From the sequence record MT446423.1: a stretch of DNA of 64,000 bases. One strand, written 5' to 3'. Below are positions 1 to 64,000 of the stretch, one piece after another. The notes below the pieces were generated by a model that saw nothing but the letters and a program-made list of their open reading frames with translations, searched no databases and was not told where the DNA came from. Within the stretch, counting starts at the first letter, position 1. The number at the start of each line of letters is the position of its first letter. A program made the translations under genes and the position numbers. The DNA comes from Escherichia virus TH58.

Positions 1-348
1 GTTCTCGTTAATATGGTAAAGAATTTGGTCTCCACCAGCATTTGCATATTTCTGAATAGACGCTTGATACGCTGCTTCCTGAGATGTAATCCAACCATAA
101 TACGGGTCATAGTTATCGTTACACATCAAAAGGACCCAGTATAATTGAGGGTTGCCATAAATTATGTTTGATAGTTCTTCAGGACGTGGAGAGCCTTTAA
201 TGTAATAAGAACGTAATCTATAATTGGCAGCCACACGCTTAAAGTACTCTTTATAGTTACGAAATATGTCTGTCATAGGAATAGTAGGTGCATTCTTATC
301 AACTGTTTTAGCACTATATCCTATTGGGTCGAAGAATGTAAATAACAA
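1..348 (-). CDS. 53: Baseplate wedge protein gp53, N-terminal 116 codons; gene continues beyond window start
   Basis: Minus-strand frame open from TTG at 348 (AAGGAG RBS upstream) to position 1; reads MLFTFFDPIGYSAKTVDKNAPTIPMTDIF...; matches T4 gp53 N-terminus from memory; divergent to gene 4 as in T4. Absent from ORF track because partial. Confidence 0.75.
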   Translation of the reverse strand, partial: MLFTFFDPIGYSAKTVDKNAPTIPMTDIFRNYKEYFKRVAANYRLRSYYIKGSPRPEELSNIIYGNPQLYWVLLMCNDNYDPYYGWITSQEAAYQASIQKYANAGGDQILYHINEN

Positions 349-375
349 AATAGTCTCCTTCCAATATTAAATTGG

Positions 376-383
376 TATAAATA
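376..383 (+). promoter_or_regulatory. T4-type late promoter TATAAATA upstream of gene 4
   Basis: Exact TATAAATA about 27 nt upstream of the gene 4 start codon. Confidence 0.5.
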
Positions 384-409
384 ATAATACTATTTATAAG
401 GAGGACAAC

Positions 410-859
410 ATGGCCTACTCTGGTAAATGGGTCCCGAAAAATTTAAAAAAATACCGTGGAGACCATACCAAAATAACGTATCGTTCAAACTGGGAAAAAT
501 TCTTTTTCGAATGGTTGGATAAAAATCCGGAAATTATTGCATGGGGTAGTGAAACAGCAGTAATTCCATATTTTTGTAATGCTGAAGGTAAGAAACGTCG
601 ATACTATATGGACGTATGGATGAAAGATGCATCAGGTCAAGAGTTCTTTGTAGAAATAAAACCAAAGAAAGAAACTCAACCGCCTATTAAGCCTGCAAAT
701 CTTACTACCGCAGCAAAGAAACGTTATATGAATGAAATATACACCTGGTCTGTGAACTGCGACAAATGGAAAGCTGCTTCTGCTGTCGCAGAAAAGAGAA
801 ATATAAAATTTCGAGTTCTAACCGAAGACGGACTTAGGAAACTCGGATACAAGGGGTAA
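410..859 (+). CDS. 4: Head completion protein gp4
   Basis: 149 aa, AGGAGG RBS; size and position (53 | 4-2-3-1) as in T4. Confidence 0.75.
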
Positions 860-861
860 TT

Positions 862-1683
862 ATGAGCATATTCCAAATTATATCTGAAGGCGTACAAGCC
901 ACTAAGATTGCTCAGTCTATGAATGAAAGAAAATGGATTGAGATAGGATTAGAGTACAAGAAAGCTAAAGAGAAAGGAATCACTGCAAAAGCATTTGCAG
1001 AATCAAAAGGAATAAAATACTCGTCGTTTACATCTGCAATGTCTAGATATGCATCATCTATTAAGATTGCACAGAAAATTGAAACGCTTGAATCTAAACC
1101 TAAAAATAAACTCAATAAGCAAGAACGTCAACTTCTGATGATAAACTCGTTTCGCAGTTCAATACGAGAAAAGATTAGAAATGAAGGCGCAGCAGTAAAC
1201 AACAAATCATCTAAGTGGTTTGTTGAAACAATTAAGAAAAGTGTAAAAGGTCATAAAGTAGTCAAGCCTATGCCAGGCAAAATTTATACTTACGTGTATG
1301 ATGCTAAACATAAAGATACTCTACCATACTGGGACCGATATCCTTTGATTATTTATTTAGGATTAGGTAAACATAATTTGATGTATGGGTTAAACTTGCA
1401 CTATATCCCACCTAAAGCACGACAACAGTTTCTTGAAGAATTGCTGAAGCAATATGCTAGCACAACTACTATTACTAATAACACAAAGTTGAAGATAGAC
1501 TGGAGCAAGGTGAAAGGATTTCAAGGTGCTGACAAAATGATTAAAGCATACCTGCCAGGCCACATTAGAGGAACAATAACAGAAATCGCTCCTAAAGACT
1601 GGGCTAACATAATCATGTTACCTACTCAGCAATTTATGTCAAAAGGAAAACGTTTCTCTGCGAATACTGTTTGGAAATCTTAA
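862..1683 (+). CDS. 2: DNA end protector protein gp2
   Basis: 273 aa (T4 gp2 274 aa), synteny between gene 4 and gene 3. Confidence 0.75.
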
Positions 1684-1785
1684 TTCTATTCTCTTCCGTT
1701 CTTCTGATATTCTGTTAAACCGGATTAATGGAAGAGACCTAAAACCATTATACTGCATTTTTATTAAAGCGTTTTTGAGGTGCTT

Positions 1786-2370
1786 ATGACTCGTCCAGCG
1801 AGACAGATTTTTAACCAAACAAATATAACAAACTTTGTTGTGGATATCCCGGATAGTACACGAACTTCAGGTTTTGTGCTCAATGCCCAAACGGCTCCAT
1901 TACCTGGTGTGAGAATTCCTGTTGTTGAAACTGTGACGGGCACAATGGGGTTAGGACGTGCAATGCGCGCAGGCACTACATTTGAATATGACCCTTTTAT
2001 TGTACGATTTATAGTTGATGAAGACATGACGTCCTGGATGAACATGTATAAATGGATGCTCAGCACTAATAACTATATAACCGGTCATAATACAGCCCAT
2101 GCTGATGGTCCTGAGTTTGTTACTTTGCACATTTTAAACAACAATAAGACTGAAGTAGTTTTGACGGCGAATTTCTATAAACCATGGATTTCTGATTTGA
2201 GTGAAATTGAATTTAGTTACACCGAAGACTCTGACCCTGCCGTTACGTGCGTAGCAACTATTCACTATGCGTATATGACGATAGAAAAGGATGGTGAAGT
2301 CATTGTATCTCAACAACCACGTCAAGCAGTCGAATCTAAATCCATTTCTAGACACCCTTCCTTGCGTTAA
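1786..2370 (+). CDS. 3: Tail completion / sheath stabilizer gp3 (by synteny)
   Basis: ATG at 1786 preceded by GAGG; track ORF begins at in-frame GTG 1780; position between genes 2 and 1. Confidence 0.55.
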   Translation: MTRPARQIFNQTNITNFVVDIPDSTRTSGFVLNAQTAPLPGVRIPVVETVTGTMGLGRAMRAGTTFEYDPFIVRFIVDEDMTSWMNMYKWMLSTNNYITGHNTAHADGPEFVTLHILNNNKTEVVLTANFYKPWISDLSEIEFSYTEDSDPAVTCVATIHYAYMTIEKDGEVIVSQQPRQAVESKSISRHPSLR

Positions 2371-2423
2371 TCGCTTCTAGCTCCGTATGTTATAATCACT
2401 CATAAATTATATGAGGAAAACCT

Positions 2424-3158
2424 ATGGAGCTAATCTTTTTAAGTGGCATCAAACGTAGCGGTAAAGACACTACTGCTGATTACATCAATTCAAACTTTAA
2501 GTCCGTAAAATACCAATTGGCATATCCGATTAAAGACGCTCTAGCAATAGCCTGGGGACGTAAACATGCTGAAAACCCTGATGTATTCACAGAGTTGAAA
2601 TACGAATACTTTGAAGGTGTTGGATACGACCGTGAAACACCATTAAATCTCAATAAGTTGGATGTTATTGAATTATTGGAAGAAGCGCTAATTTATTTAC
2701 AAAGTCAATATTTACCAATTAATAATGTTAAAGTATTATCATCATTAGAAGGTGGGTATTCATATCTAGATATTAAACCATATGAAGCCCTGCGTGAAGC
2801 TATAAATAATATCAACGACACATGGTCAATCCGCCGTCTTATGCAAGCCCTCGGTACGGATGTTGTCGTTAATTTATTTGACCGTATGTATTGGGTTAAA
2901 CTTTTTGCATTAAACTATATGGATTATATTGGAAGTGATTTCGATTACTATGTTGTAACCGATACACGCCAAGTCCATGAAATGGAAACCGCTAGAGCGA
3001 TGGGTGCTACAGTTATTCATGTGGTTCGCTCTGGTACGGAATCCACCGATAAACATATTACAGAAGCTGGGTTGCCTATTGAAGAAGGCGATTTAGTTAT
3101 TACAAACGACGGCTCTTTAGAAGAGCTTTATTCTAAAATTGAAACAATCTTAAGGTAA
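2424..3158 (+). CDS. 1: Deoxynucleoside monophosphate kinase gp1
   Basis: N-terminal P-loop LIFLSGIKRSGKDTTADYI; 244 aa; T4 gp1-like. Confidence 0.85.
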   Translation: MELIFLSGIKRSGKDTTADYINSNFKSVKYQLAYPIKDALAIAWGRKHAENPDVFTELKYEYFEGVGYDRETPLNLNKLDVIELLEEALIYLQSQYLPINNVKVLSSLEGGYSYLDIKPYEALREAINNINDTWSIRRLMQALGTDVVVNLFDRMYWVKLFALNYMDYIGSDFDYYVVTDTRQVHEMETARAMGATVIHVVRSGTESTDKHITEAGLPIEEGDLVITNDGSLEELYSKIETILR

Positions 3159-3162
3159 TAAA

Positions 3163-3848
<686 letters not shown>

Positions 3849-3862
3849 TTTTCACAAAACAG

Positions 3863-3891
3863 TTTACATAAGGATGATGGTGTGTTACTAT
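3863..3891 (+). promoter_or_regulatory. Early promoter (GTTTAC -35, TACTAT -10) inside inverted repeat AGGATGA/TCATCCT
   Basis: GTTTAC at 3863-3868, 17-nt spacer, TACTAT at 3886-3891; inverted repeat flanks the -10 element. Confidence 0.5.
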
Positions 3892-3926
3892 CATCCTATC
3901 AAATAAACAACCAAATGGAACCTAAA

Positions 3927-4190
3927 ATGAAAACTTTCAACGAATTCATCTCAGAATCGTCTGGTGTGAAAATTAACAAAGCGGTTAATCAGGTTATTGC
4001 TGATATTCTTAATTTGTATAACATTGACTTAACTCCGCATATCACGCTTGGTAACAAACGAAACTTTTTTATATTTGACACATCCGAACTTGATGAAAAC
4101 CAGTTCAATAACATTCAACGTTTTGCGAATGATAAAGGTCTTCGACACGAGCCTGGCGGCTATAAAAAATACGCAATATATTTGAAATAA
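3927..4190 (+). CDS. Internal-protein-like ORF with capsid targeting sequence (IPI position)
   Basis: Starts MKTFNEFISE, matching the T4 IP capsid targeting signature MKTYQEFIAE; sits at the ipI position between 57B and the tRNAs. Confidence 0.55.
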   Translation: MKTFNEFISESSGVKINKAVNQVIADILNLYNIDLTPHITLGNKRNFFIFDTSELDENQFNNIQRFANDKGLRHEPGGYKKYAIYLK

Positions 4191-4192
4191 AG

Positions 4193-4222
4193 GTATACAA
4201 ACCTATAGGGATATGTTATAGT
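4193..4222 (+). promoter_or_regulatory. Early promoter variant (GTATAC -35, TATAGT -10) with flanking inverted repeat
   Basis: Motif ...GGGATATGTTATAGTAGTCCTATC, shared with several other intergenic sites. Confidence 0.45.
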
Positions 4223-4259
4223 AGTCCTATCAAAACAAATGAGTAAATGGAGAAATAAA

Positions 4260-4445
4260 ATGAAACGCGCTGAACTGATTCGTAATGTTGCTGTAGTAAT
4301 TGCTTCAGTAGCTTTTAGTTTTTCGATGTTTGTAGGATTCATTTGTGGACTACTGACAACAACAGAAAATTCTATCTCATTGGTAGTAGCATTTCTAATC
4401 GGCTTAATCGCTATCGTTATGGATAAAATTGCAAAAGGTGAGTAA
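4260..4445 (+). CDS. Small membrane protein
   Basis: ATG 4260 with GGAG RBS; hydrophobic stretch VAVVIASVAFSFSMFVGFICGLL. Confidence 0.45.
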   Translation: MKRAELIRNVAVVIASVAFSFSMFVGFICGLLTTTENSISLVVAFLIGLIAIVMDKIAKGE

Positions 4446-4446
4446 A

Positions 4447-4809
4447 ATGAAATATCATGTATATGCGGATTTTGAAGCAAATCCTTCTAAAGACCCTGAT
4501 TGTCGTTTGATACGCGAACCATTTGATTCAGCAGCTCAAGCATGGGCTTGGATTAAATCTAAATCGCCTGGTTATATGTTCTTTGAAGTAGTCGATGACA
4601 ATGGTACACTGCATCCAGAACCTACAGAAACTATTAATTTCCTTCTGTTTGCTGGTTACGACTGTTATCCTCTTGGTGGTATTGACGACCTTGTTGCTAC
4701 AGGAAAAACCGTTGAGGCTCTTCGCGAAATTTATAAAAACGCAGAAGAAAATTTTGACTGGTATCATATTGTTGATGCTCACACCTTTGAAGTGGTGGAA
4801 CACTCATGA
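4447..4809 (+). CDS. Hypothetical protein
   Basis: ATG 4447 after AAGGTGAG; 120 aa. Confidence 0.55.
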   Translation: MKYHVYADFEANPSKDPDCRLIREPFDSAAQAWAWIKSKSPGYMFFEVVDDNGTLHPEPTETINFLLFAGYDCYPLGGIDDLVATGKTVEALREIYKNAEENFDWYHIVDAHTFEVVEHS

Positions 4810-5096
4810 TTCTTTATGCTAAAGTAAAATCTGTTGAGAATGGATATGAAAGCGATCGACGTGCAGCTAAAGCACTAGTCGATGACTATGGTATTTTGAC
4901 CCACTTTGAGGTTGAAAAGGTTTACGTCGACCGTTCATCTTCACAGGTTAAATTACTTTGGGAAGACCGCAAATTTAATAGTGTGAACTTTGATTTCTTT
5001 ATTGAAACAGAAAAAGGCCCTCTTGAATATGATATTTTCAAGAATCCTTTGAAATTACGTTGCATTGAATATAATTACATTAATATGGTACGGTGA
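4806..5096 (+). CDS. Hypothetical protein
   Basis: Start overlaps upstream stop (ATGA coupling); 96 aa. Confidence 0.5.
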   Translation: MILYAKVKSVENGYESDRRAAKALVDDYGILTHFEVEKVYVDRSSSQVKLLWEDRKFNSVNFDFFIETEKGPLEYDIFKNPLKLRCIEYNYINMVR

Positions 5097-5100
5097 GTAA

Positions 5101-5616
5101 ATGAATATTTGTTTAGGCAGTACAATTCCTAAAGGTTACGTAATTGATGTCACTACTTGGGAAAATGATGGCGACAATTATAAAACCAAAACATTATTTG
5201 GTGTAGAAGAGCATGAGCTCCAACAGTTTAAATATCTCTTGAAGAAATTTAAGAGTCGCCATTCTAGCACTAAAGCTGAACGTTACTGTGGTAATACACC
5301 ATTCAGTGATTGCTCGCTTTTAATCTATGAATACTTGGTTGAAGGACTGTTCTCAGACCAGCTTTATCCAGAATTCATTAAAAAGGTCTTTGATATTGAA
5401 GTCGACCTCGGTAATAAATCTGAAGAAGACGAATCACGTGTATTTGACCTGTTCCGTGAGAATGGATATTTGGTATCAGAAGGTCTCACTGATATTCTTG
5501 GCCATGCTTCTGAATATTATGATTATGATTTCTTGCGTGTAGTTGAACGTGTTGAATTCGCTTATATTGAAGAAGAAATTGTTTTGCCGACTGTTAAAAT
5601 GATTGATTTGCTTTAA
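5101..5616 (+). CDS. Hypothetical acidic protein
   Basis: 171 aa ORF in the operon frame series. Confidence 0.55.
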   Translation: MNICLGSTIPKGYVIDVTTWENDGDNYKTKTLFGVEEHELQQFKYLLKKFKSRHSSTKAERYCGNTPFSDCSLLIYEYLVEGLFSDQLYPEFIKKVFDIEVDLGNKSEEDESRVFDLFRENGYLVSEGLTDILGHASEYYDYDFLRVVERVEFAYIEEEIVLPTVKMIDLL

Positions 5617-5695
5617 GAATTATGTGTTATTATTAATTCATACCCTCTATTACCAAAGGTGCTCTAAAGTGCCTTTCATAATAGAAAGTTATTTA

Positions 5696-5769
5696 GGCCC
5701 TGTAGCTCAATGGTTAGCAGCAGTCCCCTCATAAGGGAAAGGTTACCAGTTCGAATCTGGTCTGGGCCA
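5696..5769 (+). tRNA. tRNA with CAU anticodon (Met or Ile-type)
   Basis: Hand-folded cloverleaf: acceptor GGCCCTG/CTGGGCC (one T-T mismatch), T-arm ACCAG-TTCGAATC-TGGT, anticodon loop CTCATAA; no encoded CCA. Confidence 0.65.
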
Positions 5770-5775
5770 TATATT

Positions 5776-5852
<77 letters not shown>

Positions 5853-5870
5853 ACTTCAAATGAGGAAAAT

Positions 5871-6215
5871 ATGAAAGGCAATATTTATTTGGTAGTTCAT
5901 GATTTAACGTTTTATTTTAACGAACAGGATACAGTTATTTCCGACCGGTTGATTAATTCGTTATATCAACACGCTGATTACGTTTATTTTAAAAATGAAT
6001 TCGGACATTGGAAGTTTCTTAAAAACCGTTCCGGGTTAACTAGTTTTGAATACTTTGACCGTAAAGACCTTTTAAACGAAATCCCATTGCAACATCGGTT
6101 CCAGAAACGCGAATCATTATATTATTGCCGTCATATACCAAACGCAGAATGTGCTTATGAAGCGATTAATCTATGGCGTCGGCGTCGAGAACAAATTGAT
6201 GATATGCCAAAATAA
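5871..6215 (+). CDS. Hypothetical protein
   Basis: ATG 5871 with GAGGA RBS; the upstream part of track ORF 5823..6215 overlaps tRNA-Arg and is discounted. Confidence 0.5.
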   Translation: MKGNIYLVVHDLTFYFNEQDTVISDRLINSLYQHADYVYFKNEFGHWKFLKNRSGLTSFEYFDRKDLLNEIPLQHRFQKRESLYYCRHIPNAECAYEAINLWRRRREQIDDMPK

Positions 6216-6522
6216 GAAACCGGGTCGCTACCGGTAAGTCGTCGGACTGATGTTCCCTGGAGTATAGTTCCTCCCACAGTTTTACTGTGTTCTGGTTCTT
6301 TACTATCACAGCTGAAACGGCGCACAGAATTATCGATTCGAGGAAATATCTTTGCCGTAAGCCGAGTAGCGTTTTTGACGGAACGTTCGGATATGGTCGA
6401 GATATGGCCTTTTAAAAATATTGAGTAGCGTCAACTGCTTAATAACCGGGTTCGAATCCCGGCGTTTCGTACAAACACTTGCCTTAGCAGGTGGAACCCC
6501 GACAAGGTTGCCGCAAGGCATA
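6216..6522 (+). ncRNA. Candidate structured small RNA region (positional analog of T4 tRNA-associated stable RNAs)
   Basis: About 300 nt with no credible + strand ORF, GC-richer than surroundings, tRNA-like T-arm CCGGG-TTCGAAT-CCCGG at 6446-6462, ends at a strong terminator. Confidence 0.3.
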
Positions 6523-6554
6523 GCCCCTTCCGAAAGGTTGGGGCTTTTTTTTTT
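6523..6554 (+). terminator. Rho-independent terminator
   Basis: GCCCCTTCCGAAAGGTTGGGGC hairpin followed by T10. Confidence 0.8.
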
Positions 6555-6596
6555 GGCATAATAAATAGATAAGTTAATTAACTTAGGAAAAGCAAC

Positions 6597-7061
6597 ATGA
6601 AATCATACGCTGAATTTTTGACTGAACAATCTAGTTCAGATGTAAAAGCCGCTGCGATTGCAGCAATTCGAGCAGGTAAATATTCTTACAAAGACGCCTC
6701 TGATGAAGAACGTTTCCGTTTTATTAGAGATTTTAAAGCCGAAGGTTTTACTAATGCTAATACTGTTAGCCGAGTTTTTAAAAGCCTAGCTGCATCAGGT
6801 GAATTGTTCCAGAAAGCTACAGGTAAAGCACCTGCGCCAAAAGCGGACCCTAAAGCCGCTCAAGAAAAAAATATCGCCAAAGGAATTATTTCTAAGTATG
6901 AAGCAATTCTTAAAGAGCTTTTAGTAATCAAATCAGAAGGCCAGAAACTGGCACGAGCACATAGCTTCAAAGATAATCCTCACGCTCATAGCCTTGAGTA
7001 TGTTGAAGATATCCAAAAACTTATTAAAGACCGTATCTGGTCTGCTAAACAAATTAAATAA
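6597..7061 (+). CDS. Internal-protein-like ORF with capsid targeting sequence
   Basis: Starts MKSYAEFLTE (CTS-like); 154 aa; terminator directly downstream. Confidence 0.5.
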   Translation: MKSYAEFLTEQSSSDVKAAAIAAIRAGKYSYKDASDEERFRFIRDFKAEGFTNANTVSRVFKSLAASGELFQKATGKAPAPKADPKAAQEKNIAKGIISKYEAILKELLVIKSEGQKLARAHSFKDNPHAHSLEYVEDIQKLIKDRIWSAKQIK

Positions 7062-7067
7062 TAGAAT

Positions 7068-7095
7068 GCCCCTTCCTTACGGTTGGGGCTTTTTG
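7068..7095 (+). terminator. Rho-independent terminator
   Basis: GCCCCTTCCTTACGGTTGGGGC hairpin plus T5. Confidence 0.7.
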
Positions 7096-7184
7096 GTATC
7101 TAGGGCATAAAAATATTTCATAAAGATGTTTACTTCTTCTAAGGACATGATACTATAGACTTATCAACCACATAGGAAAATGTT

Positions 7185-7688
7185 ATGAGTCTTTATACTG
7201 AACTGAATAAAAAATCTGAAGAATCTGCTGAAACTATTTTTAAAAACGTGCAAAAACGTATTTTAGAAAAGATGTATAACGCTGCATCTAAAGGTGAAAA
7301 ATCTTGCCGGTTCCCGATGAGGTGTTCCTCCGATTTATGCGCAAATACTATTGAATGGCTGGAAAGTGAAGGTCTTACGGTAGAGAAAAACCCGGCGACT
7401 TCTATTGACAGCGAATCATATATTAGTATTTCTTGGGATAAATCAAGGGTAGAAGAGAAAGATGGTGATTGGGTTGTAGATGTTAAAACTTCTGATGGTG
7501 GACGTTCTGTTGAAGTTTCAGCTGTAGTTAAAGGTACCCACGAACAAAGGACTTGGGGTTGGGGTGGTGAAGAAAAAGAAATTGTTCTTAGTGTGATTGC
7601 CAGGTCAACTAGTAATAAAATTGCACAAAGCATCATTGACGCTGCAATTGCTGAAGCAGAAAAAATTTGCAAAATTAAAAATAAATGA
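7185..7688 (+). CDS. Hypothetical protein
   Basis: 167 aa, RBS AGGAAAA; bracketed by a terminator upstream and a promoter downstream. Confidence 0.55.
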   Translation: MSLYTELNKKSEESAETIFKNVQKRILEKMYNAASKGEKSCRFPMRCSSDLCANTIEWLESEGLTVEKNPATSIDSESYISISWDKSRVEEKDGDWVVDVKTSDGGRSVEVSAVVKGTHEQRTWGWGGEEKEIVLSVIARSTSNKIAQSIIDAAIAEAEKICKIKNK

Positions 7689-7745
7689 TGTACAAACGCC
7701 AAGGATGGTGATATGATTACTCCACCAACAAATGAGGAAAACAAA

Positions 7746-7994
7746 ATGTTTAAGTCTGATATCGAACAAGCTAAAGAAATCGCCTCAGAATACTTTGGTT
7801 CATTCTTACGTCTTTTTGGAGAAATTCCTGAATTTAATTCTGCATCAGAATCTGCGGAAGCTTTAAAGGCCATTGAAAATATTATTTTGGAAGACCTTAA
7901 ATCTTTCGACGGTTCTAATCTTTCGGCACTTCCTCGTATAATCGATATCCATGTTCTGGATAAAATGGAAGAGATTATTAATTCGTACAAATAA
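7746..7994 (+). CDS. Hypothetical acidic protein
   Basis: ATG 7746 with GAGGAAA RBS; the track start at 7713 lies inside the promoter-like cassette. Confidence 0.45.
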   Translation: MFKSDIEQAKEIASEYFGSFLRLFGEIPEFNSASESAEALKAIENIILEDLKSFDGSNLSALPRIIDIHVLDKMEEIINSYK

Positions 7995-8024
7995 GTGTAC
8001 AAACTCTTGAGAGCAGAGTATAAT
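7995..8024 (+). promoter_or_regulatory. Early promoter inside hairpin GAGAGC...GCTCTC (cassette repeated at 40344)
   Basis: ACAAACTCTTGAGAGCAGAGTATAATGCTCTC; near-identical copy at 40344-40380. Confidence 0.5.
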
Positions 8025-8066
8025 GCTCTCGTTGGATAATAAAACCACCAATTGAAAGGTAATAAT

Positions 8067-8660
8067 ATGAACACACTAAAGAAACTTGTTGAATTCATCC
8101 GCACTAAACTGGGTACTGCTATGGCTAAAAATCTGACTGTCGAAGAACAGTATAACGCAGCCGCAGATAAGTTGATTACCCAAATCAAAGAACTAAAAAC
8201 GGCTTCTGTTAAATCTATTAATGAAGAAAAACGTATTCGCGAACTTGCTAATGAAAAGAACAAGCAAGCTGCTTCTAAGGAACGTGAAATTCGTAAGCTC
8301 CTGGCTGAAGGACAAGATGTTACCATGCATGCTAAGCTTGGTCTTCTGTATCGTCGAACTGCCGAACAACTTAATACAAAAGCTGCCGGGTATGCCGCTA
8401 TGCGAATTGAAATTGCTCGTAAGGTGGTTGAACTTGATGATGCTCGTCAGAATCTGGCAATCAAACTCGAATACATTCGTGAAACTCGAGCAGCTAATGC
8501 CCTTGGTATCTCTACGGCTGATGATGTAATTGAAATCGCTGCACTGACTAAGGTTGATATCGAAGACACTCTGACTCGTGTTGAAACGTTCAATGGCACT
8601 CCAACCGGTGTCGAAACCACTTCTGCTGATGTACAAGAATATATTAACTCTTTGAAATAA
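8067..8660 (+). CDS. Coiled-coil protein, function unknown
   Basis: ATG 8067 after AAAGG; heptad-rich, K/E-rich sequence; 197 aa. Confidence 0.5.
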
Positions 8661-8709
8661 AATAATACGGAGGACTCCGGTCCTCCTTTTGGATAATAAA
8701 GGAGTTAAC

Positions 8710-9306
8710 ATGCGAAACCAAAATAATGATATTGACTCGATGTTCGAAGAGTTCCGAAATAAGGTAAATCCACCTACGTCTTTAGTTGATTCATTACGAT
8801 ATATTGCAACTGGACGTAAATGGTACTGGTCGTCTTCTTATGAGACAACTGAATATGCAAATAACCGAAAATCTTTATTAGCCCCAGGTATTATGATTCA
8901 TGATATCGGAGCTATTGCTAAACTAGTTGCAGACCATGATATTAGATTCACTGATTTCGTTGCTCCTACGTGGTCTGTTTGTTGTTTAAACACTGAATGG
9001 GACTATATCAGTGAACGCTCTGAAGATTATTATGGTTTTAGAGATAAGCTCTTAAGGTCTAACATGTTTTATATCGATACTGAAGTCCTAGTCGATAATA
9101 AAAAATATTACTTTACGTTAATCGTCGATTCTGAAACTATGTATGAAGGCAAGCCTTTGCTTAAAAGAGTTGATGCTTTAAGTGCTATTGATGCGCTTTA
9201 TGAAACTATGGTTGTTAGTCCTAATTTCACTAACAATTTAATCCTTGAGCAATTTATTATGGAATGTAGAGAATATGTCAAAGCCAACCCTATACATGCC
9301 AAGTAA
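8710..9306 (+). CDS. Hypothetical protein with C-terminal QFIMECR motif
   Basis: ATG 8710 after AAGGAG; C-terminal region shares the motif of the junction-cassette family. Confidence 0.55.
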   Translation: MRNQNNDIDSMFEEFRNKVNPPTSLVDSLRYIATGRKWYWSSSYETTEYANNRKSLLAPGIMIHDIGAIAKLVADHDIRFTDFVAPTWSVCCLNTEWDYISERSEDYYGFRDKLLRSNMFYIDTEVLVDNKKYYFTLIVDSETMYEGKPLLKRVDALSAIDALYETMVVSPNFTNNLILEQFIMECREYVKANPIHAK

Positions 9307-9670
9307 GCCCTGGGCATACGAATACAAACGTAAATTAATTCCTAATGAAGTGTTGTTTGGTCCTATTTTAGCTTTAGCATTTTTAATCTTTATGATTATA
9401 GGAGCTATTTTAGATTCCAATAAAGTTATATCGTCTGATGCAGTGTTTTTACTTATTATAGTCGGGTCGTTTATTGTACCATTTTTATTAATGCCTATTA
9501 ACTGGGTGGGATATTGGTACCAAGGACGTCATCATAGAGCCCGATTAAGAGAATGGAAAGTTCAGTGCGCAAAAGCCCAAGCTCAGTATGACGAAGCTGT
9601 TAAAAAGTATGAATATGAAGAAGCTATGGAATTCGTTAAGGAAATAAGATGCAAAAGCCTCAACTCTTAA
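9275..9670 (+). CDS. Small membrane protein with C-terminal EFVKEIRCK motif
   Basis: Two predicted TM helices; start assignment uncertain (ATG 9275 chosen). Confidence 0.45.
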   Translation: MSKPTLYMPSKPWAYEYKRKLIPNEVLFGPILALAFLIFMIIGAILDSNKVISSDAVFLLIIVGSFIVPFLLMPINWVGYWYQGRHHRARLREWKVQCAKAQAQYDEAVKKYEYEEAMEFVKEIRCKSLNS

Positions 9671-10008
9671 CCGTATGGCCTTCTCTTGGTGAGAACATTC
9701 TAATTTTTATTATGAGTATTGGCATGGGATTTGCCTTTGGACTAGTTGGATTTCTTATTGACGGTGTTGTGTTAGGATTTATAGGGAACACCGGTGGATT
9801 CACAGACCAATGGCAGGACTTACGGTATACCCAAGCCTTTGCATCCATCGCATCCTTTTGTACTGTAGTCTATTTTTACTATGATTTTATAAGCCATAAC
9901 AAGAAAAATAAAAAGGTTTACGCTTCTCAAATGATTAGTTATAATGAACTCCTAGCTAGACGTGAAAATGAAACAATAGAAAACTTTATTAAGGAATGTA
10001 GAAAATGA
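9649..10008 (+). CDS. Small membrane protein ending ENFIKECRK
   Basis: AAGGA RBS; two hydrophobic helices; conserved C-terminal tail. Confidence 0.55.
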   Translation: MQKPQLLTVWPSLGENILIFIMSIGMGFAFGLVGFLIDGVVLGFIGNTGGFTDQWQDLRYTQAFASIASFCTVVYFYYDFISHNKKNKKVYASQMISYNELLARRENETIENFIKECRK

Positions 10009-10310
10009 GTAAGATTATTGAAATTAAAGTACCAGAGTTTAATGATGCCAAATCCGCTTCAGATGCAATTTATAAACTTCTGAATCAAGCTGAACGTATC
10101 GAAGAAGAGGCAACAAAGATCGCAGACCAATACGCCGTATCATTTTCTGTAGGTGATTATGGTAGCGGTCGTACTTATTATCCTAAGGGTGAAATCGTAT
10201 CCCAGTGGATGAAAGATGAAATTGAAAATAATGGTGGCGATGTTAAGCGTGAAGGTAATGGTTACGTTATTACTGAAGGTGCTTGGGTTTCGTCTTCTGC
10301 GTTGTGCTAA
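10005..10310 (+). CDS. Small acidic protein, paralog 1 of 3 (C-terminal GAWVSSSALC)
   Basis: Start overlaps upstream stop; shared C-terminal motif with the next two ORFs. Confidence 0.55.
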   Translation: MSKIIEIKVPEFNDAKSASDAIYKLLNQAERIEEEATKIADQYAVSFSVGDYGSGRTYYPKGEIVSQWMKDEIENNGGDVKREGNGYVITEGAWVSSSALC

Positions 10311-10321
10311 GGGGAATCATT

Positions 10322-10594
10322 ATGTCTAAAGAACAAACCGAACTGGCTGAAGCTGTAGCAAAAATCTATGCAGCTATTGAGGCTGCCAAAGAAATTGCTG
10401 ATAAACAAAACACAACATTCGACTTGTGTCCAGCTTATGGTATGGGCGGAACCTATCATTCACCCGGACAACTTAAAGCCGATCTTGAACGTTGTACAAA
10501 AAACGGCTATGCTGAATGGGCTGACGTTTACCAATACGACTACAATCTGAGCCTCGAAACTGGTGGTTGGATTGCATCTTCTCACACTTGTTAA
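10322..10594 (+). CDS. Small acidic protein, paralog 2 of 3 (C-terminal GGWIASSHTC)
   Basis: ATG 10322 after AAGGGG RBS. Confidence 0.55.
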   Translation: MSKEQTELAEAVAKIYAAIEAAKEIADKQNTTFDLCPAYGMGGTYHSPGQLKADLERCTKNGYAEWADVYQYDYNLSLETGGWIASSHTC

Positions 10595-10603
10595 GGAAAC
10601 CAT

Positions 10604-10801
10604 ATGTCTCGTGAATTAGATTGTGCTGTACGTACGGCAGTAGCTGCTCTGGAAAACCTGTTCCAAATTGCAACAGAAGAACGCGAAGAAGTTACATTAT
10701 GGATTGAAGATAACGCAGGTCTGAATCTCCAGAACGCAATCTCGGTATCAAATAATAGTATTACTGTTCAAGGCTGGGTATCATCTAGTTATTCTTGCTA
10801 A
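10604..10801 (+). CDS. Small acidic protein, paralog 3 of 3 (C-terminal QGWVSSSYSC)
   Basis: AAGGAAA RBS; same C-terminal signature. Confidence 0.55.
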   Translation: MSRELDCAVRTAVAALENLFQIATEEREEVTLWIEDNAGLNLQNAISVSNNSITVQGWVSSSYSC

Positions 10802-10805
10802 AACA

Positions 10806-10835
10806 GTTTACAACAAGATAGGGCTATGTTATAGT
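10806..10835 (+). promoter_or_regulatory. Early promoter GTTTAC / TATAGT with inverted repeat GGACTAT...TAGTCC
   Basis: GTTTAC 10806-10811, 18-nt spacer, TATAGT. Confidence 0.5.
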
Positions 10836-10863
10836 AGTCCTATCAAATTAAATGGAGTCCACA

Positions 10864-11103
10864 ATGATTTATTACGAAAGTGTTGGAACCAAAGTGGTTG
10901 GTAAAACCATTACTCGTGAAAAGTTTGCTAAGATATTCGATATGCGTTATAAAAAATCTGAACACAAAGGCATTCGATTCGAAGATGCGCACTGTACAAT
11001 TTGCCCTTATAATGAAGACATAAATGGTACAATCGTTCCATTGGTAGAGGCTTCACACGATGACCTCTGGGATGAATATGATATCGCATGTCGTGAAATT
11101 TAA
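10864..11103 (+). CDS. Hypothetical protein
   Basis: ATG 10864 after GGAG; 79 aa. Confidence 0.45.
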   Translation: MIYYESVGTKVVGKTITREKFAKIFDMRYKKSEHKGIRFEDAHCTICPYNEDINGTIVPLVEASHDDLWDEYDIACREI

Positions 11104-11131
11104 GTTAATGAATTAATCCGAGGAAAATATT

Positions 11132-12088
11132 ATGATGTTAGTTATTGGTTCTCGTGCACTTCACTATCACGGTCTTATTGATTCTAATGCTATCAAAAAT
11201 AGTGACTGGGACTTTATTGCAGACCAAGGTTCTTGGAATGCATTTAAAAATCAAATGATGGGTGTATATGTTCATCAAGATAACCCTGATGTCCAAGTTT
11301 TCAAATGCTTCCATAACGGACGCGAAACTCATTTTGAAGCATATATTGTTCCGGCAATCACTAATGTCCGTGAATTAGTAGGTGAACTCACTCCTGAAGA
11401 TTTCACGTCTTCTTATGACCTTTTAAAATACGCCAAGAAAAATTTGTCTAAAGATCATTTGAACGGGTTTTACTGGGCAACTCCTGAGATGTGTCTTGCA
11501 ATTAAGATGTCTCATCGTTTCAAGAAAAATAATCCATTCTTTTTAAAGACTATGAACCATATTCAGTATCTTCGTGGTAAAGGTGTTACACTGAACGATG
11601 AACTTACTGAAATTATGCTGAAACGCCAGAAAGAAACCTTGAACTATGCTCACCCAGTTCTTGACACTTCTAAAAGTGCGTTCTTTAAAGATGACATCTA
11701 TACTTATGACCATGATACTATTCATGAAGCCATTGCACTAACAGACCGTCCAGCGTATACATTTTATATGAAAGACGGTTCTGAAGTCATGACCTCACGT
11801 GAGAAGTTCGAATCATTACCAGAAATGGTCAAATTGGCCGGTGTATATGAAGAATCATGTGTACTAGCATTAGAACGTTCTCAGATTCCTAATGACTTTA
11901 AAATTAACCCTGAAGCCAGTTTTATGATGGCATTGGAAAAAGTCTGTACAAGCATCACCTCCGGTTGGTTCCGTGAGTACGCATACGAGAACTATTATGA
12001 AGTAGTGGCTATGTATCATAAGCTCGGCAAAAATGATTACGTCAAACGTTTCAAACAAAATTTCCATATGGTAAAACCTTTCAAATAG
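11132..12088 (+). CDS. Putative nucleotidyltransferase-fold protein
   Basis: N-terminal VIGSRALHYHGL...SDWDF resembles the GS-x(n)-DhDh signature of pol-beta-superfamily nucleotidyltransferases; GAGGA RBS; 318 aa. Confidence 0.45.
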   Translation: MMLVIGSRALHYHGLIDSNAIKNSDWDFIADQGSWNAFKNQMMGVYVHQDNPDVQVFKCFHNGRETHFEAYIVPAITNVRELVGELTPEDFTSSYDLLKYAKKNLSKDHLNGFYWATPEMCLAIKMSHRFKKNNPFFLKTMNHIQYLRGKGVTLNDELTEIMLKRQKETLNYAHPVLDTSKSAFFKDDIYTYDHDTIHEAIALTDRPAYTFYMKDGSEVMTSREKFESLPEMVKLAGVYEESCVLALERSQIPNDFKINPEASFMMALEKVCTSITSGWFREYAYENYYEVVAMYHKLGKNDYVKRFKQNFHMVKPFK

Positions 12089-12100
12089 TTTCGCAAAGCT

Positions 12101-12130
12101 GTTTACAACATGATAGGACTATGTTATAGT
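12101..12130 (+). promoter_or_regulatory. Early promoter GTTTAC / TATAGT with inverted repeat
   Basis: GTTTACAACATGATAGGACTATGTTATAGTAGTCCTAT. Confidence 0.5.
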
Positions 12131-12158
12131 AGTCCTATTAAAACATGAGGAGAATATT

Positions 12159-12464
12159 ATGAAATTAGGCGAAACCAACCGAATTGGTCTTTTAACAATA
12201 TTTGCATCACCTTTTTACGCAGCTCTTTCTGTTGCAGTATTACAAAAGGCTTACGATATGGATGGTGTTCCTGGTTTTGTATTCTTATCGCCGTTTTTGC
12301 TATTCGTTGGAGCATTGTTATTATATGCCACGACTAGTTTCGACCATAATGTCTGGGTCAATTATAAATGTAAATTGTCTGAAGAAGAACACGCGGAAGC
12401 TCGTAAAAAAGCTATTGAATCTACCAATCTAGAAAATTTCATTAAAGAATGTCGAGGAAAATAA
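12159..12464 (+). CDS. Small membrane protein ending ENFIKECRGK
   Basis: Two TM helices; conserved C-terminal tail. Confidence 0.55.
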   Translation: MKLGETNRIGLLTIFASPFYAALSVAVLQKAYDMDGVPGFVFLSPFLLFVGALLLYATTSFDHNVWVNYKCKLSEEEHAEARKKAIESTNLENFIKECRGK

Positions 12465-12465
12465 T

Positions 12466-13152
12466 ATGAATAGTTCTAAAGTGTTTAATAGTCAAGCTCG
12501 TGCAGTAGGTGGTTTTGCTCATGCGATTAAAAACGACCAGATTAAAAACGAGCCTATGTTCTTTAACTGTGATTTGAATTTTGCTTTTGATAATGGCGGC
12601 CCAATTACTCGTAGCTTTATCCAAAATCTTCCCGACGATTGGAAAGACTCGGATGTAGTATTTGATTCACGAGTTCACATGCTGATGCCTGGTTGGTATC
12701 CTGCTATTCCTGGATATCACCATGATGATGTTCCTCGCCCTGATATTCCAGTTGGTCAACACTTTATTACTGCAGGACAACCTGATTATGACAACCCTCG
12801 TTACCATTCTGAACATATTCTTGGTCTTGTTAACGCTGATGTGTGTCCTACTCATTTTGCAACAGGAACTGCAGAGTTCAGTCAGATTCCTGATGGCGAA
12901 CTTATCTATCGCCAGTGGCACAAAGAAGTCCTCGAAAAAATCGAAAAAGGCGAACTAGAGAAATGGGAAGCTCCAGATCATACTCTTCTTCAGTTTGATT
13001 GGCAAACATGGCACACTGGTTCTCGTGCAATTAGTAATGGATGGCGTTGGTTCGGCCGTGTATCTCGTAATACAGACCGAGTTAAAAAGATTACCAATGA
13101 AATTCGTGTCAACGCTCAAGTTTATCTGGAATTCCCTATGGAAGGCTGGTAA
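12466..13152 (+). CDS. Hypothetical protein
   Basis: 228 aa, start 2 nt after upstream stop. Confidence 0.55.
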   Translation: MNSSKVFNSQARAVGGFAHAIKNDQIKNEPMFFNCDLNFAFDNGGPITRSFIQNLPDDWKDSDVVFDSRVHMLMPGWYPAIPGYHHDDVPRPDIPVGQHFITAGQPDYDNPRYHSEHILGLVNADVCPTHFATGTAEFSQIPDGELIYRQWHKEVLEKIEKGELEKWEAPDHTLLQFDWQTWHTGSRAISNGWRWFGRVSRNTDRVKKITNEIRVNAQVYLEFPMEGW

Positions 13153-13631
13153 TGATTAACAATAATATAGACGATGGCAATGAAGGTATTTCATACTATT
13201 CAGTAGATTGGACAGGATGTCCATCCTACTTAGTGAAACATATTTGCCAAGAATTTAAAATCGACCAGCCAGCAGGTATTATCGTGAACAGATACATTAA
13301 TGGATATCAACCTATCGATGAAGTAATACGAACAACTCAAGCTGAGCTTGAAAGGTTTTTCAATAAGTGCCAATGGATAACAGGATGGATTATATTTGTA
13401 CCATCTATATGGTTTTTCAGTACTAAGGTGAGTTCTTTCGGTTTTGTTGATATTATTGCTATCTTATTAGCATCTAGTATCATAAGTGTTGTTGGTGGCA
13501 TCATCGGCGGCGGTACCGCCGCCATCATTATTAATCTTATTAAAAGTAGTTTACAAGAACATAAAGACAAGATAAAGGCCAAGAATAATGAAGTTGAACG
13601 TTTTATTACCGAATGCAGGAATTTGAGATGA
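13152..13631 (+). CDS. Membrane protein ending ERFITECRNLR
   Basis: Hydrophobic and Gly-rich TM region; conserved C-terminal tail. Confidence 0.55.
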   Translation: MINNNIDDGNEGISYYSVDWTGCPSYLVKHICQEFKIDQPAGIIVNRYINGYQPIDEVIRTTQAELERFFNKCQWITGWIIFVPSIWFFSTKVSSFGFVDIIAILLASSIISVVGGIIGGGTAAIIINLIKSSLQEHKDKIKAKNNEVERFITECRNLR

Positions 13632-13864
13632 GTATAGCAATTTACATTAAATCAGAATCATGTGATTCTTATCTGTATTCCTATGATACCGGAACGTCAG
13701 AAGAGAAAATCAAAGAAGATTTAGAAAGCGACTTGGATATGTTCCGACCTATTTCTGATTATATGGTCCAAATATCTGATAGTGAAAGTCCGTCAACAGA
13801 AACATGTGTTGAAATTATTATACGAGATATCTTTAAACGATCATGGGACCGAGATGATGAGTAA
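13628..13864 (+). CDS. Small acidic hypothetical protein
   Basis: ATG overlapping upstream stop; 78 aa. Confidence 0.4.
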   Translation: MSIAIYIKSESCDSYLYSYDTGTSEEKIKEDLESDLDMFRPISDYMVQISDSESPSTETCVEIIIRDIFKRSWDRDDE

Positions 13865-14312
13865 GAAAAATAAAGTGAAAGAACTATCAGCCGGTATTAT
13901 TTTCCTTACCGAAGATAAAGAATTATTCATGGGGCGTGTAACTGGTTCTCGTCCTAAAGGTTCTTTAGCTCATCGGTGGGATATTCCTAAAGGTCATGTC
14001 GAGCCCGGCGAATCTCCTATTGAAGCCGCTATTCGTGAATGCGAAGAAGAAACTGGGTTTACACAATATGACCCTGCCTTCCTGAAAGACCTAGGTGAAC
14101 ATCGTTACTCAGACAATAAGAATATTCATCTGTTCCTATATACCATCCCTGTAGAGCACGAGCAATTCAGAAACAGTGTTTGTAATTCCTATCATACGTT
14201 CCCAGATGGTCGACAGATTCCTGAATTTGATGCATTCGCTTTAATTAAACCTTCTCAATGGGAATATGTAATGGGCAAATCATTATATAAGGTGCTCACT
14301 ACCATCCTATAA
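13857..14312 (+). CDS. nudE: Nudix hydrolase NudE
   Basis: Nudix box GHVEPGESPIEAAIRECEEETGF; 151 aa; adjacent to e as in T4. Confidence 0.8.
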   Translation: MSKKNKVKELSAGIIFLTEDKELFMGRVTGSRPKGSLAHRWDIPKGHVEPGESPIEAAIRECEEETGFTQYDPAFLKDLGEHRYSDNKNIHLFLYTIPVEHEQFRNSVCNSYHTFPDGRQIPEFDAFALIKPSQWEYVMGKSLYKVLTTIL

Positions 14313-14346
14313 GTAATAAATACCTCCTATAAACGTGGGAGGTATT

Positions 14347-14835
14347 ATGAATATATTTGAAATGCTTCGTAATGACGAAGGTCTTAGACTGTCTTTATAC
14401 AAAGACACTGAAGGCTTTTGGACGATTGGCATAGGTCATTTAGTAACAAAGAACCCGTCTTTAGCCGTAGCTAAAGCTGAACTTGACAGAATGATCGGAC
14501 GTAAATGCAATGGTACAATTACCCTTGATGAGGCTGAAAAGCTATTTAATGAAGACGTTGATAAAGCCGTTCGCGGAATCTTGGGTAATGCTAAACTTAA
14601 ACCGGTATATGATTCTTTAGATGCAGTTCGTCGATGTGCATTGGTCAATATGGTCTTCCAAATGGGTGTAGCAGGCGTCGCTGGTTTTACTAATTCTCTT
14701 CGTATGCTTCAACAGAAACGTTGGGACGAAGCGGCAGTAAATCTAGCCCAATCTAAATGGTATCGTCAGACACCTAATCGCGCGAAACGCGTAATCTCAA
14801 CATTTAAAACAGGAACTTGGAAAGCGTATATATGA
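14347..14835 (+). CDS. e: Endolysin (T4 lysozyme)
   Basis: [32 protein letters not shown]... is the T4 lysozyme N-terminus; 162 aa; GGGAGG RBS. Confidence 0.9.
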
Positions 14836-15113
14836 AAACATATAGTGAATTTTTATCAGAATCTATTCTTAACGAAGCTACTGACACATTTGCAACTAAG
14901 CTAGGTGCAGCTTTGGTTGAAGCTGAAAGTCTATTAGCACGTATTTCTGAACTTGCTAGTAAGATAGATACTCGCAAATTTGAGCGCACCAGTGATATCG
15001 TTAAGCTTGAAGCCTTGTTGCGTATGTGCGATAAACCGGAAGAAATCGCTAAGAACGGCTCGCTGATGAAACAACGTCTTGAAAAATATATTTCAGGCGC
15101 TTCAGAAAAATAG
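14832..15113 (+). CDS. Internal-protein-like ORF with capsid targeting sequence
   Basis: Starts [11 protein letters not shown]; 93 aa; ATGA overlap with e stop. Confidence 0.5.
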
Positions 15114-15114
15114 T

Positions 15115-15144
15115 GTTTACTTCCTCCAAGGACTTTGATACTAT
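15115..15144 (+). promoter_or_regulatory. Early promoter upstream of denV
   Basis: GTTTAC 15115-15120, TACTAT about 18 nt downstream. Confidence 0.45.
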
Positions 15145-15171
15145 ACATTCATCAACTACTTGGAGGAAATT

Positions 15172-15585
15172 ATGACTCGTATCAATTTAACACTTGTTTC
15201 TGAACTGTCCGACCAACATCTTATGGCTGAGTATCGTGAATTACCACGCGTATTTGGTGCAGTCCGTAAACATGTTCAAAACGGTAAATGTGTAAAGGAT
15301 TTTAAAATCTCCCCGACATTTATCTTAGGCACAGGTCATGTAACATTCTTTTACGACAAACTCGAATTTTTACGTTTACGTCAAATCGAGCTAATCGCTG
15401 AATGCTTGAAACGTGGTTTCAAAATCAAGGACACGACTGTCCAAGATATTTCCGACATCCCTGCCGAATTTCGTAATAATTATGTCCCGACCGAAGCGTC
15501 CATTGCGATAAGTCAAGCTCGTTTAGATGAAAAAATTGCTCAACGTCCTACTTGGTACAAATACTATGGTAAATCAATTTACTAA
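15172..15585 (+). CDS. denV: Endonuclease V (pyrimidine dimer DNA glycosylase)
   Basis: [34 protein letters not shown]... matches T4 endonuclease V; 137 aa. Confidence 0.9.
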
Positions 15586-15616
15586 GGAAAAAGGTTGCGA
15601 TGGTAAAGCTTAAACA

Positions 15617-15646
15617 GTTTACGCTTAAGTATTAATATGGTATAAT
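15617..15646 (+). promoter_or_regulatory. Early promoter (GTTTAC, TATAAT)
   Basis: GTTTAC 15617-15622, 18-nt spacer, TATAAT 15641-15646. Confidence 0.55.
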
Positions 15647-15676
15647 TACTCTATCAAAACAAACAAGGAAACAAAA

Positions 15677-15979
15677 ATGAAAACATATCAAGAATTTATT
15701 ACTGAAGCGCGAGTGAGTGCAGGTAAATTAGAAGCCGCTATAAATAAAAAGGCCTATTCATTTCACGATTTGTCCGATAAAGACCGTAAGAAACTTGTAA
15801 GCCTTTATATTGACAAAGAGCGTATTCTCGCTCTTCCTGGCGCTAATGAAGGTAAACAGGCCAAGCCTTTGAATGCTGTCGAAAAGAAAATTGATAACTT
15901 TGCTTCTAAATTCGGTATGTCTATGGATGACCTTCAGCAAGCGGCTATCGAAGCAGCTAAAGTAATTAAAGGTAAATAA
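15677..15979 (+). CDS. ipII: Internal protein II-like
   Basis: Starts MKTYQEFITEA (capsid targeting sequence); 100 aa as T4 IPII; follows denV. Confidence 0.65.
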   Translation: MKTYQEFITEARVSAGKLEAAINKKAYSFHDLSDKDRKKLVSLYIDKERILALPGANEGKQAKPLNAVEKKIDNFASKFGMSMDDLQQAAIEAAKVIKGK

Positions 15980-16061
15980 CAGTTTACTTTCTCCTAGAAT
16001 TGTGATAGTATATTCATAATTACTTGGATGGGTAAAATGACTCAATGAAAAAATTTTAATG

Positions 16062-16100
16062 AAGCCACACTGGTATAAGTATTACGGCAAAAATATTTAC
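16062..16100 (+). pseudogene. Remnant of a denV-like 3' end
   Basis: Encodes KPHWYKYYGKNIY, similar to the denV C-terminus [12 protein letters not shown]; no upstream coding body. Confidence 0.3.
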
Positions 16101-16153
16101 ATTCAAATAACATGGGAACAACCTGGACCTCATGATTCTATGAGGGATTCCCG

Positions 16154-16250
16154 CCAACCTGTAATAAGGTCGAGCCCAAGTGCGGTAATGGGTAAATACA
16201 GAAATGGACAATTCATGTGCCATGGAATGGCCCAAACCTAGAGAGAACAA
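16154..16250 (+). repeat. Copy A of a roughly 100 bp intergenic direct repeat
   Basis: Blocks CCAACCTGTAATAAGGTCGAGC..TGCGGTAATGGGT and ATGTGCCAYGGAATGGCCCAAACCT shared with 16651-16750. Confidence 0.6.
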
Positions 16251-16251
16251 A

Positions 16252-16581
16252 ATGAAAACATATCAAGAGTTTATCACTGAAGTTACATTATCTGCGGAAC
16301 AGAAAGCTGCTATCGAAGAAGCTAAAAATCCCAAAGTAACATATAAAGTAAATAGTAAAGGCGTTTTTGATGACTTGGTTCAAGACCCTGAATTGAAAAA
16401 AGCTCTTTCTAAAACTAATGCGTACTTTGCTCCTAAATTTAACACAGCCGGCGTACTTATTGGATTGGATGTATTCAACTCTAAAGGTGTTCTATCTAGT
16501 GCCTTTGGTTATGCCGCTAACAAAATTACCAAAGCCGCATGGGAATCCAATACCAAACAAGCTCAAAAGCCTAGAGTATAA
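16252..16581 (+). CDS. Internal-protein-like ORF with capsid targeting sequence (ipIII position)
   Basis: Starts MKTYQEFITEV; 109 aa. Confidence 0.55.
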   Translation: MKTYQEFITEVTLSAEQKAAIEEAKNPKVTYKVNSKGVFDDLVQDPELKKALSKTNAYFAPKFNTAGVLIGLDVFNSKGVLSSAFGYAANKITKAAWESNTKQAQKPRV

Positions 16582-16650
16582 TTCTTGCCTAATAAAGGGA
16601 AACGCAACCTCTCCTTATGAACGTCGAGTCCTCTAAGTGATGTACCTTTT

Positions 16651-16750
16651 CCAACCTGTAATAAGGTCGAGCGCAATGCGGTAATGGGTTTACATAGCGA
16701 GTCGAAGGACCTAACATGTGCCACGGAATGGCCCAAACCTTAAGAGAAAT
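16651..16750 (+). repeat. Copy B of the roughly 100 bp intergenic direct repeat
   Basis: See copy A; ends immediately upstream of the ATG at 16754. Confidence 0.6.
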
Positions 16751-16753
16751 AAT

Positions 16754-17293
16754 ATGAGAACATTTTTAACTGGACCTTATCTATCCCTGATGAATGCTTT
16801 TACACACCATTCTGATGCTAGAGTAGAAGAAATTTGTAAGAACGGTTATGTCCCGCCGTTTGAAGACGTACTCAAGCAGTACTGTACACTTCGTTTAGAC
16901 GGCGGCCGACAATCAGGTAAATCAATTGCTGTGACTAACTTTGCTGCTAATTGGCTGTATGACGGTGGAACAGTTATTGTTCTTTCTAATACTTCAGCTT
17001 ATTCTAAAATTTCTGCCTGCAACATTAAAAAAGAATTTTCTCGTTATTCTAGCGATGATATTCGATTCCGTTTATTTACTGATTCTGTCCGTAGTTTTAT
17101 TGGCAATGAAGGTTCTAAATTCCGTGGATTAACGCTTTCTCGTATTCTGTATATAATTGACGAGCCTATTAAAGCTCCTGATATGGATAAGATTTACAAT
17201 GTCCATATTAAATCAGTACAGCACTGCTGCAAAAGCAAATATTGCATCGGCGGTAATGCTCGTCCTCAATTTTTTGTGATTGGAATGCAATGA
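16754..17293 (+). CDS. Small P-loop NTPase
   Basis: Walker A LDGGRQSGKS and Walker B-like ILYIIDE; 179 aa. Confidence 0.5.
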   Translation: MRTFLTGPYLSLMNAFTHHSDARVEEICKNGYVPPFEDVLKQYCTLRLDGGRQSGKSIAVTNFAANWLYDGGTVIVLSNTSAYSKISACNIKKEFSRYSSDDIRFRLFTDSVRSFIGNEGSKFRGLTLSRILYIIDEPIKAPDMDKIYNVHIKSVQHCCKSKYCIGGNARPQFFVIGMQ

Positions 17294-17598
17294 TGACAAC
17301 TATTGAAGTTTTTGAATATTGTTATAATAGCCCAGTATGCAATAAAAGGGCCCTTGTAGAAAATTACGAGATTTACCATTTTAAACCTAAACGATATCGT
17401 TTGACTAAAGGCCCGTTCGCAGGGCAGCAGGTTCTTTGTACTGCTCCTAATGAGCGGTTGATGACTAGTATTCCGCATTTCAAAATGGAATTTATTGATG
17501 GGCCATTTAAGGGATTAATCACTCAAAGTTTAATGGCGTTTAATTCCGACCCATTTTTGATTAAAGAAAAAACTTGGATAAATTTATTTTCTAATTGA
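17290..17598 (+). CDS. Hypothetical protein
   Basis: 102 aa; ATGA overlap. Confidence 0.45.
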   Translation: MMTTIEVFEYCYNSPVCNKRALVENYEIYHFKPKRYRLTKGPFAGQQVLCTAPNERLMTSIPHFKMEFIDGPFKGLITQSLMAFNSDPFLIKEKTWINLFSN

Positions 17599-17604
17599 GG
17601 TTAT

Positions 17605-17967
17605 ATGAAAGCATATCAAATTCTTGAAGGTGCACATAAAGGCACTATTTATTTTGAAGACGGTACTCAAGCCCGGATTATCGTCTCTAAGACTTTTAAA
17701 GAAGACGCTATTGTAGACCCGGAAATTTTCTACGGTTTGAATGCCCGTGAAATTGAAATTGAACATCAACCTAAAGTTAAAATTGAAGGTGGTCAACACC
17801 TGAACGTTAACGTTCTGCGTCGTGAAACTCTGGAAGATGCAGTTAAGCATCCAGAAAAATATCCGCAGCTGACCATCCGTGTATCCGGTTATGCGGTTCG
17901 CTTTAACTCTCTGACTCCAGAACAGCAGCGCGACGTTATCGCTCGTACCTTTACTGAGAGTCTATAG
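17605..17967 (+). CDS. Autonomous glycyl radical cofactor (GrcA/YfiD-like; T4 Y06I-type)
   Basis: C-terminal glycyl-radical motif [29 protein letters not shown]; 120 aa. Confidence 0.85.
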
Positions 17968-18191
17968 TGGCTAAATTGATTATAGAAGGGTCTGAAGATG
18001 TTTTAAAATGTTTTGCCGCCTGGTTTAGTTGCTCAGGCGAGCAATCATTCACTGAAGCATTTAGAATGGGTGATATTACTGGAAACTATCCGACAACTGA
18101 TATCACTGTACGTGGATATGGTATTAATGAGCCTATCCAATTGGTCGAATATGACCTTGCCACCGATGAGGAAATTCCTTATGTCGATTGA
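17967..18191 (+). CDS. Hypothetical protein
   Basis: 74 aa; overlapping start. Confidence 0.45.
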   Translation: MAKLIIEGSEDVLKCFAAWFSCSGEQSFTEAFRMGDITGNYPTTDITVRGYGINEPIQLVEYDLATDEEIPYVD

Positions 18192-18447
18192 AGATATTAA
18201 AGGTTACAAACCGCTCACCGATGACAAAATCGGCAAAGTGAACGCTATTAAAGATGCAGAAGTCCGTCTTGGATTGATGTTTGATGCTCTGATTGAAGAA
18301 GCATATATCTTGAAAGAAAATGAATCAGAGCAACAAACCAAAGAAGATATGGATGCAGTGCAGGCTCTTAAGTATGCTAAGCAACATCTAAAAGAAGCCA
18401 GTATGTGGGCATGTCGTGCAGTATTTCGACCTGAGGAAAAATACTAA
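18181..18447 (+). CDS. Hypothetical protein
   Basis: ATG 18181 after GAGGAA; in frame with track ORF 18013..18447. Confidence 0.4.
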   Translation: MSIEDIKGYKPLTDDKIGKVNAIKDAEVRLGLMFDALIEEAYILKENESEQQTKEDMDAVQALKYAKQHLKEASMWACRAVFRPEEKY

Positions 18448-18662
18448 TGGCTTCTACTATTACTGGGTTATTGGACTTTCAAGAAAAGGTCAACAAAATT
18501 TGTAGTGAATACTTAAAGTATCTTGAAGAAGACCTTGAAGATTGTAAGGAAGAAGGCGAAGAAGACTATGCTGACCAGCGTCGTCGCCAAATCGAAGAGA
18601 TGAGGCATTTCACCGATATAGTATCTAAAGAATCTTGGGCTTTAACTCCATTTTATCAATAA
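18447..18662 (+). CDS. Hypothetical acidic protein
   Basis: 71 aa; ATGA-type overlap. Confidence 0.45.
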   Translation: MASTITGLLDFQEKVNKICSEYLKYLEEDLEDCKEEGEEDYADQRRRQIEEMRHFTDIVSKESWALTPFYQ

Positions 18663-18666
18663 AGTA

Positions 18667-18695
18667 GTTTACTTCTCCTCTAGTTGTGTTACTAT
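18667..18695 (+). promoter_or_regulatory. Early promoter inside 10-bp inverted repeat CCTCTAGTTG/CAACTAGAGG
   Basis: GTTTAC 18667-18672, TACTAT 18690-18695; palindrome flanks the -10. Confidence 0.5.
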
Positions 18696-18723
18696 AGAAC
18701 TGTCAACTAGAGGAGAAATCAAA

Positions 18724-19182
18724 ATGACTATCAATTCAGACGTTTTTATCCGCCGTAATAAACTCCGTCGAATCTTTGAAACGGAGTTCCGCAAAATAAA
18801 TGCCGGTATAAAAGATGCTGCAAAGTCTCTTGGACTACCAGGCTTTCATATCAAGTATTCTCAACATCTCTTAGATCGTGCCATCCAGAGAGAAATAGAT
18901 GAGAACTACGTTTTTGAATTATTTCATAAAGTAAAAAATCATGTTAAAGAAGTTGCAGAATTTTTATCAATGCCGGCACGTCCGGATGTTGATGAAGATT
19001 TTGACGAAGGTGTCGAATATCGCCCAGGCCGTTTAGAAATAACTGATGGAAATCTTTGGTTAGGACTTACAGTTTGTCGCGAAAATCCGGCATTCAAAAT
19101 GAAGACTCTTCAATGCAGAATGGCTATTATTAACAGTAAACGATTACCAGGAAAAGCTTCTAAAGCAGTGATTAAAATCTAG
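18724..19182 (+). CDS. regB: RegB endoribonuclease
   Basis: MTINSDVFIRRNKLRR...SQHLLDRAIQREIDE...LPGKASKAVIK matches T4 RegB; 152 aa. Confidence 0.9.
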   Translation: MTINSDVFIRRNKLRRIFETEFRKINAGIKDAAKSLGLPGFHIKYSQHLLDRAIQREIDENYVFELFHKVKNHVKEVAEFLSMPARPDVDEDFDEGVEYRPGRLEITDGNLWLGLTVCRENPAFKMKTLQCRMAIINSKRLPGKASKAVIKI

Positions 19183-19190
19183 AGGTAAAC

Positions 19191-19733
19191 ATGAGAAAAG
19201 CACTACTCGCTGGTCTATTTGCTCTTTCATTATCAGCACATAGCTCCGAGCATACTTTTAGTAATGTCCAACTCGATAACTTGAATTATGCTTATCAGTT
19301 TGGGGAACAGTTTTCTAAGGACGGAAAATTTAAAACGCATGAAAATATGCATAAGAAAGGACTTGGATACATAATGGCCGCAATACTATGGCAGGAATCA
19401 TCTGCCGGTATTAATCTTAAAGATAAGAAAGGTCACCATGCGTATGGAATGTTCCAAAATTATCTACCAACAATGAGGGCAAGAATTAACCAGCTTGGTT
19501 ATAATATGTCTGATGCCCAAATTAAGAAAATGCTATCTAAGCGGTCTAATTCAGCCAGATGGGCTTATATCGAATTTTCTTATTGGTTAAATATACATAA
19601 CGGGGATATAAGAAAAGCTATATCCTCATATAATGCGGGATGGAAGACAAGTGCTGGAAGTAAATATGCTTCTGAAGTCCTAGAAAAGGCTAATTACCTT
19701 AAATCAAATAAACTACTGGAAATAAAAGAATGA
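19191..19733 (+). CDS. Secreted lytic transglycosylase-like protein (SLT domain)
   Basis: N-terminal signal peptide; SLT-like motifs WQESS, AYGMFQ, SYNAGW. Confidence 0.55.
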   Translation: MRKALLAGLFALSLSAHSSEHTFSNVQLDNLNYAYQFGEQFSKDGKFKTHENMHKKGLGYIMAAILWQESSAGINLKDKKGHHAYGMFQNYLPTMRARINQLGYNMSDAQIKKMLSKRSNSARWAYIEFSYWLNIHNGDIRKAISSYNAGWKTSAGSKYASEVLEKANYLKSNKLLEIKE

Positions 19734-20077
19734 CCAAAATGTTGGCTTTAATAGTTGGCTTGGTTTCATTTAACGCTCTTGCTAATACTACATATACTGA
19801 TGTAACGGAGTATACAAACAGAACGGCGTCTGATTATTGTGGTCAAAGTCAAGAGTGTAAAGTAGATTTTTCACAAAAATTGTTATATGCGTATAAAGAC
19901 GGAGAAAAAGATGGGGCGTCTAGTAGGTTCAAGGCGTCTACCTTAATTAAAAGATACTATAAAAAATGGCAAATATTAGAATGCTCGGTGGCGGAACCTA
20001 AAGATAAGGCAGCATGCAATTCTATGGTGGACCGTCTAGTTGACTCTTATACTAGAGGACTTGCAGCAAGTGATTAA
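19730..20077 (+). CDS. Secreted protein, function unknown
   Basis: Signal peptide MTKMLALIVGLVSFNALA; 115 aa. Confidence 0.5.
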   Translation: MTKMLALIVGLVSFNALANTTYTDVTEYTNRTASDYCGQSQECKVDFSQKLLYAYKDGEKDGASSRFKASTLIKRYYKKWQILECSVAEPKDKAACNSMVDRLVDSYTRGLAASD

Positions 20078-20537
20078 AAACTATATCAAGGGCGATATTG
20101 TCGCCCTGTTTTCTAAAGGTAATAATATTGCTCATGGGTGTAATTGTTTTCATACAATGGGCGCCGGCGTGGCAGGACAATTAGCAAAGGCTTATCCAAA
20201 AATTTTAGAAGCCGATAAACTTCAAACCGAATTCGGAGACGAGTCTAAACTCGGGACTTATTCGGTTTATGAAAAATATTTTAAGACACATAAAGCTTAT
20301 TGCTTTAATCTTTATACACAGTTTGAGCCGGGACCTAATTTTGAGTACTCTGCTTTAATGAATTGTATAATAGAATTAAATGAATTCGGAAAGAATAAGA
20401 TAACAAAGCCTGTAATTTATATGCCAAGAATTGGTGCAGGTATCGGTGGTGGAAACTGGGATGTCATCGAAGAGATTTTAGATACGTATTCCACTAAACT
20501 AGAAATTGTGATTGTTGATTGGGAACCATTATTATGA
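20070..20537 (+). CDS. Macro-domain protein (ADP-ribose binding or processing)
   Basis: Motifs NIAHGCNCFHTMGAGVAGQLAKAYP and MPRIGAGIGGGNW resemble macrodomain glycine-rich loops; start uncertain (GTG 20070 or TTG 20040). Confidence 0.5.
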   Translation: MIKNYIKGDIVALFSKGNNIAHGCNCFHTMGAGVAGQLAKAYPKILEADKLQTEFGDESKLGTYSVYEKYFKTHKAYCFNLYTQFEPGPNFEYSALMNCIIELNEFGKNKITKPVIYMPRIGAGIGGGNWDVIEEILDTYSTKLEIVIVDWEPLL

Positions 20538-20746
20538 ATATACATTATCCGCATCCATATGACCCAAAGAATAAGGCAGTAATTATTCGACAATGGGAAC
20601 GCATTTGTCGTACCAAATGTCCAATTAATAGTCCACATGATGTAGATAAAGACTACATCGGAACATTCGTTGAATATACCTTTATTGATAAGAAAGGTCG
20701 TAAACAGCATGTAGAAGAATACTGCTTAAAGGTGACATGGTTATGA
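20534..20746 (+). CDS. Hypothetical protein
   Basis: ATG 20534; 70 aa. Confidence 0.4.
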   Translation: MNIHYPHPYDPKNKAVIIRQWERICRTKCPINSPHDVDKDYIGTFVEYTFIDKKGRKQHVEEYCLKVTWL

Positions 20747-20928
20747 GTTTAAGCAAAGAACAAAAAGACAAACTCTTTTCTCTTATCCACGAAGTTATGG
20801 ATAAAAACAGTGAATTGGAAAAAGTTTGTGATGAATGCGGTCCTTTTAATGCAAACGAGTACGAAGAACTTTCTAAAGAATTCGATAATAAAGAACAAGA
20901 ACTTATTAATTATATAAATTCCTTATGA
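20737..20928 (+). CDS. Small acidic protein (tandem paralog A)
   Basis: 63 aa; similar in size and charge to the next ORF. Confidence 0.45.
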   Translation: MVMSLSKEQKDKLFSLIHEVMDKNSELEKVCDECGPFNANEYEELSKEFDNKEQELINYINSL

Positions 20929-21122
20929 TTACTCGCGAACAAAAGAACGAAATATTATTTTTAGTTGGTGAAATTATTAGTTTAGAAAAGGATTTGTCTT
21001 TTGAATTATCTTCTGATTATGGAGATGCCGAAACATATTACGAATTAGTAAAATCTATCGATAAAGCTGAAAATGATTTAGAAACATATTTAGAAAATTT
21101 AACTAAGGACTCTTATGGCTAG
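20925..21122 (+). CDS. Small acidic protein (tandem paralog B)
   Basis: 65 aa; REQK..L...E motif shared with 20737..20928. Confidence 0.45.
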   Translation: MITREQKNEILFLVGEIISLEKDLSFELSSDYGDAETYYELVKSIDKAENDLETYLENLTKDSYG

Positions 21123-21696
21123 TTTAATTTTTACATATGCCGCTATGAATGCTGGTAAGTCTGCTTCATTACTTACTGCCGCACATAACTATAAAGAACG
21201 TGGCATGGGTGTATTAGTTCTTAAACCGGCTATTGATACTCGCGATTCAAAAGGTGAAATAGTCTCTCGTATTGGTATTCGTCAAGACGCCAATATAATT
21301 ACAAAAGACATGGATATCTTTGAATTCTATAAATGGGCTGCAGCACAAAAGGATATTCATTGTGTATTTGTTGACGAAGCTCAATTCTTAACTACTGAAA
21401 AGGTGTATCAACTTAGTCGTATTGTTGACGTATACAATGTGCCGGTAATGGCATATGGACTACGAACAGATTTTAAAGGTAATCTATTTGAAGGTTCTCA
21501 AGCATTAATGGCTATTGCCGATAAGCTTGTTGAACTTAAAGGTGTCTGTCATTGTGGTAAAAAGGCCACAATGGTAGCTAGAGTCACGGAAGACGGACTT
21601 CCAATTACAGATGGCAGTCAAATTGAAATTGGTGATACTGATAGATATGTGTCATTATGCCGGAAGCATTGGAATGATTTGACAGGGTTGTTATAA
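21115..21696 (+). CDS. tk: Thymidine kinase
   Basis: P-loop AMNAGKS, zinc-ribbon CHCGKKA...CRKH; 193 aa. Confidence 0.9.
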   Translation: MASLIFTYAAMNAGKSASLLTAAHNYKERGMGVLVLKPAIDTRDSKGEIVSRIGIRQDANIITKDMDIFEFYKWAAAQKDIHCVFVDEAQFLTTEKVYQLSRIVDVYNVPVMAYGLRTDFKGNLFEGSQALMAIADKLVELKGVCHCGKKATMVARVTEDGLPITDGSQIEIGDTDRYVSLCRKHWNDLTGLL

Positions 21697-21723
21697 ATAC
21701 TAATATCTAACCAAGAGGTATAT

Positions 21724-21936
21724 ATGCAGCAATTAAACGAAAGACAACTTCGTAATCTTACTGTAACCCAATTGGATGAAATCCGAAGAGAATTAGGACA
21801 TTCTATTTCTCATTTAAACGAGGATATCCGTCAAACTGGTTCTAAAGCTGATTATACACGCAAGCGCAAGCTGGAAAAATACCTCACAGATGTTAAGGCC
21901 GTCCAAAGGCGAAAAATAAATACTGGCCAAAATTAA
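21724..21936 (+). CDS. Hypothetical basic protein (rI.-1 position)
   Basis: 70 aa; AAGAGG RBS. Confidence 0.5.
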
Positions 21937-21948
21937 CAGGAGGCCTAT

Positions 21949-22252
21949 ATGGCCTTAAGAGCGATAGCTGTCATGGCGATGCTGGGGTTTTTTTGCAGCA
22001 ACAACTCCTATCGTTGGTACTGCACATATTGACCCATATTTTGATAACTTTATGGAATCAGGGATTAAAAACGTATATACTTTGTTTGAAATTCAAAATG
22101 TCGAGAATTCTGAAAAATTCTATAAGTATATGGCAAAGCATTACAAAAATAGCCCCTGTGATGATGCATTTGAATGTCATGAACAAGGCATAAAAACTGC
22201 CAGACAATTTGCCGAGTTCATGAAAATAAAATTAGAGCCTACATCTATCTAA
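21949..22252 (+). pseudogene. rI: rI lysis-inhibition regulator (antiholin), reading frame broken at a T7 tract
   Basis: AGGAGG-ATG at 21949 encodes signal-anchor MALRAIAVMAMLGFF, then stops at 22030; frame +1 from 21995 continues AATTPIVGTAHIDPYFDNFMESGIK...KIKLEPTSI, which matches T4 RI; frames join if the T run 21988-21994 had 6 rather than 7 T. Confidence 0.6.
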
Positions 22253-22259
22253 TTTACCT

Positions 22260-22287
22260 GCCCCTTCCGAAAGGTTGGGGCTTTTTG
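22260..22287 (+). terminator. Rho-independent terminator
   Basis: GCCCCTTCCGAAAGGTTGGGGC plus T5. Confidence 0.75.
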
Positions 22288-22295
22288 TATAAATA
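22288..22295 (+). promoter_or_regulatory. Late promoter TATAAATA
   Basis: Exact TATAAATA 25 nt upstream of the ATG at 22320. Confidence 0.5.
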
Positions 22296-22319
22296 TCCTT
22301 GTAAACTAAGAGAGGATAT

Positions 22320-22877
22320 ATGAAATTTTTAAAATATGTAAGTTGGGTTGTTCTTGTTCCTATAGATTGGATCGCAGCGATTTTAGCAATTATTCTAGCG
22401 CCATTTGTAGTTCCATTCCATAGTGAAAAAACCGGTAAACTACCTTATGGCTTTAACTGGATGATGACTTACGATAATCCTATCGATGGTGACCGCGGCC
22501 ATGTTGAACGTTGGTCTAAAATACGTAAAATTCCTGTTATAGGTAAATATGCTCAACGCGTAGCTTGGCTATGGCGCAACAAAGCATATAATTTTTCGTA
22601 TCATGTTTTAGGTCGCGAAGCTTCATCAGAATGGCATTATAAAGGCAACGCCGAAACTAAATCTGGATCTCCTGATCCAGCACATCATGGATATCTTTTA
22701 GTTTGGAACGAGTCGGCATGGGGATTATTCGCTGCTATACCTTATCTTAAGGTTGGTGGTATTACATTTTATCTGCGTGTTTACTGTGGTTGGAAACTTA
22801 AGAGTCTTTTGAGTCGTCCTATTCCACGCGCAATGCTTTCATTCCATATCAACCCTTTACGATATTACAAAAACTAA
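22320..22877 (+). CDS. Membrane protein, likely late-expressed (rI.1 position)
   Basis: N-terminal TM helices; 185 aa; flanked by two terminators and preceded by a late promoter. Confidence 0.55.
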   Translation: MKFLKYVSWVVLVPIDWIAAILAIILAPFVVPFHSEKTGKLPYGFNWMMTYDNPIDGDRGHVERWSKIRKIPVIGKYAQRVAWLWRNKAYNFSYHVLGREASSEWHYKGNAETKSGSPDPAHHGYLLVWNESAWGLFAAIPYLKVGGITFYLRVYCGWKLKSLLSRPIPRAMLSFHINPLRYYKN

Positions 22878-22882
22878 TCAAA

Positions 22883-22910
22883 GCCCCTTCCGAAAGGTTG
22901 GGGCTTTTTG
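22883..22910 (+). terminator. Rho-independent terminator
   Basis: Same hairpin GCCCCTTCCGAAAGGTTGGGGC plus T5. Confidence 0.75.
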
Positions 22911-22920
22911 GCATCTATCA

Positions 22921-22950
22921 GTTTACTTCTCCTCAGGTTGTGTTATAGTA
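22921..22950 (+). promoter_or_regulatory. Early promoter GTTTAC / TATAGT
   Basis: GTTTAC 22921-22926, 18-nt spacer, TATAGT 22945-22950. Confidence 0.5.
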
Positions 22951-22976
22951 GTCCTTACTTAATAGAGGAGAATGTT

Positions 22977-23156
22977 ATGACACGTAAAGAAAAAATTTCT
23001 AAGTTAATGTTTTTGATTGAAGAGTATGCTAATGCGGTGTCTGATTGGGAAAATGCTCATGGTTGTGAAGATGGAGACATCGACATTAACAGAGCTATGA
23101 AAAAGATGGCTGAAGCCCACACCGAATTGCAAATGTATGTTAACGAGATTATGTGA
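22977..23156 (+). CDS. Small hypothetical protein
   Basis: ATG 22977 after AGAGGAG; 59 aa. Confidence 0.45.
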   Translation: MTRKEKISKLMFLIEEYANAVSDWENAHGCEDGDIDINRAMKKMAEAHTELQMYVNEIM

Positions 23157-23163
23157 GGATATT

Positions 23164-23328
23164 ATGCTTTACGATTATACTGGAAAATCTGAAGACGGTG
23201 TACTTGAACTTTTACCTGAAAGCGCTGAAGATGATATGGTGGTGATATATTGTGTTGGTTGTCAATCAATGCATGATGAAATTTTTAAACGTGAACCAAG
23301 AAACTGTTGGCACAGGAGCATGAGATGA
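23164..23328 (+). CDS. Small Cys-containing protein (paralog A; MLYDYTGKSEDGVLEL)
   Basis: GAGGA RBS; CVGC motif. Confidence 0.45.
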   Translation: MLYDYTGKSEDGVLELLPESAEDDMVVIYCVGCQSMHDEIFKREPRNCWHRSMR

Positions 23329-23419
23329 TTTATTATCTTGAACCTTGGGCTTGGTTAACAATGGCTGTAGGACCTGTTTTAATTGGTTTATTCTTTTCAT
23401 GGTTAGCGAGGAAACTGTA

Positions 23420-23635
23420 ATGTTATATGACCCAAGCGGTTGTTCTGAAGATGGTGTGATTGTTCTGGAGCCTGAGCATCCAGTTGGTGATGTATATCGC
23501 ACCGTTGAAGTATGCGAATGTAATTTCGTTGAAGGTAATACTGGCGGAATTTCCATTGAGCAAGATGATGATGTTATTTACCTGGATGCAAGCCAAGTTG
23601 AAGAGCTTTATCAACATTTAAAACACAATCGGTAG
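23420..23635 (+). CDS. Small protein (paralog B; MLYDPSGCSEDGVIVL)
   Basis: GAGGAAA RBS; N-terminus homologous to 23164 ORF. Confidence 0.5.
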   Translation: MLYDPSGCSEDGVIVLEPEHPVGDVYRTVEVCECNFVEGNTGGISIEQDDDVIYLDASQVEELYQHLKHNR

Positions 23636-23664
23636 TTTACGTTTTGGTAGGACTATGATATAGT
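23635..23664 (+). promoter_or_regulatory. Early promoter GTTTAC / TATAGT with inverted repeat TAGGACTAT...TAATCCTA
   Basis: GTTTAC 23635-23640; TATAGT 23659-23664. Confidence 0.5.
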
Positions 23665-23692
23665 AATCCTACCAAAACAAATGGAGAACAAA

Positions 23693-23803
23693 ATGAAACT
23701 TTTGCTTATCGCTTATGTTGTAGTACAATACAATTATCCGATGTTTACTTATAACATGGTAAACGGCATAGTGAATCTTATTGAAACGAGTATGGTAAAA
23801 TGA
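23693..23803 (+). CDS. Small hydrophobic peptide (36 aa)
   Basis: GGAG RBS then ATG; MKLLLIAYVVVQYNYPMF...; below the track length cut-off. Confidence 0.3.
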   Translation: MKLLLIAYVVVQYNYPMFTYNMVNGIVNLIETSMVK

Positions 23804-23979
23804 CCCGTGAACAAGCTAATAAATTGATGGACCTTATCCATGACTTACGTGAAGCTGATTCAGATTTGAATGATGTAGCTTATCATGCGGTAAATGATAA
23901 CGGAGATTTTTATGAAAATCAGGTTGATGCTTGCCAGAATGCTTTGGTGAATTTTGTTGAAACTTTAATTGGTGAATAA
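23800..23979 (+). CDS. Small acidic protein (59 aa)
   Basis: ATGA overlap with preceding peptide; below the track length cut-off. Confidence 0.3.
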   Translation: MTREQANKLMDLIHDLREADSDLNDVAYHAVNDNGDFYENQVDACQNALVNFVETLIGE

Positions 23980-23980
23980 T

Positions 23981-24511
23981 ATGAAAACTGTAATTGAAAC
24001 AACCGAGTTGTTTGGTGATTTATGTATCGAAAAACGTGGTTATGTGTATGTTCTAACACAAGAAGATGATGCTGCTACTATTCTTCCTATGGAACTGGAC
24101 AAGATTTTGAAACTCAATCCACCAGGTCATGCATCTGTAATTAACATCGGTGAAGACCTCCAAGTTCGTTTTTATCATGGACTTTATAGTGGGGTTAATA
24201 TCGAAACTGAAGACGAATGTTTTTCTATTAATAATTGGAAAACATTCGTCACTAAGGTGAAAGAATTAATGGAATCTGAAACAGCCAAAAAGGCCAAACT
24301 TCAATGGGCTAAATGCCGTAATGCTTTTATTACAAATCAGGACCGCCCTGACTATACAACAGTCCTAGGCGTTAATCCTTCTTATGAAGATGGTGATGTC
24401 GTAGTTATTCGTCAAATTGATGACCTTCGTCAACATATCATTACATTAGACAAAGATGAAGCAGTTGCTCTTAAAGCTTATCTTGATTCTATTATCCCGA
24501 CTTTGAAATAA
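23981..24511 (+). CDS. Hypothetical protein
   Basis: ATG 23981; 176 aa. Confidence 0.5.
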   Translation: MKTVIETTELFGDLCIEKRGYVYVLTQEDDAATILPMELDKILKLNPPGHASVINIGEDLQVRFYHGLYSGVNIETEDECFSINNWKTFVTKVKELMESETAKKAKLQWAKCRNAFITNQDRPDYTTVLGVNPSYEDGDVVVIRQIDDLRQHIITLDKDEAVALKAYLDSIIPTLK

Positions 24512-24520
24512 GGAATTATT

Positions 24521-24994
24521 ATGATTATCAATGAAAACTCTTGGCACTTTAAAATTTATGCCGCGTTCAATAGTACATGGAATCGCCCTAAAACATTATG
24601 TGCTTATTTTTGGAAAACGTTAATCCCGGTATTGTCTGTTTCAATTATCGGATTTGCGATTTTAGCAGCAGTAACAATCATTGGCCAGGAAATTTTAACT
24701 AAATTCTTTGTTTTTAGCAGTCTATGGACATTAGTTCCAGCCTCAATTGGCGTAGGCATTTTAATGACATCGGTCATGGCTTTTATTTCTGCCGGGTTGA
24801 TAATTGGTCCGTCTTGGTTGTTAGACAAATATAACGACAGAAAATATTATAAAGAAATTGAGTTCATTGCGAAAAACCAAGAACGAATTAAAAATGGACT
24901 TGAGCCTATTGAACGTAAGAAATCATTAATAGGTGAATACCTTAAAGCTCGTAAAGAAAAAGTCTGTCCTACTCTTGAATATAAGGCTAAATGA
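24521..24994 (+). CDS. Membrane protein
   Basis: Three predicted TM helices; 157 aa. Confidence 0.55.
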   Translation: MIINENSWHFKIYAAFNSTWNRPKTLCAYFWKTLIPVLSVSIIGFAILAAVTIIGQEILTKFFVFSSLWTLVPASIGVGILMTSVMAFISAGLIIGPSWLLDKYNDRKYYKEIEFIAKNQERIKNGLEPIERKKSLIGEYLKARKEKVCPTLEYKAK

Positions 24995-26004
24995 TGAAAA
25001 CAATTGTGAAAACTTATTTTGGTAGCCACCTTTATGGAACGTCTACCCCAGAATCTGACGTCGATTTTAAAGAAATTTATGTCCCTCATGCTCGTGATAT
25101 CTTGACCGGTAACGTTAAAGAACACATGAGCAAGAACACGAATAACACATCTTCTAAGAACACAAAAGACGACGTGGACCATGAGTTGTATAGTCTCAAA
25201 TATTTCTTTAAACTAGCTGCTGAAGGCGAAACCGTTGCTCTGGACATGATTCACACACCGGCTGAAATGGTGGTTAAATCTGATTTACCTGATGTATGGA
25301 AATTTATCCAAGACAATCGTTCACGCTTCTATACAACTAACATGAAAGCCTATTTAGGGTACGTCCGTAAGCAAGCTTCTAAATATGGTGTTAAGGGTTC
25401 TCGTCTGGCTGCTCTGCGTGGTGTACTGGCTATCGTTAACCAGATTCCTGAACAATGGGTTGATTATCAAGAAGGAATCCCTGATAGACTTCGTCGTACT
25501 AAAGTAGAAGATATCAAACACAGACTCCCTGAAAACGAGTTCTGTGAATGGGTATTCCATAACCATGAGAAAACAGGCCCACAAACGTTCTATACTGTTC
25601 TCGGACGTAAGTACCAAACAACGTTATCAATTACAGAGCTCAAGCAATCTCTGAATAAGCTTGATGCTGAATATGGTGAACGTGCTCGTAAGGCAGAAGC
25701 TAACGAAGGTATTGACTGGAAAGCATTGAGTCATGCATGTCGTGGTGGACTTCAACTATTAGAAATTTACAAAACCGGCGACCTGGTTTACCCACTTCAG
25801 GATGCTCCATTTATTCTCGATGTTAAGCTTGGTAAACATACGTTTAAAACTGTACAAGAATTCCTAGAAGATATCGTTGACCAAGTTGAACATGCGTCAG
25901 AACAAGCTGCCAAGAATGGTATGCAGCAAAAAGTAGATATGAGTTTCTGGGATGACTTCCTTGAACAAGTTTACTTAGAAAACCACAATTCGTACTATAA
26001 ATGA
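24991..26004 (+). CDS. Putative nucleotidyltransferase-fold protein
   Basis: N-terminal YFGSHLYGTSTPESDVDF (GS...DhD signature); 337 aa; hairpin GGGCCTTCGGGCCC downstream. Confidence 0.5.
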   Translation: MMKTIVKTYFGSHLYGTSTPESDVDFKEIYVPHARDILTGNVKEHMSKNTNNTSSKNTKDDVDHELYSLKYFFKLAAEGETVALDMIHTPAEMVVKSDLPDVWKFIQDNRSRFYTTNMKAYLGYVRKQASKYGVKGSRLAALRGVLAIVNQIPEQWVDYQEGIPDRLRRTKVEDIKHRLPENEFCEWVFHNHEKTGPQTFYTVLGRKYQTTLSITELKQSLNKLDAEYGERARKAEANEGIDWKALSHACRGGLQLLEIYKTGDLVYPLQDAPFILDVKLGKHTFKTVQEFLEDIVDQVEHASEQAAKNGMQQKVDMSFWDDFLEQVYLENHNSYYK

Positions 26005-26051
26005 TAAGGGCCTTCGGGCCCTTTAGGGGGTCAAAATATTTTTAAAAAGTA

Positions 26052-26080
26052 GTGTACATGCTTTTAGGATATGTTATTAT
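26052..26080 (+). promoter_or_regulatory. Early promoter variant (GTGTAC, TATTAT) with AGGTCTAT-type hairpin
   Basis: GTGTAC 26052-26057, TATTAT 26075-26080. Confidence 0.4.
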
Positions 26081-26118
26081 AGACCTATCGAAACGAAATG
26101 AGTAAATTGGAGAATAAA

Positions 26119-27099
26119 ATGTTCAACGTTCAAATCAAAAAAGGTATCTATCGTAATAACGAAATCTCTGGTTCTTATGTTGCCACAAAGACATGGTTCC
26201 CGGCAAAGCTTAATCCTGAATGTTCCCACTTAGGTGACGGTAAAATTTTCGTTATGATCGATGGTTCTGAACGTGGAGTATGGGTCTTCAAATCAGACAT
26301 CGTAATGGAAGGAGTTGAGACGTCACCAGTTGCAGTTGTTGAAAGCACTGAAGATATGAAAACTCGTATCAACAAACGCTTTAAAGTAATGAACATGATG
26401 ACGAACGGCATTATCGATGGCAAAATTCGTTCACTCATTATTTCAGGTGCAGCTGGTATTGGTAAGACGTATTCTCTGGATAAAGCACTTAATAATGCTA
26501 ATGATAATGGTTTCATCAAATACAAAAGCATTAATGGTAAAATCTCCGGTATTGGCCTTTACGAACAACTTTGGCTCAACCGTGATGCAGACAGCGTTCT
26601 CTTAATCGACGACGTTGACGTATTCTCGGATATGGACATCTTGAACCTTCTTAAAGCAGCATTAGATACCGGTGATAAACGCAAAGTTTGTTGGAGCACT
26701 GCGTCATCTTATCTCGATGATAAGGGTATTGATAAAGAATTTGAGTTTGAAGGTACTATCGTTTTCATTACAAACGTTGATATCGATAAAGAGTTAGAAC
26801 GTGGTTCGAAACTTGCTCCACACCTTCAAGCTTTAGTATCTCGTTCAGTGTATCTCGACCTTGGAGTACACTCTAATGAAGAGATTATGGTTCGAGTTGA
26901 AGATGTAATATTATCTACTGACATGATGCAGAAACGTGGTCTGACGGATGCAGAAACGTATAAAGCATTGTCCTGGATGAAGGCTAACGTATCTCGTCTT
27001 CGCAATGTATCATTACGTACGGCTCTTTATGTAGCAGATTTTATTTCAACTGATAAAGATGGTTGGGAAGAAATCTCGGAAGTTACTTTACTGAAATAA
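26119..27099 (+). CDS. AAA-type ATPase
   Basis: Walker A GAAGIGKT, Walker B VLLIDDVD; ATG 26119 after GGAG. Confidence 0.6.
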   Translation: MFNVQIKKGIYRNNEISGSYVATKTWFPAKLNPECSHLGDGKIFVMIDGSERGVWVFKSDIVMEGVETSPVAVVESTEDMKTRINKRFKVMNMMTNGIIDGKIRSLIISGAAGIGKTYSLDKALNNANDNGFIKYKSINGKISGIGLYEQLWLNRDADSVLLIDDVDVFSDMDILNLLKAALDTGDKRKVCWSTASSYLDDKGIDKEFEFEGTIVFITNVDIDKELERGSKLAPHLQALVSRSVYLDLGVHSNEEIMVRVEDVILSTDMMQKRGLTDAETYKALSWMKANVSRLRNVSLRTALYVADFISTDKDGWEEISEVTLLK

Positions 27100-27237
27100 G
27101 CTTATAGGAAGTTCTGAGGTAACAAAAGCCATAAAGATGAATAATCATATGGCTTACCTCAAAGAAGGACACCAGGAACCTACTGAGGGCATAGAAATAT
27201 TTAAAAATAATGATGTACAAATCAAAGAGGATATGTT

Positions 27238-27525
27238 ATGGATTTTATGCAAAAAATTAAAGCCGCAGTCGAACTGTATGCTCATCGTATGGTTAGTTCT
27301 ACGATGCAATATAGCGAGGATGTTCGCCAGGACTCTTCCTTGAAAGGAAAAACTAAAGCCTTAATTACCTTAGATCGTTTGCAAAAGAATGCCATAGAGA
27401 TGCTCCAGTACGACAAGGATGCATATAAGAAAGAACAGGAAGAGAAACTTAAATCTGAAAAATTACAGAAAATTCCGAAATCGGTTTGGTTCAGTGGAAA
27501 AAATACCGAAAAAAGTTTCTTTTAG
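27238..27525 (+). CDS. Hypothetical basic protein
   Basis: AGAGGA RBS; 95 aa. Confidence 0.5.
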   Translation: MDFMQKIKAAVELYAHRMVSSTMQYSEDVRQDSSLKGKTKALITLDRLQKNAIEMLQYDKDAYKKEQEEKLKSEKLQKIPKSVWFSGKNTEKSFF

Positions 27526-27527
27526 TT

Positions 27528-27556
27528 GTTTACAAGGTCTATGGTTATGTTATTAT
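27528..27556 (+). promoter_or_regulatory. Early promoter GTTTAC / TATTAT with hairpin AGGTCTAT...ATAGACCT
   Basis: GTTTAC 27528-27533, 17-nt spacer, TATTAT 27551-27556. Confidence 0.5.
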
Positions 27557-27583
27557 AGACCTATCAACTACTGGAGGTAAAAC

Positions 27584-28112
27584 ATGAACGCTAAAGATAT
27601 TTTCAACCTGGTAAATTATAACGACGGTAAATTTAAATCTGAAGCACAAAGCAAGTTCTTTAACGACGTTGCTTATGGTAACGAGATTACCGTGGACGGA
27701 GGTCAGATTTTCAAATCTCGCTGGAATTGGATTGCTATCATCGATTCAGTTGGAATTGTGGAAGTCTACAAAAACACTAGCAAAAAAACGTACATTATTC
27801 TGGTCTCGTGAAACTAACGAGCAGTACAAAAAGGATAAAGCATCTCGTTTATCCAAAGTAACCCAGGAAGATATCGAGTTTATCAAGAAAGATATCGAGA
27901 TGTACGAAAATTTAATCGCTGAAGACCAGGCAGTACTCGATAAGTTTGATGAAATTAAAGCTTCTCGTGAAATCCCTGACTTCATGAAAGAAACAGTAAA
28001 CGAACGATACGCTCTCACTTCAGAACGTATTGCAAACTATACAAAACAGAAAGCAGAACGTATTAGTACTCTTCGGAAATTTGAAGAACGTTTAAAGACG
28101 GTTCACGCATAA
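27584..28112 (+). CDS. Hypothetical protein, apparently split by a +1 frame change at an A7 tract
   Basis: ORF 27584..27811 (GGAGG RBS) and ORF continuing to 28112 overlap across the A run 27782-27788; the downstream segment has no credible own start. Confidence 0.4.
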
Positions 28113-28174
28113 ACGCTTTACCCAAGGACGGGTTATAATGGTTTTGAGTTCCAATTCAATCTGAGGAAATAGTT

Positions 28175-29170
28175 ATGAGCATTACATCTGATGCGGTAAA
28201 ACATGAAATTAACGGTTTATGTGCTTCACAGATTAAAGTGTGGTTTAAAGACCATAATGATCGCAGAGCACTTAATTATGAGCAAATTGCTATCCAAGTT
28301 CATCAATTACTGACTAGTAAATTTGATTTTCATATGCCATCTGAAATCTATACTAATCTACCGCGAGCGCTTATTAAAGCGTGTAAAGGTTACGGAAAAT
28401 CAATGGCCGATGGAATCTTCAGCGCGCTGAATAAACTTAACGTTCTATCGATGATTAACTCTAACAACATCCTGCGTAATCTAGGACGTACTGATTTGTT
28501 CGGTCGTGAACAGTGTAAAATGCCTTTGAAATGGATTGTTGCTCATCTTAACGAGAACCAAACACGTTTTCTGGCCGTATCAGCACGCTTACAAATGGGC
28601 CTAGATCGTCAGATGAACTTTAAAACTCATCCACGTTATTCAGGTTCAACAGACTTTTATAAATGTGAGCTTCAAAAGGTTGCAGGTAAAACTGTCTTAG
28701 TAGTTCGTGTAACGTTTGAAGGACGACGTCAAGGATATTTTGACCTAATCGGCTCCGGTCTTAAACATTGTGGATTTATTGTCGAAGTTGATATCAAGCG
28801 AGACGGCATTGGATACCGTATTGGATATGTTTGTACTCTTAAAGAAGAGATTTCAGGACCAGCACCAGGACTAAAAGACGTTAGATATAAAGACGAGCTC
28901 GTTGAAGAAATAAAAGAAGTTGAATATGATATCAACCAAGAAGATGCTCTTAAAGACCTTATTGATGAACTAAACCAAGACGTTATTCCGGTTCAGAAAT
29001 TTGAATCAAAACATGCTGAGCAAATCAAATACTTTGAAGCTTTGATTAACGAACTTAATGTAACTATTCAACAGACTGACGACGAAATCTCACGATTAGC
29101 AGGCTTAAACGGTAAAAATAAAACAGAACGAGCTAATCTTATTCAAGTAGTAAAACTTCTTAAGGAATGA
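28175..29170 (+). CDS. Hypothetical protein
   Basis: 331 aa; GAGGAAA RBS. Confidence 0.55.
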   Translation: MSITSDAVKHEINGLCASQIKVWFKDHNDRRALNYEQIAIQVHQLLTSKFDFHMPSEIYTNLPRALIKACKGYGKSMADGIFSALNKLNVLSMINSNNILRNLGRTDLFGREQCKMPLKWIVAHLNENQTRFLAVSARLQMGLDRQMNFKTHPRYSGSTDFYKCELQKVAGKTVLVVRVTFEGRRQGYFDLIGSGLKHCGFIVEVDIKRDGIGYRIGYVCTLKEEISGPAPGLKDVRYKDELVEEIKEVEYDINQEDALKDLIDELNQDVIPVQKFESKHAEQIKYFEALINELNVTIQQTDDEISRLAGLNGKNKTERANLIQVVKLLKE

Positions 29171-29199
29171 TGTACAACCAAGGATGGTTGGAGTATAAT
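29171..29199 (+). promoter_or_regulatory. Early promoter cassette ACAACCAAGGATGGTTGGAGTATAAT (hairpin CCAACC/GGTTGG)
   Basis: Near-identical cassette repeated at 30163 and in variant form at 7690. Confidence 0.5.
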
Positions 29200-29225
29200 A
29201 AATTTTTCAACATGAGGAATATAAA

Positions 29226-30158
29226 ATGGCTTCTATTACACGTAGAGAACTTATCAAAGAATTTACCTCGAACGCATATACCCCAGGTCCTAATCCTATC
29301 CGTATGCCTGTAAAGACTCCTGAAGAGATTGAGGAAGTCTGTTCATATTATGGGATTACTTCTCGTAAGTTTACTCAATTTGAATGCGTTACTAACACAC
29401 CCGTTAAAGAGTTCATTAAAAATGGTGAGTTCAGCCGTTTATTAGCCAAACAGAAACTTCGTAATTTTTGTATCGGCGGCTACGGACAATATTTTGCTAA
29501 ACAGTTCAGAAATAACCTTAACAATCTGATGGCCATTGCTTCTCGTATTCGTCCTCAAGCAATTAACATGAAACATTTGAAATATACTTACGATAAGTTA
29601 GAAATCATGGTTATCAGTGAGAATGAGTTCACTCTTACGTATAAACCTAAGAATGATAACGTTGCTCGTGTATTCCACCAAGCGTTGGAAGTTTTAGGTG
29701 ATAATATCCACCAGATTAAAGCAATTTATTCTCGTGAGCTTAATATTATCGACCCTATCAAGAATAAGGGCCATATCGCTATCCAGGCTCGTGTATCTGT
29801 TGGTAAAAAGGTTCCTGCTCCATGGTGGCACAAAGACTCTGAATACTATCAAAATCTTAAAAAGGAAAATGCAACGTTCGAAGCGTCAATTATTGTTGCC
29901 CCAACTATCGGTAAGATTAATGCAGCTTCAGCACAACCTGTTATGTTTAATGGCACGCCGTCGACTAAACTGGAAATCTCTAATGGTCTTCTTCCTGCCG
30001 AAGATTACTATTATAATCAAATCAAAGCCACTGTGGACCAACTGTCTGTTGAACTTGACAAAGCACAAGCTAAACTTCGTGATGCTCAACAAGTAGTTAC
30101 CAAGCTCCAGTTGCAGTACTCTAAACTTTTTACCGCAATGAATGCGTTAAAATCATAA
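29226..30158 (+). CDS. Hypothetical protein with C-terminal coiled coil
   Basis: 310 aa; GAGGAA RBS. Confidence 0.55.
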   Translation: MASITRRELIKEFTSNAYTPGPNPIRMPVKTPEEIEEVCSYYGITSRKFTQFECVTNTPVKEFIKNGEFSRLLAKQKLRNFCIGGYGQYFAKQFRNNLNNLMAIASRIRPQAINMKHLKYTYDKLEIMVISENEFTLTYKPKNDNVARVFHQALEVLGDNIHQIKAIYSRELNIIDPIKNKGHIAIQARVSVGKKVPAPWWHKDSEYYQNLKKENATFEASIIVAPTIGKINAASAQPVMFNGTPSTKLEISNGLLPAEDYYYNQIKATVDQLSVELDKAQAKLRDAQQVVTKLQLQYSKLFTAMNALKS

Positions 30159-30162
30159 ATCA

Positions 30163-30192
30163 GTTTACAACCAAGGATGGTTGGAGTATAAT
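30163..30192 (+). promoter_or_regulatory. Early promoter cassette (GTTTAC...TATAAT), repeat of 29171 cassette
   Basis: GTTTACAACCAAGGATGGTTGGAGTATAAT. Confidence 0.55.
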
Positions 30193-30220
30193 CTTTCTAT
30201 CTTAACGAGAGGAAAATATT

Positions 30221-31171
30221 ATGACACGTTCACATTACATTGATTATTTTGCAGGTCTTATCGCTAACGTTCATGCCCAACGTGCTTCTGGTTCATTAGG
30301 ATTTGATGTTCCACACCGAGTTGTAGTAAGTGGTATTCTTCGCGATTTTTGTACATACACAGGCCAAGAAAATCATATCTGTAAAGATACTCAGAATGCG
30401 TATTCTCATTCATTAGGGACACTGCTTCAATGGTTCAAACGTTCTCGTTTATTATCTTCTACTGTAGCTCGCGATAACATTAAAAACTTTATGAAGCCTA
30501 GCTTTATTAAATCTGTGACATCTAAAACCGATTTGGTTGAATTCACTATTGTTAATGATGTTAAAAAGACTCATTTGGCTGATTGGTTATCTACCATTCC
30601 TGAAACTAAATTCGCTGATAAATTTGCTTGTGAATTCAATAACCAAGTGAATATGCTTTTTAAACATTCTCGTAAATTATTCACTGGCGGTGATGGCCGT
30701 ACAAATAAAGTTCATGTTAAAGATTGGGTTACTGCAGTATTCAAACCAACTGGTAATGGTAACGCATCATTGTCAATTGATATCCAGGTTCCTTATTACT
30801 ACTCACGTAATCTCGGTACCATGAAAGCCGAAGAAATTAATAAGCACAACAAAACCGTTCGTTCGCTGTCTTATAAACTTCGTATGATGTTACAGACTAT
30901 GGATGTTGTTGAAATGTTCAGCGAAACCGAAGATAACGGTTCAATGTTATTCAGTTCTCGTATTCAAATTAAGCTGAAGAACCCTAACGAGTATAAGCCT
31001 AAGCCTATTAAAGAGCCTAAAGCAGAAAAAGTTGATAACTTAAGAGAAGAACGCGAATATCTCAAATCTCGTCTGAAAGAAGTCGAAGCCCAGATTGCAG
31101 AACAAACTAAATCATTAAAAGCTCTGAATGCAAAAGCTGATGGTTTACGAAATGCCATTGAGGTGTTATAA
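30221..31171 (+). CDS. Hypothetical protein with C-terminal coiled coil
   Basis: 316 aa; GAGAGGAAA RBS. Confidence 0.55.
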   Translation: MTRSHYIDYFAGLIANVHAQRASGSLGFDVPHRVVVSGILRDFCTYTGQENHICKDTQNAYSHSLGTLLQWFKRSRLLSSTVARDNIKNFMKPSFIKSVTSKTDLVEFTIVNDVKKTHLADWLSTIPETKFADKFACEFNNQVNMLFKHSRKLFTGGDGRTNKVHVKDWVTAVFKPTGNGNASLSIDIQVPYYYSRNLGTMKAEEINKHNKTVRSLSYKLRMMLQTMDVVEMFSETEDNGSMLFSSRIQIKLKNPNEYKPKPIKEPKAEKVDNLREEREYLKSRLKEVEAQIAEQTKSLKALNAKADGLRNAIEVL

Positions 31172-31476
31172 TGAAACTACGTCTTTTAGAGGATATTGAC
31201 ATGAGCACTAATCACAGCTTGGTTAAGTTTATTGACTATAGTTCAAAGATTGAATTTGTTCAGCGAGATAAAATCCACGGTGAAGAAGAGTTCGTTCCTC
31301 CGGCATGGAACGAAATAATGAAAATGGTTGAACGACGTGAAAATGCTGCCAAATCGGCAGCAAAACATCCATGTCCGGAATGTGGAACTATCCAAGTCCA
31401 ACTGGTTAACTGGACCACTGATAACTTGAAATTGAAATGCCGTAAATGCTTCCACAAATTTGAGAGAACATTATAA
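31171..31476 (+). CDS. Zinc-ribbon protein
   Basis: CPEC...CRKC four-cysteine motif; 101 aa. Confidence 0.5.
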   Translation: MKLRLLEDIDMSTNHSLVKFIDYSSKIEFVQRDKIHGEEEFVPPAWNEIMKMVERRENAAKSAAKHPCPECGTIQVQLVNWTTDNLKLKCRKCFHKFERTL

Positions 31477-31889
31477 TGAGATATAGCCTTCGTTGTTTTA
31501 TTGCAGCTTTAGTTTTTGCCATAATTCCATTCATTTGGAATAGCCAGAATACTTACATGGAAACTAAAGTAATTCCTGTGGAGGTAGTGGAATTAATCTC
31601 AGGCCAATCTACAGGAAAATATTCTAAATTAGAATTTATTGCCGTCTATAAAGATGAGCAAGGACGAGTTTTTGACAGGCATGTATCACCGTCGTTTTAT
31701 ACGCTTCTGAATAAAGGTGATACGATAGCTATAGAAATTCGTGAGATGGATATCAAACAAACTACTAAAGATAACTTGATTTGGTTCTTTGGTACAGTGT
31801 TGTTGGTTTCTATCTGTATCACAGGTTTTATTACATGTATTGTATTTGGCGTTGCATATTTAATCGATGAAAGGAAAAATAATGTTTAA
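31476..31889 (+). CDS. Membrane protein
   Basis: N- and C-terminal TM helices; 137 aa. Confidence 0.5.
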   Translation: MRYSLRCFIAALVFAIIPFIWNSQNTYMETKVIPVEVVELISGQSTGKYSKLEFIAVYKDEQGRVFDRHVSPSFYTLLNKGDTIAIEIREMDIKQTTKDNLIWFFGTVLLVSICITGFITCIVFGVAYLIDERKNNV

Positions 31890-32145
31890 AGTGTACGGGT
31901 ATGACTCTACTATTCATAAATGCATTTATTGCGATAATGCGAAACGATTGCTGACTGTTAAGAAACAGCCATTTGAATTCATTAATGTTATGCCAGAAAA
32001 AGGTGTGTTCGACGATGAGAAAATTACTGAGCTTCTGGTTAAGCTTGGTCGTGAATCACAAGTCGGATTGACTATGCCTCAAGTGTTTGCTCCTGATGGA
32101 ACTTCGATCGGTGGCTTTGACCAACTACGAGAATATTTTAAATGA
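31882..32145 (+). CDS. nrdC: Glutaredoxin NrdC
   Basis: MFKVYGYDSTIHKCIYCDNAKRLL... with CxxC active site; 87 aa as T4 NrdC. Confidence 0.85.
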   Translation: MFKVYGYDSTIHKCIYCDNAKRLLTVKKQPFEFINVMPEKGVFDDEKITELLVKLGRESQVGLTMPQVFAPDGTSIGGFDQLREYFK

Positions 32146-32489
32146 CATATTCATTAAATCTTAAAGATTTCCAAGATGTATACGAAGTTTGTGCCAATGA
32201 ACTTGGTCCTGATGCTCCAACTATTATTGAAGTTTTAAATGTGCTCCCTTCATCATTAGCTTACGAAGCCAAATCATGGGGTTGGAACGACACTGTCGTT
32301 CGTGATGACCTTTACGTCCTGATGAACGATATGATGGTTAAAAAGCCTGAAACAATGGTTACTATTACTGTTGAAGAATATAATCGCCTGCAAGCCATTG
32401 AAGAGCTTCTGTGGAACATTGAATGTGACCTGCCGTCAGGGCTAGAATCCTGGATTGATTATGAAGAGCTCAATAAACTCCGGGGCTAA
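32142..32489 (+). CDS. Hypothetical acidic protein
   Basis: 115 aa; ATGA overlap. Confidence 0.5.
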   Translation: MTYSLNLKDFQDVYEVCANELGPDAPTIIEVLNVLPSSLAYEAKSWGWNDTVVRDDLYVLMNDMMVKKPETMVTITVEEYNRLQAIEELLWNIECDLPSGLESWIDYEELNKLRG

Positions 32490-32617
32490 ACCGTGGTATT
32501 CGGCTCGATGGGAGACAGTCGAGCCAGACGTCGAAACAGTTTACAATGACGAAGAAACGTGTTATGATGAACCTTCAATAAATGAATTAATTGATATGGA
32601 AATGGGAAGAGATTATT

Positions 32618-32788
32618 ATGCAAGTTAAATTATTGTACCGTTTATTAAAAAATGGCAAGCATGATTGGTATTTGCTTATTAAAACCGATCCGAATTTTTT
32701 CTCTGGACAACCATTTACAGTTCGTCCTACTAAACGTCAGCTTCGCAAAGCTAAACGTTCTCATCGTAACTTTTATAGAGAATATTGA
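32618..32788 (+). CDS. Small basic protein
   Basis: ATG 32618 after GGGAAGAG; 56 aa. Confidence 0.4.
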   Translation: MQVKLLYRLLKNGKHDWYLLIKTDPNFFSGQPFTVRPTKRQLRKAKRSHRNFYREY

Positions 32789-32789
32789 T

Positions 32790-33215
32790 ATGAATATTTC
32801 TGAAACTCGCGGTAAATGGTTCAAGATTGTTAAAGAAGACGAAGAACTCCAATATAAGTTTCCTGAATTAAAGAAAGATACGATCATCAAGGTAATTGGT
32901 ACTACTGCCGAAGATGGTTATGGCGACCATGGAATTATCGAAGTGATGTTGAACACAGGTGAGAAACTTTGCATCTATGACCGTGATACTTCTCTTTGGT
33001 GCTTCTGGGAATCCCATTCAATAGATGAACTCGAAGAAATTGATTCGGCTGATATTGCTGGTGTGCTAGGTAGTAAACTTGGCGAATTCGAAGGTGAACG
33101 TATTTCTTATGCATTAGCTAAATTAGCCGGACAAGAAAATAACGACGGCTATGAAGGTAATCTGATGCAAGCCGCAGCGGAATACATTGAATATTTAGAA
33201 AGACGTTTAAGTTAA
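32790..33215 (+). CDS. Hypothetical acidic protein (at the T4 pin position)
   Basis: 141 aa immediately upstream of gene 49; identification by position only. Confidence 0.45.
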   Translation: MNISETRGKWFKIVKEDEELQYKFPELKKDTIIKVIGTTAEDGYGDHGIIEVMLNTGEKLCIYDRDTSLWCFWESHSIDELEEIDSADIAGVLGSKLGEFEGERISYALAKLAGQENNDGYEGNLMQAAAEYIEYLERRLS

Positions 33216-33250
33216 TAAATACCCTTATCTATTTAAGGTAAGGGTTTATC

Positions 33251-33724
33251 ATGTTATTATCAGGCGCAAAATATAAAGAAGAAAAACAAAAATTTTATGA
33301 TGCACAGAATGGTAAGTGTCCTATTTGCCACCGTGAATTAGACCCTGATGTTCAAGGTAACCATCTTGACCACGACCACGAATTAAACGGGCCAAAAGCA
33401 GGTAGAGTTCGTGGGTTACTCTGTAATCTGTGCAACGCAGCAGAAGGTCAAATGAAGCATAAGTTCAACCGTTCCGGTCTTAAAGGACGTGATGTTGACT
33501 ACCTCGAATGGCTTGAAGCTCTTCTTGCTTATTTGAAACAAGATTATTCTGATAATAATATCCATCCTAATTTTGTTCCAGACAAAACTAAAGAGTTCTC
33601 AAGACTAGGTAAAGAGGAAATGATGGCTGAGATGCTTCAAAGAGGATTTGAATATAATGAATCTGATACCAAAACACAATTAATAGCTTCATTCAAAAAG
33701 CAGCTTAGAAAGAGTTTAAAATGA
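33251..33724 (+). CDS. 49: Endonuclease VII (Holliday junction resolvase gp49)
   Basis: CPICHREL...HLDHDHELNGPKAGRVRGLLCNLCN zinc and HNH-like motif of T4 endo VII; 157 aa. Confidence 0.9.
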   Translation: MLLSGAKYKEEKQKFYDAQNGKCPICHRELDPDVQGNHLDHDHELNGPKAGRVRGLLCNLCNAAEGQMKHKFNRSGLKGRDVDYLEWLEALLAYLKQDYSDNNIHPNFVPDKTKEFSRLGKEEMMAEMLQRGFEYNESDTKTQLIASFKKQLRKSLK

Positions 33725-34258
33725 AAATTGAAAAAGAAATTGAAGGATTAATTCATAAAACTAATAAAGATCTTTTGAACGAGAATGCTAATAAAGATTC
33801 TCGTGTTTTTCCAACTCAACGGGACCTTATGGCTGGTATTGTGTCTAAGCACATTGCTAGAAATATGGTCCCGTCTTTTATTATGAAAGCACATGAAAGC
33901 GGAATTATCCATTTCCATGATATTGATTATTCCCCTGCTCTTCCGTTTACTAATTGCTGTTTAGTAGATTTAAAAGGAATGCTTGAGAATGGATTTAAAT
34001 TAGGCAATGCTCAAATTGAAACGCCTAAATCTATTGGCGTTGCTACTGCAATTATGGCACAAATTACTGCACAAGTTGCTTCACATCAGTACGGCGGAAC
34101 GACTTTTGCTAATGTAGATAAAGTACTTTCTCCTTATGTTAAACGCACCTATGCAAAACATATTGAGGATGCAGAAAAATGGCAAATCGCTGATGCGTTG
34201 AATTATGCCCAATCTAAAACAGAAAAAGACGTATACGATGCATTCCAAGCTTATGAGT
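33721..34258 (+). CDS. nrdD: Anaerobic ribonucleotide reductase NrdD, exon 1
   Basis: Frame continues to predicted 5' splice site after T34258 (P1: exon ATGAGT pairs with intron GCTCAT 34272-34277, U-G at splice site); in-frame TAA follows in intron. Confidence 0.75.
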
Positions 34259-34469
34259 TAATTTAATTCAGGCTCATGTAAAACCGGTCTAAACGGGGAA
34301 CCTCTCTAGTAGACAATCCCGTGCTAAATGTTCTTTTGAACTAAATGCCTAACGACTAACCGTGATGAATGTAGCGGTGTAGAATAGAAGCTAATGCTAT
34401 TCGAAACGGCCGGCATCGAAAGATGAAGATATAGTCTAATCTGCATGGCGACATGCAGCAGTCATCTTG

Positions 34470-34477
34470 TATAAATA
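34470..34477 (+). promoter_or_regulatory. Late promoter TATAAATA inside the intron, upstream of the homing endonuclease ORF
   Basis: Exact TATAAATA about 30 nt before the ATG at 34507. Confidence 0.45.
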
Positions 34478-34506
34478 AGATTATCTTATGAATACGAGGT
34501 GAAACA

Positions 34507-35277
34507 ATGAAATGGATAAAAAGACGTTGTACTAAAATAAAAGATAAAGACGCATTTACATACTTAGTTAAGTTTTCTAATGGCGACATTTATATCGGTT
34601 ATAAAAAATTTAGAACAATTAAAAACAAGCCCACAAACTGGAAAACTTACACAACGTCATCTAAGTATATAAATGAACGCTTAAAAACTGATACACCTAC
34701 TAAATGGATAATTTTAAAAACATTTGATAGTTATAAAGACGCATTAAAACATGAAGAAGAGGTCATACGTAAATATTTTTATAACAAAAAATGTTTAAAT
34801 AAATCCATAGGCGGTAAAAAGTTTTATAAGCATCCGGATACTGAAGAACATATTCAAAAATTAAGAGATGCTCATAAGGGTAAAGTGTTATCCGAATCTC
34901 ATAAAAACAATATAAAATCTTCTGTAGCTGAATATTATGCTAAAAACGGAAGATCTAAGGAACATGTGCAAAATAATATCAATAGTCGAAAAAGTAAAAA
35001 ACAAGTATCGATAAAGCTTAAAAATAAAACTTTTAGAAGTTTTAAAAAAGCGGCGGAATATTTAAATTGCACTGAAAGTGAAGTCGAAACTCATCCTCTT
35101 GTTTTGAGTATTAAGACTACTATTCATAAAGTTCCTGAATATGTGGTTGTTGACGGTATTAAGTATACGTCTTATATAGAAGCAGCTAAAGCGCTAAATT
35201 TTCATCCTAGCACTATAAAAGAACGTTGCATATCTATGGACTATCCAAATTTTGTTGTTTCATATAAACGGGCATGA
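34507..35277 (+). CDS. Intron-encoded GIY-YIG homing endonuclease (I-TevII-like)
   Basis: N-terminal FTYLVKFSNGDIYIGYKK (GIY-YIG), NUMOD-like repeats, C-terminal HTH-like tail; 256 aa; GAGGTGA RBS. Confidence 0.75.
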   Translation: MKWIKRRCTKIKDKDAFTYLVKFSNGDIYIGYKKFRTIKNKPTNWKTYTTSSKYINERLKTDTPTKWIILKTFDSYKDALKHEEEVIRKYFYNKKCLNKSIGGKKFYKHPDTEEHIQKLRDAHKGKVLSESHKNNIKSSVAEYYAKNGRSKEHVQNNINSRKSKKQVSIKLKNKTFRSFKKAAEYLNCTESEVETHPLVLSIKTTIHKVPEYVVVDGIKYTSYIEAAKALNFHPSTIKERCISMDYPNFVVSYKRA

Positions 35278-35291
35278 ATTTGCGACTCATG

Positions 35292-36583
35292 CTGAATATA
35301 ATGATGAAGTAAATACACTTTTCAGCTCTAATGGACAAACGCCTTTTGTAACAATTACATTTGGAACAGGAACTGACTGGACTGAACGAATGATTCAAAA
35401 AGCAATTCTGAAAAATCGTATTAAAGGTCTTGGACGTGACGGGATAACTCCTATTTTCCCTAAACTTGTTATGTTCGTTGAAGAAGGTGTTAATCTTTAT
35501 AAAGACGACCCGAACTACGATATTAAGCAGCTTGCTCTAGAGTGTGCAAGCAAAAGAATGTATCCTGATATTATTTCGGTTAAGAATAATAAAACTATCA
35601 CCGGTTCTTCAGTTCCTGTTTCTCCAATGGGCTGCCGTAGTTTCTTGAGCGTATGGAAAGATTCGACTGGTAATGAAATTCTTGATGGACGTAATAATCT
35701 TGGCGTTGTAACACTGAATCTTCCTCGTATTGCATTAGATTCTTATATTGGAACACAATTCAATGAACAGAAATTTGTTGAGTTATTTAATGAACGAATG
35801 GATCTGTGTTTTGAAGCCTTGATGTGTAGAATTAGTTCCTTAAAAGGAGTTAAAGCGACTGTTGCTCCTATTCTTTATCAAGAAGGTGCATTTGGGGTTC
35901 GTCTTAAACCTGATGATGACATAATTGAGTTATTTAAAAACGGTAGAAGTTCGGTGTCTTTAGGATACATTGGTATTCATGAATTGAATATTCTTGTCGG
36001 ACGTGATATTGGGCAAGAAATTTTAACTAAAATGAATGCTCGTCTTAAGCAGTGGACTGAAAGAACTGGTTTTGCTTTTAGCTTGTATTCTACTCCCGCT
36101 GAAAACCTTTGTTATCGCTTCTGTAAACTTGATACCGAGAAATATGGAAGTGTAAAAGATGTTACTGATAAAGGCTGGTACACTAATAGTTTCCATGTTT
36201 CAGTAGAAGAAAATATCACTCCGTTTGAAAAGATTTCTCGCGAAGCACCATATCATTTCATTGCGACCGGCGGACACATTTCTTATGTTGAACTTCCTGA
36301 TATGAAAAATAACTTAAAAGGACTTGAGGCTGTATGGGATTATGCCGCACAACATTTAGATTATTTTGGTGTTAATATGCCAGTAGATAAATGTTTTACA
36401 TGTGGAAGTACCCATGAAATGACTCCTACCGAAAACGGATTTGTTTGTTCTATTTGTGGAGAAACTGATCCTAAAAAGATGAACACAATAAGAAGAACAT
36501 GCGGTTATCTCGGAACTCCTAGCGTTGTTCCGTGGAATTTAGGTAAAATGAAAGAAATGGTAAAACGAGTAAAACATGCATAG
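35292..36583 (+). CDS. nrdD: Anaerobic ribonucleotide reductase NrdD, exon 2
   Basis: Contains C-terminal glycyl-radical motif RRTCGYLG and Cys-rich zinc site CFTCGSTHEMTPTENGFVCSICG; spliced product about 609 aa. Confidence 0.8.
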
Positions 36584-37406
36584 GTATTATATAATTTATA
36601 AAATAACAAATATAATTAATTCAAAGGAATATATCGGTGCGCATAGCACCGATAACATAAATGACGGTTATATGGGGTCAGGAACATTGATTCGTGCCGC
36701 TTTATTAAAATATGGTAGAAAAAATTTTAATAAAGAAATTTTACATGTTTTTGATAATGAAAAACAAATGTATGATAAAGAAGCTGAACTTGTAACCGAA
36801 GAGTATTGTCTAAAAGAAAATACATATAATATTAAACCTGGTGGAAAAGGTGGAACTGCCTATGAACAGACACTTGAACATCGCCGCAAAAATAGTTTAG
36901 CAAATAAAGGTAAAAAGAGAACAGAAGAAACTAAAATAGCTATTTCACGTGCTTTAAAGAAATATAAACGTACGCCAGAGCATCAAGCAAATTTAAATAA
37001 AGCCGTAAGCATAGCTATGAAGCGAAAAGATGTTAGAAGTAAATTAGCTGGAGAGCGGTCTGAGAAAGATAAATTATCTATATCAAACGGTGTTAAAAAA
37101 TATTACAATTCTTTGAGTGAAGAAGAACGCGAACTTCATCGCAAGCGAATTATTGAAGGTAAAAAGAATTCTCCCATGTCATTGGAATCTAGACAAAAGC
37201 TTTCAAAAGCTTTAAAAGGACTTCAAGTTGGTTCAAAAAATCCAATGTATGGAAAAATTTCTCCGACTAGCAAAACCGTTTCAGTTGACGGTATTAAATA
37301 TGATTCAATTAAAAAGTGCTCAAATGCCATAAAAGTTTCTAGACATCTTATACTAAAACGCTGTAATTCTACTGATGAAGCTTGGAAAAATTGGGTATTA
37401 TTATGA
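36576..37406 (+). CDS. Free-standing GIY-YIG homing endonuclease (seg-like)
   Basis: YYIIYKITNIINSKEYIGAHS...YMGSGTLIRAALLKYGRKNF; NUMOD3-like repeats; overlaps nrdD stop and nrdG start (ATGA at both ends). Confidence 0.75.
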   Translation: MHRYYIIYKITNIINSKEYIGAHSTDNINDGYMGSGTLIRAALLKYGRKNFNKEILHVFDNEKQMYDKEAELVTEEYCLKENTYNIKPGGKGGTAYEQTLEHRRKNSLANKGKKRTEETKIAISRALKKYKRTPEHQANLNKAVSIAMKRKDVRSKLAGERSEKDKLSISNGVKKYYNSLSEEERELHRKRIIEGKKNSPMSLESRQKLSKALKGLQVGSKNPMYGKISPTSKTVSVDGIKYDSIKKCSNAIKVSRHLILKRCNSTDEAWKNWVLL

Positions 37407-37873
37407 ATTATGATAGATTTTATCCTTGCGATTTTGTGAATGGTCCTGGTTGCAGGGTTGTTCTTTTCGTTACAGGGTGTTTGCATAAATGCGAAGGGTG
37501 TTATAATAAATCAACATGGAATGCTAGAAATGGTATTCCATTCACTGGTGAAACACTAGAGCAATTAATTGAATGTTTGAATAATGATTATATAGAAGGA
37601 TTAACTATAACTGGAGGAGACCCTCTCTATCCTGATAACCGAGATGTTGTTCATTGCATCGTTCAAACAGTAAAAAATCTTTGTCCCAATAAAAGCATTT
37701 GGTTATGGACAGGATATAAGTTTGAAGATATTAAACAACTAGAAATGCTTAAATATGTTGATGTTATTATTGATGGGAAGTATGAGAAAAATCTTCCGAC
37801 CAAAAAACTGTGGCGAGGATCAGATAATCAGCGACTTTGGTCAAATACCGATGGGGTGTGGAAACATGATTAA
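37403..37873 (+). CDS. nrdG: Anaerobic ribonucleotide reductase activating protein NrdG
   Basis: Radical-SAM-like CxxxCxxC (CLHKCEGC) near the N-terminus; 156 aa. Confidence 0.85.
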   Translation: MNYDRFYPCDFVNGPGCRVVLFVTGCLHKCEGCYNKSTWNARNGIPFTGETLEQLIECLNNDYIEGLTITGGDPLYPDNRDVVHCIVQTVKNLCPNKSIWLWTGYKFEDIKQLEMLKYVDVIIDGKYEKNLPTKKLWRGSDNQRLWSNTDGVWKHD

Positions 37874-37987
37874 ATTGAATTATATTATGGATACTATAAA
37901 TGATATGATTTTTCATTTTGGTCCAGAATTTTATTCGCAGTATAGTTTGGTGTTTATCAATGTTTGGTTAATCAATTAAGGGTAAAT

Positions 37988-38203
37988 ATGTATAAATTTC
38001 GTAAAGGTTTAGCTGATTTTCTTACAACTGTAACGTTCTTTTTGTTTATGGCAGTTGGAGCTATTTTTCTTATTCCTTTTACTGTTGTATTTTTCGTGAT
38101 TAGTTTAATTTCTCCTGAAAAGGGTTTATCCTCCAGCGAATTCAATGAACGTTTGGACAAAATTACTAATAAACTGAATTCTGTTCTTGATAAAAAGGCT
38201 TAA
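37988..38203 (+). CDS. Small membrane protein
   Basis: ATG 37988 after AAGGG; single long TM segment. Confidence 0.5.
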   Translation: MYKFRKGLADFLTTVTFFLFMAVGAIFLIPFTVVFFVISLISPEKGLSSSEFNERLDKITNKLNSVLDKKA

Positions 38204-38205
38204 TT

Positions 38206-38517
38206 ATGATTAGATTTGAAGAATATGTTGTAACAAAATGGAATGAATGGGACAAGTTCGGTGATGAATGGTATTTCCATGATTGTGACCTGAACCCAGA
38301 GTTCTTTGTCGGTAAAGAAGACGACCTTAAAGACATCTATGCGTTGTCTGAGATTCATGGTATTAAGCCTACGGTTTATTTCAGCTTCGACGATACCGGA
38401 TTCCTTATCCAGGTTTATGTTCCTTATGAAACCGTTGATGAAGAAGCTGTTTGCGAAGAAGTTCTAAAAACCTGGAACTATCAAGGGGTAATTTCCTGTG
38501 GGTCAAAACTTAATTGA
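38206..38517 (+). CDS. Hypothetical acidic protein
   Basis: 103 aa. Confidence 0.5.
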   Translation: MIRFEEYVVTKWNEWDKFGDEWYFHDCDLNPEFFVGKEDDLKDIYALSEIHGIKPTVYFSFDDTGFLIQVYVPYETVDEEAVCEEVLKTWNYQGVISCGSKLN

Positions 38518-38806
38518 AATTTATGGCATCCCTGAAGAAGTAGGACGTTGTCCAGGATGTTATACTGTTACAAAACTTTTAAAGGAGCTCAATGCTCCTT
38601 ATACATTTTATAAAGTCCTCACTAATAATGGTAAGATTGAATATGACCGTCCTTTAATCGTATCTCTTGCTAAACGTGCAGGATTCACTTCACTTAATAT
38701 TCGTTATCCTGTCATATTTTTAAATGGTAAGAAACAAAAGAATATTGCAGAGTTTAAAAAGTCCTTGATTTCATTAGGATACGACTCTGATATCATAGAA
38801 GATTGA
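38498..38806 (+). CDS. Glutaredoxin-like protein (NrdH-like)
   Basis: GTG start after AAGGGG; CPGC redox motif near the N-terminus; 102 aa. Confidence 0.5.
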   Translation: MGQNLIEIYGIPEEVGRCPGCYTVTKLLKELNAPYTFYKVLTNNGKIEYDRPLIVSLAKRAGFTSLNIRYPVIFLNGKKQKNIAEFKKSLISLGYDSDIIED

Positions 38807-38830
38807 CCAGGTGCCGCCTGGTCTTCTTTA
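38807..38830 (+). terminator. Putative terminator hairpin
   Basis: CCAGGTGCCGCCTGG followed by T-rich TCTTCTTT. Confidence 0.4.
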
Positions 38831-38971
38831 TCCCATTTCTAATATAATCCATTGGAATCTTCATTTCACTATCTCCTTGTGCCCCTCTCAAATCAAAAAT
38901 ATTTTCATAAAACAGTTTACATCCTCAATAGATGTGTTAAGATTAAACCATCTACTATAGAGGAAAACAAA

Positions 38972-39154
38972 ATGACAATTGAAGATAAAGAAATTAAGGT
39001 CGACCAGTACTATTCTGTCAACGGTAATGCAGTACAGATAACCAGAGTTTCAAGCCTGGATGTTTGGTACCGTTCGATCAAACATCCAGAAATTGGTGAA
39101 ATGCTTTGTGACCGTAGTATCTTCTGTTCAATTGCGAAGGAAATTAAGCCATGA
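38972..39154 (+). CDS. Small hypothetical protein
   Basis: ATG 38972 after AGAGGAAA; upstream GTTTAC promoter at 38915. Confidence 0.45.
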   Translation: MTIEDKEIKVDQYYSVNGNAVQITRVSSLDVWYRSIKHPEIGEMLCDRSIFCSIAKEIKP

Positions 39155-39399
39155 CTAGTTTAGATTCAAAGAAAGTTGTTCTAACTCTTAATGTAAACAA
39201 CGAACGTCTGATATTCATTACCATTTCCGATTTGAACGTTGAAATTGCTAATGGCGTCCGTACTTATCAAACGTCTAAAACACAATGGGACTATATCCCA
39301 ATGTTGACGCTTACTCAGCGTTTAGAATCAATCGGTCTTAAAGACCTTTCAGTAAGTGAAGTGAATTTTATCAAACGCATTGTATCAATCAACCTCTGA
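39151..39399 (+). CDS. Hypothetical protein
   Basis: 82 aa; ATGA overlap. Confidence 0.5.
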   Translation: MTSLDSKKVVLTLNVNNERLIFITISDLNVEIANGVRTYQTSKTQWDYIPMLTLTQRLESIGLKDLSVSEVNFIKRIVSINL

Positions 39400-39406
39400 G
39401 GTACTT

Positions 39407-39700
39407 ATGGGTAAAACGTATCGTCGTAAAGATTTGAAAGTTCGTGATTACGACTATTTTGGTAAACGTAAAGCTCCTGACGGTGTTAGCCACAAAGACA
39501 TGGTTGAAAATATTTTCCGCTCAGATAAATGGAAACGTATGAAAGGTGTTGATTCTGAAGTCAAGAACGAAATGAATCGACAACTTCGCAAAGAAGTTCG
39601 TAAGTTGAAAAAAGATGTTTACAGTAAAGAAGAGTATGATTATAATACTTCTCATACTGAAGCCAAACGTAAAGCTAACGAATGTTATCGTTACAGTTGA
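39407..39700 (+). CDS. Small highly basic protein
   Basis: ATG 39407 after GAGG; K/R-rich. Confidence 0.5.
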   Translation: MGKTYRRKDLKVRDYDYFGKRKAPDGVSHKDMVENIFRSDKWKRMKGVDSEVKNEMNRQLRKEVRKLKKDVYSKEEYDYNTSHTEAKRKANECYRYS

Positions 39701-39707
39701 GGAAATT

Positions 39708-39842
39708 ATGAATATCAAACGAATGCTTTTTAAGCAGGGATTATATACTTTAAATGTTAATCCAAAGGGTGATACAACTAAATGGTCTGTAAATGACTGG
39801 ATTAAGTTCATCGATGAAAATGGGGCGTGGAACACAAAATGA
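39708..39842 (+). CDS. Small protein (44 aa)
   Basis: ATG 39708 after GAGGAAA. Confidence 0.35.
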   Translation: MNIKRMLFKQGLYTLNVNPKGDTTKWSVNDWIKFIDENGAWNTK

Positions 39843-40039
39843 ATCCTGAAAATATTGTGTCATGGCAACTTCGTGAAGAACGTGCCGAATTCTTTGCCAA
39901 TATGAAACTCAACGGCGTTGAGGACGAAGACTTCTTACGCTGGTTCTGGATTTACAAATACAAAGAATGCCAGCACGCTGTACTACTGACTTGTGCAGTT
40001 ATGTATGAAGGCTGGAAAGGCGCTAAAAAGTTCGGTTAA
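39839..40039 (+). CDS. Small hypothetical protein
   Basis: ATG 39839 overlapping upstream stop. Confidence 0.4.
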   Translation: MNPENIVSWQLREERAEFFANMKLNGVEDEDFLRWFWIYKYKECQHAVLLTCAVMYEGWKGAKKFG

Positions 40040-40102
40040 TAATGTACAACGATAGGAAGATAATAACATGTCTTCCTATCGTCTTAAAATGAGGAAAATA
40101 TC

Positions 40103-40342
40103 ATGACCCAAGAATTAGATTTTATCAAATTCAAAAAACACCTCGACGTTAAAATTGGGGATTCAAATGTTAGGATTGAGTATGACATTTTAACAGATGC
40201 TATTACTGTTAGTTGTGATGGAAATAGTTTCAGCTTCGATACAACCGAAAACAAATACCCAATCTATAAAGGCATCTTTGATATGGGTGTTGATATTACT
40301 CCACGTGATACAAATTACTTACTTTTCATGCTTAAAAAATAG
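40103..40342 (+). CDS. Hypothetical protein
   Basis: GAGGAAA RBS; upstream hairpin ATAGGAAGA...TCTTCCTAT. Confidence 0.5.
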   Translation: MTQELDFIKFKKHLDVKIGDSNVRIEYDILTDAITVSCDGNSFSFDTTENKYPIYKGIFDMGVDITPRDTNYLLFMLKK

Positions 40343-40343
40343 T

Positions 40344-40372
40344 ATAACAAACTCTTGAGAGCAGAGTATAAT
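40344..40372 (+). promoter_or_regulatory. Early promoter cassette, repeat of the 7995 cassette
   Basis: ACAAACTCTTGAGAGCAGAGTATAAT identical to 7998-8024. Confidence 0.5.
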
Positions 40373-40411
40373 TCTCTCTCATTGGATAATAAAATAACCG
40401 AGGAAAATAAT

Positions 40412-40744
40412 ATGTCTACTAAAATCAAAAACGTAGTTAATTCTTTCGCTTTCGATAAAGTTGTTGCTCTTCTGGAATCCGGCAATATTGTTACTCCTCA
40501 AGTTCTTGACGCGTGGGAATTCCGTCTTTATGAAAACATGCAAAAACACGATCAGAAAATTGGACGTAATTCTATTCGTGAAATTCTAGTACAATATATT
40601 CTTTCTGAATTTGACGTTGCTGCATTTGGTGTTGAATCTAAAGCTTATCAGAAACATGAAATCTCTGAAAAGACTATCCGTCGTATGAAAAATCAACGTA
40701 AGAAAAAATTCGTTGACCTGAAAATTGTTAAGGCGGTAAAATGA
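40412..40744 (+). CDS. Hypothetical protein
   Basis: ATG 40412 after GAGGAAAA; 110 aa. Confidence 0.5.
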   Translation: MSTKIKNVVNSFAFDKVVALLESGNIVTPQVLDAWEFRLYENMQKHDQKIGRNSIREILVQYILSEFDVAAFGVESKAYQKHEISEKTIRRMKNQRKKKFVDLKIVKAVK

Positions 40745-40968
40745 GCGTATTAACAGAAGCTTTGATTAATGACCTGCGTCTAGCTGGTTACGAAGTTGGT
40801 ACAAATAGCCTAGGTCTTCCTCAGATTGAAGGTCCTGGATTTATCCTAGAATATGAATTCAAACAATGGTGGTTATATGCTACGGTTGACGATGCGTTGA
40901 ATATTGATTTCGTTGACCAATTTGATTCGCTGGATGCTGCTCTTGAAGCAGCAAAGGAACTAGAATGA
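40741..40968 (+). CDS. Small acidic protein
   Basis: 75 aa; ATGA overlap. Confidence 0.5.
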   Translation: MSVLTEALINDLRLAGYEVGTNSLGLPQIEGPGFILEYEFKQWWLYATVDDALNIDFVDQFDSLDAALEAAKELE

Positions 40969-41059
40969 AACCATCTCGAATCACTATAACCGAATAAAAG
41001 TTTAGGTGAATTTTAAGTCGTCAACTTTATGAAAGTTACGTATCTTTGATAGTATCTCG

Positions 41060-41096
41060 TGCTTTAAGATAGGTCTCTAAATATTATGATATAATA
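41060..41096 (+). promoter_or_regulatory. Candidate MotA-dependent middle promoter upstream of gene 55
   Basis: MotA-box-like TGCTTTA at 41060-41066 followed by an AT-rich -10 region. Confidence 0.3.
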
Positions 41097-41124
41097 GACC
41101 TATGAATTGAGCTAAGAGGTACTT

Positions 41125-41682
41125 ATGACTGAACAAAAACCTAAAAATAATTATGTGAATAATAAAGAGCTTCTCGCCGCTATAATCGAGTGGAAAAAGG
41201 AGCTCTTAAATAATAAAGACCCAAACAAAATTATTCGTCAGAATGATACCATCGGTTTAGCAATTATGCTTATCGCCGAAGGCCTGTCCAAACGTTTCAA
41301 CTTTTCAGGATATACCCAGTCTTGGAAGCAGGAGATGATTGCAGATGGGATTGAAGCCTCTATTAAGGGACTTCATAATTTCGACGAAACTAAGTACAAT
41401 AACCCACATGCATACATAACTCGAGCTTGTTTTAATGCTTTTGTCCAACGTATCAAAAAAGAACGTAAGGAAGTTGCAAAGAAATATAGTTACTTCGTTC
41501 ATAATGTCTACGACAGTCATGACGATGATATGGTAGCGTTGGTAGATGAAACGTTTATTCAAGACATCTACGATAAAATGACGCATTATGAAGAATCCGC
41601 TTATAAAGCTCCTGGGGCTGAAAAGAAGGAAGTTGTTAGCGATTCGCCTAGTTTGGATTTTTTATATGAGGATGACAATTGA
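41125..41682 (+). CDS. 55: Late transcription sigma factor gp55
   Basis: 185 aa; [26 protein letters not shown]... matches T4 gp55 from memory. Confidence 0.85.
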
Positions 41683-41881
41683 CATCTCTAACTACTTAGA
41701 AGAACCTTTTGACGAAGCAATCCCTTATTTGGTAAAACTGTTGGGTCGTGAATTTAAAATTAATTTTGACATCGACCCTTTGAACCCACATGACGTGTCA
41801 TTTTCGATAAATGGGACTCCAGTTGAGTATGAGTTCCGTATTGAAGAGGATGGACGTTTTTATTTTAATTTAATGAGATAA
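41666..41881 (+). CDS. Small hypothetical protein
   Basis: Overlaps the end of gene 55; start uncertain. Confidence 0.35.
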
Positions 41882-41882
41882 T

Positions 41883-42206
41883 ATGACTACCGAGATTATT
41901 GAAAATAAAGAAGCAGAAGATGCAGTAGCTAAAATGCTACAAGAAATCCAAAAGAAAAATGAAGCTGAAGCACGTAAAAAATCTGAAAAGATTCTTAAAA
42001 AGAATCGTTTTGAACTAAACCGTCTTTATGCTCATGCTCAAGAAGCAGCAATTCAAAACAACTTCGAAGCTTACGAATATGCTATTAAGAAATCTCGGGA
42101 TATTCTACGACAACCATATAATGACAAGTTAATTAAAATCCAGTGGATTACTACTCGTCAGGCTATTGAGGACATCATTAATGGCGCTAGTTCAAACAAA
42201 GTTTAA
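41883..42206 (+). CDS. Hypothetical coiled-coil protein
   Basis: 107 aa. Confidence 0.5.
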   Translation: MTTEIIENKEAEDAVAKMLQEIQKKNEAEARKKSEKILKKNRFELNRLYAHAQEAAIQNNFEAYEYAIKKSRDILRQPYNDKLIKIQWITTRQAIEDIINGASSNKV

Positions 42207-42387
42207 ACGTCTTAATCTGAACGCAGGATTCTCCCTTAAATTGGGAGGTCCTCTTTGTGTTAAAATCTCTGAAAAGGAATATCACGACGGTTCTATTACA
42301 GAAATTTGTCCGCCTATTGTAAAGGCAGACCCAAAACAACTCGTGTGGGTTGATTCATTTCAAGTTAAGAAATGGTGGAAACGATGA
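42181..42387 (+). CDS. Small hypothetical protein
   Basis: ATG 42181; 68 aa. Confidence 0.4.
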   Translation: MALVQTKFKRLNLNAGFSLKLGGPLCVKISEKEYHDGSITEICPPIVKADPKQLVWVDSFQVKKWWKR

Positions 42388-42426
42388 GAGAAATCGATTT
42401 AGGTATTTTCTGAGAGGTGATTATGC

Positions 42427-42600
42427 ATGACGAACGACCTGACCTCTGAAAATTTCGATAAAATCCGTAAAGGCAAAGCAGAAAGAATGAGACGTTTTAA
42501 AGAGTCTTATGATAAAGCTAAAGCCGAAGGAACTATTACATACAAGCCTATTCGATTTAAAAGTTCAAATGAGCCTCTGTATGGTGTACTATGTGGATAG
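42427..42600 (+). CDS. Small basic protein (57 aa)
   Basis: GAGAGGTGA RBS; followed directly by a strong terminator. Confidence 0.4.
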   Translation: MTNDLTSENFDKIRKGKAERMRRFKESYDKAKAEGTITYKPIRFKSSNEPLYGVLCG

Positions 42601-42627
42601 GAACTCTTCGGAGTTCCTTTTTTTTTG
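42600..42627 (+). terminator. Rho-independent terminator
   Basis: GGAACTCTTCGGAGTTCC hairpin plus T9. Confidence 0.75.
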
Positions 42628-42673
42628 CTTTATATTTGGGATGATAAAATGAACCAACTAATGAGGAAAACAT

Positions 42674-42817
42674 ATGATTATATTTTTAGGTGTGACTATA
42701 TTGATATTAGCCTTCTATCTATTCACTAGGGCGTGTTGGATAGGTTTCTTTAGTACCCCAGATGGATTAATTTCTATGGTTTTATTTTGCATTGCGATAA
42801 TGGCGTTAGACTTATGA
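42674..42817 (+). CDS. Small membrane peptide (47 aa) coupled to gene 47
   Basis: GAGGAAAA RBS; two hydrophobic segments; ATGA overlap with gene 47 start. Confidence 0.4.
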   Translation: MIIFLGVTILILAFYLFTRACWIGFFSTPDGLISMVLFCIAIMALDL

Positions 42818-43833
42818 AAATTTTGCACTTAGGCGACTTCCATATCGGAGTCAAACAAGACGACCCATGGGTTCAAGATATTCAACGTGATGGTATTCGT
42901 CAAGCAATTGAATACTCTAAGAAACATGGGATTAAAACTTGGATTCAGTACGGTGATTGGTTTGACGTCCGTAAAGCAATAACACATCGTACAATGGAAT
43001 TCAATCGTGAAATCGTTGATATGATTTCTAAAGCAGGCATTCACGTTCATGTCACGATAGGAAACCATGACATGGCGTTTAAGAATACAATAACACCTAA
43101 CACTGTTTCTGAATTGTTAACTCAATTTGAAAACTTTACTATTTACGAGCATCCAACTACTGTAGATTTTGACGGATGTCTGATTGATATCGTTCCATGG
43201 ATGTGTGAAGAAAATACAGGTGAAATCTTAGAGCACATCAAGACTTCTTCCGCAGCGTATTGTGTTGGGCACTGGGAACTGAATGGCTTTTATTTCTATA
43301 AAGGAATGAAGTCTCATGGGCTTGAACCTGATTTCTTAAAGACCTATAAACAAGTCTGGTCCGGCCACTTCCACACAATCTCTGAAGCTGCTAACGTCAA
43401 ATATATTGGGACACCATGGACCCTTACTGCAGGCGATGAGAACGACCCTCGAGGATTCTGGGTATTTGACACTGATGTTGAACGTATGGAATTTATTCCT
43501 AATGAAACAACATGGCATCGACGAATCACTTATCCGTTTAAAGGCAAAATCAATTATTCTGATTATACTAATCTAGCCATACGTGTTATAGTATCAGAAA
43601 TTGATTCAGAGTTGACTAAGTTTGAATCTGAACTTGAAAAAGTAGTTCACTCTCTTCGTATGGTTTCTAAAGTTGATAACAGTGTTGAATCTGATGATGA
43701 CCAGGAAATCGAGATTAAATCACTTCAAGATATCATTAAAGAATATATTGACGCGATTCCAGATATCTCAGATGAAGATAGAGAAGCGCTGGTCAAATAT
43801 TCCAACGAACTTTATATTGAGGCAACACAATGA
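42814..43833 (+). CDS. 47: Recombination endonuclease subunit gp47 (Mre11/SbcD-like)
   Basis: MKILHLGDFHIGV... phosphoesterase motifs; 339 aa as T4 gp47. Confidence 0.9.
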   Translation: MKILHLGDFHIGVKQDDPWVQDIQRDGIRQAIEYSKKHGIKTWIQYGDWFDVRKAITHRTMEFNREIVDMISKAGIHVHVTIGNHDMAFKNTITPNTVSELLTQFENFTIYEHPTTVDFDGCLIDIVPWMCEENTGEILEHIKTSSAAYCVGHWELNGFYFYKGMKSHGLEPDFLKTYKQVWSGHFHTISEAANVKYIGTPWTLTAGDENDPRGFWVFDTDVERMEFIPNETTWHRRITYPFKGKINYSDYTNLAIRVIVSEIDSELTKFESELEKVVHSLRMVSKVDNSVESDDDQEIEIKSLQDIIKEYIDAIPDISDEDREALVKYSNELYIEATQ

Positions 43834-44087
43834 CTTTAGATGAATTTAACAATGCTGGTCTCAGGCTTGAAGTCGAAATGGACGTTAAAGATGATGATGG
43901 ATTCGAGAACACTATCAAGTATTGGATTGAGCCGTTACGCGTTGAAGGCAATGAAGTTAAAGCAGTTCATGTCTGCACCGACTGGGCTATTGAATTTAGC
44001 TTTAATATAATGGACAACGATACTCCTGGCTCTATTCTTAAAATGGCTGAAGCATGTATTGAGGACGCGTATAATGACGAAGACTGA
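43830..44087 (+). CDS. Small acidic protein
   Basis: 85 aa; between genes 47 and 46. Confidence 0.5.
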   Translation: MTLDEFNNAGLRLEVEMDVKDDDGFENTIKYWIEPLRVEGNEVKAVHVCTDWAIEFSFNIMDNDTPGSILKMAEACIEDAYNDED

Positions 44088-44313
44088 TTATGAAATCCAT
44101 CGTCATGAATTTAGTATTGGTGACGGTTATATTGGTGTCGTTGAATGGACTGAGAATTACGAGGAATCAACTCCTCGTTTCTTTGGAACAATGTATGTTA
44201 CCTGTGAGTACGCACCGGGTGTTGTTATGTATGCAGAACTAGATGAATATTTTGCTGATAGAGATGTCATGTTAAAATATGTAGAGGACTTCATTCGAAG
44301 AGAATACATATGA
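44074..44313 (+). CDS. Small hypothetical protein
   Basis: ATG 44074; 79 aa. Confidence 0.45.
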   Translation: MTKTDYEIHRHEFSIGDGYIGVVEWTENYEESTPRFFGTMYVTCEYAPGVVMYAELDEYFADRDVMLKYVEDFIRREYI

Positions 44314-45998
44314 AATCATTTAAATTAAATCGTGTTCGTTATCAAAACATCATGTCGGTAGGTGGGAATCCTATTGATATCCAATTAGATAAAGTCCAAA
44401 AGACATTAATCACTGGTAAAAATGGCGGTGGTAAATCTACGATGTTAGAAGCCATTACTTTCGGACTTTTCGGTAAACCATTTCGTGATGTTAAGAAAGG
44501 GCAAATCATTAATAGCACGAACAAGAAAGAGCTCTTAGTTGAGCTTTGGATGGAATTCGATGGTAAAAAATACTTCATTAAACGTGGCCAAAAGCCCAAT
44601 ATTTTCGAAATCTCCGTTGACGGTGTTCGTCTTGATGAATCTGCCAGCAGTCGTGACTTCCAAGAAGAATTTGAACGTAGCATCGGAATGTCATACGCGT
44701 CTTTTAAACAAATCGTTGTGCTTGGGACGGCAGGGTATACCCCTTTCATGGCTCTTAGCACCCCTGCTCGCAGAAAACTGGTCGAAGACCTTTTAGAAGT
44801 CGGCACACTCGCTGAAATGGATAAAATCAATAAGTCTCTAGTTCGAGAACTTAATTCCCAGGGACAAGTTCTCGATGCCAAGAAAGATGGTGTTATCCAA
44901 CAAATTAAGATTTATAACGAGAATATCGAACGTCAAAAGAAATTATCTGGTGATAATGTAGCGCGTCTACAGAATATGTATGACGACCTAGCCAAAGAAG
45001 CTCGTTCATTAAAAGCAGAAATCGAAGAAGCTAATGAGCGACTACTTAATATCGTTCTTGATGAAGACCCTACTGAGGCATTCAACAAGATCGGACAAGA
45101 AGCATTCTTGATTAAATCTAAAATCGACTCATATAACAAAGTTATTAAGATGTATCATGATGGTGGCACATGTCCTACTTGTGCATCACAGTTGCACCAG
45201 GGTGATCCTATTGTCTCTAAGATTACCGATAAGCTTCACGAATGTAATCACTCATTCGAGCAACTTACATGTCACAGAGATAATCTGAGTGTCCTAGTGG
45301 ACGAATATAGAGCTAATGTTAAGACTAAACATGACCTTGCATCCGATATTCGTACCAAGAAACAAGCAATGATTGCCACTATTGATAAAGCTAAGAAAGT
45401 TAAAGCTGCAATAGAACAAGCCTCAGCTGAATTTATCGACCATGCCGATGAGATAGCTTTGCTTCAAAAAGAACTTGATAAAATCATTAAAACAAAATCT
45501 GATATCGTTCTTGAAAAATACCATCGTGGTATTATCACAGATATGTTAAAAGATTCTGGTATTAAAGGTGCTATCATTAAAAAATATGTGCCTCTGTTCA
45601 ACAAGCAGATTAACCATTATCTTAAAATCATGGAAGCTGATTATGTGTTTTCTATTGACGAAGAATTCAATGAATCTATAAAATCACGTGGTCGTGAAGA
45701 TTTTAGTTATGCTTCATTTAGTCAAGGTGAAAAGGCACGTATCGATATCGCATTGTTGTTTACATGGCGAGATATTGCTGAAAAGGTCTCTGGTGTTAGA
45801 ATCAATACATTAATTATGGACGAAGTCATGGATTCCGCTACTGATTCTGAAGGTATTAAAGCTATTTCAACAATTCTTAACTCTCTAACCGATGCAAACG
45901 TGTTTATAATTAGTCATAGAGACCATGACCCACAAGCTTATGGACAACATCTTCAAATGAGCAAAGTTGGACGATTTACAGTAATGACTGTTTCATAA
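44310..45998 (+). CDS. 46: Recombination endonuclease subunit gp46 (Rad50/SbcC-like ATPase)
   Basis: Walker A GKNGGGKST, zinc-hook CPTC, signature and Walker B (LIMDEV); 562 aa. Confidence 0.9.
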   Translation: MKSFKLNRVRYQNIMSVGGNPIDIQLDKVQKTLITGKNGGGKSTMLEAITFGLFGKPFRDVKKGQIINSTNKKELLVELWMEFDGKKYFIKRGQKPNIFEISVDGVRLDESASSRDFQEEFERSIGMSYASFKQIVVLGTAGYTPFMALSTPARRKLVEDLLEVGTLAEMDKINKSLVRELNSQGQVLDAKKDGVIQQIKIYNENIERQKKLSGDNVARLQNMYDDLAKEARSLKAEIEEANERLLNIVLDEDPTEAFNKIGQEAFLIKSKIDSYNKVIKMYHDGGTCPTCASQLHQGDPIVSKITDKLHECNHSFEQLTCHRDNLSVLVDEYRANVKTKHDLASDIRTKKQAMIATIDKAKKVKAAIEQASAEFIDHADEIALLQKELDKIIKTKSDIVLEKYHRGIITDMLKDSGIKGAIIKKYVPLFNKQINHYLKIMEADYVFSIDEEFNESIKSRGREDFSYASFSQGEKARIDIALLFTWRDIAEKVSGVRINTLIMDEVMDSATDSEGIKAISTILNSLTDANVFIISHRDHDPQAYGQHLQMSKVGRFTVMTVS

Positions 45999-46000
45999 AC

Positions 46001-46024
46001 GCTTTAACACGATGTGGTTATAAT
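46001..46024 (+). promoter_or_regulatory. Promoter with hairpin GTGGTTATAATGACCAC
   Basis: GCTTTA...TATAAT with inverted repeat flanking the -10. Confidence 0.45.
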
Positions 46025-46052
46025 GACCACATCAAATTAAATGGAGAACAAC

Positions 46053-46241
46053 ATGGAGTATTCAACCGGCCAACATCTTCTCGTTGTCCCTGAAATTAAA
46101 AAATATGTTTTGACCAATACTTTTTCAGGTGAAGAACATATTGTTACTGAACAAATGCTCAAATCTGCTTTTAAAGATGAGTATAATAAAATAATGTCTA
46201 ATCGCAATTCCGCATGGACAGTTACCGACTTCTACGAATAA
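46053..46241 (+). CDS. Small hypothetical protein
   Basis: ATG 46053 after GGAG; 62 aa. Confidence 0.45.
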   Translation: MEYSTGQHLLVVPEIKKYVLTNTFSGEEHIVTEQMLKSAFKDEYNKIMSNRNSAWTVTDFYE

Positions 46242-46253
46242 GAGAGAAATAAT

Positions 46254-46670
46254 ATGTTTACTACTGCTAAAGGTTTCACTGCTGCTGATCTGAAAGTTAC
46301 TTCTATCCGTACTGACGCTAACCCACATAACCATAATCGTGTTCGTAAAGCATGGGTCCTGCATTGTGATGACGCAAGTGCTAAAAAACTCCAATCTTTG
46401 CCACAAGAAACTCGTTTTATGATTTATGGTTTTATTGATAACGATGTATCTGATATGTGGATTCATCTGATGCGTAAGCACTATAAAGATTCTATTGAAG
46501 CCGGCGGAAAAATCGTTCTTGATAAAGATGGTTCTGAGCGTCTGGAAGATTTCTACTGTGTTGATGCAGACGAACAACTAATTGCAGCCGGCGAAATTGT
46601 TGCTTCTAAAATTCCAGAATATATTGAATCACTGCCTGAAGCTATTAAAAAGCAGATGGTTTCTGCTTAA
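46254..46670 (+). CDS. Hypothetical protein at the T4 rpbA position
   Basis: 138 aa immediately upstream of gene 45; assignment by position only. Confidence 0.45.
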   Translation: MFTTAKGFTAADLKVTSIRTDANPHNHNRVRKAWVLHCDDASAKKLQSLPQETRFMIYGFIDNDVSDMWIHLMRKHYKDSIEAGGKIVLDKDGSERLEDFYCVDADEQLIAAGEIVASKIPEYIESLPEAIKKQMVSA

Positions 46671-46712
46671 TAAATTTGTTATAAACTTTGAATTGTCTTG
46701 AAAGGAAATAAA

Positions 46713-47399
46713 ATGAAACTGTCTAAAGATACTATCGCTATTCTGAAAAACTTTGCCTCTATTAACTCCGGCATTCTGCTGAGTCAAGGTAAATTTATTA
46801 TGACTCGTGCAGTTAATGGCACCACTTATGCGGAAGCAAATATCTCTGATGAAATTGATTTTGACGTAGCACTTTATGATTTGAATAGCTTCTTAAGCAT
46901 TTTGAGTCTAGTGTCTGATGATGCTGAAATTTCAATGCACACCGATGGCAATATTAAAATTGCAGATACACGTTCCACGGTTTATTGGCCTGCCGCTGAC
47001 AAGAGCACCATTGTTTTTCCTAATAAGCCAATTCAATTCCCAGTGGCTTCTGTGATTACTGAAATTAAAGCTGAAGACCTTCAACAATTGCTTCGAGTTT
47101 CACGTGGACTTCAGATTGATACAATTGCTATTACAAATAAAGATGGCAAAATTGTTATCAATGGTTATAATAAAGTTGAAGATTCTGGACTAACTCGTCC
47201 TAAGTATTCTTTGACTCTTACCGATTATGATGGTTCTAACAATTTTAACTTCGTAATCAATATGGCTAATATGAAAATCCAGCCAGGTAACTATAAAGTA
47301 ATGTTGTGGGGAGCTGGTGATAAAGTTGCAGCCAAGTTTGAAAGCTCTCAAGTAAGTTATGTTATTGCGATGGAAGCTGATTCTACTCACGACTTCTAA
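46713..47399 (+). CDS. 45: Sliding clamp gp45
   Basis: ATG 46713 after AAAGGAAA; MKLSKDTIAILKNFASINSGILL...; 228 aa as T4 gp45. Confidence 0.9.
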   Translation: MKLSKDTIAILKNFASINSGILLSQGKFIMTRAVNGTTYAEANISDEIDFDVALYDLNSFLSILSLVSDDAEISMHTDGNIKIADTRSTVYWPAADKSTIVFPNKPIQFPVASVITEIKAEDLQQLLRVSRGLQIDTIAITNKDGKIVINGYNKVEDSGLTRPKYSLTLTDYDGSNNFNFVINMANMKIQPGNYKVMLWGAGDKVAAKFESSQVSYVIAMEADSTHDF

Positions 47400-47474
47400 G
47401 TCAAAGCTTTACGTTTAATGTAGTACTATTATGGAGGAGAAATCCTCCAGTTTAATGATAATGAGGAAAATTAC

Positions 47475-48437
47475 ATGATTACTATCAATTCCAAAGAACA
47501 CATTCTAGAACAGAAATATCGTCCTTCTTCCATTGACGAATGTATTCTGCCTGCGTATGACCATGAAACATTCAAGTCTTTAGTATCTAAAGGAAAACTT
47601 CCTCATATTATTTTACACTCTCCATCTCCTGGTACAGGTAAAACAACCGTAGCAAAAGCATTATGTAACGATATCAACGCCGAAATGATGTTCGTCAACG
47701 GTTCTGATTGTAAAATTGATTTTGTACGCGGCCCGTTAACCGCATTCGCTCGTTCAGTCTCAATGGAAGGCAAGCCGAAAGTTATCGTTATCGATGAATT
47801 TGACCGTAGTGGCCTTGCTGAATCACAACGGCACCTTCGTACATTCATGGAAGAATTCTCTAGTAACTGTTCTATTATTATTACTGCTAACAACATCGAT
47901 GGAATTATTGAACCATTACGTAGTCGTTGTCGAGTTATCGAATTCGGACGTCCAACCGAAGAAGATAAAATCTCGATGATGAAGAAGATGATTCATCGTA
48001 TGGTTGAAATCTGTAAGAACGAAAATATCGAAATCGCTGATATGAAAGTTGTTGCAGCTCTGGTTAAAAAGAACTTCCCGGACTTTCGTCGTACAATTGG
48101 TCAATTAGACCGGTACTCGTCTAAAGGTGTTCTTGATGCAGGTATTTTGTCGATTGTAACCAATGATCGTGGCACGGTAGATGATGTCATAGAAGCAATG
48201 AAAAATAAAGATATCAAACAGCTTCGTGCATTAGCTCCAAAATACGCCGCAGATTATTCATGGTTCATCGATAAATTAGTTTCAGAATGTTATGACAAAG
48301 TTGCACCTGGTAAAAGTATTATTTCACTTTACGAAATTGCAGGCGAAAACAATAAGTTTCATGGATTAGCAAGTAATATTGAATTACATGTTATGTATAT
48401 GCTTCTTCAACTAACCTGCGAACTGACTTGGAAATAA
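47475..48437 (+). CDS. 44: Clamp loader large subunit gp44
   Basis: Walker [14 protein letters not shown] box, SRC motif; 320 aa. Confidence 0.9.
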
Positions 48438-48438
48438 T

Positions 48439-49002
48439 ATGAACTTATTCGATGATGACGTCCGGCTTAACGAGCACCAAATTGCATGGAAGTCTAATGA
48501 CGCTGATGCGATTCAAAAATGTGCTGATATGTTTAAAGAAAAACCTGAGAATGAATTCTTTAAAATCATTAATGCTATTAATGAAAAGAAATCTATGTCA
48601 ATTGCTCAGGTCGACTACTCAAAATTTATGGTTGAGAACTCATTATCCCAGTTCCCAGAATGTATGCCAGCTGTTTACATGATGAACTTAGTCGGTTCTG
48701 AATTAAGTGATGAAGCGCACTTCAACTATATGATGGCGGCAATTCCGCGTGGTCGTCGATTCTCTAAATGGGCTAAACTAGTCGAAGACACTTCAGAGTT
48801 ACTAGTTATCAAACTGTTGATGAAACATTACACAATCAACATGAATGATGCTACCGAGTATAAGCGGCTCCTTGAAAAAAATAACAAGTTGCCAATAGTC
48901 CTTAAAGAACTGAAGGCCATGGTCACTGATGAGTTTCTCAAAGAAGTTACAAAAAATGTGAAAGAACAAAAACAATTTAAAAAAATAGCATTGGAATGGT
49001 AA
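48439..49002 (+). CDS. 62: Clamp loader small subunit gp62
   Basis: 187 aa directly after gene 44. Confidence 0.85.
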
Positions 49003-49004
49003 AA

Positions 49005-49373
49005 ATGATTGAAATTAAATTGAAGAACCCTGAAGATTTTCTGAAAGTCAAAGAGACTTTGACCCGTATGGGCATCGCTAATAACAAGGATAAAGTCCTT
49101 TACCAGTCTTGTCATATCCTCCAAAAGCAAGGTAAGTACTATATCGTCCACTTTAAAGAAATGTTGCGTATGGATGGACGTCAGGTTGATATTGACGGTG
49201 AAGATTATCAGAGACGTGATTCGATTGCCCAGTTGCTTGAAGACTGGGGATTGATTGTTATTGAAGACTCTGCTCGTGAAGATCTATTTAGCCTGACTAA
49301 TAACTTCCGAGTTATCTCTTTTAAACAGAAAGATGTCTGGACTTTGAAAGCAAAATATACAATTGGTAATTAA
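49005..49373 (+). CDS. regA: Translational repressor RegA
   Basis: MIEIKLKNPEDFLKVKETLTRMGIANNKDKVLYQSCHILQK... matches T4 RegA; 122 aa. Confidence 0.9.
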   Translation: MIEIKLKNPEDFLKVKETLTRMGIANNKDKVLYQSCHILQKQGKYYIVHFKEMLRMDGRQVDIDGEDYQRRDSIAQLLEDWGLIVIEDSAREDLFSLTNNFRVISFKQKDVWTLKAKYTIGN

Positions 49374-49455
49374 AGCAATGGGACTTCGGTCCCATTTGGA
49401 GTATAATAAGTTCCATCAACAAACAAAAGACAATAACTCGTCTAAAGGAAATTAA

Positions 49456-52167
49456 ATGAAAGAATTTTACCTAACGGTTGAACAGATTGGTGATTCAATT
49501 TTTGAACGTTACATCGATTCTAATGGCTGTGAACGTACTCGTGAAGTAGAGTATAAGCCATCATTGTTTGCACATTGTCCTGAAAGTCAGGCCACGAAAT
49601 ATTTTGATATCTACGGTAAACCTTGTACTCGTAAACTGTTCGCTAACATGCGTGATGCCTCCCAATGGATTAAACGCATGGAAGATATCGGACTTGAAGC
49701 ACTTGGTATGGACGATTTCAAATTGGCGTATTTGTCTGACACTTATAACTATGAAATCAAATACGACCATACAAAAATTCGTGTGGCTAACTTCGACATC
49801 GAAGTAACATCTCCGGATGGGTTCCCTGAGCCGTCGCAAGCAAAACATCCGATTGATGCTATCACCCATTATGACTCAATTGACGACAGGTTCTACGTAT
49901 TTGATCTATTGAATTCTCCATATGGTAATGTGGAAGAATGGTCTATCGAAATTGCAGCTAAGCTTCAAGAACAAGGTGGTGATGAAGTTCCATCCGAAAT
50001 TATCGACAAAATCGTTTATATGCCGTTCGATAACGAAAAAGAATTGTTGATGGAATATCTCAACTTCTGGCAACAGAAAACTCCTGTCATTTTGACTGGA
50101 TGGAACGTTGAGTCATTTGATATTCCATATGTGTATAACCGAATCAAGAATATTTTTGGCGAATCTACTGCGAAACGTTTATCACCACATCGTAAAACTC
50201 GTGTTAAAGTTATCGAAAACATGTATGGTTCTCGTGAAATCATTACATTGTTCGGTATCTCTGTTCTTGATTACATTGACCTTTACAAAAAATTCTCTTT
50301 TACCAATCAACCGTCGTATTCTCTGGATTACATTTCAGAATTTGAATTGAACGTTGGTAAACTGAAATATGACGGCCCTATTTCTAAGCTTCGTGAAAGC
50401 AATCACCAACGATATATTTCTTATAACATTATCGACGTGTATCGTGTATTGCAAATTGATGCTAAGCGTCAGTTCATCAACTTGAGTTTGGACATGGGTT
50501 ATTATGCTAAGATACAGATTCAATCTGTGTTTAGTCCAATTAAAACATGGGATGCTATTATTTTTAATAGCCTTAAAGAGCAGAACAAGGTGATTCCACA
50601 AGGTCGTTCTCATCCGGTTCAACCTTATCCTGGCGCTTTTGTTAAGGAACCTATTCCAAATCGATACAAATATGTAATGAGTTTCGACCTTACATCTCTG
50701 TATCCAAGTATTATTCGCCAAGTGAATATTAGCCCAGAAACAATAGCAGGAACGTTTAAAGTAGCTCCATTGCATGATTATATTAACGCTGTTGCTGAAC
50801 GTCCTTCTGATGTGTACAGTTGTTCTCCTAACGGCATGATGTATTATAAAGACCGTGATGGTGTAGTTCCAACTGAAATCACTAAAGTCTTTAATCAACG
50901 TAAAGAACATAAAGGTTACATGCTTGCAGCTCAACGTAATGGTGAAATAATTAAAGAGGCATTGCATAATCCTAATCTTTCTGTCGACGAACCATTAGAT
51001 GTTGATTATCGTTTCGACTTCAGTGATGAGATTAAAGAAAAGATTAAAAAGTTGTCTGCTAAATCTCTTAATGAAATGTTGTTTAGAGCTCAACGTACTG
51101 AAGTTGCAGGTATGACTGCCCAAATTAACCGTAAATTGCTTATCAACTCACTTTATGGTGCACTTGGCAACGTTTGGTTCCGTTATTATGATTTGCGTAA
51201 TGCTACCGCAATCACAACATTTGGTCAAATGGCTTTACAGTGGATTGAACGTAAAGTTAATGAATATCTGAATGAAGTTTGTGGTACAGAAGGTGAAGCT
51301 TTCGTTCTATATGGTGATACAGACTCTATTTACGTATCTGCTGATAAAATTATCGATAAGGTTGGTGAATCTAAATTCCGTGATACCAACCATTGGGTAG
51401 ACTTCTTAGATAAGTTTGCACGTGAACGTATGGAACCAGCTATTGATAGAGGTTTCCGTGAAATGTGTGAATACATGAACAATAAACAACACTTAATGTT
51501 CATGGACCGAGAAGCTATCGCTGGTCCTCCGCTCGGTTCTAAAGGTATTGGTGGATTCTGGACTGGTAAGAAACGTTATGCATTAAACGTGTGGGACATG
51601 GAAGGTACTCGTTACGCTGAGCCTAAACTCAAAATAATGGGTCTAGAGACTCAGAAATCTTCGACTCCTAAAGCAGTACAGAAAGCTCTTAAAGAATGTA
51701 TTCGTCGTATGCTTCAAGAAGGTGAAGAATCATTACAAGAATATTTTAAAGAGTTTGAAAAAGAATTCCGTCAATTGAATTATATTAGCATCGCGTCGGT
51801 ATCTTCTGCGAATAACATTGCTAAATATGAAGTAGGTGGATTCCCGGGTCCTAAATGCCCGTTCCATATTCGTGGAATTCTGACGTATAACCGGGCTATC
51901 AAAGGTAATATCGATGCACCGCAAGTTGTAGAAGGTGAAAAAGTATATGTTCTGCCTTTACGTGAAGGAAACCCATTCGGTGATAAATGTATCGCATGGC
52001 CTTCTGGTACTGAAATCACAGATTTAATTAAAGACGACGTACTTCATTGGATGGACTACACTGTTCTCCTTGAGAAGACATTTATTAAACCACTTGAAGG
52101 ATTCACATCAGCAGCGAAACTCGATTACGAGAAGAAAGCATCTCTGTTCGATATGTTCGATTTTTGA
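49456..52167 (+). CDS. 43: DNA polymerase gp43 (family B)
   Basis: 903 aa; exonuclease motifs FDIEV and YNIIDV, polymerase motifs DLTSLYPSII, KILINSLYGALG, YGDTDS; N-terminus RB69-like from memory. Confidence 0.95.
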   Translation: MKEFYLTVEQIGDSIFERYIDSNGCERTREVEYKPSLFAHCPESQATKYFDIYGKPCTRKLFANMRDASQWIKRMEDIGLEALGMDDFKLAYLSDTYNYEIKYDHTKIRVANFDIEVTSPDGFPEPSQAKHPIDAITHYDSIDDRFYVFDLLNSPYGNVEEWSIEIAAKLQEQGGDEVPSEIIDKIVYMPFDNEKELLMEYLNFWQQKTPVILTGWNVESFDIPYVYNRIKNIFGESTAKRLSPHRKTRVKVIENMYGSREIITLFGISVLDYIDLYKKFSFTNQPSYSLDYISEFELNVGKLKYDGPISKLRESNHQRYISYNIIDVYRVLQIDAKRQFINLSLDMGYYAKIQIQSVFSPIKTWDAIIFNSLKEQNKVIPQGRSHPVQPYPGAFVKEPIPNRYKYVMSFDLTSLYPSIIRQVNISPETIAGTFKVAPLHDYINAVAERPSDVYSCSPNGMMYYKDRDGVVPTEITKVFNQRKEHKGYMLAAQRNGEIIKEALHNPNLSVDEPLDVDYRFDFSDEIKEKIKKLSAKSLNEMLFRAQRTEVAGMTAQINRKLLINSLYGALGNVWFRYYDLRNATAITTFGQMALQWIERKVNEYLNEVCGTEGEAFVLYGDTDSIYVSADKIIDKVGESKFRDTNHWVDFLDKFARERMEPAIDRGFREMCEYMNNKQHLMFMDREAIAGPPLGSKGIGGFWTGKKRYALNVWDMEGTRYAEPKLKIMGLETQKSSTPKAVQKALKECIRRMLQEGEESLQEYFKEFEKEFRQLNYISIASVSSANNIAKYEVGGFPGPKCPFHIRGILTYNRAIKGNIDAPQVVEGEKVYVLPLREGNPFGDKCIAWPSGTEITDLIKDDVLHWMDYTVLLEKTFIKPLEGFTSAAKLDYEKKASLFDMFDF

Positions 52168-52207
52168 TATAATGACATGGACGGTAAACTAATTAAATGA
52201 GAGAAAT

Positions 52208-52843
52208 ATGAAAACTACTCCTATTACTATCGCTATTGACGCAATCATAAAACAAGCTTCTTCTTTGGCCGCTATGGCCAAAGTAATTAGTCAAAACCCT
52301 GCTCGTTATAATGCTATTCTAGAAACTCTTCGACGCCCAGGACTTAGTAATTATGAAAGTCGTGTAATTATTACAGGTGTTGGTAAGAACGCTAATATCG
52401 CAACTAAAGCTTCTGAGACTTTTGCTTCATTAGGTATTCCTAGCATGTATTTGAACACCGGGCATTATTCTCACGGCGATGCAGGATTCATTGCGCCTAA
52501 TGATGTGTTGATTCATATTAGTCGTTCTGGTAAAACTGAAGAAATGATAGGCGTGGCTAAGCATCTTAAAATGATTCGTCCGAACGTCAAACAGATTCTG
52601 TTGCATTGTAACCCAGACATTCCACAAGAAAATGAAGCCCTTTTTGATTACTCTTTCTGTACAGGCATCGCAGTAGAGGTTGATGAGAATTCTCTGGCTC
52701 CGACTATGTCCACTACATTGTTGTTAGCGCTTATCGATACGTTTGCTATCAACCTTTCGTCTGAACGTGGATTTACCTCTAATGACTTCCTTAAGTTCCA
52801 CCCTGGTGGTGCACTAGGTGCCATGTTACGAGGCGAACAATGA
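52208..52843 (+). CDS. SIS-domain sugar-phosphate isomerase (KdsD/GutQ-like, probable arabinose-5-phosphate isomerase)
   Basis: ITGVGKNANIATKASETFASLGIPSMYLNTGHYSHGDAGF...HISRSGKTEE...HPGGALG follows the KdsD SIS pattern; 211 aa, no CBS domains. Confidence 0.65.
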   Translation: MKTTPITIAIDAIIKQASSLAAMAKVISQNPARYNAILETLRRPGLSNYESRVIITGVGKNANIATKASETFASLGIPSMYLNTGHYSHGDAGFIAPNDVLIHISRSGKTEEMIGVAKHLKMIRPNVKQILLHCNPDIPQENEALFDYSFCTGIAVEVDENSLAPTMSTTLLLALIDTFAINLSSERGFTSNDFLKFHPGGALGAMLRGEQ

Positions 52844-52983
52844 AAGCAATAACAATAGGACTTTTACTATTGATGCTTGTCATGACTATCTACTGGAGCT
52901 TAACGGCTCCAGTAATGATTCCAACACTTGTAATCGGATGGATTATGATTGGACTACAAGCAAAGTATGAATGCTTTAACTAG
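52840..52983 (+). CDS. Small membrane peptide (47 aa)
   Basis: ATGA overlap with SIS gene stop; GAGG RBS; two hydrophobic segments. Confidence 0.35.
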   Translation: MKAITIGLLLLMLVMTIYWSLTAPVMIPTLVIGWIMIGLQAKYECFN

Positions 52984-52996
52984 AATAGTGTACAAT
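52972..52996 (+). promoter_or_regulatory. Candidate MotA-dependent middle promoter
   Basis: TGCTTTA at 52972-52978, 12-nt spacer, TACAAT 52991-52996; upstream of ATG 53025. Confidence 0.45.
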
Positions 52997-53024
52997 ACTC
53001 CTACTTACCAATGAGGACCACAAC

Positions 53025-54710
53025 ATGAAAAAAGCTGTTATTCTTGGTGCTGGACTGGCAACTCGTTTGTATCCAATAACGCATCATATTCCTAAGGTGC
53101 TTGTTAACTATAAACAAGACACTATTCTGAGCAATTTGTATACAATTTATTCTGACCTTGGCGCAGATGAAATTATTGTAGTAGTTCATTCAAAATTTGC
53201 TGAAACCGTTCGAGCTTATTGTGAGCAAGAAGGGTTCAATGTGACTATTCGTACAGTTGATGAAGCATATGGTTCTGCTTATGCTCTTGCTAAATTGCAC
53301 AAAGATTTAGACGGTCATAATGTAATTGTTAACTGGTGTGATATTATTCCCGATTTTGGTTCATGGTCTTGGAATGTTAACGCAATCTATGTTAAGGGTG
53401 ACGAATGTCGATATAATTTCGACGGTGAAAATATCACTAACGTAGGTTCAACAGGTGGTAATGTTGTAGGAATTTATCAGTTCAAAGACTGGGAATTCTA
53501 TATGGGTTCTACTGATGAGGAAATTCATGAATACTGCAAAGGACGTGATTTCGTAGAATTCCTTTACGGCAGCGCATTCAATAAATCAGAGCTTATGAAT
53601 CTAATTGATTTAGGTGATATGCCTAAACTTGAAAAGGCTCATGAAGTTCGTGAACTTAATCGTAGTTTTAATGCGGTTGAAATTGGTGAAGAAACTGTAA
53701 CTAAATTCGCATTAACCGAACAGGGCCGATCTCTTCAGAAAGATGAGATTTCATGGTATCTTAAAGTGAAATCAGATTCAGTTCCTCAGTTAGTTTCTGT
53801 TAATGAAAATAACTTTGAAATGGAACGCATTAAAGGTAAGCCGGCATTTGAATATATTAAATCCAAATCGAGTCTTGCTCGTCCACAAATTGTTGATGCA
53901 ATTTTAGATGCACTGAAATTCAGCACAGACACTTATTTTGTAAGTCCTGAAACTGTTCGTCGTGATTTCACTAAAGAATTCTATACTAAAGTCATCGATC
54001 GTTGTGAAAGTATTCAACCATTGATTGATTCATTTGGTAAAATCACACATGTGAACTACACTAAGATTGGACGTCTGAAGCCAATGTTGAAACAAGCTTT
54101 AGAACACCTTATTCGTTATCATAACCGTTCTCAGGGACAGTACTCTGTTATTCATGGTGACCCGAACTTCAGTAATACTATGATTACTGATAATGGTGAA
54201 GTAAAGTTTATCGACCCTCGTGGATATTTTGGTGAAACCAAGATTTACGGGCCAAAATTGTATGACGAAGCTAAAGTGCTTTACGCTGTTTCAGGTTATG
54301 ATGAATTCAACGCCAATCCGACCTGGGGACAGTTTACTATTGATGAAATAACCTGTAATGTGACTATTAACATCAATCCATTAGTTTACAAATATGGAAA
54401 GATGAGTTCGTTTAACGTGTATCATCATTTGGCAGTGGCAATTATCTGGATTGCATTAGGTGGTTATTTCAAGAATAATCCACTTAAAGCGGTAGCCGCA
54501 TATTATAAAGGTATGGAACTTCTGACTAAGCAATTACGTAACATGGGCCGTGTACTTCAGGACGGCACTATTAGTTATGATGTAGCAGAACCTGTAACGG
54601 CTACTCTGATTACAAAAAATCCTGGTAAATGGGTACTAACTGATAAAGAAACTGGTGTTTCTTATCGTCCAATCGGTGGCGATAACACTCATCAATGGGA
54701 ACGAATCTAA
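53025..54710 (+). CDS. Bifunctional sugar-1-phosphate nucleotidyltransferase / sugar kinase
   Basis: N-terminal MKKAVILGAGLATRLYPIT (NDP-sugar pyrophosphorylase G-loop); C-terminal HGDPNFSN and FIDPRG (APH/choline-kinase-like motifs); 561 aa. Confidence 0.65.
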   Translation: MKKAVILGAGLATRLYPITHHIPKVLVNYKQDTILSNLYTIYSDLGADEIIVVVHSKFAETVRAYCEQEGFNVTIRTVDEAYGSAYALAKLHKDLDGHNVIVNWCDIIPDFGSWSWNVNAIYVKGDECRYNFDGENITNVGSTGGNVVGIYQFKDWEFYMGSTDEEIHEYCKGRDFVEFLYGSAFNKSELMNLIDLGDMPKLEKAHEVRELNRSFNAVEIGEETVTKFALTEQGRSLQKDEISWYLKVKSDSVPQLVSVNENNFEMERIKGKPAFEYIKSKSSLARPQIVDAILDALKFSTDTYFVSPETVRRDFTKEFYTKVIDRCESIQPLIDSFGKITHVNYTKIGRLKPMLKQALEHLIRYHNRSQGQYSVIHGDPNFSNTMITDNGEVKFIDPRGYFGETKIYGPKLYDEAKVLYAVSGYDEFNANPTWGQFTIDEITCNVTININPLVYKYGKMSSFNVYHHLAVAIIWIALGGYFKNNPLKAVAAYYKGMELLTKQLRNMGRVLQDGTISYDVAEPVTATLITKNPGKWVLTDKETGVSYRPIGGDNTHQWERI

Positions 54711-55096
54711 TGCACCGTGTAAAAAACATGCTTAATCTTTGTTTTGACGTCGATGATTGTATAACAGAGTGGAATAACAATCGTGATTACGTGAACTTCA
54801 AACCGGACGTCGAAATGGTGTCTGCCATTAATGCCCTGTATGATGCAGGGCATACCATAACGCTTTACACTGCTCGCGGTATGAAGTCAGTCGGTCCTGG
54901 TCGTATAGCAATTGACATTCTCCCAAGTCTGATTCAGAACTTGGCAAACATTGGATTGAAGTACCATAATTTGCTAACACATAAACCAGTATATGATTGG
55001 ATTATCGACGACAAAGCTATGCGTCCTGACGAATTCAAAGCTCTTATGAATAAAGGCGAATTCGAAACATTTAAATCATATAAACCGAATCTATAA
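54710..55096 (+). CDS. Small HAD-superfamily phosphatase
   Basis: Motif I LCFDVDDCIT, motif II TLYTARG, motif IV WIIDDK; 128 aa. Confidence 0.55.
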   Translation: MHRVKNMLNLCFDVDDCITEWNNNRDYVNFKPDVEMVSAINALYDAGHTITLYTARGMKSVGPGRIAIDILPSLIQNLANIGLKYHNLLTHKPVYDWIIDDKAMRPDEFKALMNKGEFETFKSYKPNL

Positions 55097-55150
55097 TAAT
55101 TTAAGTAAGACCTGCAAAAACCATCGCAACAATTAACGCGAGATGCAAAA

Positions 55151-56311
55151 ATGAATACCTTTAAAATCGGAACGAATTTTGATTTAGCTCTTCTTGATAA
55201 AATCGTAGAGCTCAATAAAACTTATCCTAATAGCTTGATAAACGAAGTATACGGCTCTACAAGAGAAATGGCTTTTGTAGCAGCCAGACCTGATTTTAGG
55301 CTTCCTGACGTTGACAAAAAGATGTTAGAAGATTACGTTAAACGTTGTAACGAATTAGGTATTTGCTTTAACTATACACTCAACACGATAAATCCTGGTT
55401 CAAAAAGAGAACTAGTTGAGTGGAAGAAGAAAGCTATTCAGGATTATGTTCAGTATCTTTGGTCAATAGGTGTATGGCGTATTACTATCGCTAACCCTGT
55501 TGTTATGGAAATTGTTCGTGAAGTCAATAAAGACATTGAGATTGAAGTTTCAACAATTCTACATGTCGATGCTGTAACTCAAATCAAATACTTGCATGAC
55601 CAATATAATATCAAAAAGGTCTGCTGTGGAATTCACAAGAACCGTTCAGTTTCTTTCCTGAAGCGTGCAGCAGAGTTTTGCAATAAGAACAATATAATAT
55701 TTGAAGTTCTTGTAAATGAGTTCTGTTCTAATGCTGGTAAAGGGTATACAACACATTGTAGTTATCGTGACTCTTGCTATATTTTCCATAGCACCGATGT
55801 TACAGTAGATGATGCCAAATCCTTAAATGGATATCCAATGCAACACTGTATTAAAGCTCGTGATACAGATCCATTTAACTGGTTGAGAACTCGTTTTGTT
55901 CGTCCTCAAGATTTGAAACTTTATAATGATATTGGTATCACTCAATTCAAAGTTTCAGGACGTACAGGTAGCACAGACTACATTTTGAAAGTTCTTGAAG
56001 CATACGCTTCTGAAAAGTTTGAAGGTAATTTGTTAGAACTGTGGAAGCCTTTAGAGACTATTTTCACTCTTGAAAACGAAACTGAGTTTTCACATACAGT
56101 AAATATTGAAACCTCTTTGTTAGATGGCTTTTTAGAAAAAAGGTGGTTCAAACATCCAGATTTCGATTGTGCTAATGAAATCTGCGGGACGACGTGTACA
56201 TATTGTGAAAGATATTATAAACGTCAGTTATCTAAAAATGGGTTATCAGAAAACTCTATATCTATTATTGATATAACTAACTCTGACGACGCTTTGAGGT
56301 ACCCAGAATGA
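55151..56311 (+). CDS. Uncharacterised protein with C-terminal 4-Cys cluster (possible metal or Fe-S site); weak U32-family resemblance
   Basis: C-terminal CANEICGTTCTYC (C-x4-C-x3-C-x2-C); GITQFKVSGR resembles a U32-family K-I-E-G-R segment; the U32 signature itself is not matched; 386 aa. Confidence 0.35.
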   Translation: MNTFKIGTNFDLALLDKIVELNKTYPNSLINEVYGSTREMAFVAARPDFRLPDVDKKMLEDYVKRCNELGICFNYTLNTINPGSKRELVEWKKKAIQDYVQYLWSIGVWRITIANPVVMEIVREVNKDIEIEVSTILHVDAVTQIKYLHDQYNIKKVCCGIHKNRSVSFLKRAAEFCNKNNIIFEVLVNEFCSNAGKGYTTHCSYRDSCYIFHSTDVTVDDAKSLNGYPMQHCIKARDTDPFNWLRTRFVRPQDLKLYNDIGITQFKVSGRTGSTDYILKVLEAYASEKFEGNLLELWKPLETIFTLENETEFSHTVNIETSLLDGFLEKRWFKHPDFDCANEICGTTCTYCERYYKRQLSKNGLSENSISIIDITNSDDALRYPE

Positions 56312-56457
56312 TTTCTAGAAAAACTTTTAACCACCAACTTAATGAAGAGATTTTGACTACGAAAATTAACAGCAACGAACAAATTCTTAAAAAGGCCCTT
56401 ATTGGCCTGTTTGAAACTAAAGCGGCTAAAGTGATTAAAGAACCTGTTCAATTGTAA
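56308..56457 (+). CDS. Small ORF (49 aa) ending at an in-frame TAA followed by 30 more open codons
   Basis: ATGA overlap with upstream gene; frame stays open after the TAA at 56455-56457 until 56546. Confidence 0.3.
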   Translation: MISRKTFNHQLNEEILTTKINSNEQILKKALIGLFETKAAKVIKEPVQL

Positions 56458-56589
56458 TACTACGCTGATGCATTTCTTCATAGTGTTCTTGGAAATATCG
56501 ATGCTGAAGCTTTACGTTATATCAACACCGCTAAGAAATTCAAATAAGCTTTATGAATTGAGTATATAATAAATTGTATTGAGGTAAAC

Positions 56590-57306
56590 ATGGGAAAACA
56601 TAACACAATGAAATATATTAAAGCCGCAGATTTTCAATCCGCATTTAAAGCTGTCAATCGTGAAATTTTAGAAAACCCGGAATTCGTTACTGATTCTCGT
56701 ATTGGACGTTGTAATGAAATTGGGTCTATGACAGTAGTTGTTGACACTCCATCATCATTCAAAATGACCGACCCACGTATTAACCGCATCTCTTATGAAT
56801 ATGCTGAAGATTTCTGGAAGTTTATGATTTCTGGCGGTACCGACGCAGAAGAAGCATTTAAGGCATATCCTAATGTCGCTAAATTTATTTCTAAACCAAA
56901 ATCAGATGCTTTGCCTGCGAACTTCAACACTTTCTATGGTCCACGAATTGCGGCCCAGTTACCAGCTCTTCTCAAAGAACTTAAAGAGAAACCTAATTCA
57001 CGAAGAGTTGTGTTCCAAATTCTAGAAAGTTCAGATCAGGCTTTGCTTGATTCGGACGAAACACTTGAATATCCATGTACTGACTCAGTGACTTATTATA
57101 TTCGTGATGGTAAGCTTTATACCCACTGTCATATGCGTTCTCAGAACTGTGCTGTTGTTATGCAGTTGGATTTTTATCTCCAAGGAAAATTACTTCATTA
57201 TATCGCTAACGAATGTGGTGTAGAAGTTGGTGATTATACTCATACCATGGTAAGTGCCCATGTGTTTGAACGTGATTTTGATTATGTTAAAGGATTCCTT
57301 GACTAA
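56590..57306 (+). CDS. Thymidylate-synthase-fold pyrimidine hydroxymethylase (divergent gp42 analog)
   Basis: Catalytic-Cys region EYPCTDSVTYYIRDGKLYTHCHMRSQN parallels TS and dCMP hydroxymethylase; downstream Asp (MQLDF) at the specificity position; 238 aa. Confidence 0.6.
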   Translation: MGKHNTMKYIKAADFQSAFKAVNREILENPEFVTDSRIGRCNEIGSMTVVVDTPSSFKMTDPRINRISYEYAEDFWKFMISGGTDAEEAFKAYPNVAKFISKPKSDALPANFNTFYGPRIAAQLPALLKELKEKPNSRRVVFQILESSDQALLDSDETLEYPCTDSVTYYIRDGKLYTHCHMRSQNCAVVMQLDFYLQGKLLHYIANECGVEVGDYTHTMVSAHVFERDFDYVKGFLD

Positions 57307-58205
57307 TGGCTATTTTCCGCGTACCTATCTTGAGTATGCGGTCTTATGAAACTGGTCAGTATGCTATCCTTAAGGATGGTAACTTCCAACTTCATTTGCA
57401 CCGTGCTAATCCAGGTGATGTGATTACATATCCACGTAATGCATCTGATATTAAAGAATGTGAACGTCTTTTCCCAGAATTTAAGTTTGTTCCATTATGG
57501 TATAAAGATAACGCGTATAACACTCGTAAATATTTCTGGTCTGAAAATGAATTTGTGGTTGATTCATTAATTGCTTATTATGATTGTGATTTTCTAATCA
57601 CAGATATCACTGGATATGACGGCGCTTTTGATGTGGAATTCAATTTCAATATCACTGCAGACCCTAATAAACCGCGTTTTTATATTGACGAATTCTTAAA
57701 AACCGACATGTTGTCGGTTAATCGTTCACTTCAAACTACTGTGTTGAATGAACGTCAAAAGGAAGTGCTGGTTAACGCTGGTGCGGATGGTAATAAGATT
57801 ATCGTAACGCAGAAAGTTATACGTCCTTCCATCATGCAGCGTCTTGTAGGTGATTTGGCTCCTATTCATCTAGATGGTATTTTTCATCCATTTCGAATTA
57901 GTGACCCGTGCTATCGTTTTGAACAAGTGGTTGAATGTGCAATTCAATTAGGTCAACCGCTTTATATAACCGATCCAAATAATAGCTTCGACAGAAATAA
58001 GTATCCTGAAGAAGCGCTGATTCGAATTTTTAAACCAACTAAAACTGAGTACTATCAAATTCTTAAAGGTCGGCCGAAGATTCAATATTTCGAAAATCCT
58101 GAAGAAGTATTCCATCCAGGTCTTGGCGAGTTCATCTACTTTAACGCTTTAATTTCTTCGCCGTATAATATACCTAAATATGAAGATGTCGTAATCGAGG
58201 AATAA
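57306..58205 (+). CDS. Uncharacterised protein (candidate DNA sugar transferase by context)
   Basis: 299 aa; no motif recognised; sits between the hydroxymethylase and a kinase where T4 has beta-gt. Confidence 0.4.
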   Translation: MAIFRVPILSMRSYETGQYAILKDGNFQLHLHRANPGDVITYPRNASDIKECERLFPEFKFVPLWYKDNAYNTRKYFWSENEFVVDSLIAYYDCDFLITDITGYDGAFDVEFNFNITADPNKPRFYIDEFLKTDMLSVNRSLQTTVLNERQKEVLVNAGADGNKIIVTQKVIRPSIMQRLVGDLAPIHLDGIFHPFRISDPCYRFEQVVECAIQLGQPLYITDPNNSFDRNKYPEEALIRIFKPTKTEYYQILKGRPKIQYFENPEEVFHPGLGEFIYFNALISSPYNIPKYEDVVIEE

Positions 58206-58206
58206 A

Positions 58207-58755
58207 ATGGCTAAAATTATTTTAGTAGATGGCCCGGATAATGCTGGTAAAACAACTTTCATTAATGACATAATGGAAATTAGTGAAAGATATGTAAAGA
58301 TTGATTTCCCTAAACGAACAGTTGACGGACGTTTCGATGTTAAGTCTCGAAATGAAGTTGGTTGTTTCGAAACGATGTTGAATTATTTAGATCCTACTAA
58401 GATTTATCTGTTAGACCGTGGATATATTAGTAACTGGGTTTATGGACGTATTCGTCAAGATGCTGACTCGGTTCTTGACGTTTATGAACAGGATTATGTT
58501 CGTCTTTGCCAAAACCACGATGTGTTCACAATTATTTTAACACGTAACGAAATGACTGAAAGTTTTGAAGACGACCTTATTACTTTGTCTTCATTCGGTT
58601 TTAATACAGTAATTTCATATTTTGAAGAGTTTGCAATCCATAACGAAATCCAAACGTATCAATTACTTAATCATGATGGTGCTAACAAAGTTATAGGATT
58701 TAATGCAAGCGAACGTAATAATTTGATTACAGAAATTATCAAATGGGCTCGTTAA
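58207..58755 (+). CDS. P-loop nucleoside/nucleotide kinase-like protein
   Basis: Walker A ILVDGPDNAGKTT and LLDRGYIS (dNK/TMPK-like DR(Y/S) motif); 182 aa. Confidence 0.5.
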   Translation: MAKIILVDGPDNAGKTTFINDIMEISERYVKIDFPKRTVDGRFDVKSRNEVGCFETMLNYLDPTKIYLLDRGYISNWVYGRIRQDADSVLDVYEQDYVRLCQNHDVFTIILTRNEMTESFEDDLITLSSFGFNTVISYFEEFAIHNEIQTYQLLNHDGANKVIGFNASERNNLITEIIKWAR

Positions 58756-58777
58756 GAGCCTGTTTAAAGTTTTAAAT

Positions 58778-58802
58778 GCTGTATAACCCTTAGTATATAA
58801 TC
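58778..58802 (+). promoter_or_regulatory. Candidate MotA-dependent middle promoter for uvsX
   Basis: TGCTGTA (MotA-box-like) 58778-58784, 12-nt spacer, TATAAT 58797-58802. Confidence 0.45.
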
Positions 58803-58854
58803 GTCTTATCTTTTAAACATGAGTAAAATATAATGATGCCTATGGAAAAATACA

Positions 58855-60027
58855 ATGTCTGATTTAAAATCTCGTCTGATTAAAGCTTCTACTTCTAAAA
58901 TGACTGCAGACTTGACTAAGTCTAAGTTGTTTAATAATCGTGATGAAGTCCCTACTCGTATTCCGATGTTGAATATTGCATTAGGTGGTGCACTGAATGC
59001 TGGGTTGCAATCAGGCTTAACTATTTTTGCTGCTCCTTCTAAACACTTTAAAACGTTGTTTGGACTGACCATGGTTGCAGCATATATGAAGAAATATAAA
59101 GATGCAATTTGTTTGTTCTATGATTCAGAATTTGGTGCTTCAGAATCTTATTTTCGTTCAATGGGTGTTGATTTAGACCGTGTAGTTCATACTCCTATTC
59201 AATCTGTCGAACAACTTAAAGTTGATATGACTAATCAGCTTGACGCGATTGAACGCGGTGATAAAGTTATTATCTTTATCGATTCAATCGGTAATACTGC
59301 ATCTAAGAAAGAAACTGAAGATGCATTGAACGAGAAAGTCGTAGGTGATATGTCTCGTGCTAAGGCACTTAAATCTCTTTTCCGCATTGTGACTCCTTAT
59401 CTGACTATTAAAGATATTCCGTGTGTTGCAATTAACCATACCGCAATGGAAATCGGTGGATTGTATCCTAAAGAGATTATGGGTGGTGGTACAGGTATTC
59501 TTTACTCTGCTAACACTGTATTCTTTATCTCTAAACGTCAGGTTAAAGAAGGTACAGAATTGACGGGTTATGACTTCACGTTGAAAGCAGAAAAATCTCG
59601 CACCGTTAAAGAAAAATCTACTTTCCCAATCACGGTTAATTTTGATGGCGGTATTGACCCATTCAGTGGCTTGTTAGAAATGGCAACTGAAATTGGTTTT
59701 GTAGTTAAGCCTAAAGCTGGTTGGTATGCTCGTGAATTCCTTGACGAAGAAACAGGCGAAATGATTCGTGAAGAGAAATCGTGGCGTGCTAAAGCTACTG
59801 ATTGTGTAGAATTCTGGGGACCATTGTTTAAACACAAACCTTTCCGAGATGCAATTGAAACTAAATATAAACTAGGTGCTATCTCTTCTATTAAAGAAGT
59901 TGATGATGCTGTTAACGACCTTATTAATTGCAAAGCAACAACTAAAGTTCCGGTTAAAACTTCTGATGCTCCGTCTGCAGCAGATATTGAAAACGACCTT
60001 GACGAAATGGAAGATTTCGATGAATAA
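58855..60027 (+). CDS. uvsX: RecA-like recombinase UvsX
   Basis: Walker A region and RecA core; 390 aa. Confidence 0.9.
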   Translation: MSDLKSRLIKASTSKMTADLTKSKLFNNRDEVPTRIPMLNIALGGALNAGLQSGLTIFAAPSKHFKTLFGLTMVAAYMKKYKDAICLFYDSEFGASESYFRSMGVDLDRVVHTPIQSVEQLKVDMTNQLDAIERGDKVIIFIDSIGNTASKKETEDALNEKVVGDMSRAKALKSLFRIVTPYLTIKDIPCVAINHTAMEIGGLYPKEIMGGGTGILYSANTVFFISKRQVKEGTELTGYDFTLKAEKSRTVKEKSTFPITVNFDGGIDPFSGLLEMATEIGFVVKPKAGWYAREFLDEETGEMIREEKSWRAKATDCVEFWGPLFKHKPFRDAIETKYKLGAISSIKEVDDAVNDLINCKATTKVPVKTSDAPSAADIENDLDEMEDFDE

Positions 60028-60361
60028 TCTCGATGATTTGAATCTAGAAATCGTTGATGAATCCCCTTCTTCGGAAGGGGAAGACATTCGCAAAGAACGA
60101 GTGTTTAATGAATCTCTTAAAATTATCCGTTCAGCAATGGAAAATGTCATTCAAGAGATTCTGATTACACTTGAAGACGGTTCCCATCATATAGTCTATA
60201 TTACAAAACTAGACTGGGTTGATGGTAAAATCGTAATGGACTTTGCAGTTCTTGACCAGGACAGAAAAGCAGAACTTGCACCACATGTTGAAAAATGTGT
60301 TACAATGCAAGTACAACAAGCTTTTAATGAACGGACCAAGAAAAAATTTAAATTCTTTTAA
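60020..60361 (+). CDS. Hypothetical protein at the T4 gene 40 position
   Basis: ATG 60020 overlapping uvsX stop; 113 aa; assignment by synteny only. Confidence 0.45.
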   Translation: MNNLDDLNLEIVDESPSSEGEDIRKERVFNESLKIIRSAMENVIQEILITLEDGSHHIVYITKLDWVDGKIVMDFAVLDQDRKAELAPHVEKCVTMQVQQAFNERTKKKFKFF

Positions 60362-60370
60362 GGAGTTATC

Positions 60371-61813
60371 GTGGTAGAAATTATTTTGTCTCATCTAGTA
60401 TATGACCAGGCTTATTTTTCTAAGGTCTGGCCTTATATGGATTCTGAGTATTTTGAGCGTGGACCGGCAAAAAATGTCTTTAAAATTATAAAGAGCCACG
60501 TTAACGAATATAATGCAATGCCATCTATTAATGCGTTAAAGGTGGCTTTAGATAACAGTTCTTTAACTGAAGCCGAATACAAAGGAACTTCAGACCTAAT
60601 TGAAAAATTGGCTGATACTCCTGAAGACCACGAATGGTTGGTTAAAGAAACTGAGAAATATGTCCAGCAAAAAGCGATGTATAATGCTACATCCAAAATC
60701 ATTGAGATTCAGTCTAATGCTGAACTACCTCCAGAACAACGTAACAAGAAAATGCCTGACGTAGGAGCTATTCCTGATATTATGCGTCAAGCACTTTCAA
60801 TTTCGTTTGATAGTTATGTTGGGCATGACTGGATGGAAGACTACGAAGCACGCTGGCTTTCTTATCTAAATAAAGCACGTAAGGTCCCGTTCAAATTAAA
60901 CATTCTGAATAAAATCACTAAAGGTGGTGCTGAAACCGGTACGCTGAATGTTTTAATGGCCGGTGTTAACGTTGGTAAATCTTTAGGCCTTTGTTCACTT
61001 GCTGCAGATTATCTTCAAACAGGTCATAATGTTCTTTATATTTCCATGGAAATGGCCGAAGAAGTTTGTGCTAAGCGTATAGATGCAAACATGCTTGACG
61101 TATCACTCGATGATATCGATGATGGTAACGTATCTTATGCTGAATATAAAGCTAAGATGGAAAAATGGCGTTCAAAATCCACATTAGGACGTTTAGTAGT
61201 TAAACAGTATCCTACTGGCGGAGCTAATGCTAATACATTCCGTGCGTTGCTTAATGAATTGAAACTCAAGAAGAACTTTGTGCCATCTGTAATCATGGTT
61301 GATTACTTAGGTATTTGTGGGTCTTGTCGTATCAGAGTTTACACTGAAAATAGCTACACATTAGTTAAAGCTATCGCAGAAGAACTTCGTGCATTAGCAG
61401 TAGAATCTGAAACAGTTCTATGGACTGCAGCTCAAGTAGGACGTGCAGCATGGGATGCTTCAGACATGAACATGAGCGATATTGCAGAATCAGCAGGTTT
61501 ACCAGCAACTGCAGATTTCATGTTGGCCGTAATTGAAACCGAAGAACTTGCACAAGCTGAACAACAACTTATCAAACAAATCAAATCACGATACGGTGAT
61601 AAGAATAAGTGGAATAAATTCCTGATGGGTGTACGCAAAGGCAACCAGAAATGGGTTGAGATTGAGCAAGAAGGCATGAACACACCTAACACAGTAAATG
61701 AAAACGCAGGTGCTCAGATGCGTCAGGCAGAGGTGAATCGTACGGAACGCGTAGGTAAAGCCAAAGCAACACGTGCTGACCTAGATAGCTTAGCCAATGA
61801 GTTAAAATTTTAA
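60371..61813 (+). CDS. 41: Replicative DNA helicase gp41 (DnaB family)
   Basis: GTG start after AAGGAG; Walker A GVNVGKS; 480 aa. Confidence 0.9.
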   Translation: MVEIILSHLVYDQAYFSKVWPYMDSEYFERGPAKNVFKIIKSHVNEYNAMPSINALKVALDNSSLTEAEYKGTSDLIEKLADTPEDHEWLVKETEKYVQQKAMYNATSKIIEIQSNAELPPEQRNKKMPDVGAIPDIMRQALSISFDSYVGHDWMEDYEARWLSYLNKARKVPFKLNILNKITKGGAETGTLNVLMAGVNVGKSLGLCSLAADYLQTGHNVLYISMEMAEEVCAKRIDANMLDVSLDDIDDGNVSYAEYKAKMEKWRSKSTLGRLVVKQYPTGGANANTFRALLNELKLKKNFVPSVIMVDYLGICGSCRIRVYTENSYTLVKAIAEELRALAVESETVLWTAAQVGRAAWDASDMNMSDIAESAGLPATADFMLAVIETEELAQAEQQLIKQIKSRYGDKNKWNKFLMGVRKGNQKWVEIEQEGMNTPNTVNENAGAQMRQAEVNRTERVGKAKATRADLDSLANELKF

Positions 61814-61819
61814 TAAAAA

Positions 61820-61838
61820 GGAGACTTCGGTCTCCTTT
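61820..61838 (+). terminator. Putative terminator hairpin
   Basis: GGAGACTTCGGTCTCC followed by TTT. Confidence 0.4.
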
Positions 61839-61842
61839 CGGG

Positions 61843-61872
61843 GTTTACATCTTCCTCTAGGCATGGTATGAT
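61843..61872 (+). promoter_or_regulatory. Early promoter GTTTAC / TATGAT
   Basis: GTTTAC 61843-61848, 18-nt spacer, TATGAT 61867-61872. Confidence 0.5.
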
Positions 61873-61901
61873 AGACTTACACCAACCAAGAGGAGAACAA
61901 A

Positions 61902-62219
61902 ATGAAAACCATCGATTGTAAAGCAGAATTTAAGATTTTTTATCACGGTTCAAGTAGTTCAGCTAACATCGAAAACATGCTTTGCCCTCCTGAAGAAACA
62001 GGAGTTCTGTCTGAAACTGGACGTAAGAAAAACTTGGATCGTGTATTCTTTACTGAAGATATCGGTTTAGCAAAGATTTATGCAGGACGAGCAGCACGCT
62101 CTTATGGAGGTGAACCACGTCTCTATCGAGTAATTTCTCCGGTGGACGTAGTTCAAATGAATAATACTAAAGGTGCTACAGTTTATCACGCTGAATGGGC
62201 ATTTTGCGAGGAAATATGA
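61902..62219 (+). CDS. Hypothetical protein with F-Y-H-G-S motif
   Basis: 105 aa; AAGAGGAG RBS; FYHGSSSS is reminiscent of H-Y-E class ADP-ribosyltransferases but the protein is short. Confidence 0.45.
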   Translation: MKTIDCKAEFKIFYHGSSSSANIENMLCPPEETGVLSETGRKKNLDRVFFTEDIGLAKIYAGRAARSYGGEPRLYRVISPVDVVQMNNTKGATVYHAEWAFCEEI

Positions 62220-62407
62220 GCAAATTAACTAAAGTTACTTTTATCGGTTGGTTTAAAAGCGGCGAGATGTTCACTAAAGATATCATGTTATCAGGTGATC
62301 GCGAAGAAATCGAGTGGGTTGCGGTACAACTTGCTGAAGTGAACAACGCATTAGTTAAAGCATTTGTTAATGACGAGAAAGTTTTTGAAGCTGATTTCAG
62401 AGGATAA
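62216..62407 (+). CDS. dmd: Dmd (discriminator of mRNA degradation; antitoxin against RnlA/LsoA)
   Basis: MSKLTKVTFIGWFKSGEMFTKDIM...EVNNALVKAFVNDEKVFEADFRG resembles T4 Dmd from memory; 63 aa. Confidence 0.65.
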   Translation: MSKLTKVTFIGWFKSGEMFTKDIMLSGDREEIEWVAVQLAEVNNALVKAFVNDEKVFEADFRG

Positions 62408-62408
62408 T

Positions 62409-62621
62409 ATGTATTCAACTGTGTTTAAACCATCAACATACGAATTTGCATCAACTACACAATGGAAAGCTCTTATTCTGGAAGGATGGGAACTAATGAT
62501 GGACTGTGAAGCATCTGAAAAGTTTCCACACGGCAAAGTGGACTTCGTTAAATTTGCTGTACGTCCGACTAAACGACAGATTCGTCAAGAAAAACGCAAA
62601 TTTCGCAAAAGTTTAAAATAA
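62409..62621 (+). CDS. Small hypothetical protein with basic tail
   Basis: ATG 62409 after AGAGGA; 70 aa. Confidence 0.45.
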   Translation: MYSTVFKPSTYEFASTTQWKALILEGWELMMDCEASEKFPHGKVDFVKFAVRPTKRQIRQEKRKFRKSLK

Positions 62622-62623
62622 CT

Positions 62624-62653
62624 GTTTACAAGCATCGCATACTGTGTTACTAT
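62624..62653 (+). promoter_or_regulatory. Early promoter GTTTAC / TACTAT
   Basis: GTTTAC 62624-62629, TACTAT about 18 nt downstream. Confidence 0.45.
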
Positions 62654-62681
62654 CTTTCTATCAACTACAGAGGAAATTGAA

Positions 62682-63050
62682 ATGAAAAAATTAATCGCTT
62701 TAGCAATGGTATTTGGATTAACCGGATGTGGTGCCCATGGCTTTATCCCTAATAACGTTGGCCAACTGATTTACAATCCGAATGTTAAACAGTATGACCA
62801 ACCTAAAGTTGAAGTGGAAGACCCGGTTACTGTAGGTAATCGAATGATTCAAGCTGATGCTCATGCTCAACGTTATCGTGACTCTGATACTGTAGCATTG
62901 TCAAAAGAACAACGCGTTAAAGAACATTGTCTACAGGCTACTGAAATCGCATTCATTCGCTATGTTGAAACAACTGGTAAAGAGCCTACCCAGAAACAAA
63001 TCGCGAATAACTACGTCCAGTGTATTGAACGTTTAAACAAATTTAATTAA
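62682..63050 (+). CDS. Lipoprotein
   Basis: Signal peptide with lipobox LTGC; 122 aa. Confidence 0.55.
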   Translation: MKKLIALAMVFGLTGCGAHGFIPNNVGQLIYNPNVKQYDQPKVEVEDPVTVGNRMIQADAHAQRYRDSDTVALSKEQRVKEHCLQATEIAFIRYVETTGKEPTQKQIANNYVQCIERLNKFN

Positions 63051-63111
63051 TTGGTTTACACCAAAGTTAAAATAAGATATTATAAACATAACAAATCAAG
63101 AGGAAATTAAC

Positions 63112-63360
63112 ATGGAATTATTCGTAGCTAGTTCAGTAGCAGTTTTAATCGCAGGTATTGGTTCAATCATCATTTACATGTTGCCTTGGGTAATCGCACT
63201 TATTCGTGGCACAAAAAGCACAACAGCAATCTTCTTTGTATCTTTACTCTTTAACTGGACGATGATTGGTTGGATTGGAACTTTAATTTGGTCTATCGTT
63301 GCCGAAAAGAAATCTGCTCAGCAGCCTCAACAAGTAATTATTATTCGCGAAAAAGAATAA
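63112..63360 (+). CDS. Small two-TM membrane protein (possible superinfection-immunity-like)
   Basis: 82 aa; two long hydrophobic helices; AAGAGGAAA RBS. Confidence 0.5.
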   Translation: MELFVASSVAVLIAGIGSIIIYMLPWVIALIRGTKSTTAIFFVSLLFNWTMIGWIGTLIWSIVAEKKSAQQPQQVIIIREKE

Positions 63361-63364
63361 ACTT

Positions 63365-63394
63365 GTTTACATTATAGATGGACTATGGTATAGT
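63365..63394 (+). promoter_or_regulatory. Early promoter GTTTAC / TATAGT with GGACTAT...TAGTCC hairpin
   Basis: GTTTACATTATAGATGGACTATGGTATAGTAGTCCTATC. Confidence 0.5.
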
Positions 63395-63423
63395 AGTCCT
63401 ATCAAATCAACTAAGGAGTTAAA

Positions 63424-63717
63424 ATGAAAAAGTTATCATTGGCAGCAATCTTACTTGCAGTATCATGTGCACCAGCTCCAGTTACGGCAGGTTATGATAA
63501 AGACCTCTGTGAGTGGTCAATGACTGCAAATCAAGAAGATGTTGAACAACAAATCTTCTCTGATATCATGAACATCACTAAACGAGACCGTCCTAATATG
63601 GTTAATAAAGTTGTTGGACAACTTAAGTCTGGCGGTATCATGCAGTACAACTATGTTTTGTATTGTGACCCTAATTTCGATAACAAAGATATCGTAACCG
63701 AAATCACAGGTGAATAA
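63424..63717 (+). CDS. sp: Spackle-like periplasmic protein (superinfection exclusion; T4 gene 61.3)
   Basis: Signal peptide; 97 aa, same length as T4 Sp; ...GYDKDLCEWSM...YNYVLYCD... resembles T4 Sp from memory. Confidence 0.5.
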   Translation: MKKLSLAAILLAVSCAPAPVTAGYDKDLCEWSMTANQEDVEQQIFSDIMNITKRDRPNMVNKVVGQLKSGGIMQYNYVLYCDPNFDNKDIVTEITGE

Positions 63718-63718
63718 T

Positions 63719-64000
63719 ATGATTTATTATATGCACAAAAATGCACCGTTTAAATATGGTAAATTTCCTAATGCACAATGTTATAATATAACGCCGAATG
63801 AAAATAATAACGGATATCATATTGGTGTAATTTTTGTAATTGTTAAAGATAACGAAATCGTTGCCTGGGCAGATTTTAAAGGTACAACATATGATGTTAA
63901 TCCTGTGCCTTTCACATATTACAATATAATGGATTTGGCATATGATTATAATTGGTTTACTCATGACACGTTGGATCATATTGAAGGTGTAGGATTTGAC
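63719..64000 (+). CDS. Hypothetical protein, 5' part (continues beyond window end)
   Basis: ATG 63719; frame open to the last base of the window. Confidence 0.45.
   Translation, partial: MIYYMHKNAPFKYGKFPNAQCYNITPNENNNGYHIGVIFVIVKDNEIVAWADFKGTTYDVNPVPFTYYNIMDLAYDYNWFTHDTLDHIEGVGFD

Follow-up and report, generated by a model that had tools for sequence, protein, structure and literature searches.

The window, the whole 64-kb stretch of DNA that was analysed, is 96-97% identical to Mosigvirus genomes (RB69-like T-even phages). A block of genes spanning positions 10005-13152 comprises S1, S2, S3, orf83, the gene for a 318-aa nucleotidyltransferase (NTase), orf101 and orf228, all of them co-directional. 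In the RB69 annotation, S1 corresponds to RB69ORF139c+138c, S2 to RB69ORF137c, S3 to RB69ORF136c and the NTase to RB69ORF134c, and the counterparts of the three small genes, located between e.3 and e.2, are labelled 'hypothetical'. Since e.3 directly abuts e.2 in T4, the block is an insertion relative to T4. S1-S3 are genuine early-region genes of an RB69-like phage. The features at the locus are the following:

8669-8686: terminator-like hairpin (consensus match only)
10005..10310, plus strand: S1, 101 aa, PHROG 899, ending GAWVSSSALC-stop; AlphaFold2 pLDDT 94.2, pN/pS 0
10284..10307, plus strand: tail of S1, W94-V-S-S-S-A-L-C101
10322..10594, plus strand: S2, 90 aa, PHROG 899, paralog of S1, with the motif YGMGGTYHSP, ending GGWIASSHTC-stop
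10568..10591, plus strand: tail of S2, W83-I-A-S-S-H-T-C90
10604..10801, plus strand: S3, 65 aa, PHROG 4882, with an N-terminal helix, ending QGWVSSSYSC-stop
10775..10798, plus strand: tail of S3, W58-V-S-S-S-Y-S-C65
10807..10835, plus strand: promoter-like site of T4 early type between the array and the downstream genes, TTTACA-N17-TATAGT with an upstream TG (consensus match only)
10852..11103, plus strand: orf83, PHROG 3723, between the array and the NTase gene
11132..12088, plus strand: 318-aa Pol-beta-type nucleotidyltransferase, DUF7277 and DUF7275, PHROG 2141
12102-12130: promoter-like match identical to the first (consensus match only)

The length of S2 is counted from the ATG that is preceded by a Shine-Dalgarno sequence. 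An equivalent position is occupied by orf83 in other T4-like loci, and the gene is missing from unrelated phages; whether it is part of the module described below is uncertain. A 377-aa minus-strand ORF at 7193-8326, which has no family match and overlaps plus-strand genes annotated in RB69, was set aside as probably a chance ORF.

Each small gene is preceded by a ribosome-binding site (AAGGA/AAGGGGA/AAGGAAA). Profile comparisons with PHROGs matched S1 (1.3e-22) and S2 (1.1e-17) to phrog_899 and S3 (1.6e-36) to phrog_4882, both of them phage families without assigned function. The pN/pS values of the three genes against close relatives were 0-0.28, and S1-S3 are under purifying selection. S1 is also carried by BASEL phage Bas47 (bas47_0236). 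In the RB69 reference, S1 is split by a 1-nt insertion, which is either a lesion of the laboratory strain or a sequencing error.

An earlier, sequence-only reading of this DNA had described the three ORFs as a tandem triplication of small acidic proteins. The ORFs of 101, 90 and 65 aa were found where it had placed them, and their products are indeed acidic (pI 4.1-4.7, net charge about -6.5). The triplication itself was supported for two of the three copies. S1 and S2 are paralogs: with the last ten residues removed, they were aligned by hhalign with a probability of 98% (E = 7e-14), and both contain a core formed by a long helix and an F-x-F...Y-G-x-G-x-T-Y hairpin, in which Y-G-x-G-x-T-Y constitutes a second common motif (YGSGRTYYP in S1). 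The hairpin is absent from S3, which has only the tail and the N-terminal helix in common with S1 and S2 and which, compared with them without the tail, reached an hhalign probability of 2-3%. The homology of S3 to the other two rests on the tail and on its place in the array, and is not demonstrable by sequence once the tail is removed. Nor does a recent triplication hold, given a pairwise identity among S1-S3 of 29-33% and the presence of orthologs of each subfamily in other phage genera; the copies are ancient.

The most conspicuous feature of the three proteins is their C-terminus. When all 373 ORFs of 40 aa or more from either strand of the 64-kb window were compared, S1, S2 and S3 were the only ones with W..S...C-stop. 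The sharing of the motif is far beyond chance. The motif family was defined here as W-x-x-S-[SN]-(0, 2 or 3 residues)-C-stop at the protein end, a pattern in which S1, S2 and S3 all end. To avoid circularity, members were also collected with an HMM built from the family alignment after deletion of the tail columns. This tail-less HMM retrieved 161 ORFs (137 unique) from the fetched loci; 135 of the 137 unique members end exactly on Cys, which is penultimate in the other 2, and the position W+3 is Ser in 135/135, Cys making up 0.8% of the remaining residues of these proteins. Similarly, 133 of the 145 new representatives among the matches listed (mutual identity <=50%) end in W-x-x-S-x-x-x-C-stop. 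In a minority subfamily, the tail is shorter (W-x-x-S-S-C-stop) and a further copy, W-x-x-S-S-C-YGEG, lies inside the protein. The nearly absolute arrest of translation right after Cys suggests that the free carboxylate or the terminal position of this residue also matters.

A comparison of 122 distinct tails of 27 nt shows that the two Ser positions draw on all six Ser codons (TCN, AGY), Cys is encoded by TGC or TGT, and all three stop codons are found. Selection on the motif therefore acts on the protein. This rules out that the motif is a by-product of an overlapping nucleotide signal, the explanation that the sequence-only reading had named as fatal to its own proposal. That reading had also placed the cysteine at or near the end of the three proteins and suggested that the shared ending is a functional tag for binding, modification or targeting. 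The common motif was confirmed, and more strictly than proposed, Cys being the very last residue in S1, S2 and S3. As for the tag, the invariant Trp and the terminal Cys do mark a functional element, but this element is not an appendage to diverged proteins. An AlphaFold2 model of S1, calculated from a 134-sequence alignment (pLDDT 94.2), shows a small alpha/beta fold with the predicted order of a 29-residue N-terminal helix, a beta-hairpin bearing Y-G-x-G-x-T-Y, a short helix and a three-stranded sheet. In this model, the last beta-strand contains Trp94, and S97-L100 make up a helical turn at the C-terminal end; as predicted, therefore, the motif closes a conserved fold and is not a loose tag. 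Fold searches with the small protein reached uncharacterized family members only and no solved structural relative, and the predicted fold is novel.

When 1.84 billion representative proteins were searched exhaustively with a profile, no fewer than 214 clusters (50% identity level) were assigned to the small-protein family, which is confined to phages and whose members all bear the database name 'hypothetical'. Word-indexed searches with S1 and S2 recovered close relatives only. Scans of the small proteins against Pfam, NCBIfam and PADLOC gave nothing significant, and sub-threshold Pfam matches (Peptidase_S78_2, E217_Gp32, DUF6506) were dismissed as weak. Several further candidates were discarded. 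P0233, a coiled-coil repeat protein of 574 aa, was picked up by the profile search through the helix and is a false positive; in phage F27, the label 'sulfurtransferase' shown at a BLAST match refers to the e.4 membrane protein and not to S1-S3; and the homolog labels 'Prohead assembly scaffold protein', 'HNS-dependent protein' and 'Ig-like domain' are apparently annotation noise. Searches of the accessible literature by DUF names and RB69 ORF names returned nothing on the S1-S3 family or the NTase, and this family was not found in the literature on phage NTases (tRNA repair, counter-defence) or on C-terminal-cysteine carriers.

The NTase gene starts 330 nt downstream of S3 in the window. Across loci, members of the NTase family have 300-320 aa, with DUF7277 at the N-terminus and DUF7275 at the C-terminus, and the family, which is present in 733 cultured-phage records, amounts to over 2,100 clusters at 90% identity. 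G6-S7, D25-x-D27 and E69, which make up the Pol-beta signature hG[GS]...DxD...E, are invariant in 41 homologs, and G6, S7, D25 and D27 stay invariant when the most distant homologs are added. The nearest solved folds are those of the MenT1, MenT3 and MenT4 toxins (MenT/AbiEii), and the fold neighbours of the enzyme transfer NMP onto hydroxyls of tRNA 3' ends, aminoglycosides and lincosamides. By fold and signature, the 318-aa protein is assigned to the Pol-beta nucleotidyltransferase superfamily. Pfam searches at E <= 1 matched it to DUF7277 and DUF7275 only, and not to the AbiEii/DUF1814 model; neither NCBIfam nor PADLOC gave a match. The enzyme of the window has a pI of 6.5 and is thus not basic.

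In the C-terminal helical domain, H128, K139, R165, H174, H194-D195, H198, C243 and C272 are invariant among the 41 homologs. C243 and C272 occupy mirrored positions on adjacent antiparallel helices and are therefore probably spatial neighbours. Together with the motifs HRFKKN and YxHP, the two cysteines are invariant in the clade of NTases associated with the array and absent from the distant clade without it, a co-variation drawn from few and phylogenetically non-independent sequences. The distant homologs without an array, which are shorter, occur in Streptomyces, Gordonia, KVP40 and DSS3_VP1 phages. Array-less homologs lie near polynucleotide kinase, RNA ligase 2 or tRNA arrays, neighbours that would be consistent with an activity of this enzyme family on RNA ends.

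The association between the small proteins and the NTase was first seen in distant tblastn matches of S1 in Aeromonas phage 25, a Phapecoctavirus and a Pseudomonas phage, where two or three W...S...C-stop ORFs are followed by a homolog of the 318-aa protein. A census was then made of 91 loci fetched through the NTase protein, which belong to T4-like phages, Phapecoctavirus, Pseudomonas phages of ~100 kb, jumbo-phage contigs of 355-371 kb and Acinetobacter Lazarusvirus. One to five motif ORFs were found in 84 of the 91 loci. Each of the 225 ORFs with the strict motif shares the strand of the NTase gene and terminates upstream of it, at a distance of up to 1 kb for 140 of them, 1-2 kb for 73 and 2-4 kb for 12; none of the 225 is downstream, and none was detected among the 3,179 minus-strand ORFs of the 91 loci. 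The flanking genes vary among loci (nrdD/nrdC.2 in Aeromonas phage 25, e.3/e.2 in the window). Up to five diverged paralog subfamilies accompany a single NTase, each of them kept across genera. In the reverse test, the NTase was directly downstream in 5 of 7 distant small-protein representatives; in the other 2, no NTase was present inside the fetched flank, one being on a 305-kb jumbo contig and the other having a Tad2-like gene two genes downstream. Conversely, one phage lineage (L056/58/60/84) and locus L017 carry an intact NTase and no small ORF within 4 kb. The pairing of array and NTase is near-obligate and is the most informative fact about the trio. The array of Cys-terminated small proteins and the MenT-like NTase constitute a conserved two-component phage module.

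We tentatively favour, at somewhat under even confidence, that the small proteins are dedicated partners of the NTase whose tails are covalently processed by it; physical contact, covalent modification and a role in infection are what we infer here. According to this proposal, one to five small proteins would serve a single NTase and present the invariant tail to its catalytic cleft, where an NTP would be spent on processing the tail: the invariant Ser would be nucleotidylylated on its hydroxyl, or activation would take place at the terminal Cys. By this means, early in infection, a single enzyme could 'arm' several small proteins that have diversified as effectors or carriers. The strict synteny in the census, the reverse test, the almost exceptionless Cys end and the intact catalytic signature of the NTase speak for the proposal of dedicated partners. 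Covalent processing is favoured because nucleophiles (Ser-OH, Cys-SH and the C-terminus itself) are the atoms under the strongest conservation, because several non-redundant paralog subfamilies exist per enzyme, because the fold relatives transfer NMP to hydroxyls and because the Cys pair of the enzyme tracks the array. That a protein hydroxyl can prime an NTase, a further reason for this preference, is shown by HalB of Hailong, in which oligo-dA synthesis is primed on a tyrosine (PMC13434031).

The module may even represent a new kind of phage protein-modification system, in which a MenT-like NTase with a Cys-pair C-domain would consume NTP to act on the invariant Ser-Ser...Cys-COOH ends of small proteins that form a dedicated family with a new fold, a stronger claim that we regard as possible and rather improbable. 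Its products would be protein-nucleotide conjugates, possibly protein-primed oligonucleotides, or else a thiol or thioester carrier activated at its C-terminus, comparable to ubiquitin-like or sulfur-relay proteins though made of unrelated parts, and the system would be deployed early in infection by many large virulent phages.

Nevertheless, several observations stand against covalent processing. The tail is predicted to lie inside the folded domain and not on a free arm. Nucleotidylylation of Ser would leave the strict Cys end unexplained, so that the variants with thiol or carboxylate activation, as well as a sulfur relay, stay alive. The lineage L056/58/60/84 and L017 keep the NTase without a nearby array, and 2 of the 7 small-protein representatives have no NTase in the fetched flank. 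Finally, the closest relatives of the NTase are toxins under the control of a small antitoxin encoded upstream, an analogy that would favour regulation.

The small proteins could instead be antitoxin-like regulators, an alternative that we consider realistic and still rather unlikely. Through non-covalent binding to the NTase they would block its activity, as MenA1 blocks that of MenT1, or set its timing, and the terminal Cys and Trp would plug the active site or a metal site (pseudo-substrate or 'cysteine switch'). MenT enzymes add nucleotides to tRNA 3' ends, and MenT1 is blocked by the helical MenA1 encoded upstream, a short protein whose 32-residue central helix spans the MenT1 active sites (PMC10435456). 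The phage NTase has its nearest solved folds in MenT1, MenT3 and MenT4, the order of the small genes upstream and the NTase downstream is that of menA-menT, the 29-residue N-terminal helix predicted for S1 recalls the central helix of MenA1, and the strong acidity of the small proteins is what would be expected of the occupant of a nucleic-acid-binding cleft. Given the fold neighbours and the gene order, an inhibitory role like that of MenA1 is nearly as likely as covalent processing. However, up to five diverged paralog subfamilies are kept across genera for a single enzyme, a multiplicity that several substrates or effectors would fit better than redundant inhibitors. Moreover, the C-terminus of MenA1 is dispensable (PMC10435456), whereas the small proteins are most conserved precisely at this end. 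Neither sequence nor fold similarity to MenA1 or AbiEi was found, the NTase exists without the array in some phages, and the NTase of the window, with its pI of 6.5, is not basic.

It is unlikely that the small proteins are independent effectors acting alone on host targets, for example as anti-defence inhibitors or nucleotide-signal sponges, with the Trp, the Tyr, the Gly-rich loop and Ser-Ser forming a ligand site and the NTase merely sharing an accessory early-gene island. Their size, acidity, multiplicity and rapid diversification are akin to those of known phage anti-defence proteins, their neighbours in some loci include a Tad2-like gene (L110) and NUDIX, NAMPT and PTH2 genes (L105), the block has, compared with T4, been inserted into a hyperplastic region, and the 2 of 7 representatives without a nearby NTase would agree with autonomous action. 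Hitch-hiking, however, could hardly generate the strict order and strand (225/225) seen across phages that have no other common neighbours. In addition, the Cys pair and other motifs of the NTase track the presence of the array, PADLOC gave no match, and the fold searches reached no known anti-defence protein.

Still less probable, in our opinion, is a thiol or sulfur relay, in which the terminal Cys would carry a persulfide or thioester like the DsrC/TusE arm or the C-terminus of ThiS/MoaD/Urm1, the MenT-like enzyme would adenylate a nucleic-acid or other acceptor, its own Cys pair would complete thiolation or transfer, and the paralogs would form the relay. The almost absolute position of the terminal Cys agrees with such a scheme, and so do the two invariant C-domain cysteines, specific to the array-associated clade and mirrored on adjacent antiparallel helices, the MenT-like and tRNA-directed fold of the NTase, and the RNA ligase 2, polynucleotide kinase and tRNA arrays that adjoin its distant homologs. 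Known sulfur relays, such as the Tus/MnmA pathway, also use several small Cys proteins. Against it, no cysteine desulfurase was found in the module, the small-protein fold is neither that of DsrC/TusE nor a beta-grasp, and the invariant Trp and Ser-Ser would be left unexplained. To our knowledge, moreover, no Pol-beta NTase activates a nucleobase or carboxylate for sulfur transfer.

We give very little credence to RiPP-like precursors, whose tail would be cut off or cyclized (for example by Ser activation/elimination followed by Cys addition to give a lanthionine- or AviCys-type ring) and whose remainder would act as leader or scaffold. In favour of this reading, a set of precursor-like genes stands ahead of a single enzyme gene, small thioether rings could be accommodated by the spacings S-S-x-x-C and S-S-C, AviCys peptides are characterised by a Cys at the C-terminus, and the Cys/His residues of the NTase C-domain could bind Zn as a cyclase does. 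On the other hand, conservation is reversed with respect to typical RiPPs, the 'core' being invariant, the small proteins (60-170 aa) are predicted to be well folded, no recognised maturase, protease or exporter family was found in the block or the scanned flanking genes, and a secreted peptide makes little sense as an early-gene product of a lytic phage.

The module is widespread in well-studied groups, including the RB69 lineage, JS98, Phapecoctavirus, T4-like phages of Aeromonas and Acinetobacter, and jumbo phages, although all of its proteins carry the annotation 'hypothetical'. A near-absolute Cys end, coupled with an enzyme related to modifiers of tRNA 3' ends, gives a sharp biochemical clue, and any answer would give a function to a conserved early-gene module of phages of the therapeutic type. 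The module could, furthermore, reveal a new mechanism of protein modification or counter-defence.

Comparison with known systems places the module close to several of them. RiPP clusters such as those of the prochlorosins combine several precursor genes with one maturase, and the likeness lies in tandem small paralogous genes beside a single enzyme gene and in a conserved segment with Ser and Cys. In contrast to these clusters, the phage module encodes folded proteins and not leader-core peptides, its conserved and variable parts are inverted, it has no known maturase, protease or transporter, and the host of the genes is a lytic phage. A second likeness is with small carrier proteins. DsrC/TusE bear a Cys on a C-terminal arm, ThiS/MoaD/Urm1 have a C-terminal Gly-Gly that is activated by adenylation, and LysW is an acidic protein with the C-terminal sequence EDWGE. 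All of these are small and often acidic, the identity of the last residue and its terminal or penultimate position are what they conserve most, as here, and they work with a nucleotide-using enzyme.

The chemistry proposed here finds its parallel in MntA-HepT, a type VII toxin-antitoxin system in which the NTase AMPylates its partner, and in HalB: in both cases the target of a Pol-beta-type NTase is the hydroxyl of a protein side chain, and the acceptor is co-encoded with the enzyme. When compared directly with MntA-HepT, the small proteins gave no HEPN match in Pfam and had no R-x4-6-H motif in their sequences. In architecture, the closest system is MenAT1 of Mycobacterium tuberculosis, formed by the DUF1814 NTase MenT1 and MenA1. 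MenAT1 is chromosomal and has one small gene, whereas the module described here is phage-encoded and has one to five diverged small genes. MenA1 is unrelated to the small proteins in sequence or fold, and its C-terminus is dispensable, in contrast to the invariant W-x-x-S-S-x-x-C of the phage proteins; homology of the latter to MenA1 or to the wHTH plus kinase-like AbiEi/MenA3/MenA4 was not found. The phage NTase, in turn, differs from MenT1 in an extra conserved C-terminal domain, DUF7275, and in giving no match to the Pfam DUF1814 model. The NTase superfamily and the design of an 'NTase plus small upstream partner' are already known, and that the chemistry of the module is new we would call a substantial possibility, although on balance the less likely one.

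In comparison with T4, in which e.3 and e.2 are directly adjacent, window positions 10005-13152 constitute an insertion comprising the genes of the three small acidic proteins (S1, S2 and S3, the array), orf83, the nucleotidyltransferase (NTase) gene, orf101 and orf228. Matches to orf101 and orf228 were limited to PHROGs of unknown function. The array is surrounded by a second paralog family, formed by e.5, e.4, e.3, orf101 and e.2, whose members share a C-terminal motif resembling F-[IV]-x-E-C-R, as in ...IENFIKECRK, ...LENFIKECRGK and ...VERFITECRNLR. Two tRNA genes, which are placed likewise in RB69, precede the array by about 4.2 kb. The window features are:

5696-5769, tRNA-Met (CAT)
5776-5852, tRNA-Arg (TCT)
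7193-8326, minus strand, 377-aa ORF antisense to plus-strand ORFs
8689-9306, e.5, F-[IV]-x-E-C-R-like ending
9245-9670, e.4, same type of ending
9649-10008, e.3, same type of ending
10807-10835, T4-early-type promoter-like match just 3' of the array
10852-11103, orf83 (PHROG 3723), after the array and before the NTase gene
12102-12130, T4-early-type promoter-like match just 3' of the NTase gene
12159-12464, orf101, F-[IV]-x-E-C-R-like ending
13152-13631, e.2, same type of ending

In the T4-like loci L008, L012, L016 and L019, ORFs with the F-[IV]-x-E-C-R-like ending are interspersed with genes of the W-SS-C family (small proteins ending W-x-x-S-S-x-x-C), and no such interleaving was found in unrelated phages among the fetched loci. 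The product of orf83 contains a C-x-x-C and ends in ...C-R-E-I; the orthologs that other T4-like loci carry at the equivalent place have ...Y-C-x-E-I or ...Y-V-A-E-I as their C-terminus.

The two promoter-like matches (TTTACA-N17-TATAGT, with an upstream TG) are identical to each other, and an 11-bp RNA hairpin at 10817-10844 (dG -16 kcal/mol, z -3.0) lies partly within the first. As for the 377-aa minus-strand ORF, no match was found in Pfam, and the plus-strand ORFs opposite it have annotated genes as counterparts in RB69; it is probably a chance ORF.

The S1 ortholog of the RB69 reference (L001, AY303349, 5006-5312) is split into ORF139c and ORF138c by an additional T after CAGTGG, and also carries a Ser-to-Pro change four residues after the motif Trp, suggesting either loss in a laboratory strain or a sequencing error. 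A double-motif W-SS-C subfamily of about 72-77 aa was found in L002, L003, L004 and L006-L027 (e.g., L003 2716-2934), with an internal W-x-x-S-S-C-YGEG approximately 25 residues ahead of the terminal W-x-x-S-S-C-stop. Some distant members contain the unit three times, such as that of L106 (...QWVSSDCEGEDGWSDSGCSDGDYDGGWSASSQSC).

Some of the metagenomic and phage loci have, next to the array-NTase module, genes for which a counter-defence or NAD function is known or suspected:

L105 186-3535, NUDIX and NAMPT, and PTH2 peptidyl-tRNA hydrolase
L110 4498-4764, Tad2-like protein
L094 5183-5497, putative ADP-ribosyltransferase

Distant, shorter NTase homologs lacking the small-protein array (L095, L096, L097 and L098) adjoin RNA-repair or tRNA genes. 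In DSS3_VP1 the neighbours are RNA ligase 2 and a metallophosphoesterase, in Streptomyces phage BillNye the neighbour is polynucleotide kinase, and in Gordonia phage OneUp it is a tRNA array.

What the first reader, a model, noticed from the sequence alone, without database searches (positions are those of the whole stretch)
16062..16752. denV 3'-end remnant plus a duplicated roughly 100-bp element placed directly upstream of two start codons
A 13-codon fragment resembling the denV C-terminus lies 480 bp downstream of the real denV without a gene body. It is followed by copy A of a two-block repeat (16154-16250) ending at the ipIII-like ATG; copy B (16651-16750) ends at the ATG of a P-loop ORF. 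The repeat is not coding in any consistent frame and is not a canonical T4 promoter; it may be a shared leader/regulatory RNA element or a recombination scar marking module boundaries.
Basis: seen in the sequence. Interest (0 to 1): 0.5.

Follow-up and report, generated by a model that had tools for sequence, protein, structure and literature searches.

The report
Conserved structured phage RNA, duplicated
The "100-bp repeat" is two alleles of a folded RNA element apparently not yet described. It occurs only in lytic phages, including T4 itself, where the reference annotation reads it as protein-coding, and the second copy arrived by recombination together with a gutted second denV gene.

Summary
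Two copies of one element lie directly upstream of two start codons. A covariance model finds exactly two hits in the window: 16150-16196 (67 bits) and 16647-16692 (61 bits).

The "denV fragment" is larger than reported. It is an internally deleted second denV: an early promoter, the first two codons and the last 21 codons of a ZN18-type allele.

The repeat is neither a scar nor a promoter. It belongs to an RNA family found in about 1000 phage records. These include T4-like phages with T4 itself, Vequintavirus, N4-like Klebsiella phage Pylas, Pseudomonas phage pf16 and a jumbo-phage contig. It is absent from 5,426 E. coli genomes and gave only three chance-like pattern hits in 185,579 bacterial and archaeal species genomes.

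Compensatory base changes support a 5' hairpin P1, a three-way junction (P2/PA/PB) and, in T4-likes, a pseudoknot. Rfam 15 has no match. Membership of HDV-like/theta ribozymes, mimicry of 23S rRNA, and protein coding were tested and rejected.

Outside T4-likes it usually sits in tRNA gene arrays, in several lineages before its own terminator. In T4-likes it is the leader of vs.8 or of an internal-protein gene.

Function is unresolved. My best guess is an autonomous partner-binding RNA module.

The parts
15982..16012 (+). Early-promoter-like sequence (GTTTAC...N17...TAGTAT) of the deleted second denV. It is a homologue of the resident denV promoter at 15115-15145.
   Evidence: Direct repeat D5, 81% over 31 nt. 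Alignment with the denV 5' regions of the window, L007 and L010. Fits the T4/PST PeSL promoter consensus TTTACW-N17-TAYWAT (PMC4122927).
16037..16043 (+). ATGACTC: start codon and codon 2 of the deleted denV copy. The deletion junction follows, at a GACTC(G/A) microhomology.
   Evidence: Alignment A4: identical to the denV 5' ends up to ATGACTC, then a jump. L007 has ACGACTCGATGAAAAAATT at the corresponding 3' site.
16044..16106 (+). denV 3' remnant: the last 21 codons of a ZN18-type denV allele, with the stop mutated from TAA to CAA.
   Evidence: Window 16036-16260 is 96% identical over 225 nt to L007, which carries the full-length denV ending ...DEKILMKPHWYKYYGKNIYI*.
16114..16152 (+). Copy A, P1. 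Outer helix GGGAA 16114-16118 x TTCCC 16148-16152. Inner hairpin CCTCAT 16128-16133 x ATGAGG 16140-16145. The 5' bulge CAACCTGGA holds the putative pseudoknot strand CTG 16123-16125. This is the T4-type allele.
   Evidence: Read from the sequence. The P1 outer helix covaries between lineages: GGGAA/TTCCC, AAAGG/CCTTT, AAAGC/GCTTT, GGGG/CCCC, GGAAC/GTTCC, GAGTG/CACTC, GCGT/ACGC, GCAA/TTGC, GTGC/GCAC. Column 5.52 in A3 shows GC:9, CG:4, AU:1.
16153..16193 (+). Copy A, three-way-junction core. P2 GCCA 16153-16156 x T16189 (G16190 bulged) GGT 16191-16193. PA ACCT-GTAATA-AGGT 16157-16170. J CGA. PB G16174.C16183 and C16175.G16182. J GGTAA 16184-16188.
   Evidence: CM R1 hit 16150-16196, 67.4 bits. 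Covariation counts on A2.
16194..16251 (+). Copy A, T4-like 3' extension. The tail holds the putative pseudoknot strand CAG 16199-16201 and the SD-like ATGGA. An 8-codon uORF runs from ATG 16215 to TAG 16239-16241. Hairpin GCCA 16219-16222 / TGGC 16228-16231. The SD GAGAGAA precedes ATG 16252.
   Evidence: Sequence. Homology with type-2 columns in which the pseudoknot and P5 covary. For copy A the pseudoknot assignment is an inference.
16252..16581 (+). Internal-protein-like gene, 109 aa, N-terminus MKTYQEFITE. Its first 34 nt repeat the start of the IP gene at 15677.
   Evidence: ORF list. Repeat D1, 94%. phrog_3966, and a weak match to internal head protein phrog_2667.
16594..16649 (+). Copy B, P1 of the Mosigvirus-type allele. 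Outer helix AAAGG 16594-16598 x CCTTT 16645-16649. The 5' bulge holds the pseudoknot strand CGC 16603-16605. The inner part is a long irregular hairpin.
   Evidence: Alignment A3 and pair counts. RNAalifold independently finds the inner helices and the long-range helix.
16650..16689 (+). Copy B, three-way-junction core. P2 TCCA 16650-16653 x T16685 (G16686 bulged) GGT. PA 16654-16667. PB G16671.C16679 and C16672.G16678. GGTAA 16680-16684.
   Evidence: CM R1 hit 16647-16692, 61.4 bits. Covariation counts.
16690..16753 (+). Copy B, 3' extension. P5 ACAT 16692-16695 x ATGT 16716-16719. Pseudoknot strand GCG 16697-16699. SD-like AAGGA 16705-16709. A 13-codon uORF runs from ATG 16716 to TGA 16755-16757, overlapping the vs.8 ATG. 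Hairpin GCCA 16720-16723 / TGGC 16729-16732.
   Evidence: Pseudoknot columns: 10.108 CG:13 UA:1; 11.107 CG:10 AU:3 GC:2; 12.106 GC:9 CG:5.
16754..17293 (+). vs.8 homologue, a P-loop protein of 179 aa and unknown function. This is the gene that the element precedes in nearly all T4-like phages.
   Evidence: phrog_1488, E 6e-78. Annotated vs.8 in relatives. tblastn finds homologues only in T4-like loci.

Best explanation
SHOWN
- The repeat is two diverged alleles of a phage-specific structured RNA domain of about 100-140 nt.
- Its fold has a variable 5' hairpin P1, then a three-way junction made of P2, a 4-bp hairpin PA with a G-U-R-R-N-A hexaloop, and a mini-hairpin PB. Two short junctions, C-N-A and GGUAA, are fixed in every retrieved member, although the search patterns imposed them.
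- In T4-likes a pseudoknot links a bulge of P1 to the tail 3' of P2.
- Copy B is the resident allele at the family's canonical T4-like site, the leader of vs.8.
- Copy A is a T4/ZN18-type allele imported as a cassette: early promoter, internally deleted denV, then the RNA.

INFERRED, ORIGIN
The cassette's right junction lies at AAAATGA(A/G)AACAT, a sequence shared by the starts of vs.8 and of internal-protein genes. Copy A therefore now leads an internal-protein gene.

INFERRED, MECHANISM
- The conserved core is an autonomous folded module. It works wherever it is transcribed, by binding a conserved partner: a host macromolecule, or a small ligand shared by enterobacterial and Pseudomonas hosts.
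- In other phage families it is made as a stand-alone stable RNA with the tRNA arrays.
- In T4-likes it is fused to the initiation region of the next ORF through a lineage-specific extension: a P5 helix that pairs the uORF AUG, plus a hairpin. The fold can thereby also influence translation of that ORF.
For: Structure.
- On 55 distinct cores, 90.1% of cells pair, against 28-41% when the partners are slid.
- There are 99 double-sided changes, against 36.7 +/- 4.1 in shuffles (0/500 shuffles reach the observed value).
- P2 pairs 5.43, 6.42 and 7.40 have 3-5 pair types with almost no mismatches. PB pair 26.33 shows CG:44, UA:7, GC:2. The P2 and PB columns were not fixed by the search patterns.
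- G.U pairs occur on the + strand only.
- T4-like pseudoknot, P1 and P5. RNAalifold finds the 10-12 x 106-108 helix by itself.

Distribution.
- About 1000 phage records carry it.
- Pattern scans give 48 and then 112 IMG/VR loci. Some 71 of all loci fetched, from several unrelated phage groups, carry a strong CM hit of 41-71 bits.
- Carriers identified: T4, Vequintavirus, Pylas, pf16.

Autonomy.
- Outside T4-likes it lies in or next to tRNA arrays on the same strand.
- It is followed by its own intrinsic terminator in the L037, L150, L214, L217 and pf16 lineages.
- Downstream genes differ between families. vs.8 homologues are confined to T4-likes.
- In some T4-likes an IP gene is inserted between the RNA and vs.8.

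Origin of the duplication. About 3% of records hold two places.
Against: - No partner is known and no expression or end-mapping data were available.
- Single-sequence folding gives no thermodynamic signal: z = +0.4 and +1.8.
- Homologues were retrieved with sequence patterns. The apparent invariance of CCU, U13, AAGG, C22, A24-G25 and GGUAA is therefore partly ascertainment.
- The cross-family pseudoknot was assigned by eye. A per-sequence complementarity test has no power (median p 0.53).
- In every T4-like lineage the element sits less than 45 nt from a start codon. This fits a purely cis-acting leader equally well.
- A compact pseudoknotted junction fold is more typical of aptamers and ribozymes than of protein sponges.
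Confidence: 0.5

Rival explanations
1. Riboswitch-like cis regulator. The core is an aptamer for a metabolite or ion. Folding of P2 and the pseudoknot decides whether the P5 helix hides the uORF AUG and SD in T4-likes, or whether a downstream terminator forms in other phages. This sets expression of the next gene.
For: - The fold is compact, with a junction plus a pseudoknot. The junction nucleotides are fixed in every retrieved member, although the search patterns imposed them, and the periphery is variable.
- In T4-likes the element is always immediately upstream of a start codon. P5 pairs the AUG at 16716-16718 and shows one compensatory change.
- Two kinds of 3' context exist: a translation initiation region, or an intrinsic terminator.
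- Tandem copies occur in L153 and L155.
Against: - Downstream genes are unrelated between families, and in tRNA arrays there is often no nearby ORF.
- The terminators lie roughly 8-15 nt or more beyond the fold and do not overlap it, so no mutually exclusive pairing is evident (sequences).
- In Vequintavirus a sigma-70 promoter separates the element from the next gene.
- The element is absent from bacterial genomes, unlike every known riboswitch class.
Confidence: 0.25
2. A new class of self-cleaving ribozyme, or another RNA-processing signal, that cuts polycistronic early or tRNA-array transcripts. It would leave a structured end on the neighbouring RNA.
For: - The helix order P1(5')-PK(5')-hairpin-P1(3')-[P2 domain]-PK(3') is the nested double-pseudoknot topology of HDV-like ribozymes.
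- HDV-like 'theta' ribozymes are known to sit next to phage tRNAs (PMC10879173).
- The genetic contexts are varied and the element is phage-only.
- In L214 P1 starts 5 nt after a tRNA-Ser CCA end.
Against: - The defining HDV-like core is not met. There is no cytosine-bearing J4/2, and the linker is 0 nt in the Vequintavirus and N4-like members.
- There are no C residues in the L3 equivalent and no J1/4 GG to form P1.1.
- C34 is base-paired and N23 is unpaired and variable.
- Distance to the nearest upstream tRNA ranges from 5 to more than 700 nt, whereas theta ribozymes lie within +/-5 nt.
- No Rfam ribozyme model matches.
Confidence: 0.12
3. A DNA-level feature only: a recombination linker or scar like the PeSL promoter-terminator cassettes, or an internal promoter, conserved because it mediates module shuffling.
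For: - The element lies in the hyperplastic internal-protein region, and here it flanks a shuffled cassette (PMC2839356 and PMC4122927).
- Type-2 alleles contain a GTTTACA-N17-TAACAT promoter-like match at 16689-16717.
Against: - The helices covary with strand-specific G.U pairs.
- The orientation always follows the flanking genes and tRNAs.
- The same core is kept in phage families that have no T4-type promoters or IP genes.
- PeSLs are an early promoter plus one simple stem-loop, which this element is not.
Confidence: 0.05
4. Protein-coding: the N-terminal extension of vs.8, as annotated in the T4 RefSeq record (CDS 64253..64912), or a conserved small ORF.
For: - In T4 the frame is open from an ATG in P1 through the whole element into vs.8.
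- In about 9 of 26 lineages the AUG of the 3' block is in frame with the downstream ORF, which gives a 12-13 aa extension.
Against: - An in-frame stop lies inside or after the core in 24 of 26 T4-like lineages.
- The two window copies differ by indels of -1 and +5 nt.
- The minus-strand ORFs change frame between the copies.
- The identical core occurs in non-coding tRNA arrays of unrelated phages.
- L080-type alleles lose one nucleotide in the 3' hairpin.
Confidence: 0.03

Closest known systems
HDV-like / theta ribozymes (PMC10879173)
   Same: Small pseudoknotted RNAs carried by tailed phages and often associated with phage tRNA genes. The order of helix strands matches the nested double-pseudoknot topology.
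   Different: - There is no catalytic cytosine junction and no P1.1.
- P1 is 3-6 bp with a variable first base.
- The conserved nucleotides lie in a three-way junction that would correspond to the dispensable P4.
- The distance to tRNAs is not fixed.
- The hosts are Enterobacterales and Pseudomonas rather than Bacteroidota and Bacillota.
- There is no Rfam hit.
GOLLD / ROOL ornate RNAs (PMC12286853)
   Same: Conserved, complex-folded RNAs of unknown function. That they occur in phages or prophages next to tRNA genes is from my own knowledge; the paper was listed but not read for this point.
   Different: Those are 400-800 nt RNAs that self-assemble into cages and occur in Bacillota and rumen organisms. 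This element is about 100-140 nt, occurs in virulent phages of Gammaproteobacteria, and shows no sequence or model similarity to them.
PeSL promoter-terminator cassettes of T4-type phages (PMC2839356, PMC4122927)
   Same: Short conserved non-coding sequences at module boundaries in hyperplastic regions. The cassette carrying copy A is itself bounded by a PeSL-type early promoter.
   Different: A PeSL is an early promoter plus one stem-loop and acts at the DNA and transcription level. The element has no promoter consensus in type-1 alleles, has a multi-helix covarying RNA fold, and occurs far outside the T4 superfamily.
Riboswitch aptamers
   Same: Size, junction-plus-pseudoknot architecture, junction nucleotides fixed in every retrieved member (though imposed by the search patterns), variable peripheral helices, and a position in a 5' leader in T4-likes.
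   Different: No bacterial members, no consistent regulated gene, no overlapping expression platform outside T4-likes, and an unknown ligand.
T4 translational operators (gene 32 pseudoknot, gp43 and RegA operators; from my own knowledge)
   Same: Structured RNA in T4 early or middle leaders close to initiation codons.
   Different: Those are specific to one gene and to the T4 family and are bound by phage proteins. This element is shared with phage families that lack those proteins.

Membership tests
Any Rfam 15 family | A covariance-model match at or near the gathering score | tested here: not met
   - Permissive scan of 15500-17500 with E up to 10: only four noise hits, of 13-22 bits.
- Whole window at gathering score: two tRNAs only.
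- Seven loci from other lineages with E up to 1: nothing over the element.
HDV-like / theta ribozymes | Nested double-pseudoknot strand order: P1-P2-P3-P1'-P4-P2' | tested here: met
   The observed order is P1(5')-PK(5')-hairpin-P1(3')-[P2 domain]-PK(3'). It is shown by covariation in T4-likes and assigned by eye elsewhere.
HDV-like / theta ribozymes | A catalytic cytosine as the first nucleotide of J4/2 | tested here: not met
   The linker between the P2 3' strand and the pseudoknot 3' strand is 0 nt in the Vequintavirus and N4-like members, U in the L024 group and UUUACAU in T4 type 2. The only conserved C nearby, C34, pairs with G25 (GC in 53/55).
HDV-like / theta ribozymes | P1.1: two G-C pairs between J1/4 and L3 | tested here: not met
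   No J1/4 exists, because the P1 3' strand abuts the P2 5' strand. The hairpin loops carry no conserved CC.
HDV-like / theta ribozymes | Cleavage site within +/-5 nt of a tRNA 3' end (theta subfamily; PMC10879173) | tested here: not met
   Spacing is 5 nt in L214 but about 23 nt in L170, about 120 nt in L184, about 310 nt in L024 and about 700 nt in Pylas. In Vequintavirus the tRNAs are downstream.
HDV-like / theta ribozymes | Self-cleavage activity | not testable with these tools
   This needs in vitro transcription and cleavage assays.
PeSL cassette | An early sigma-70-type promoter (TTTACW-N17-TAYWAT) joined to a single stem-loop terminator | tested here: not met
   The element itself is a multi-helix fold and type-1 alleles have no promoter match. 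PeSL-like promoters do flank the cassette, at 15115-15145, 15618-15646 and 15982-16012.
Riboswitch | A conserved aptamer in the 5' UTR of a consistent set of genes, with an expression platform that overlaps the aptamer | tested here: inconclusive
   In T4-likes it is met in form: the leader of vs.8 or an IP gene, with P5 pairing the uORF AUG. Elsewhere it is not met: downstream genes vary and the terminators do not overlap the fold.
Riboswitch | Specific ligand binding | not testable with these tools
   This needs in-line probing or ITC.
23S rRNA GTPase-centre (H44) mimic | Similarity in sequence and structure to 23S nt about 1087-1140 beyond chance | tested here: not met
   The PA loop GUAAUA and GGUCGAG do occur in 23S. 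However, CM R1 finds nothing in the rrn operon with E up to 10, and Smith-Waterman scores do not exceed shuffles; the best alignments fall elsewhere.
vs.8 coding sequence (T4 RefSeq CDS 64253..64912) | A reading frame conserved through the element in relatives | tested here: not met
   The frame is open in 2 of 26 lineages only, and there are indels between the copies.
tRNA / tmRNA | A cloverleaf or tRNA-like domain detected by ARAGORN or Rfam | tested here: not met
   No tRNA or tmRNA call overlaps the element in any locus.

The most novel reading that the evidence does not exclude
The element is a new functional RNA class confined to virulent phages. It would be either a new self-cleaving ribozyme or a stand-alone aptamer or decoy that captures a host factor or signalling molecule during takeover. 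It has sat unnoticed in phage T4, annotated there as the first 37 codons of vs.8.
Probability: 0.3. Interest if true: 0.88.

Novelty: new variant of a known kind. Interest (0 to 1): 0.68.

Why it matters
T4 is the reference lytic phage, yet this element has no Rfam family and I found no mention of it in the searchable literature. RefSeq annotates it as coding sequence.

It is kept, with identical junction nucleotides in every member retrieved, in at least five unrelated groups of virulent phages that infect Enterobacterales and Pseudomonas. It is absent from bacterial genomes. That pattern points to something these phages need during infection, such as takeover, RNA processing or counter-defence.

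The element is small, has a defined covarying fold, and sits in a genetically tractable phage. The open question of what phage structured RNAs near tRNA arrays do therefore becomes directly testable.

On the practical side, the vs.8 start should be re-annotated in T4-like genomes.

The local duplication and the deleted denV are ordinary hyperplastic-region recombination.

Tried and rejected
- Rfam: three scans found nothing over the element.
- 23S rRNA H44/H42 mimicry, a lead from memory. The sequence was confirmed. The CM search of the rrn operon and Smith-Waterman against shuffles were negative, so I rejected it.
- HDV-like/theta ribozyme membership. The topology matches but the catalytic C, P1.1 and the tRNA spacing fail.
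- Protein coding: rejected for the core.
- A conserved downstream gene or protein partner. Downstream ORFs differ and vs.8, vs.7, vs.6 and denV homologues occur only in T4-like loci.
- A per-sequence statistical test of the cross-family pseudoknot had no power. I therefore claim the pseudoknot as tested only in T4-likes.
- Single-sequence MFE gave no signal on either strand.
- An H43-type rRNA mimic in the window: absent.
- Literature searches on denV/vs.8, on exact sequence strings, on phage ncRNA near tRNAs and on candidate-RNA catalogues gave no description of this element. The supplement of the 10,006-candidate catalogue (PMC10690425) is not held, so prior listing there cannot be excluded.
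- The loose pattern AAGGTCGAGN{5,9}CGGTAA returned mostly chance hits in coding regions. I filtered these out by eye and later by the CM.
Full report
CONTEXT

The window is a T4-like (Tevenvirinae) genome. Escherichia phage SF (MH359124) matches the region at 97% over its full length.

The gene order on the + strand is:
- nudE at 13782
- e at 14335
- an internal-protein (IP) gene at 14817-15113
- denV at 15160-15585
- an IP gene at 15677-15979
- the flagged region
- an IP-like gene at 16252-16581
- vs.8 at 16754-17293
- vs.7
- vs.6

OBSERVATION: THE REPEAT

The repeat is real. Three blocks are 91-100% identical, about 500 nt apart. The two copies are 79% identical over 179 aligned columns, with indels of -1 and +5 nt in the middle. 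The 18-mer ACCTGTAATAAGGTCGAG occurs twice against 0.03 expected.

A covariance model (R1) built from 55 distinct homologues finds exactly two hits in 64 kb, both strands searched: 16150-16196 (67.4 bits) and 16647-16692 (61.4 bits). Everything else scores 9 bits or less.

OBSERVATION: THE denV FRAGMENT

The "denV C-terminal fragment" is also real, but it is part of something larger.

- Window 16036-16260 is 96% identical to a ZN18-type phage (L007). There a full-length denV ends ...DEKILMKPHWYKYYGKNIYI* and is followed directly by the element and by vs.8.
- Upstream, 15982-16043 reproduces the early promoter, the SD and ATGACTC of denV.
- The two pieces are joined at a GACTC(G/A) microhomology.

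So the remnant is an internally deleted second denV: a promoter, 2 codons, then 21 terminal codons with the stop mutated.

The cassette's right edge, as I read it, is AAAATGA(A/G)AACAT. The starts of vs.8 and of IP genes share this sequence. That explains why copy A ends exactly at the ATG of an IP gene.

This is the kind of modular shuffling described for hyperplastic regions of T4-type phages (PMC2839356; PMC4122927). About 3% of phage records that carry the element have two places, and SF and NHEP36 share this arrangement.

WHAT THE ELEMENT IS: DISTRIBUTION

The element is far from local. BLAST finds it in about 1000 phage records.

- In T4 it lies between denV and vs.8 (sequence).
- A 39-nt core is 87-92% identical in Vequintavirus (rV5-like) phages.

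Pattern scans of IMG/VR and a model search gave strong hits of 41-71 bits in some 71 loci. These come from:
- many T4-like genera
- Vequintavirus
- the N4-like Klebsiella phages Pylas and KpCHEMY26
- Pseudomonas phage pf16
- a 360-kb contig
- several unclassified contigs

It is absent from bacteria:
- Representatives of 185,579 species gave three chance-like hits in coding-looking GC-rich sequence.
- 5,426 complete E. coli genomes gave none.

WHAT THE ELEMENT IS: STRUCTURE OF THE CORE

On the 47-column core alignment (A2) I proposed the following fold:
- P2: 4-5 bp with a bulged purine
- PA: ACCU-GURRNA-AGGU
- a junction C-N-A
- PB: a mini-hairpin
- a junction GGUAA

The counts are:
- 90.1% of cells pair, against 28-41% with slid partners.
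- There are 99 double-sided changes, against 36.7 +/- 4.1 in shuffles.
- The covariation score is 0.419 against 0.116.
- The three inner P2 pairs show CG/GC/AU/UA/UG/GU with one mismatch in 165 cells.
- PB pair 26.33 shows CG/UA/GC.

The P2 and PB columns were not constrained by the search patterns, so this is not ascertainment. RNAalifold independently recovers PA and PB. G.U pairs occur on the + strand only, and the element always points the same way as the neighbouring genes and tRNAs. The structure is therefore an RNA structure.

WHAT THE ELEMENT IS: P1, THE PSEUDOKNOT AND THE 3' EXTENSION

A 5' hairpin P1 precedes P2 in every lineage, and its outer helix covaries freely (column 5.52).

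In T4-like "type 2" alleles a long-range helix joins a 5' bulge of P1 to the tail after P2. It is a pseudoknot relative to P1, and it covaries: 11.107 CG/AU/GC and 12.106 GC/CG. RNAalifold finds it unaided.

Equivalent complementarities exist in the other lineages, with compensations inside lineages:
- L024 group: GGGU/ACCC against GGGAG/CUCCC
- L214 ACCG/CGGU against pf16 ACUG/CAGU
- Vequintavirus: CCAG/CUGG against GUGAGGG/CCCUUAC

A per-sequence test cannot distinguish these from chance. Outside T4-likes I therefore treat the pseudoknot as probable, not shown.

T4-likes add a 3' extension:
- A helix P5 pairs an AUG.
- An SD-like (A/U)GGA precedes it.
- A hairpin GCCA-NGGAA-UGGC follows.
- There is a short uORF. 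In the window it has 8 codons in copy A. In copy B it has 13 codons, and its TGA overlaps the vs.8 ATG.

NOT CODING

T4 RefSeq annotates vs.8 as 64253..64912. That CDS runs through the whole element. The frame is open across the core in only 2 of 26 T4-like lineages. The two window copies are frameshifted relative to each other. The same core sits in non-coding tRNA arrays in other phages.

CONTEXT ELSEWHERE

In most non-T4 lineages the element lies within about 1.7 kb of tRNA genes on the same strand. These are Vequintavirus, the Pylas group, the L024 group, L214, L170, L184, L208, L150, pf16 and L185.

In L037, L150, L214, L217 and pf16 it is followed, after a short A/U-rich spacer (longer in L217), by an intrinsic terminator. 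That is the look of a stand-alone small RNA or the 3' end of a tRNA operon.

Downstream genes differ between families. vs.8 homologues are confined to T4-likes.

HOW IT LIKELY WORKS

Shown:
- A conserved, strand-specific, multi-helix RNA fold that is restricted to phages and has moved horizontally between phage groups.
- The duplication here arose by recombination.

Inferred:
- The core is kept, with the same junction nucleotides in every member retrieved, in unrelated phages of different hosts and in different transcript contexts.
- It is therefore most simply an autonomous module that recognises a conserved partner, either a host macromolecule or a small molecule.
- In T4-likes it has been wired to the initiation region of the next ORF.
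- I put this at 0.5.

Rivals:
- A riboswitch-like cis regulator (0.25). It fits T4-likes but not the other families.
- A new self-cleaving ribozyme or processing signal (0.12). The strand order equals the HDV-like nested double pseudoknot, and theta ribozymes flank phage tRNAs (PMC10879173). But the catalytic-C junction, P1.1 and the tRNA spacing all fail.
- A DNA-level linker or promoter (0.05).
- Coding (0.03).

COMPARISON AND NOVELTY

No Rfam 15 family matches. A resemblance to 23S rRNA H44 (GUAAUA loop, GGUCGAG) that I recalled was checked and is not above chance. Literature and sequence-string searches found no description. A large catalogue of candidate phage RNAs could not be checked because its supplement is not held.

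I rate it a new variant within the known kind "phage structured non-coding RNA", with a 0.3 chance that it is a genuinely new functional class.

The recombination story and the denV pseudogene are ordinary. The RNA family is the interesting part.

Noticed in passing
T4 RefSeq NC_000866.4 64253..64912 (locus L232 454-1113): vs.8 is annotated with a 37-codon N-terminal extension that runs through the structured RNA. The conserved start is the ATG equivalent to window 16754 (MRTFLTGPY...). T4-like annotations probably need correcting.
   Followed up: yes
L214 3351-3396 (IMGVR_UViG_3300042010_000030, inside a 10-tRNA array): The sequence GGUGGGCUUAGAAGCAGCCAUCCUUUAAAGA nearly copies helix 43 of 23S rRNA, the L11/thiostrepton loop of the GTPase-associated centre. 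It matches the LSU rRNA model at E 5e-4. This is a possible rRNA-fragment mimic encoded by a phage. No such sequence is in the window.
   Followed up: partly
window 17605-17967: vs.6 encodes a GrcA/YfiD-like autonomous glycyl-radical cofactor (PF01228, E 2e-18), and T4 RefSeq annotates it as such. Its start ATGAAAGCATATCAA resembles the IP-gene starts (repeat D3).
   Followed up: partly
L153 5093-5250 and L155 9021-9179 (T4-like contigs of 172-178 kb): Two tandem copies of the RNA lie about 110 nt apart. The second copy has a compensated PA stem in L153 (GCCU/AGGC) and lacks junction nucleotide N23 in both.
   Followed up: partly
L087/L231 (Klebsiella phage Pylas 66,770-67,780) and relatives L079, L132, L154, L158, L195: A 1-kb non-coding stretch follows the tRNA array. 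It holds the element between copies of a repeated motif of about 22 nt, (A)GTGCTCTTTCCGTTGTGGTGA, whose GCTCTTT core recalls boxA. It also holds a weak tmRNA-like T-arm hit at L087 10995-11130.
   Followed up: no
window 16689-16717: A promoter-like match, TTTACA-N17-TAACAT, is embedded in the 3' extension of copy B. The GTTTACAT part is conserved in type-2 alleles. It overlaps helix P5, so promoter and RNA-structure constraints cannot be separated here.
   Followed up: partly
window 15674-15707, 16249-16282, 17605-17619: The starts of the IP genes (AAAATGAAAACATATCAAGA...) are near-identical repeats, and the vs.8 start differs by one base in 13. These short shared starts probably serve as crossover points for swapping IP cassettes.
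   Followed up: partly
PA hexaloop, window 16161-16166 and 16658-16663, and alignment A2 columns 12-17: Loop positions 2-4 are always UAA, UAG or UGA across lineages, and never UGG. This is most simply a U-turn/GNRA-like loop (UNR), and the sample is too small to tell it from a stop-codon-like signal.
   Followed up: no
L073 1200-1253 (35-kb IMG/VR contig): There is a weak model hit (19.9 bits, E 0.001) directly after a sigma-70 promoter. It keeps AAGGUCGAG-N9-GGUAAUGGG but lacks P1, the P2 5' strand and the PA 5' strand. It may be a degenerate or truncated relative.
   Followed up: no

Follow-up and report, generated by a model that had tools for sequence, protein, structure and literature searches.

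The phage GrcA-like gene vs.6: an old gene with a 3' tract that appears to be recently host-derived

Oxygen cleaves pyruvate formate-lyase (PFL) at its radical glycine, Gly734 (PMC8683613). According to PMC8683613, which cites Wagner et al. 2001, two proteins have been validated as 'spare parts' for the damaged enzyme, E. coli YfiD/GrcA and T4 Y06I; the PFL activase (PFL-AE) radicalises these proteins, which bind to cleaved PFL and make it active again. Within GrcA, the C-terminal half, which is structured (residues 61-127), occupies the PFL active site, and the N-terminal half, which is disordered (residues 1-60), promotes both the binding of cleaved PFL and the efficient installation of the radical (PMC8683613). 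A second precedent comes from cyanophages, in which the host-like photosystem genes psbA and psbD undergo intragenic recombination between host and phage (Sullivan et al. 2006, PMC1484495). The gene vs.6, its relationship to GrcA and its function are already known, and its annotation is textbook-level for T4 specialists; the evolutionary detail may be the useful part of what we report. Here we compare vs.6 of Escherichia virus TH58 (MT446423.1), located in the 64,000-nucleotide stretch that was analysed as a whole (the window), with its counterparts in other phages and in the hosts.

The vs.6 locus and its product

The open reading frame at 17605-17967 of the window (+ strand, ATG to TAG, 120 aa) is genuine and represents vs.6/Y06I in an RB69-like T-even coliphage (Mosigvirus). 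The phrog_1209 profile covers the product at full length (E=9.1e-63; residues 1-120 align with profile positions 1-121), Pfam Gly_radical matches residues 60-101 (E=2e-18), and the nucleotide sequence is 99.2% identical to vs.6 of Mosigvirus SF and 92-93% identical to T4-type vs.6. The gene order in the window, vs.8-vs.7-vs.6-vs.5-vs.4 ... regB-vs.1, is the same in ime09, T4 and RB69, and this synteny, together with the nucleotide identity of the vs.6 region, identifies both the phage type and the gene. Relatives in T4-type phages are annotated either as vs.6 or as 'autonomous glycyl radical cofactor GrcA'.

The gene is tightly flanked on both sides. Upstream lies vs.7 (17290-17598, + strand; phrog_2049, as for vs.7), whose TGA stop (17596-17598) is overlapped by a Shine-Dalgarno-like GAGG (17597-17600, + strand) that we read from the sequence four bases before the vs.6 start and that may serve vs.6. 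Such tight packing is typical for the T4 vs cluster. Downstream, the TAG stop shares one base with the GTG start of vs.5 (17967-18191, + strand; phrog_1986), and a GAGAG at the 3' end of vs.6 may act as the ribosome-binding site of vs.5. A scan of 15500-19300 for promoters and terminators returned 13 promoter-like sites against 11.4 in shuffled sequence, which is no excess. A single-sequence AlphaFold2 model of Vs.6 was uninformative (mean pLDDT 41).

At the protein level, BLASTP aligned residues 22-120 of Vs.6 with E. coli GrcA at 74% identity. Residues 61-120 (EGGQHLNV...TFTESL) are 100% identical to GrcA 68-127, and residue 60 is I in the phage and V in the host; the earlier note had described a host-like C-terminal part of about 65 residues, including a 29-residue stretch, and the identity is as complete as it had supposed, over 60-61 residues rather than 65. 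The GrcA structure PDB 6OWR matched Vs.6 with E=2e-42, and PflB residues 696-759 did so with E=3e-26. In the alignments Gly95 (GGT codon at 17887-17889, + strand), which lies in the motif RVSGYAV and is the predicted glycyl-radical site, is equivalent to GrcA Gly102 and PflB Gly734. Vs.6 also has the hallmarks of GrcA in being a small stand-alone protein (~14 kDa) made up essentially of one glycyl-radical domain. On TIGR04365, the NCBIfam equivalog model for GrcA, it scored 159.1 bits, under the 170-bit cut-off and over profile positions 23-126 only, whereas E. coli GrcA scored 233.9 bits; the phage protein falls short because of its divergent N-terminus. Strictly, then, the window protein belongs to the phage Vs.6 family and would work like GrcA, an equivalence shown for the T4 orthologue only.

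The phage-type N-terminal half, which comprises codons 1-59 and one further nucleotide (17605-17782, + strand), is AT-rich and conserved among T4-like genera. The earlier note had called this half unrelated to GrcA, and that claim has to be given up: BLASTP already reaches residue 22, and a profile-profile comparison of the N-terminal halves alone (hhalign, 11 phage against 67 host sequences) aligned phage residues 22-59 with GrcA 28-66 at 37% identity (probability 80.6%, E=1.3e-5). Only residues 1 to about 21 showed no similarity to GrcA that BLASTP or the N-half profile comparison could detect. At the nucleotide level the N-terminal half of the window gene is 72-89% identical to other phage N-terminal halves versus ~50% to those of hosts. 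Between the window and T4 its dN is 0.06 and its dS 0.45 (dN/dS ~0.13), indicating a half that is divergent from the host yet under purifying selection. The phage-type pattern, MKAYQILEG.hkGTIY.EdG..aR.iVSK..., occurs in Tequatrovirus, Mosigvirus, Jiaodavirus, Karamvirus, Slopekvirus and Pseudotevenvirus, and more distant forms of vs.6 are present in T5-like phages and Aeromonas phage 65. These comparisons suggest that the N-terminal half of Vs.6 is a diverged GrcA N-terminal half common to many phage genera, and they indicate that the whole gene is old in the T4 family.

Proposed function and the nrdD/nrdG context

The reading that best explains the whole, and in which we have considerable confidence, is that vs.6 encodes a PFL spare part and is an old phage gene with a 3' tract overwritten by the host's. 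Its product would be a stand-alone glycyl-radical domain of 13-14 kDa on whose Gly95 the host activase PflA would install the radical. Radicalised Vs.6 would then dock into host PFL whose C-terminal glycyl-radical segment oxygen has cut off, and the restored enzyme would convert pyruvate to acetyl-CoA and formate, allowing fermentative energy metabolism to continue in the infected micro-oxic or anaerobic cell. For the window protein we infer this repair function from orthology and from the 100% identity of the functional domain; the earlier note had suggested the same role, in agreement with what has been published on the T4 orthologue (Wagner et al. 2001, cited in PMC8683613). Any phage-specific behaviour of Vs.6 would be expected to reside in its N-terminal half.

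A different target was suggested in an early comparative-genomics paper by Nolan et al. 2006 (PMC1524935), who used the Gly_radical match to propose that the protein acts in nucleotide metabolism, so that Vs.6 might serve the phage NrdD, or another glycyl-radical enzyme, and not host PFL. The window does encode the anaerobic ribonucleotide reductase, nrdD (33721-36583, + strand), recognised by the NRDD profile in two parts: the first (33721-34266) covers profile positions 1-141 and the second (35252-36583) covers positions 145-562 together with a Gly_radical match, and the gene is split by a group I intron (RF00028 at 34223-34458, 72 bits) within which lies a GIY-YIG/NUMOD1 endonuclease ORF (34507-35277). 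It also encodes nrdG, the radical-SAM activase of NrdD (37382-37873, + strand; Fer4_12 at 1.4e-48, Radical_SAM), and nrdG and nrdC flank vs.6 in Aeromonas phage 65. Against an NrdD target, Vs.6 has no significant similarity to the NrdD of the window (E=1.6), its C-terminal domain is that of GrcA and finds its counterpart in PflB 696-759, the tract encoding this domain was copied from grcA itself (see below), and T4 Y06I is reported to reconstitute cleaved PFL with PFL-AE (PMC8683613). We therefore regard service to NrdD or to another enzyme as very improbable. The earlier note had tied the gene to nrdD/nrdG as a common adaptation to anaerobic growth; both genes are indeed in the window, 16-20 kb downstream of vs.6, and the link is thematic only, a shared anaerobic lifestyle and not a functional module.

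It could also be supposed that Vs.6 is a decoy or regulator that occupies PflA or PFL and redirects pyruvate flux, with the N-terminal half altering the outcome. The N-terminal half is clearly unlike that of the host and is maintained by purifying selection, and in GrcA this half determines how cleaved PFL is bound and how efficiently the radical is installed (PMC8683613). The published reconstitution with T4 Y06I (PMC8683613) indicates repair and not inhibition, and we consider a decoy very improbable.

The 3' tract and its recurrence among phages

The remainder of the gene is of a different kind. Nucleotides 179-353 of the ORF (17783-17957, + strand), which encode residues 60-118 in the structured glycyl-radical domain, are identical to E. 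coli grcA at 172 of 175 positions, with an exact match of 70 nt at 17783-17852; none of the three mismatches (17853, 17895 and 17919) alters the encoded residue (P83, A97 and P105). The same tract in ime09 is an exact 175-nt match to E. coli grcA. In a three-way alignment the window and E. coli grcA agree in 178 of the last 185 columns versus 87 of the 199 upstream (~44%), and the maximum chi-square method placed a sharp breakpoint between ORF nt 178 and 179, i.e. at 17782/17783 of the window (chi2 = 123.5). The earlier note had proposed nucleotide alignment to grcA as the check on a host origin, and the low identity that it had named beforehand as contrary was not found. The right edge is marked by a phage-specific 3' end (17958-17967, + strand), G AGT CTA TAG against A AGC CTG TAA in E. 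coli, where four of the ten positions differ and clade-specific differences resume. All complete E. coli genomes (5,426/5,426) carry the tract at 95-99% identity to the window.

To place these distances, grcA was compared across a panel of 80 host species, each represented by one sequence and without Aeromonas, Vibrio and other hosts; K. pneumoniae grcA was added from a chromosome filed as a plasmid in PLSDB, and the K. aerogenes copy, frameshifted in its PLSDB record, was left out. Over a 168-nt core, E. coli grcA differs by 0 nt from ime09, 1 from T4, 2 from RB69 and 3 from the window, and among hosts by 2 from another Escherichia species, 13 from Citrobacter amalonaticus, 20 from K. pneumoniae and 29 from Salmonella. 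From phages outside the E. coli-type group the window tract differs at 22-44 of the 168 positions. Escherichia was its nearest host in 100% of bootstrap replicates, a support obtained by bootstrapping the 'nearest host' statements directly, in place of tree supports that looked unreliable after re-rooting. Over the last 61 codons, dS to E. coli is 0.14 for the window and 0.04-0.05 for T4 and ime09, and E. coli itself is separated from Citrobacter by 0.39 and from Salmonella by 0.98. Taken together, these values indicate that the 3' tract of vs.6 is host-derived and recent. As a donor, pflB was rejected (34 differences, versus 3 for grcA).

What was acquired seems to be a patch and not a gene. 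The C-terminal part of the protein is nearly unchanged in Karamvirus, Slopekvirus, Pseudotevenvirus and T5-like phages, the tract is at least 24/168 nt away from every panel host and from other phages, and its dS is at or near saturation. Nearly the same protein is thus encoded with saturated synonymous sites in other genera, which means that protein constraint does not force nucleotide identity, and these diverged tracts imply that the gene was ancestrally of full length in the phage, with a 3' half that had diverged on its own. The event is best described as the replacement, by gene conversion, of a 3' patch in a pre-existing phage homologue, and it has occurred more than once. The 'recent chimeric capture' of the earlier note therefore has to be divided: the recent host origin of the 3' part stands (3/168 differences, dS 0.14), and the capture becomes a patch replaced in an old vs.6 gene.

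The recurrence is clearest in Jiaodavirus. In phiA85 and KPV15 the N-terminal half is phage-type, with 72-74% nucleotide identity to the window and T4 and ~50% to hosts, and the tract has 9 (phiA85) and 4 (KPV15) differences from K. pneumoniae grcA versus 21 and 22 from that of E. coli. These tracts share the diagnostic synonymous sites of K. pneumoniae and its two amino-acid states (LLDAVEH), the Klebsiella-type and E. coli-type tracts being told apart by E77L and K81E, and K. pneumoniae was the nearest host in 99.9% of bootstraps for KPV15 and in only 73% for phiA85. The E. coli tract is matched at 95% identity or more by 638 records of the phage database, and that of K. pneumoniae at 95-99% by 80, with edges that are alike for both types of match (query nt 3-175). 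A further 8 records match E. coli at 90-95% and may be partial conversions. No phage in that database reached 95% identity to the Salmonella or Enterobacter grcA tract, so that host tracking is not universal, and among 80 IMG/VR loci only the T4/RB69-type and KPV15-type genes were host-matched. These comparisons indicate that host-to-phage conversion of the vs.6 tract happened at least twice. A phage labelled 'Salmonella' carries a Klebsiella-type tract, and Yersinia and Hafnia phages carry an E. coli-type tract. On balance we lean towards the broader view that host grcA, from the enterobacterial genus in which the phage lineage is replicating, overwrites the 3' 175 nt of vs.6 again and again. 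If this is true, a short, bounded 'host stamp' would keep the spare part identical to the host's own and would record host history, and it would document, in the classical T4/E. coli system, host-to-phage gene conversion that is still under way and open to experiment. In the literature searched we found no paper that describes such a host-tracking mosaic of vs.6 and grcA, and a prior mention in key papers beyond that search is possible.

Comparison of the RB69-like with the T4-like clade of coliphages gives 20 differences in the 178 nt of the N-terminal half and 97-98% identity in the tract; flanking genes of the window and T4 are 55-85% identical. Synonymous differences between Mosigvirus and Tequatrovirus amount to 12.5 of 37 sites in the N-terminal half versus 3 of 42 in the tract (Fisher p=0.004; p=0.0004 for RB69-T4), and a control pair, the window and Karamvirus, showed no drop of synonymous differences in the tract. 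Across 12 sequences of the two clades, fixed versus polymorphic sites number 11/19 in the N-terminal half and 0/13 in the tract (p=0.019); every variant in the tract departs from the E. coli state at low frequency, and at nt 360, in the phage-specific 3' end, a fixed difference between the clades returns. The Mosigvirus-Tequatrovirus test rests on small counts, the tract being short with ~42 synonymous sites (p = 0.0004-0.02). Since no fixed differences separate the clades within it, homogenisation of the tract is dated to after the separation of the two genera. PMC6024577 reports that RB69 does not recombine with T4, which favours separate host conversions over spread between phages. The RB69-like and T4-like tracts were probably converted separately or re-homogenised, and a single conversion that spread between the genera would also be compatible with the data.

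A single ancient chimeric capture with no later exchange, in which 3' sequence of host grcA was fused to a phage ORF in an ancestor of the T-even phages and purifying selection and codon preference alone keep the tract host-like, would account for the tract edges being the same in E. coli and Klebsiella phages and for the extreme conservation of the protein domain in all lineages. It would leave unexplained that the tracts match host-specific synonymous states, of E. coli type in coliphages and of K. pneumoniae type in Jiaodavirus, that synonymous sites are saturated in other genera whose protein is the same, and that divergence between genera collapses inside the tract where polymorphism does not; we give this account very little credence. 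The least probable reading of all is a reversed direction or a third-party donor, with E. coli and Klebsiella having received the grcA 3' half from T4-like phages: near-identity alone gives no direction, but the phage gene is compositionally mosaic (GC3 of 0.25 upstream and 0.41 in the tract, with an N-terminal half ~50% identical to the host's), whereas host grcA is uniform (0.39/0.43), is similar over its whole length between genera (84% identity in the N-terminal half of E. coli and K. pneumoniae), lies in a conserved ung-grcA context and has tract distances that scale across Enterobacterales.

We thus return to transfer from host to phage, whose direction and recency are indicated by the sequence comparisons. 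The mechanism that we infer is homologous recombination (gene conversion), through which grcA would have overwritten the 3' 175 nt of vs.6; the partners would be phage DNA and fragments of the host chromosome during infection, with exchange confined to the only sufficiently similar stretch. The overwriting would date from after the split of Escherichia from its sister genera and would have happened again, independently, from Klebsiella grcA in the Klebsiella-infecting Jiaodaviruses. Conversion may be selectively neutral, or the host-specific residues that it brings in may be of use.

Comparison with known systems

Among the described proteins, E. coli GrcA (YfiD) shares with Vs.6 an identical structured C-terminal domain with the same radical glycine motif, RVSGYAV, weak homology across phage residues 22-59 and the same presumed partners, PflA and oxygen-cleaved PflB. 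Vs.6 differs from it in being seven residues shorter, in having first ~21 residues without detectable similarity and in being only ~37% identical where the N-terminal halves align; the phage gene lies in an early-gene cluster of a lytic phage, whereas E. coli grcA adjoins ung. The C-terminal segment of PflB (~696-759) has the same fold element and radical motif and is the piece that the spare part replaces, but it differs from the phage tract at 34 of 168 nt and in several residues, for example MNREMLLDAMEN against a different stretch of 12 residues. The orthologue is T4 Vs.6/Y06I (PHROG 1209), which like the window protein has 120 aa, lies between vs.7 and vs.5 and combines a phage-type N-terminal half with an E. 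coli-type 3' tract. The allele in the window is that of RB69/Mosigvirus and differs from the T4 allele at 20 of the 178 nt of the N-terminal half and at 4 nt in the tract; relative to E. coli, the window tract has three private synonymous changes, that of T4 one non-synonymous change (R73H) and that of ime09 none. The phage-specific N-terminal half is the part in which Vs.6 may differ functionally from GrcA.

The DNA of RB69 is modified, carrying arabinosyl-hmC (hydroxymethylcytosine-type). A lytic phage with modified DNA and almost no nucleotide similarity to its host nevertheless shares one 175-nt stretch with the host chromosome at 98-100% identity. This tract offers a natural, quantifiable substrate for measuring host-to-phage recombination in T4, and possibly a sequence marker of the host genus that a T-even phage has recently infected.

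As a process, the mosaic appears to belong to a known type, the intragenic host-phage recombination seen in psbA. Like psbA and psbD of cyanophages, vs.6 is an auxiliary metabolic gene of T4-like phages in which segments have been exchanged with the host and host-matched patches are found, and it displays the features characteristic of psbA: a bounded segment closer to the host with a discontinuity in GC3, and independent host-matched events in different lineages. Unlike psbA and psbD, vs.6 exchanges a single short patch with sharp edges (175 nt), since the remainder of the gene is too diverged to recombine, and its hosts are enterobacteria. In summary, vs.6 and grcA would constitute an enterobacterial parallel to cyanophage psbA.

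Tract type and the named host

The type of the host-grcA-derived tract of vs.6 and the host for which a phage is named can differ among the records ON550260.1, LR215723.1, MT828552.1 and MW749000.1. The tract of 'Salmonella phage PSE-D1' is 97.1% identical to K. pneumoniae grcA, and the Yersinia phages fPS-90 and PYps5T carry a tract of the E. coli type (98.9% identity with the grcA of E. coli). In the search with the Salmonella tract, Hafnia phage IsaacDaniel ranks among the coliphages of the E. coli type. The tract may be a better reporter of the evolutionary host of a phage than the host of isolation.

The related Klebsiella phages Slopekvirus KP1 and phi1_146010 have unlike host-type amino-acid signatures in the tract, LLDAVEH (Klebsiella-like) and LEDAVKH (E. 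coli-like), respectively, and each tract differs by at least 24 nt from every sampled host, which suggests older conversions or convergent adaptation. In Klebsiella phage KPV15 (locus positions 322-683), vs.6 is 362 nt long in the RefSeq record and is annotated as two short CDS; a 1-nt deletion shifts the frame of its phage-type N-half, while the Klebsiella-type tract is intact. The frameshift is either a sequencing error or the mark of a pseudogene.

We also noticed that several 4-5 Mb 'plasmids' in PLSDB (CP125156.1 and NZ_OL790696.1, among others) are misfiled whole chromosomes, a caveat for any plasmid statistics. The K. pneumoniae grcA used here was taken from such a record.

Divergence of vs.6 among the nearest relatives

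Among very close relatives, the divergence pattern of the N-half and the tract is reversed, with the tract differing more than the N-half. Over 17605-17957, the window differs from Mosigvirus SF at three tract positions and at none of the 178 nt of the N-half, and from RB69 at five and two positions, respectively. At ORF positions 291 and 315, SF and RB69 both keep the E. coli state, from which the window alone departs. Short patches of secondary conversion may account for this reversal, or it may be due to chance.

Anaerobic reductase genes and homing endonucleases

In the distant T4-like Aeromonas phage 65 (locus positions 423-785), vs.6 is flanked directly by nrdG and nrdC, whereas in the coliphages it is physically less tightly linked to the anaerobic reductase genes. 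Between nrdD and nrdG of the window, and overlapping the ends of both, lies a 276-aa ORF (36576-37406) that contains a NUMOD3 motif and weakly matches the I-TevI DNA-binding domain; it is probably a free-standing homing endonuclease. The window's nrdD itself (33721-36583) is interrupted, its two exons lying around a group I intron (RF00028 match at 34223-34458, 72 bits) that contains a GIY-YIG/NUMOD1 homing-endonuclease ORF (34507-35277). The exon-1 ORF (33721-34266) matches NRDD profile positions 1-141, and exon 2 (about 35252-36583) matches positions 145-562 together with Gly_radical. This intron-split arrangement is similar to that of T4 nrdD (sunY), whose intron carries I-TevII.
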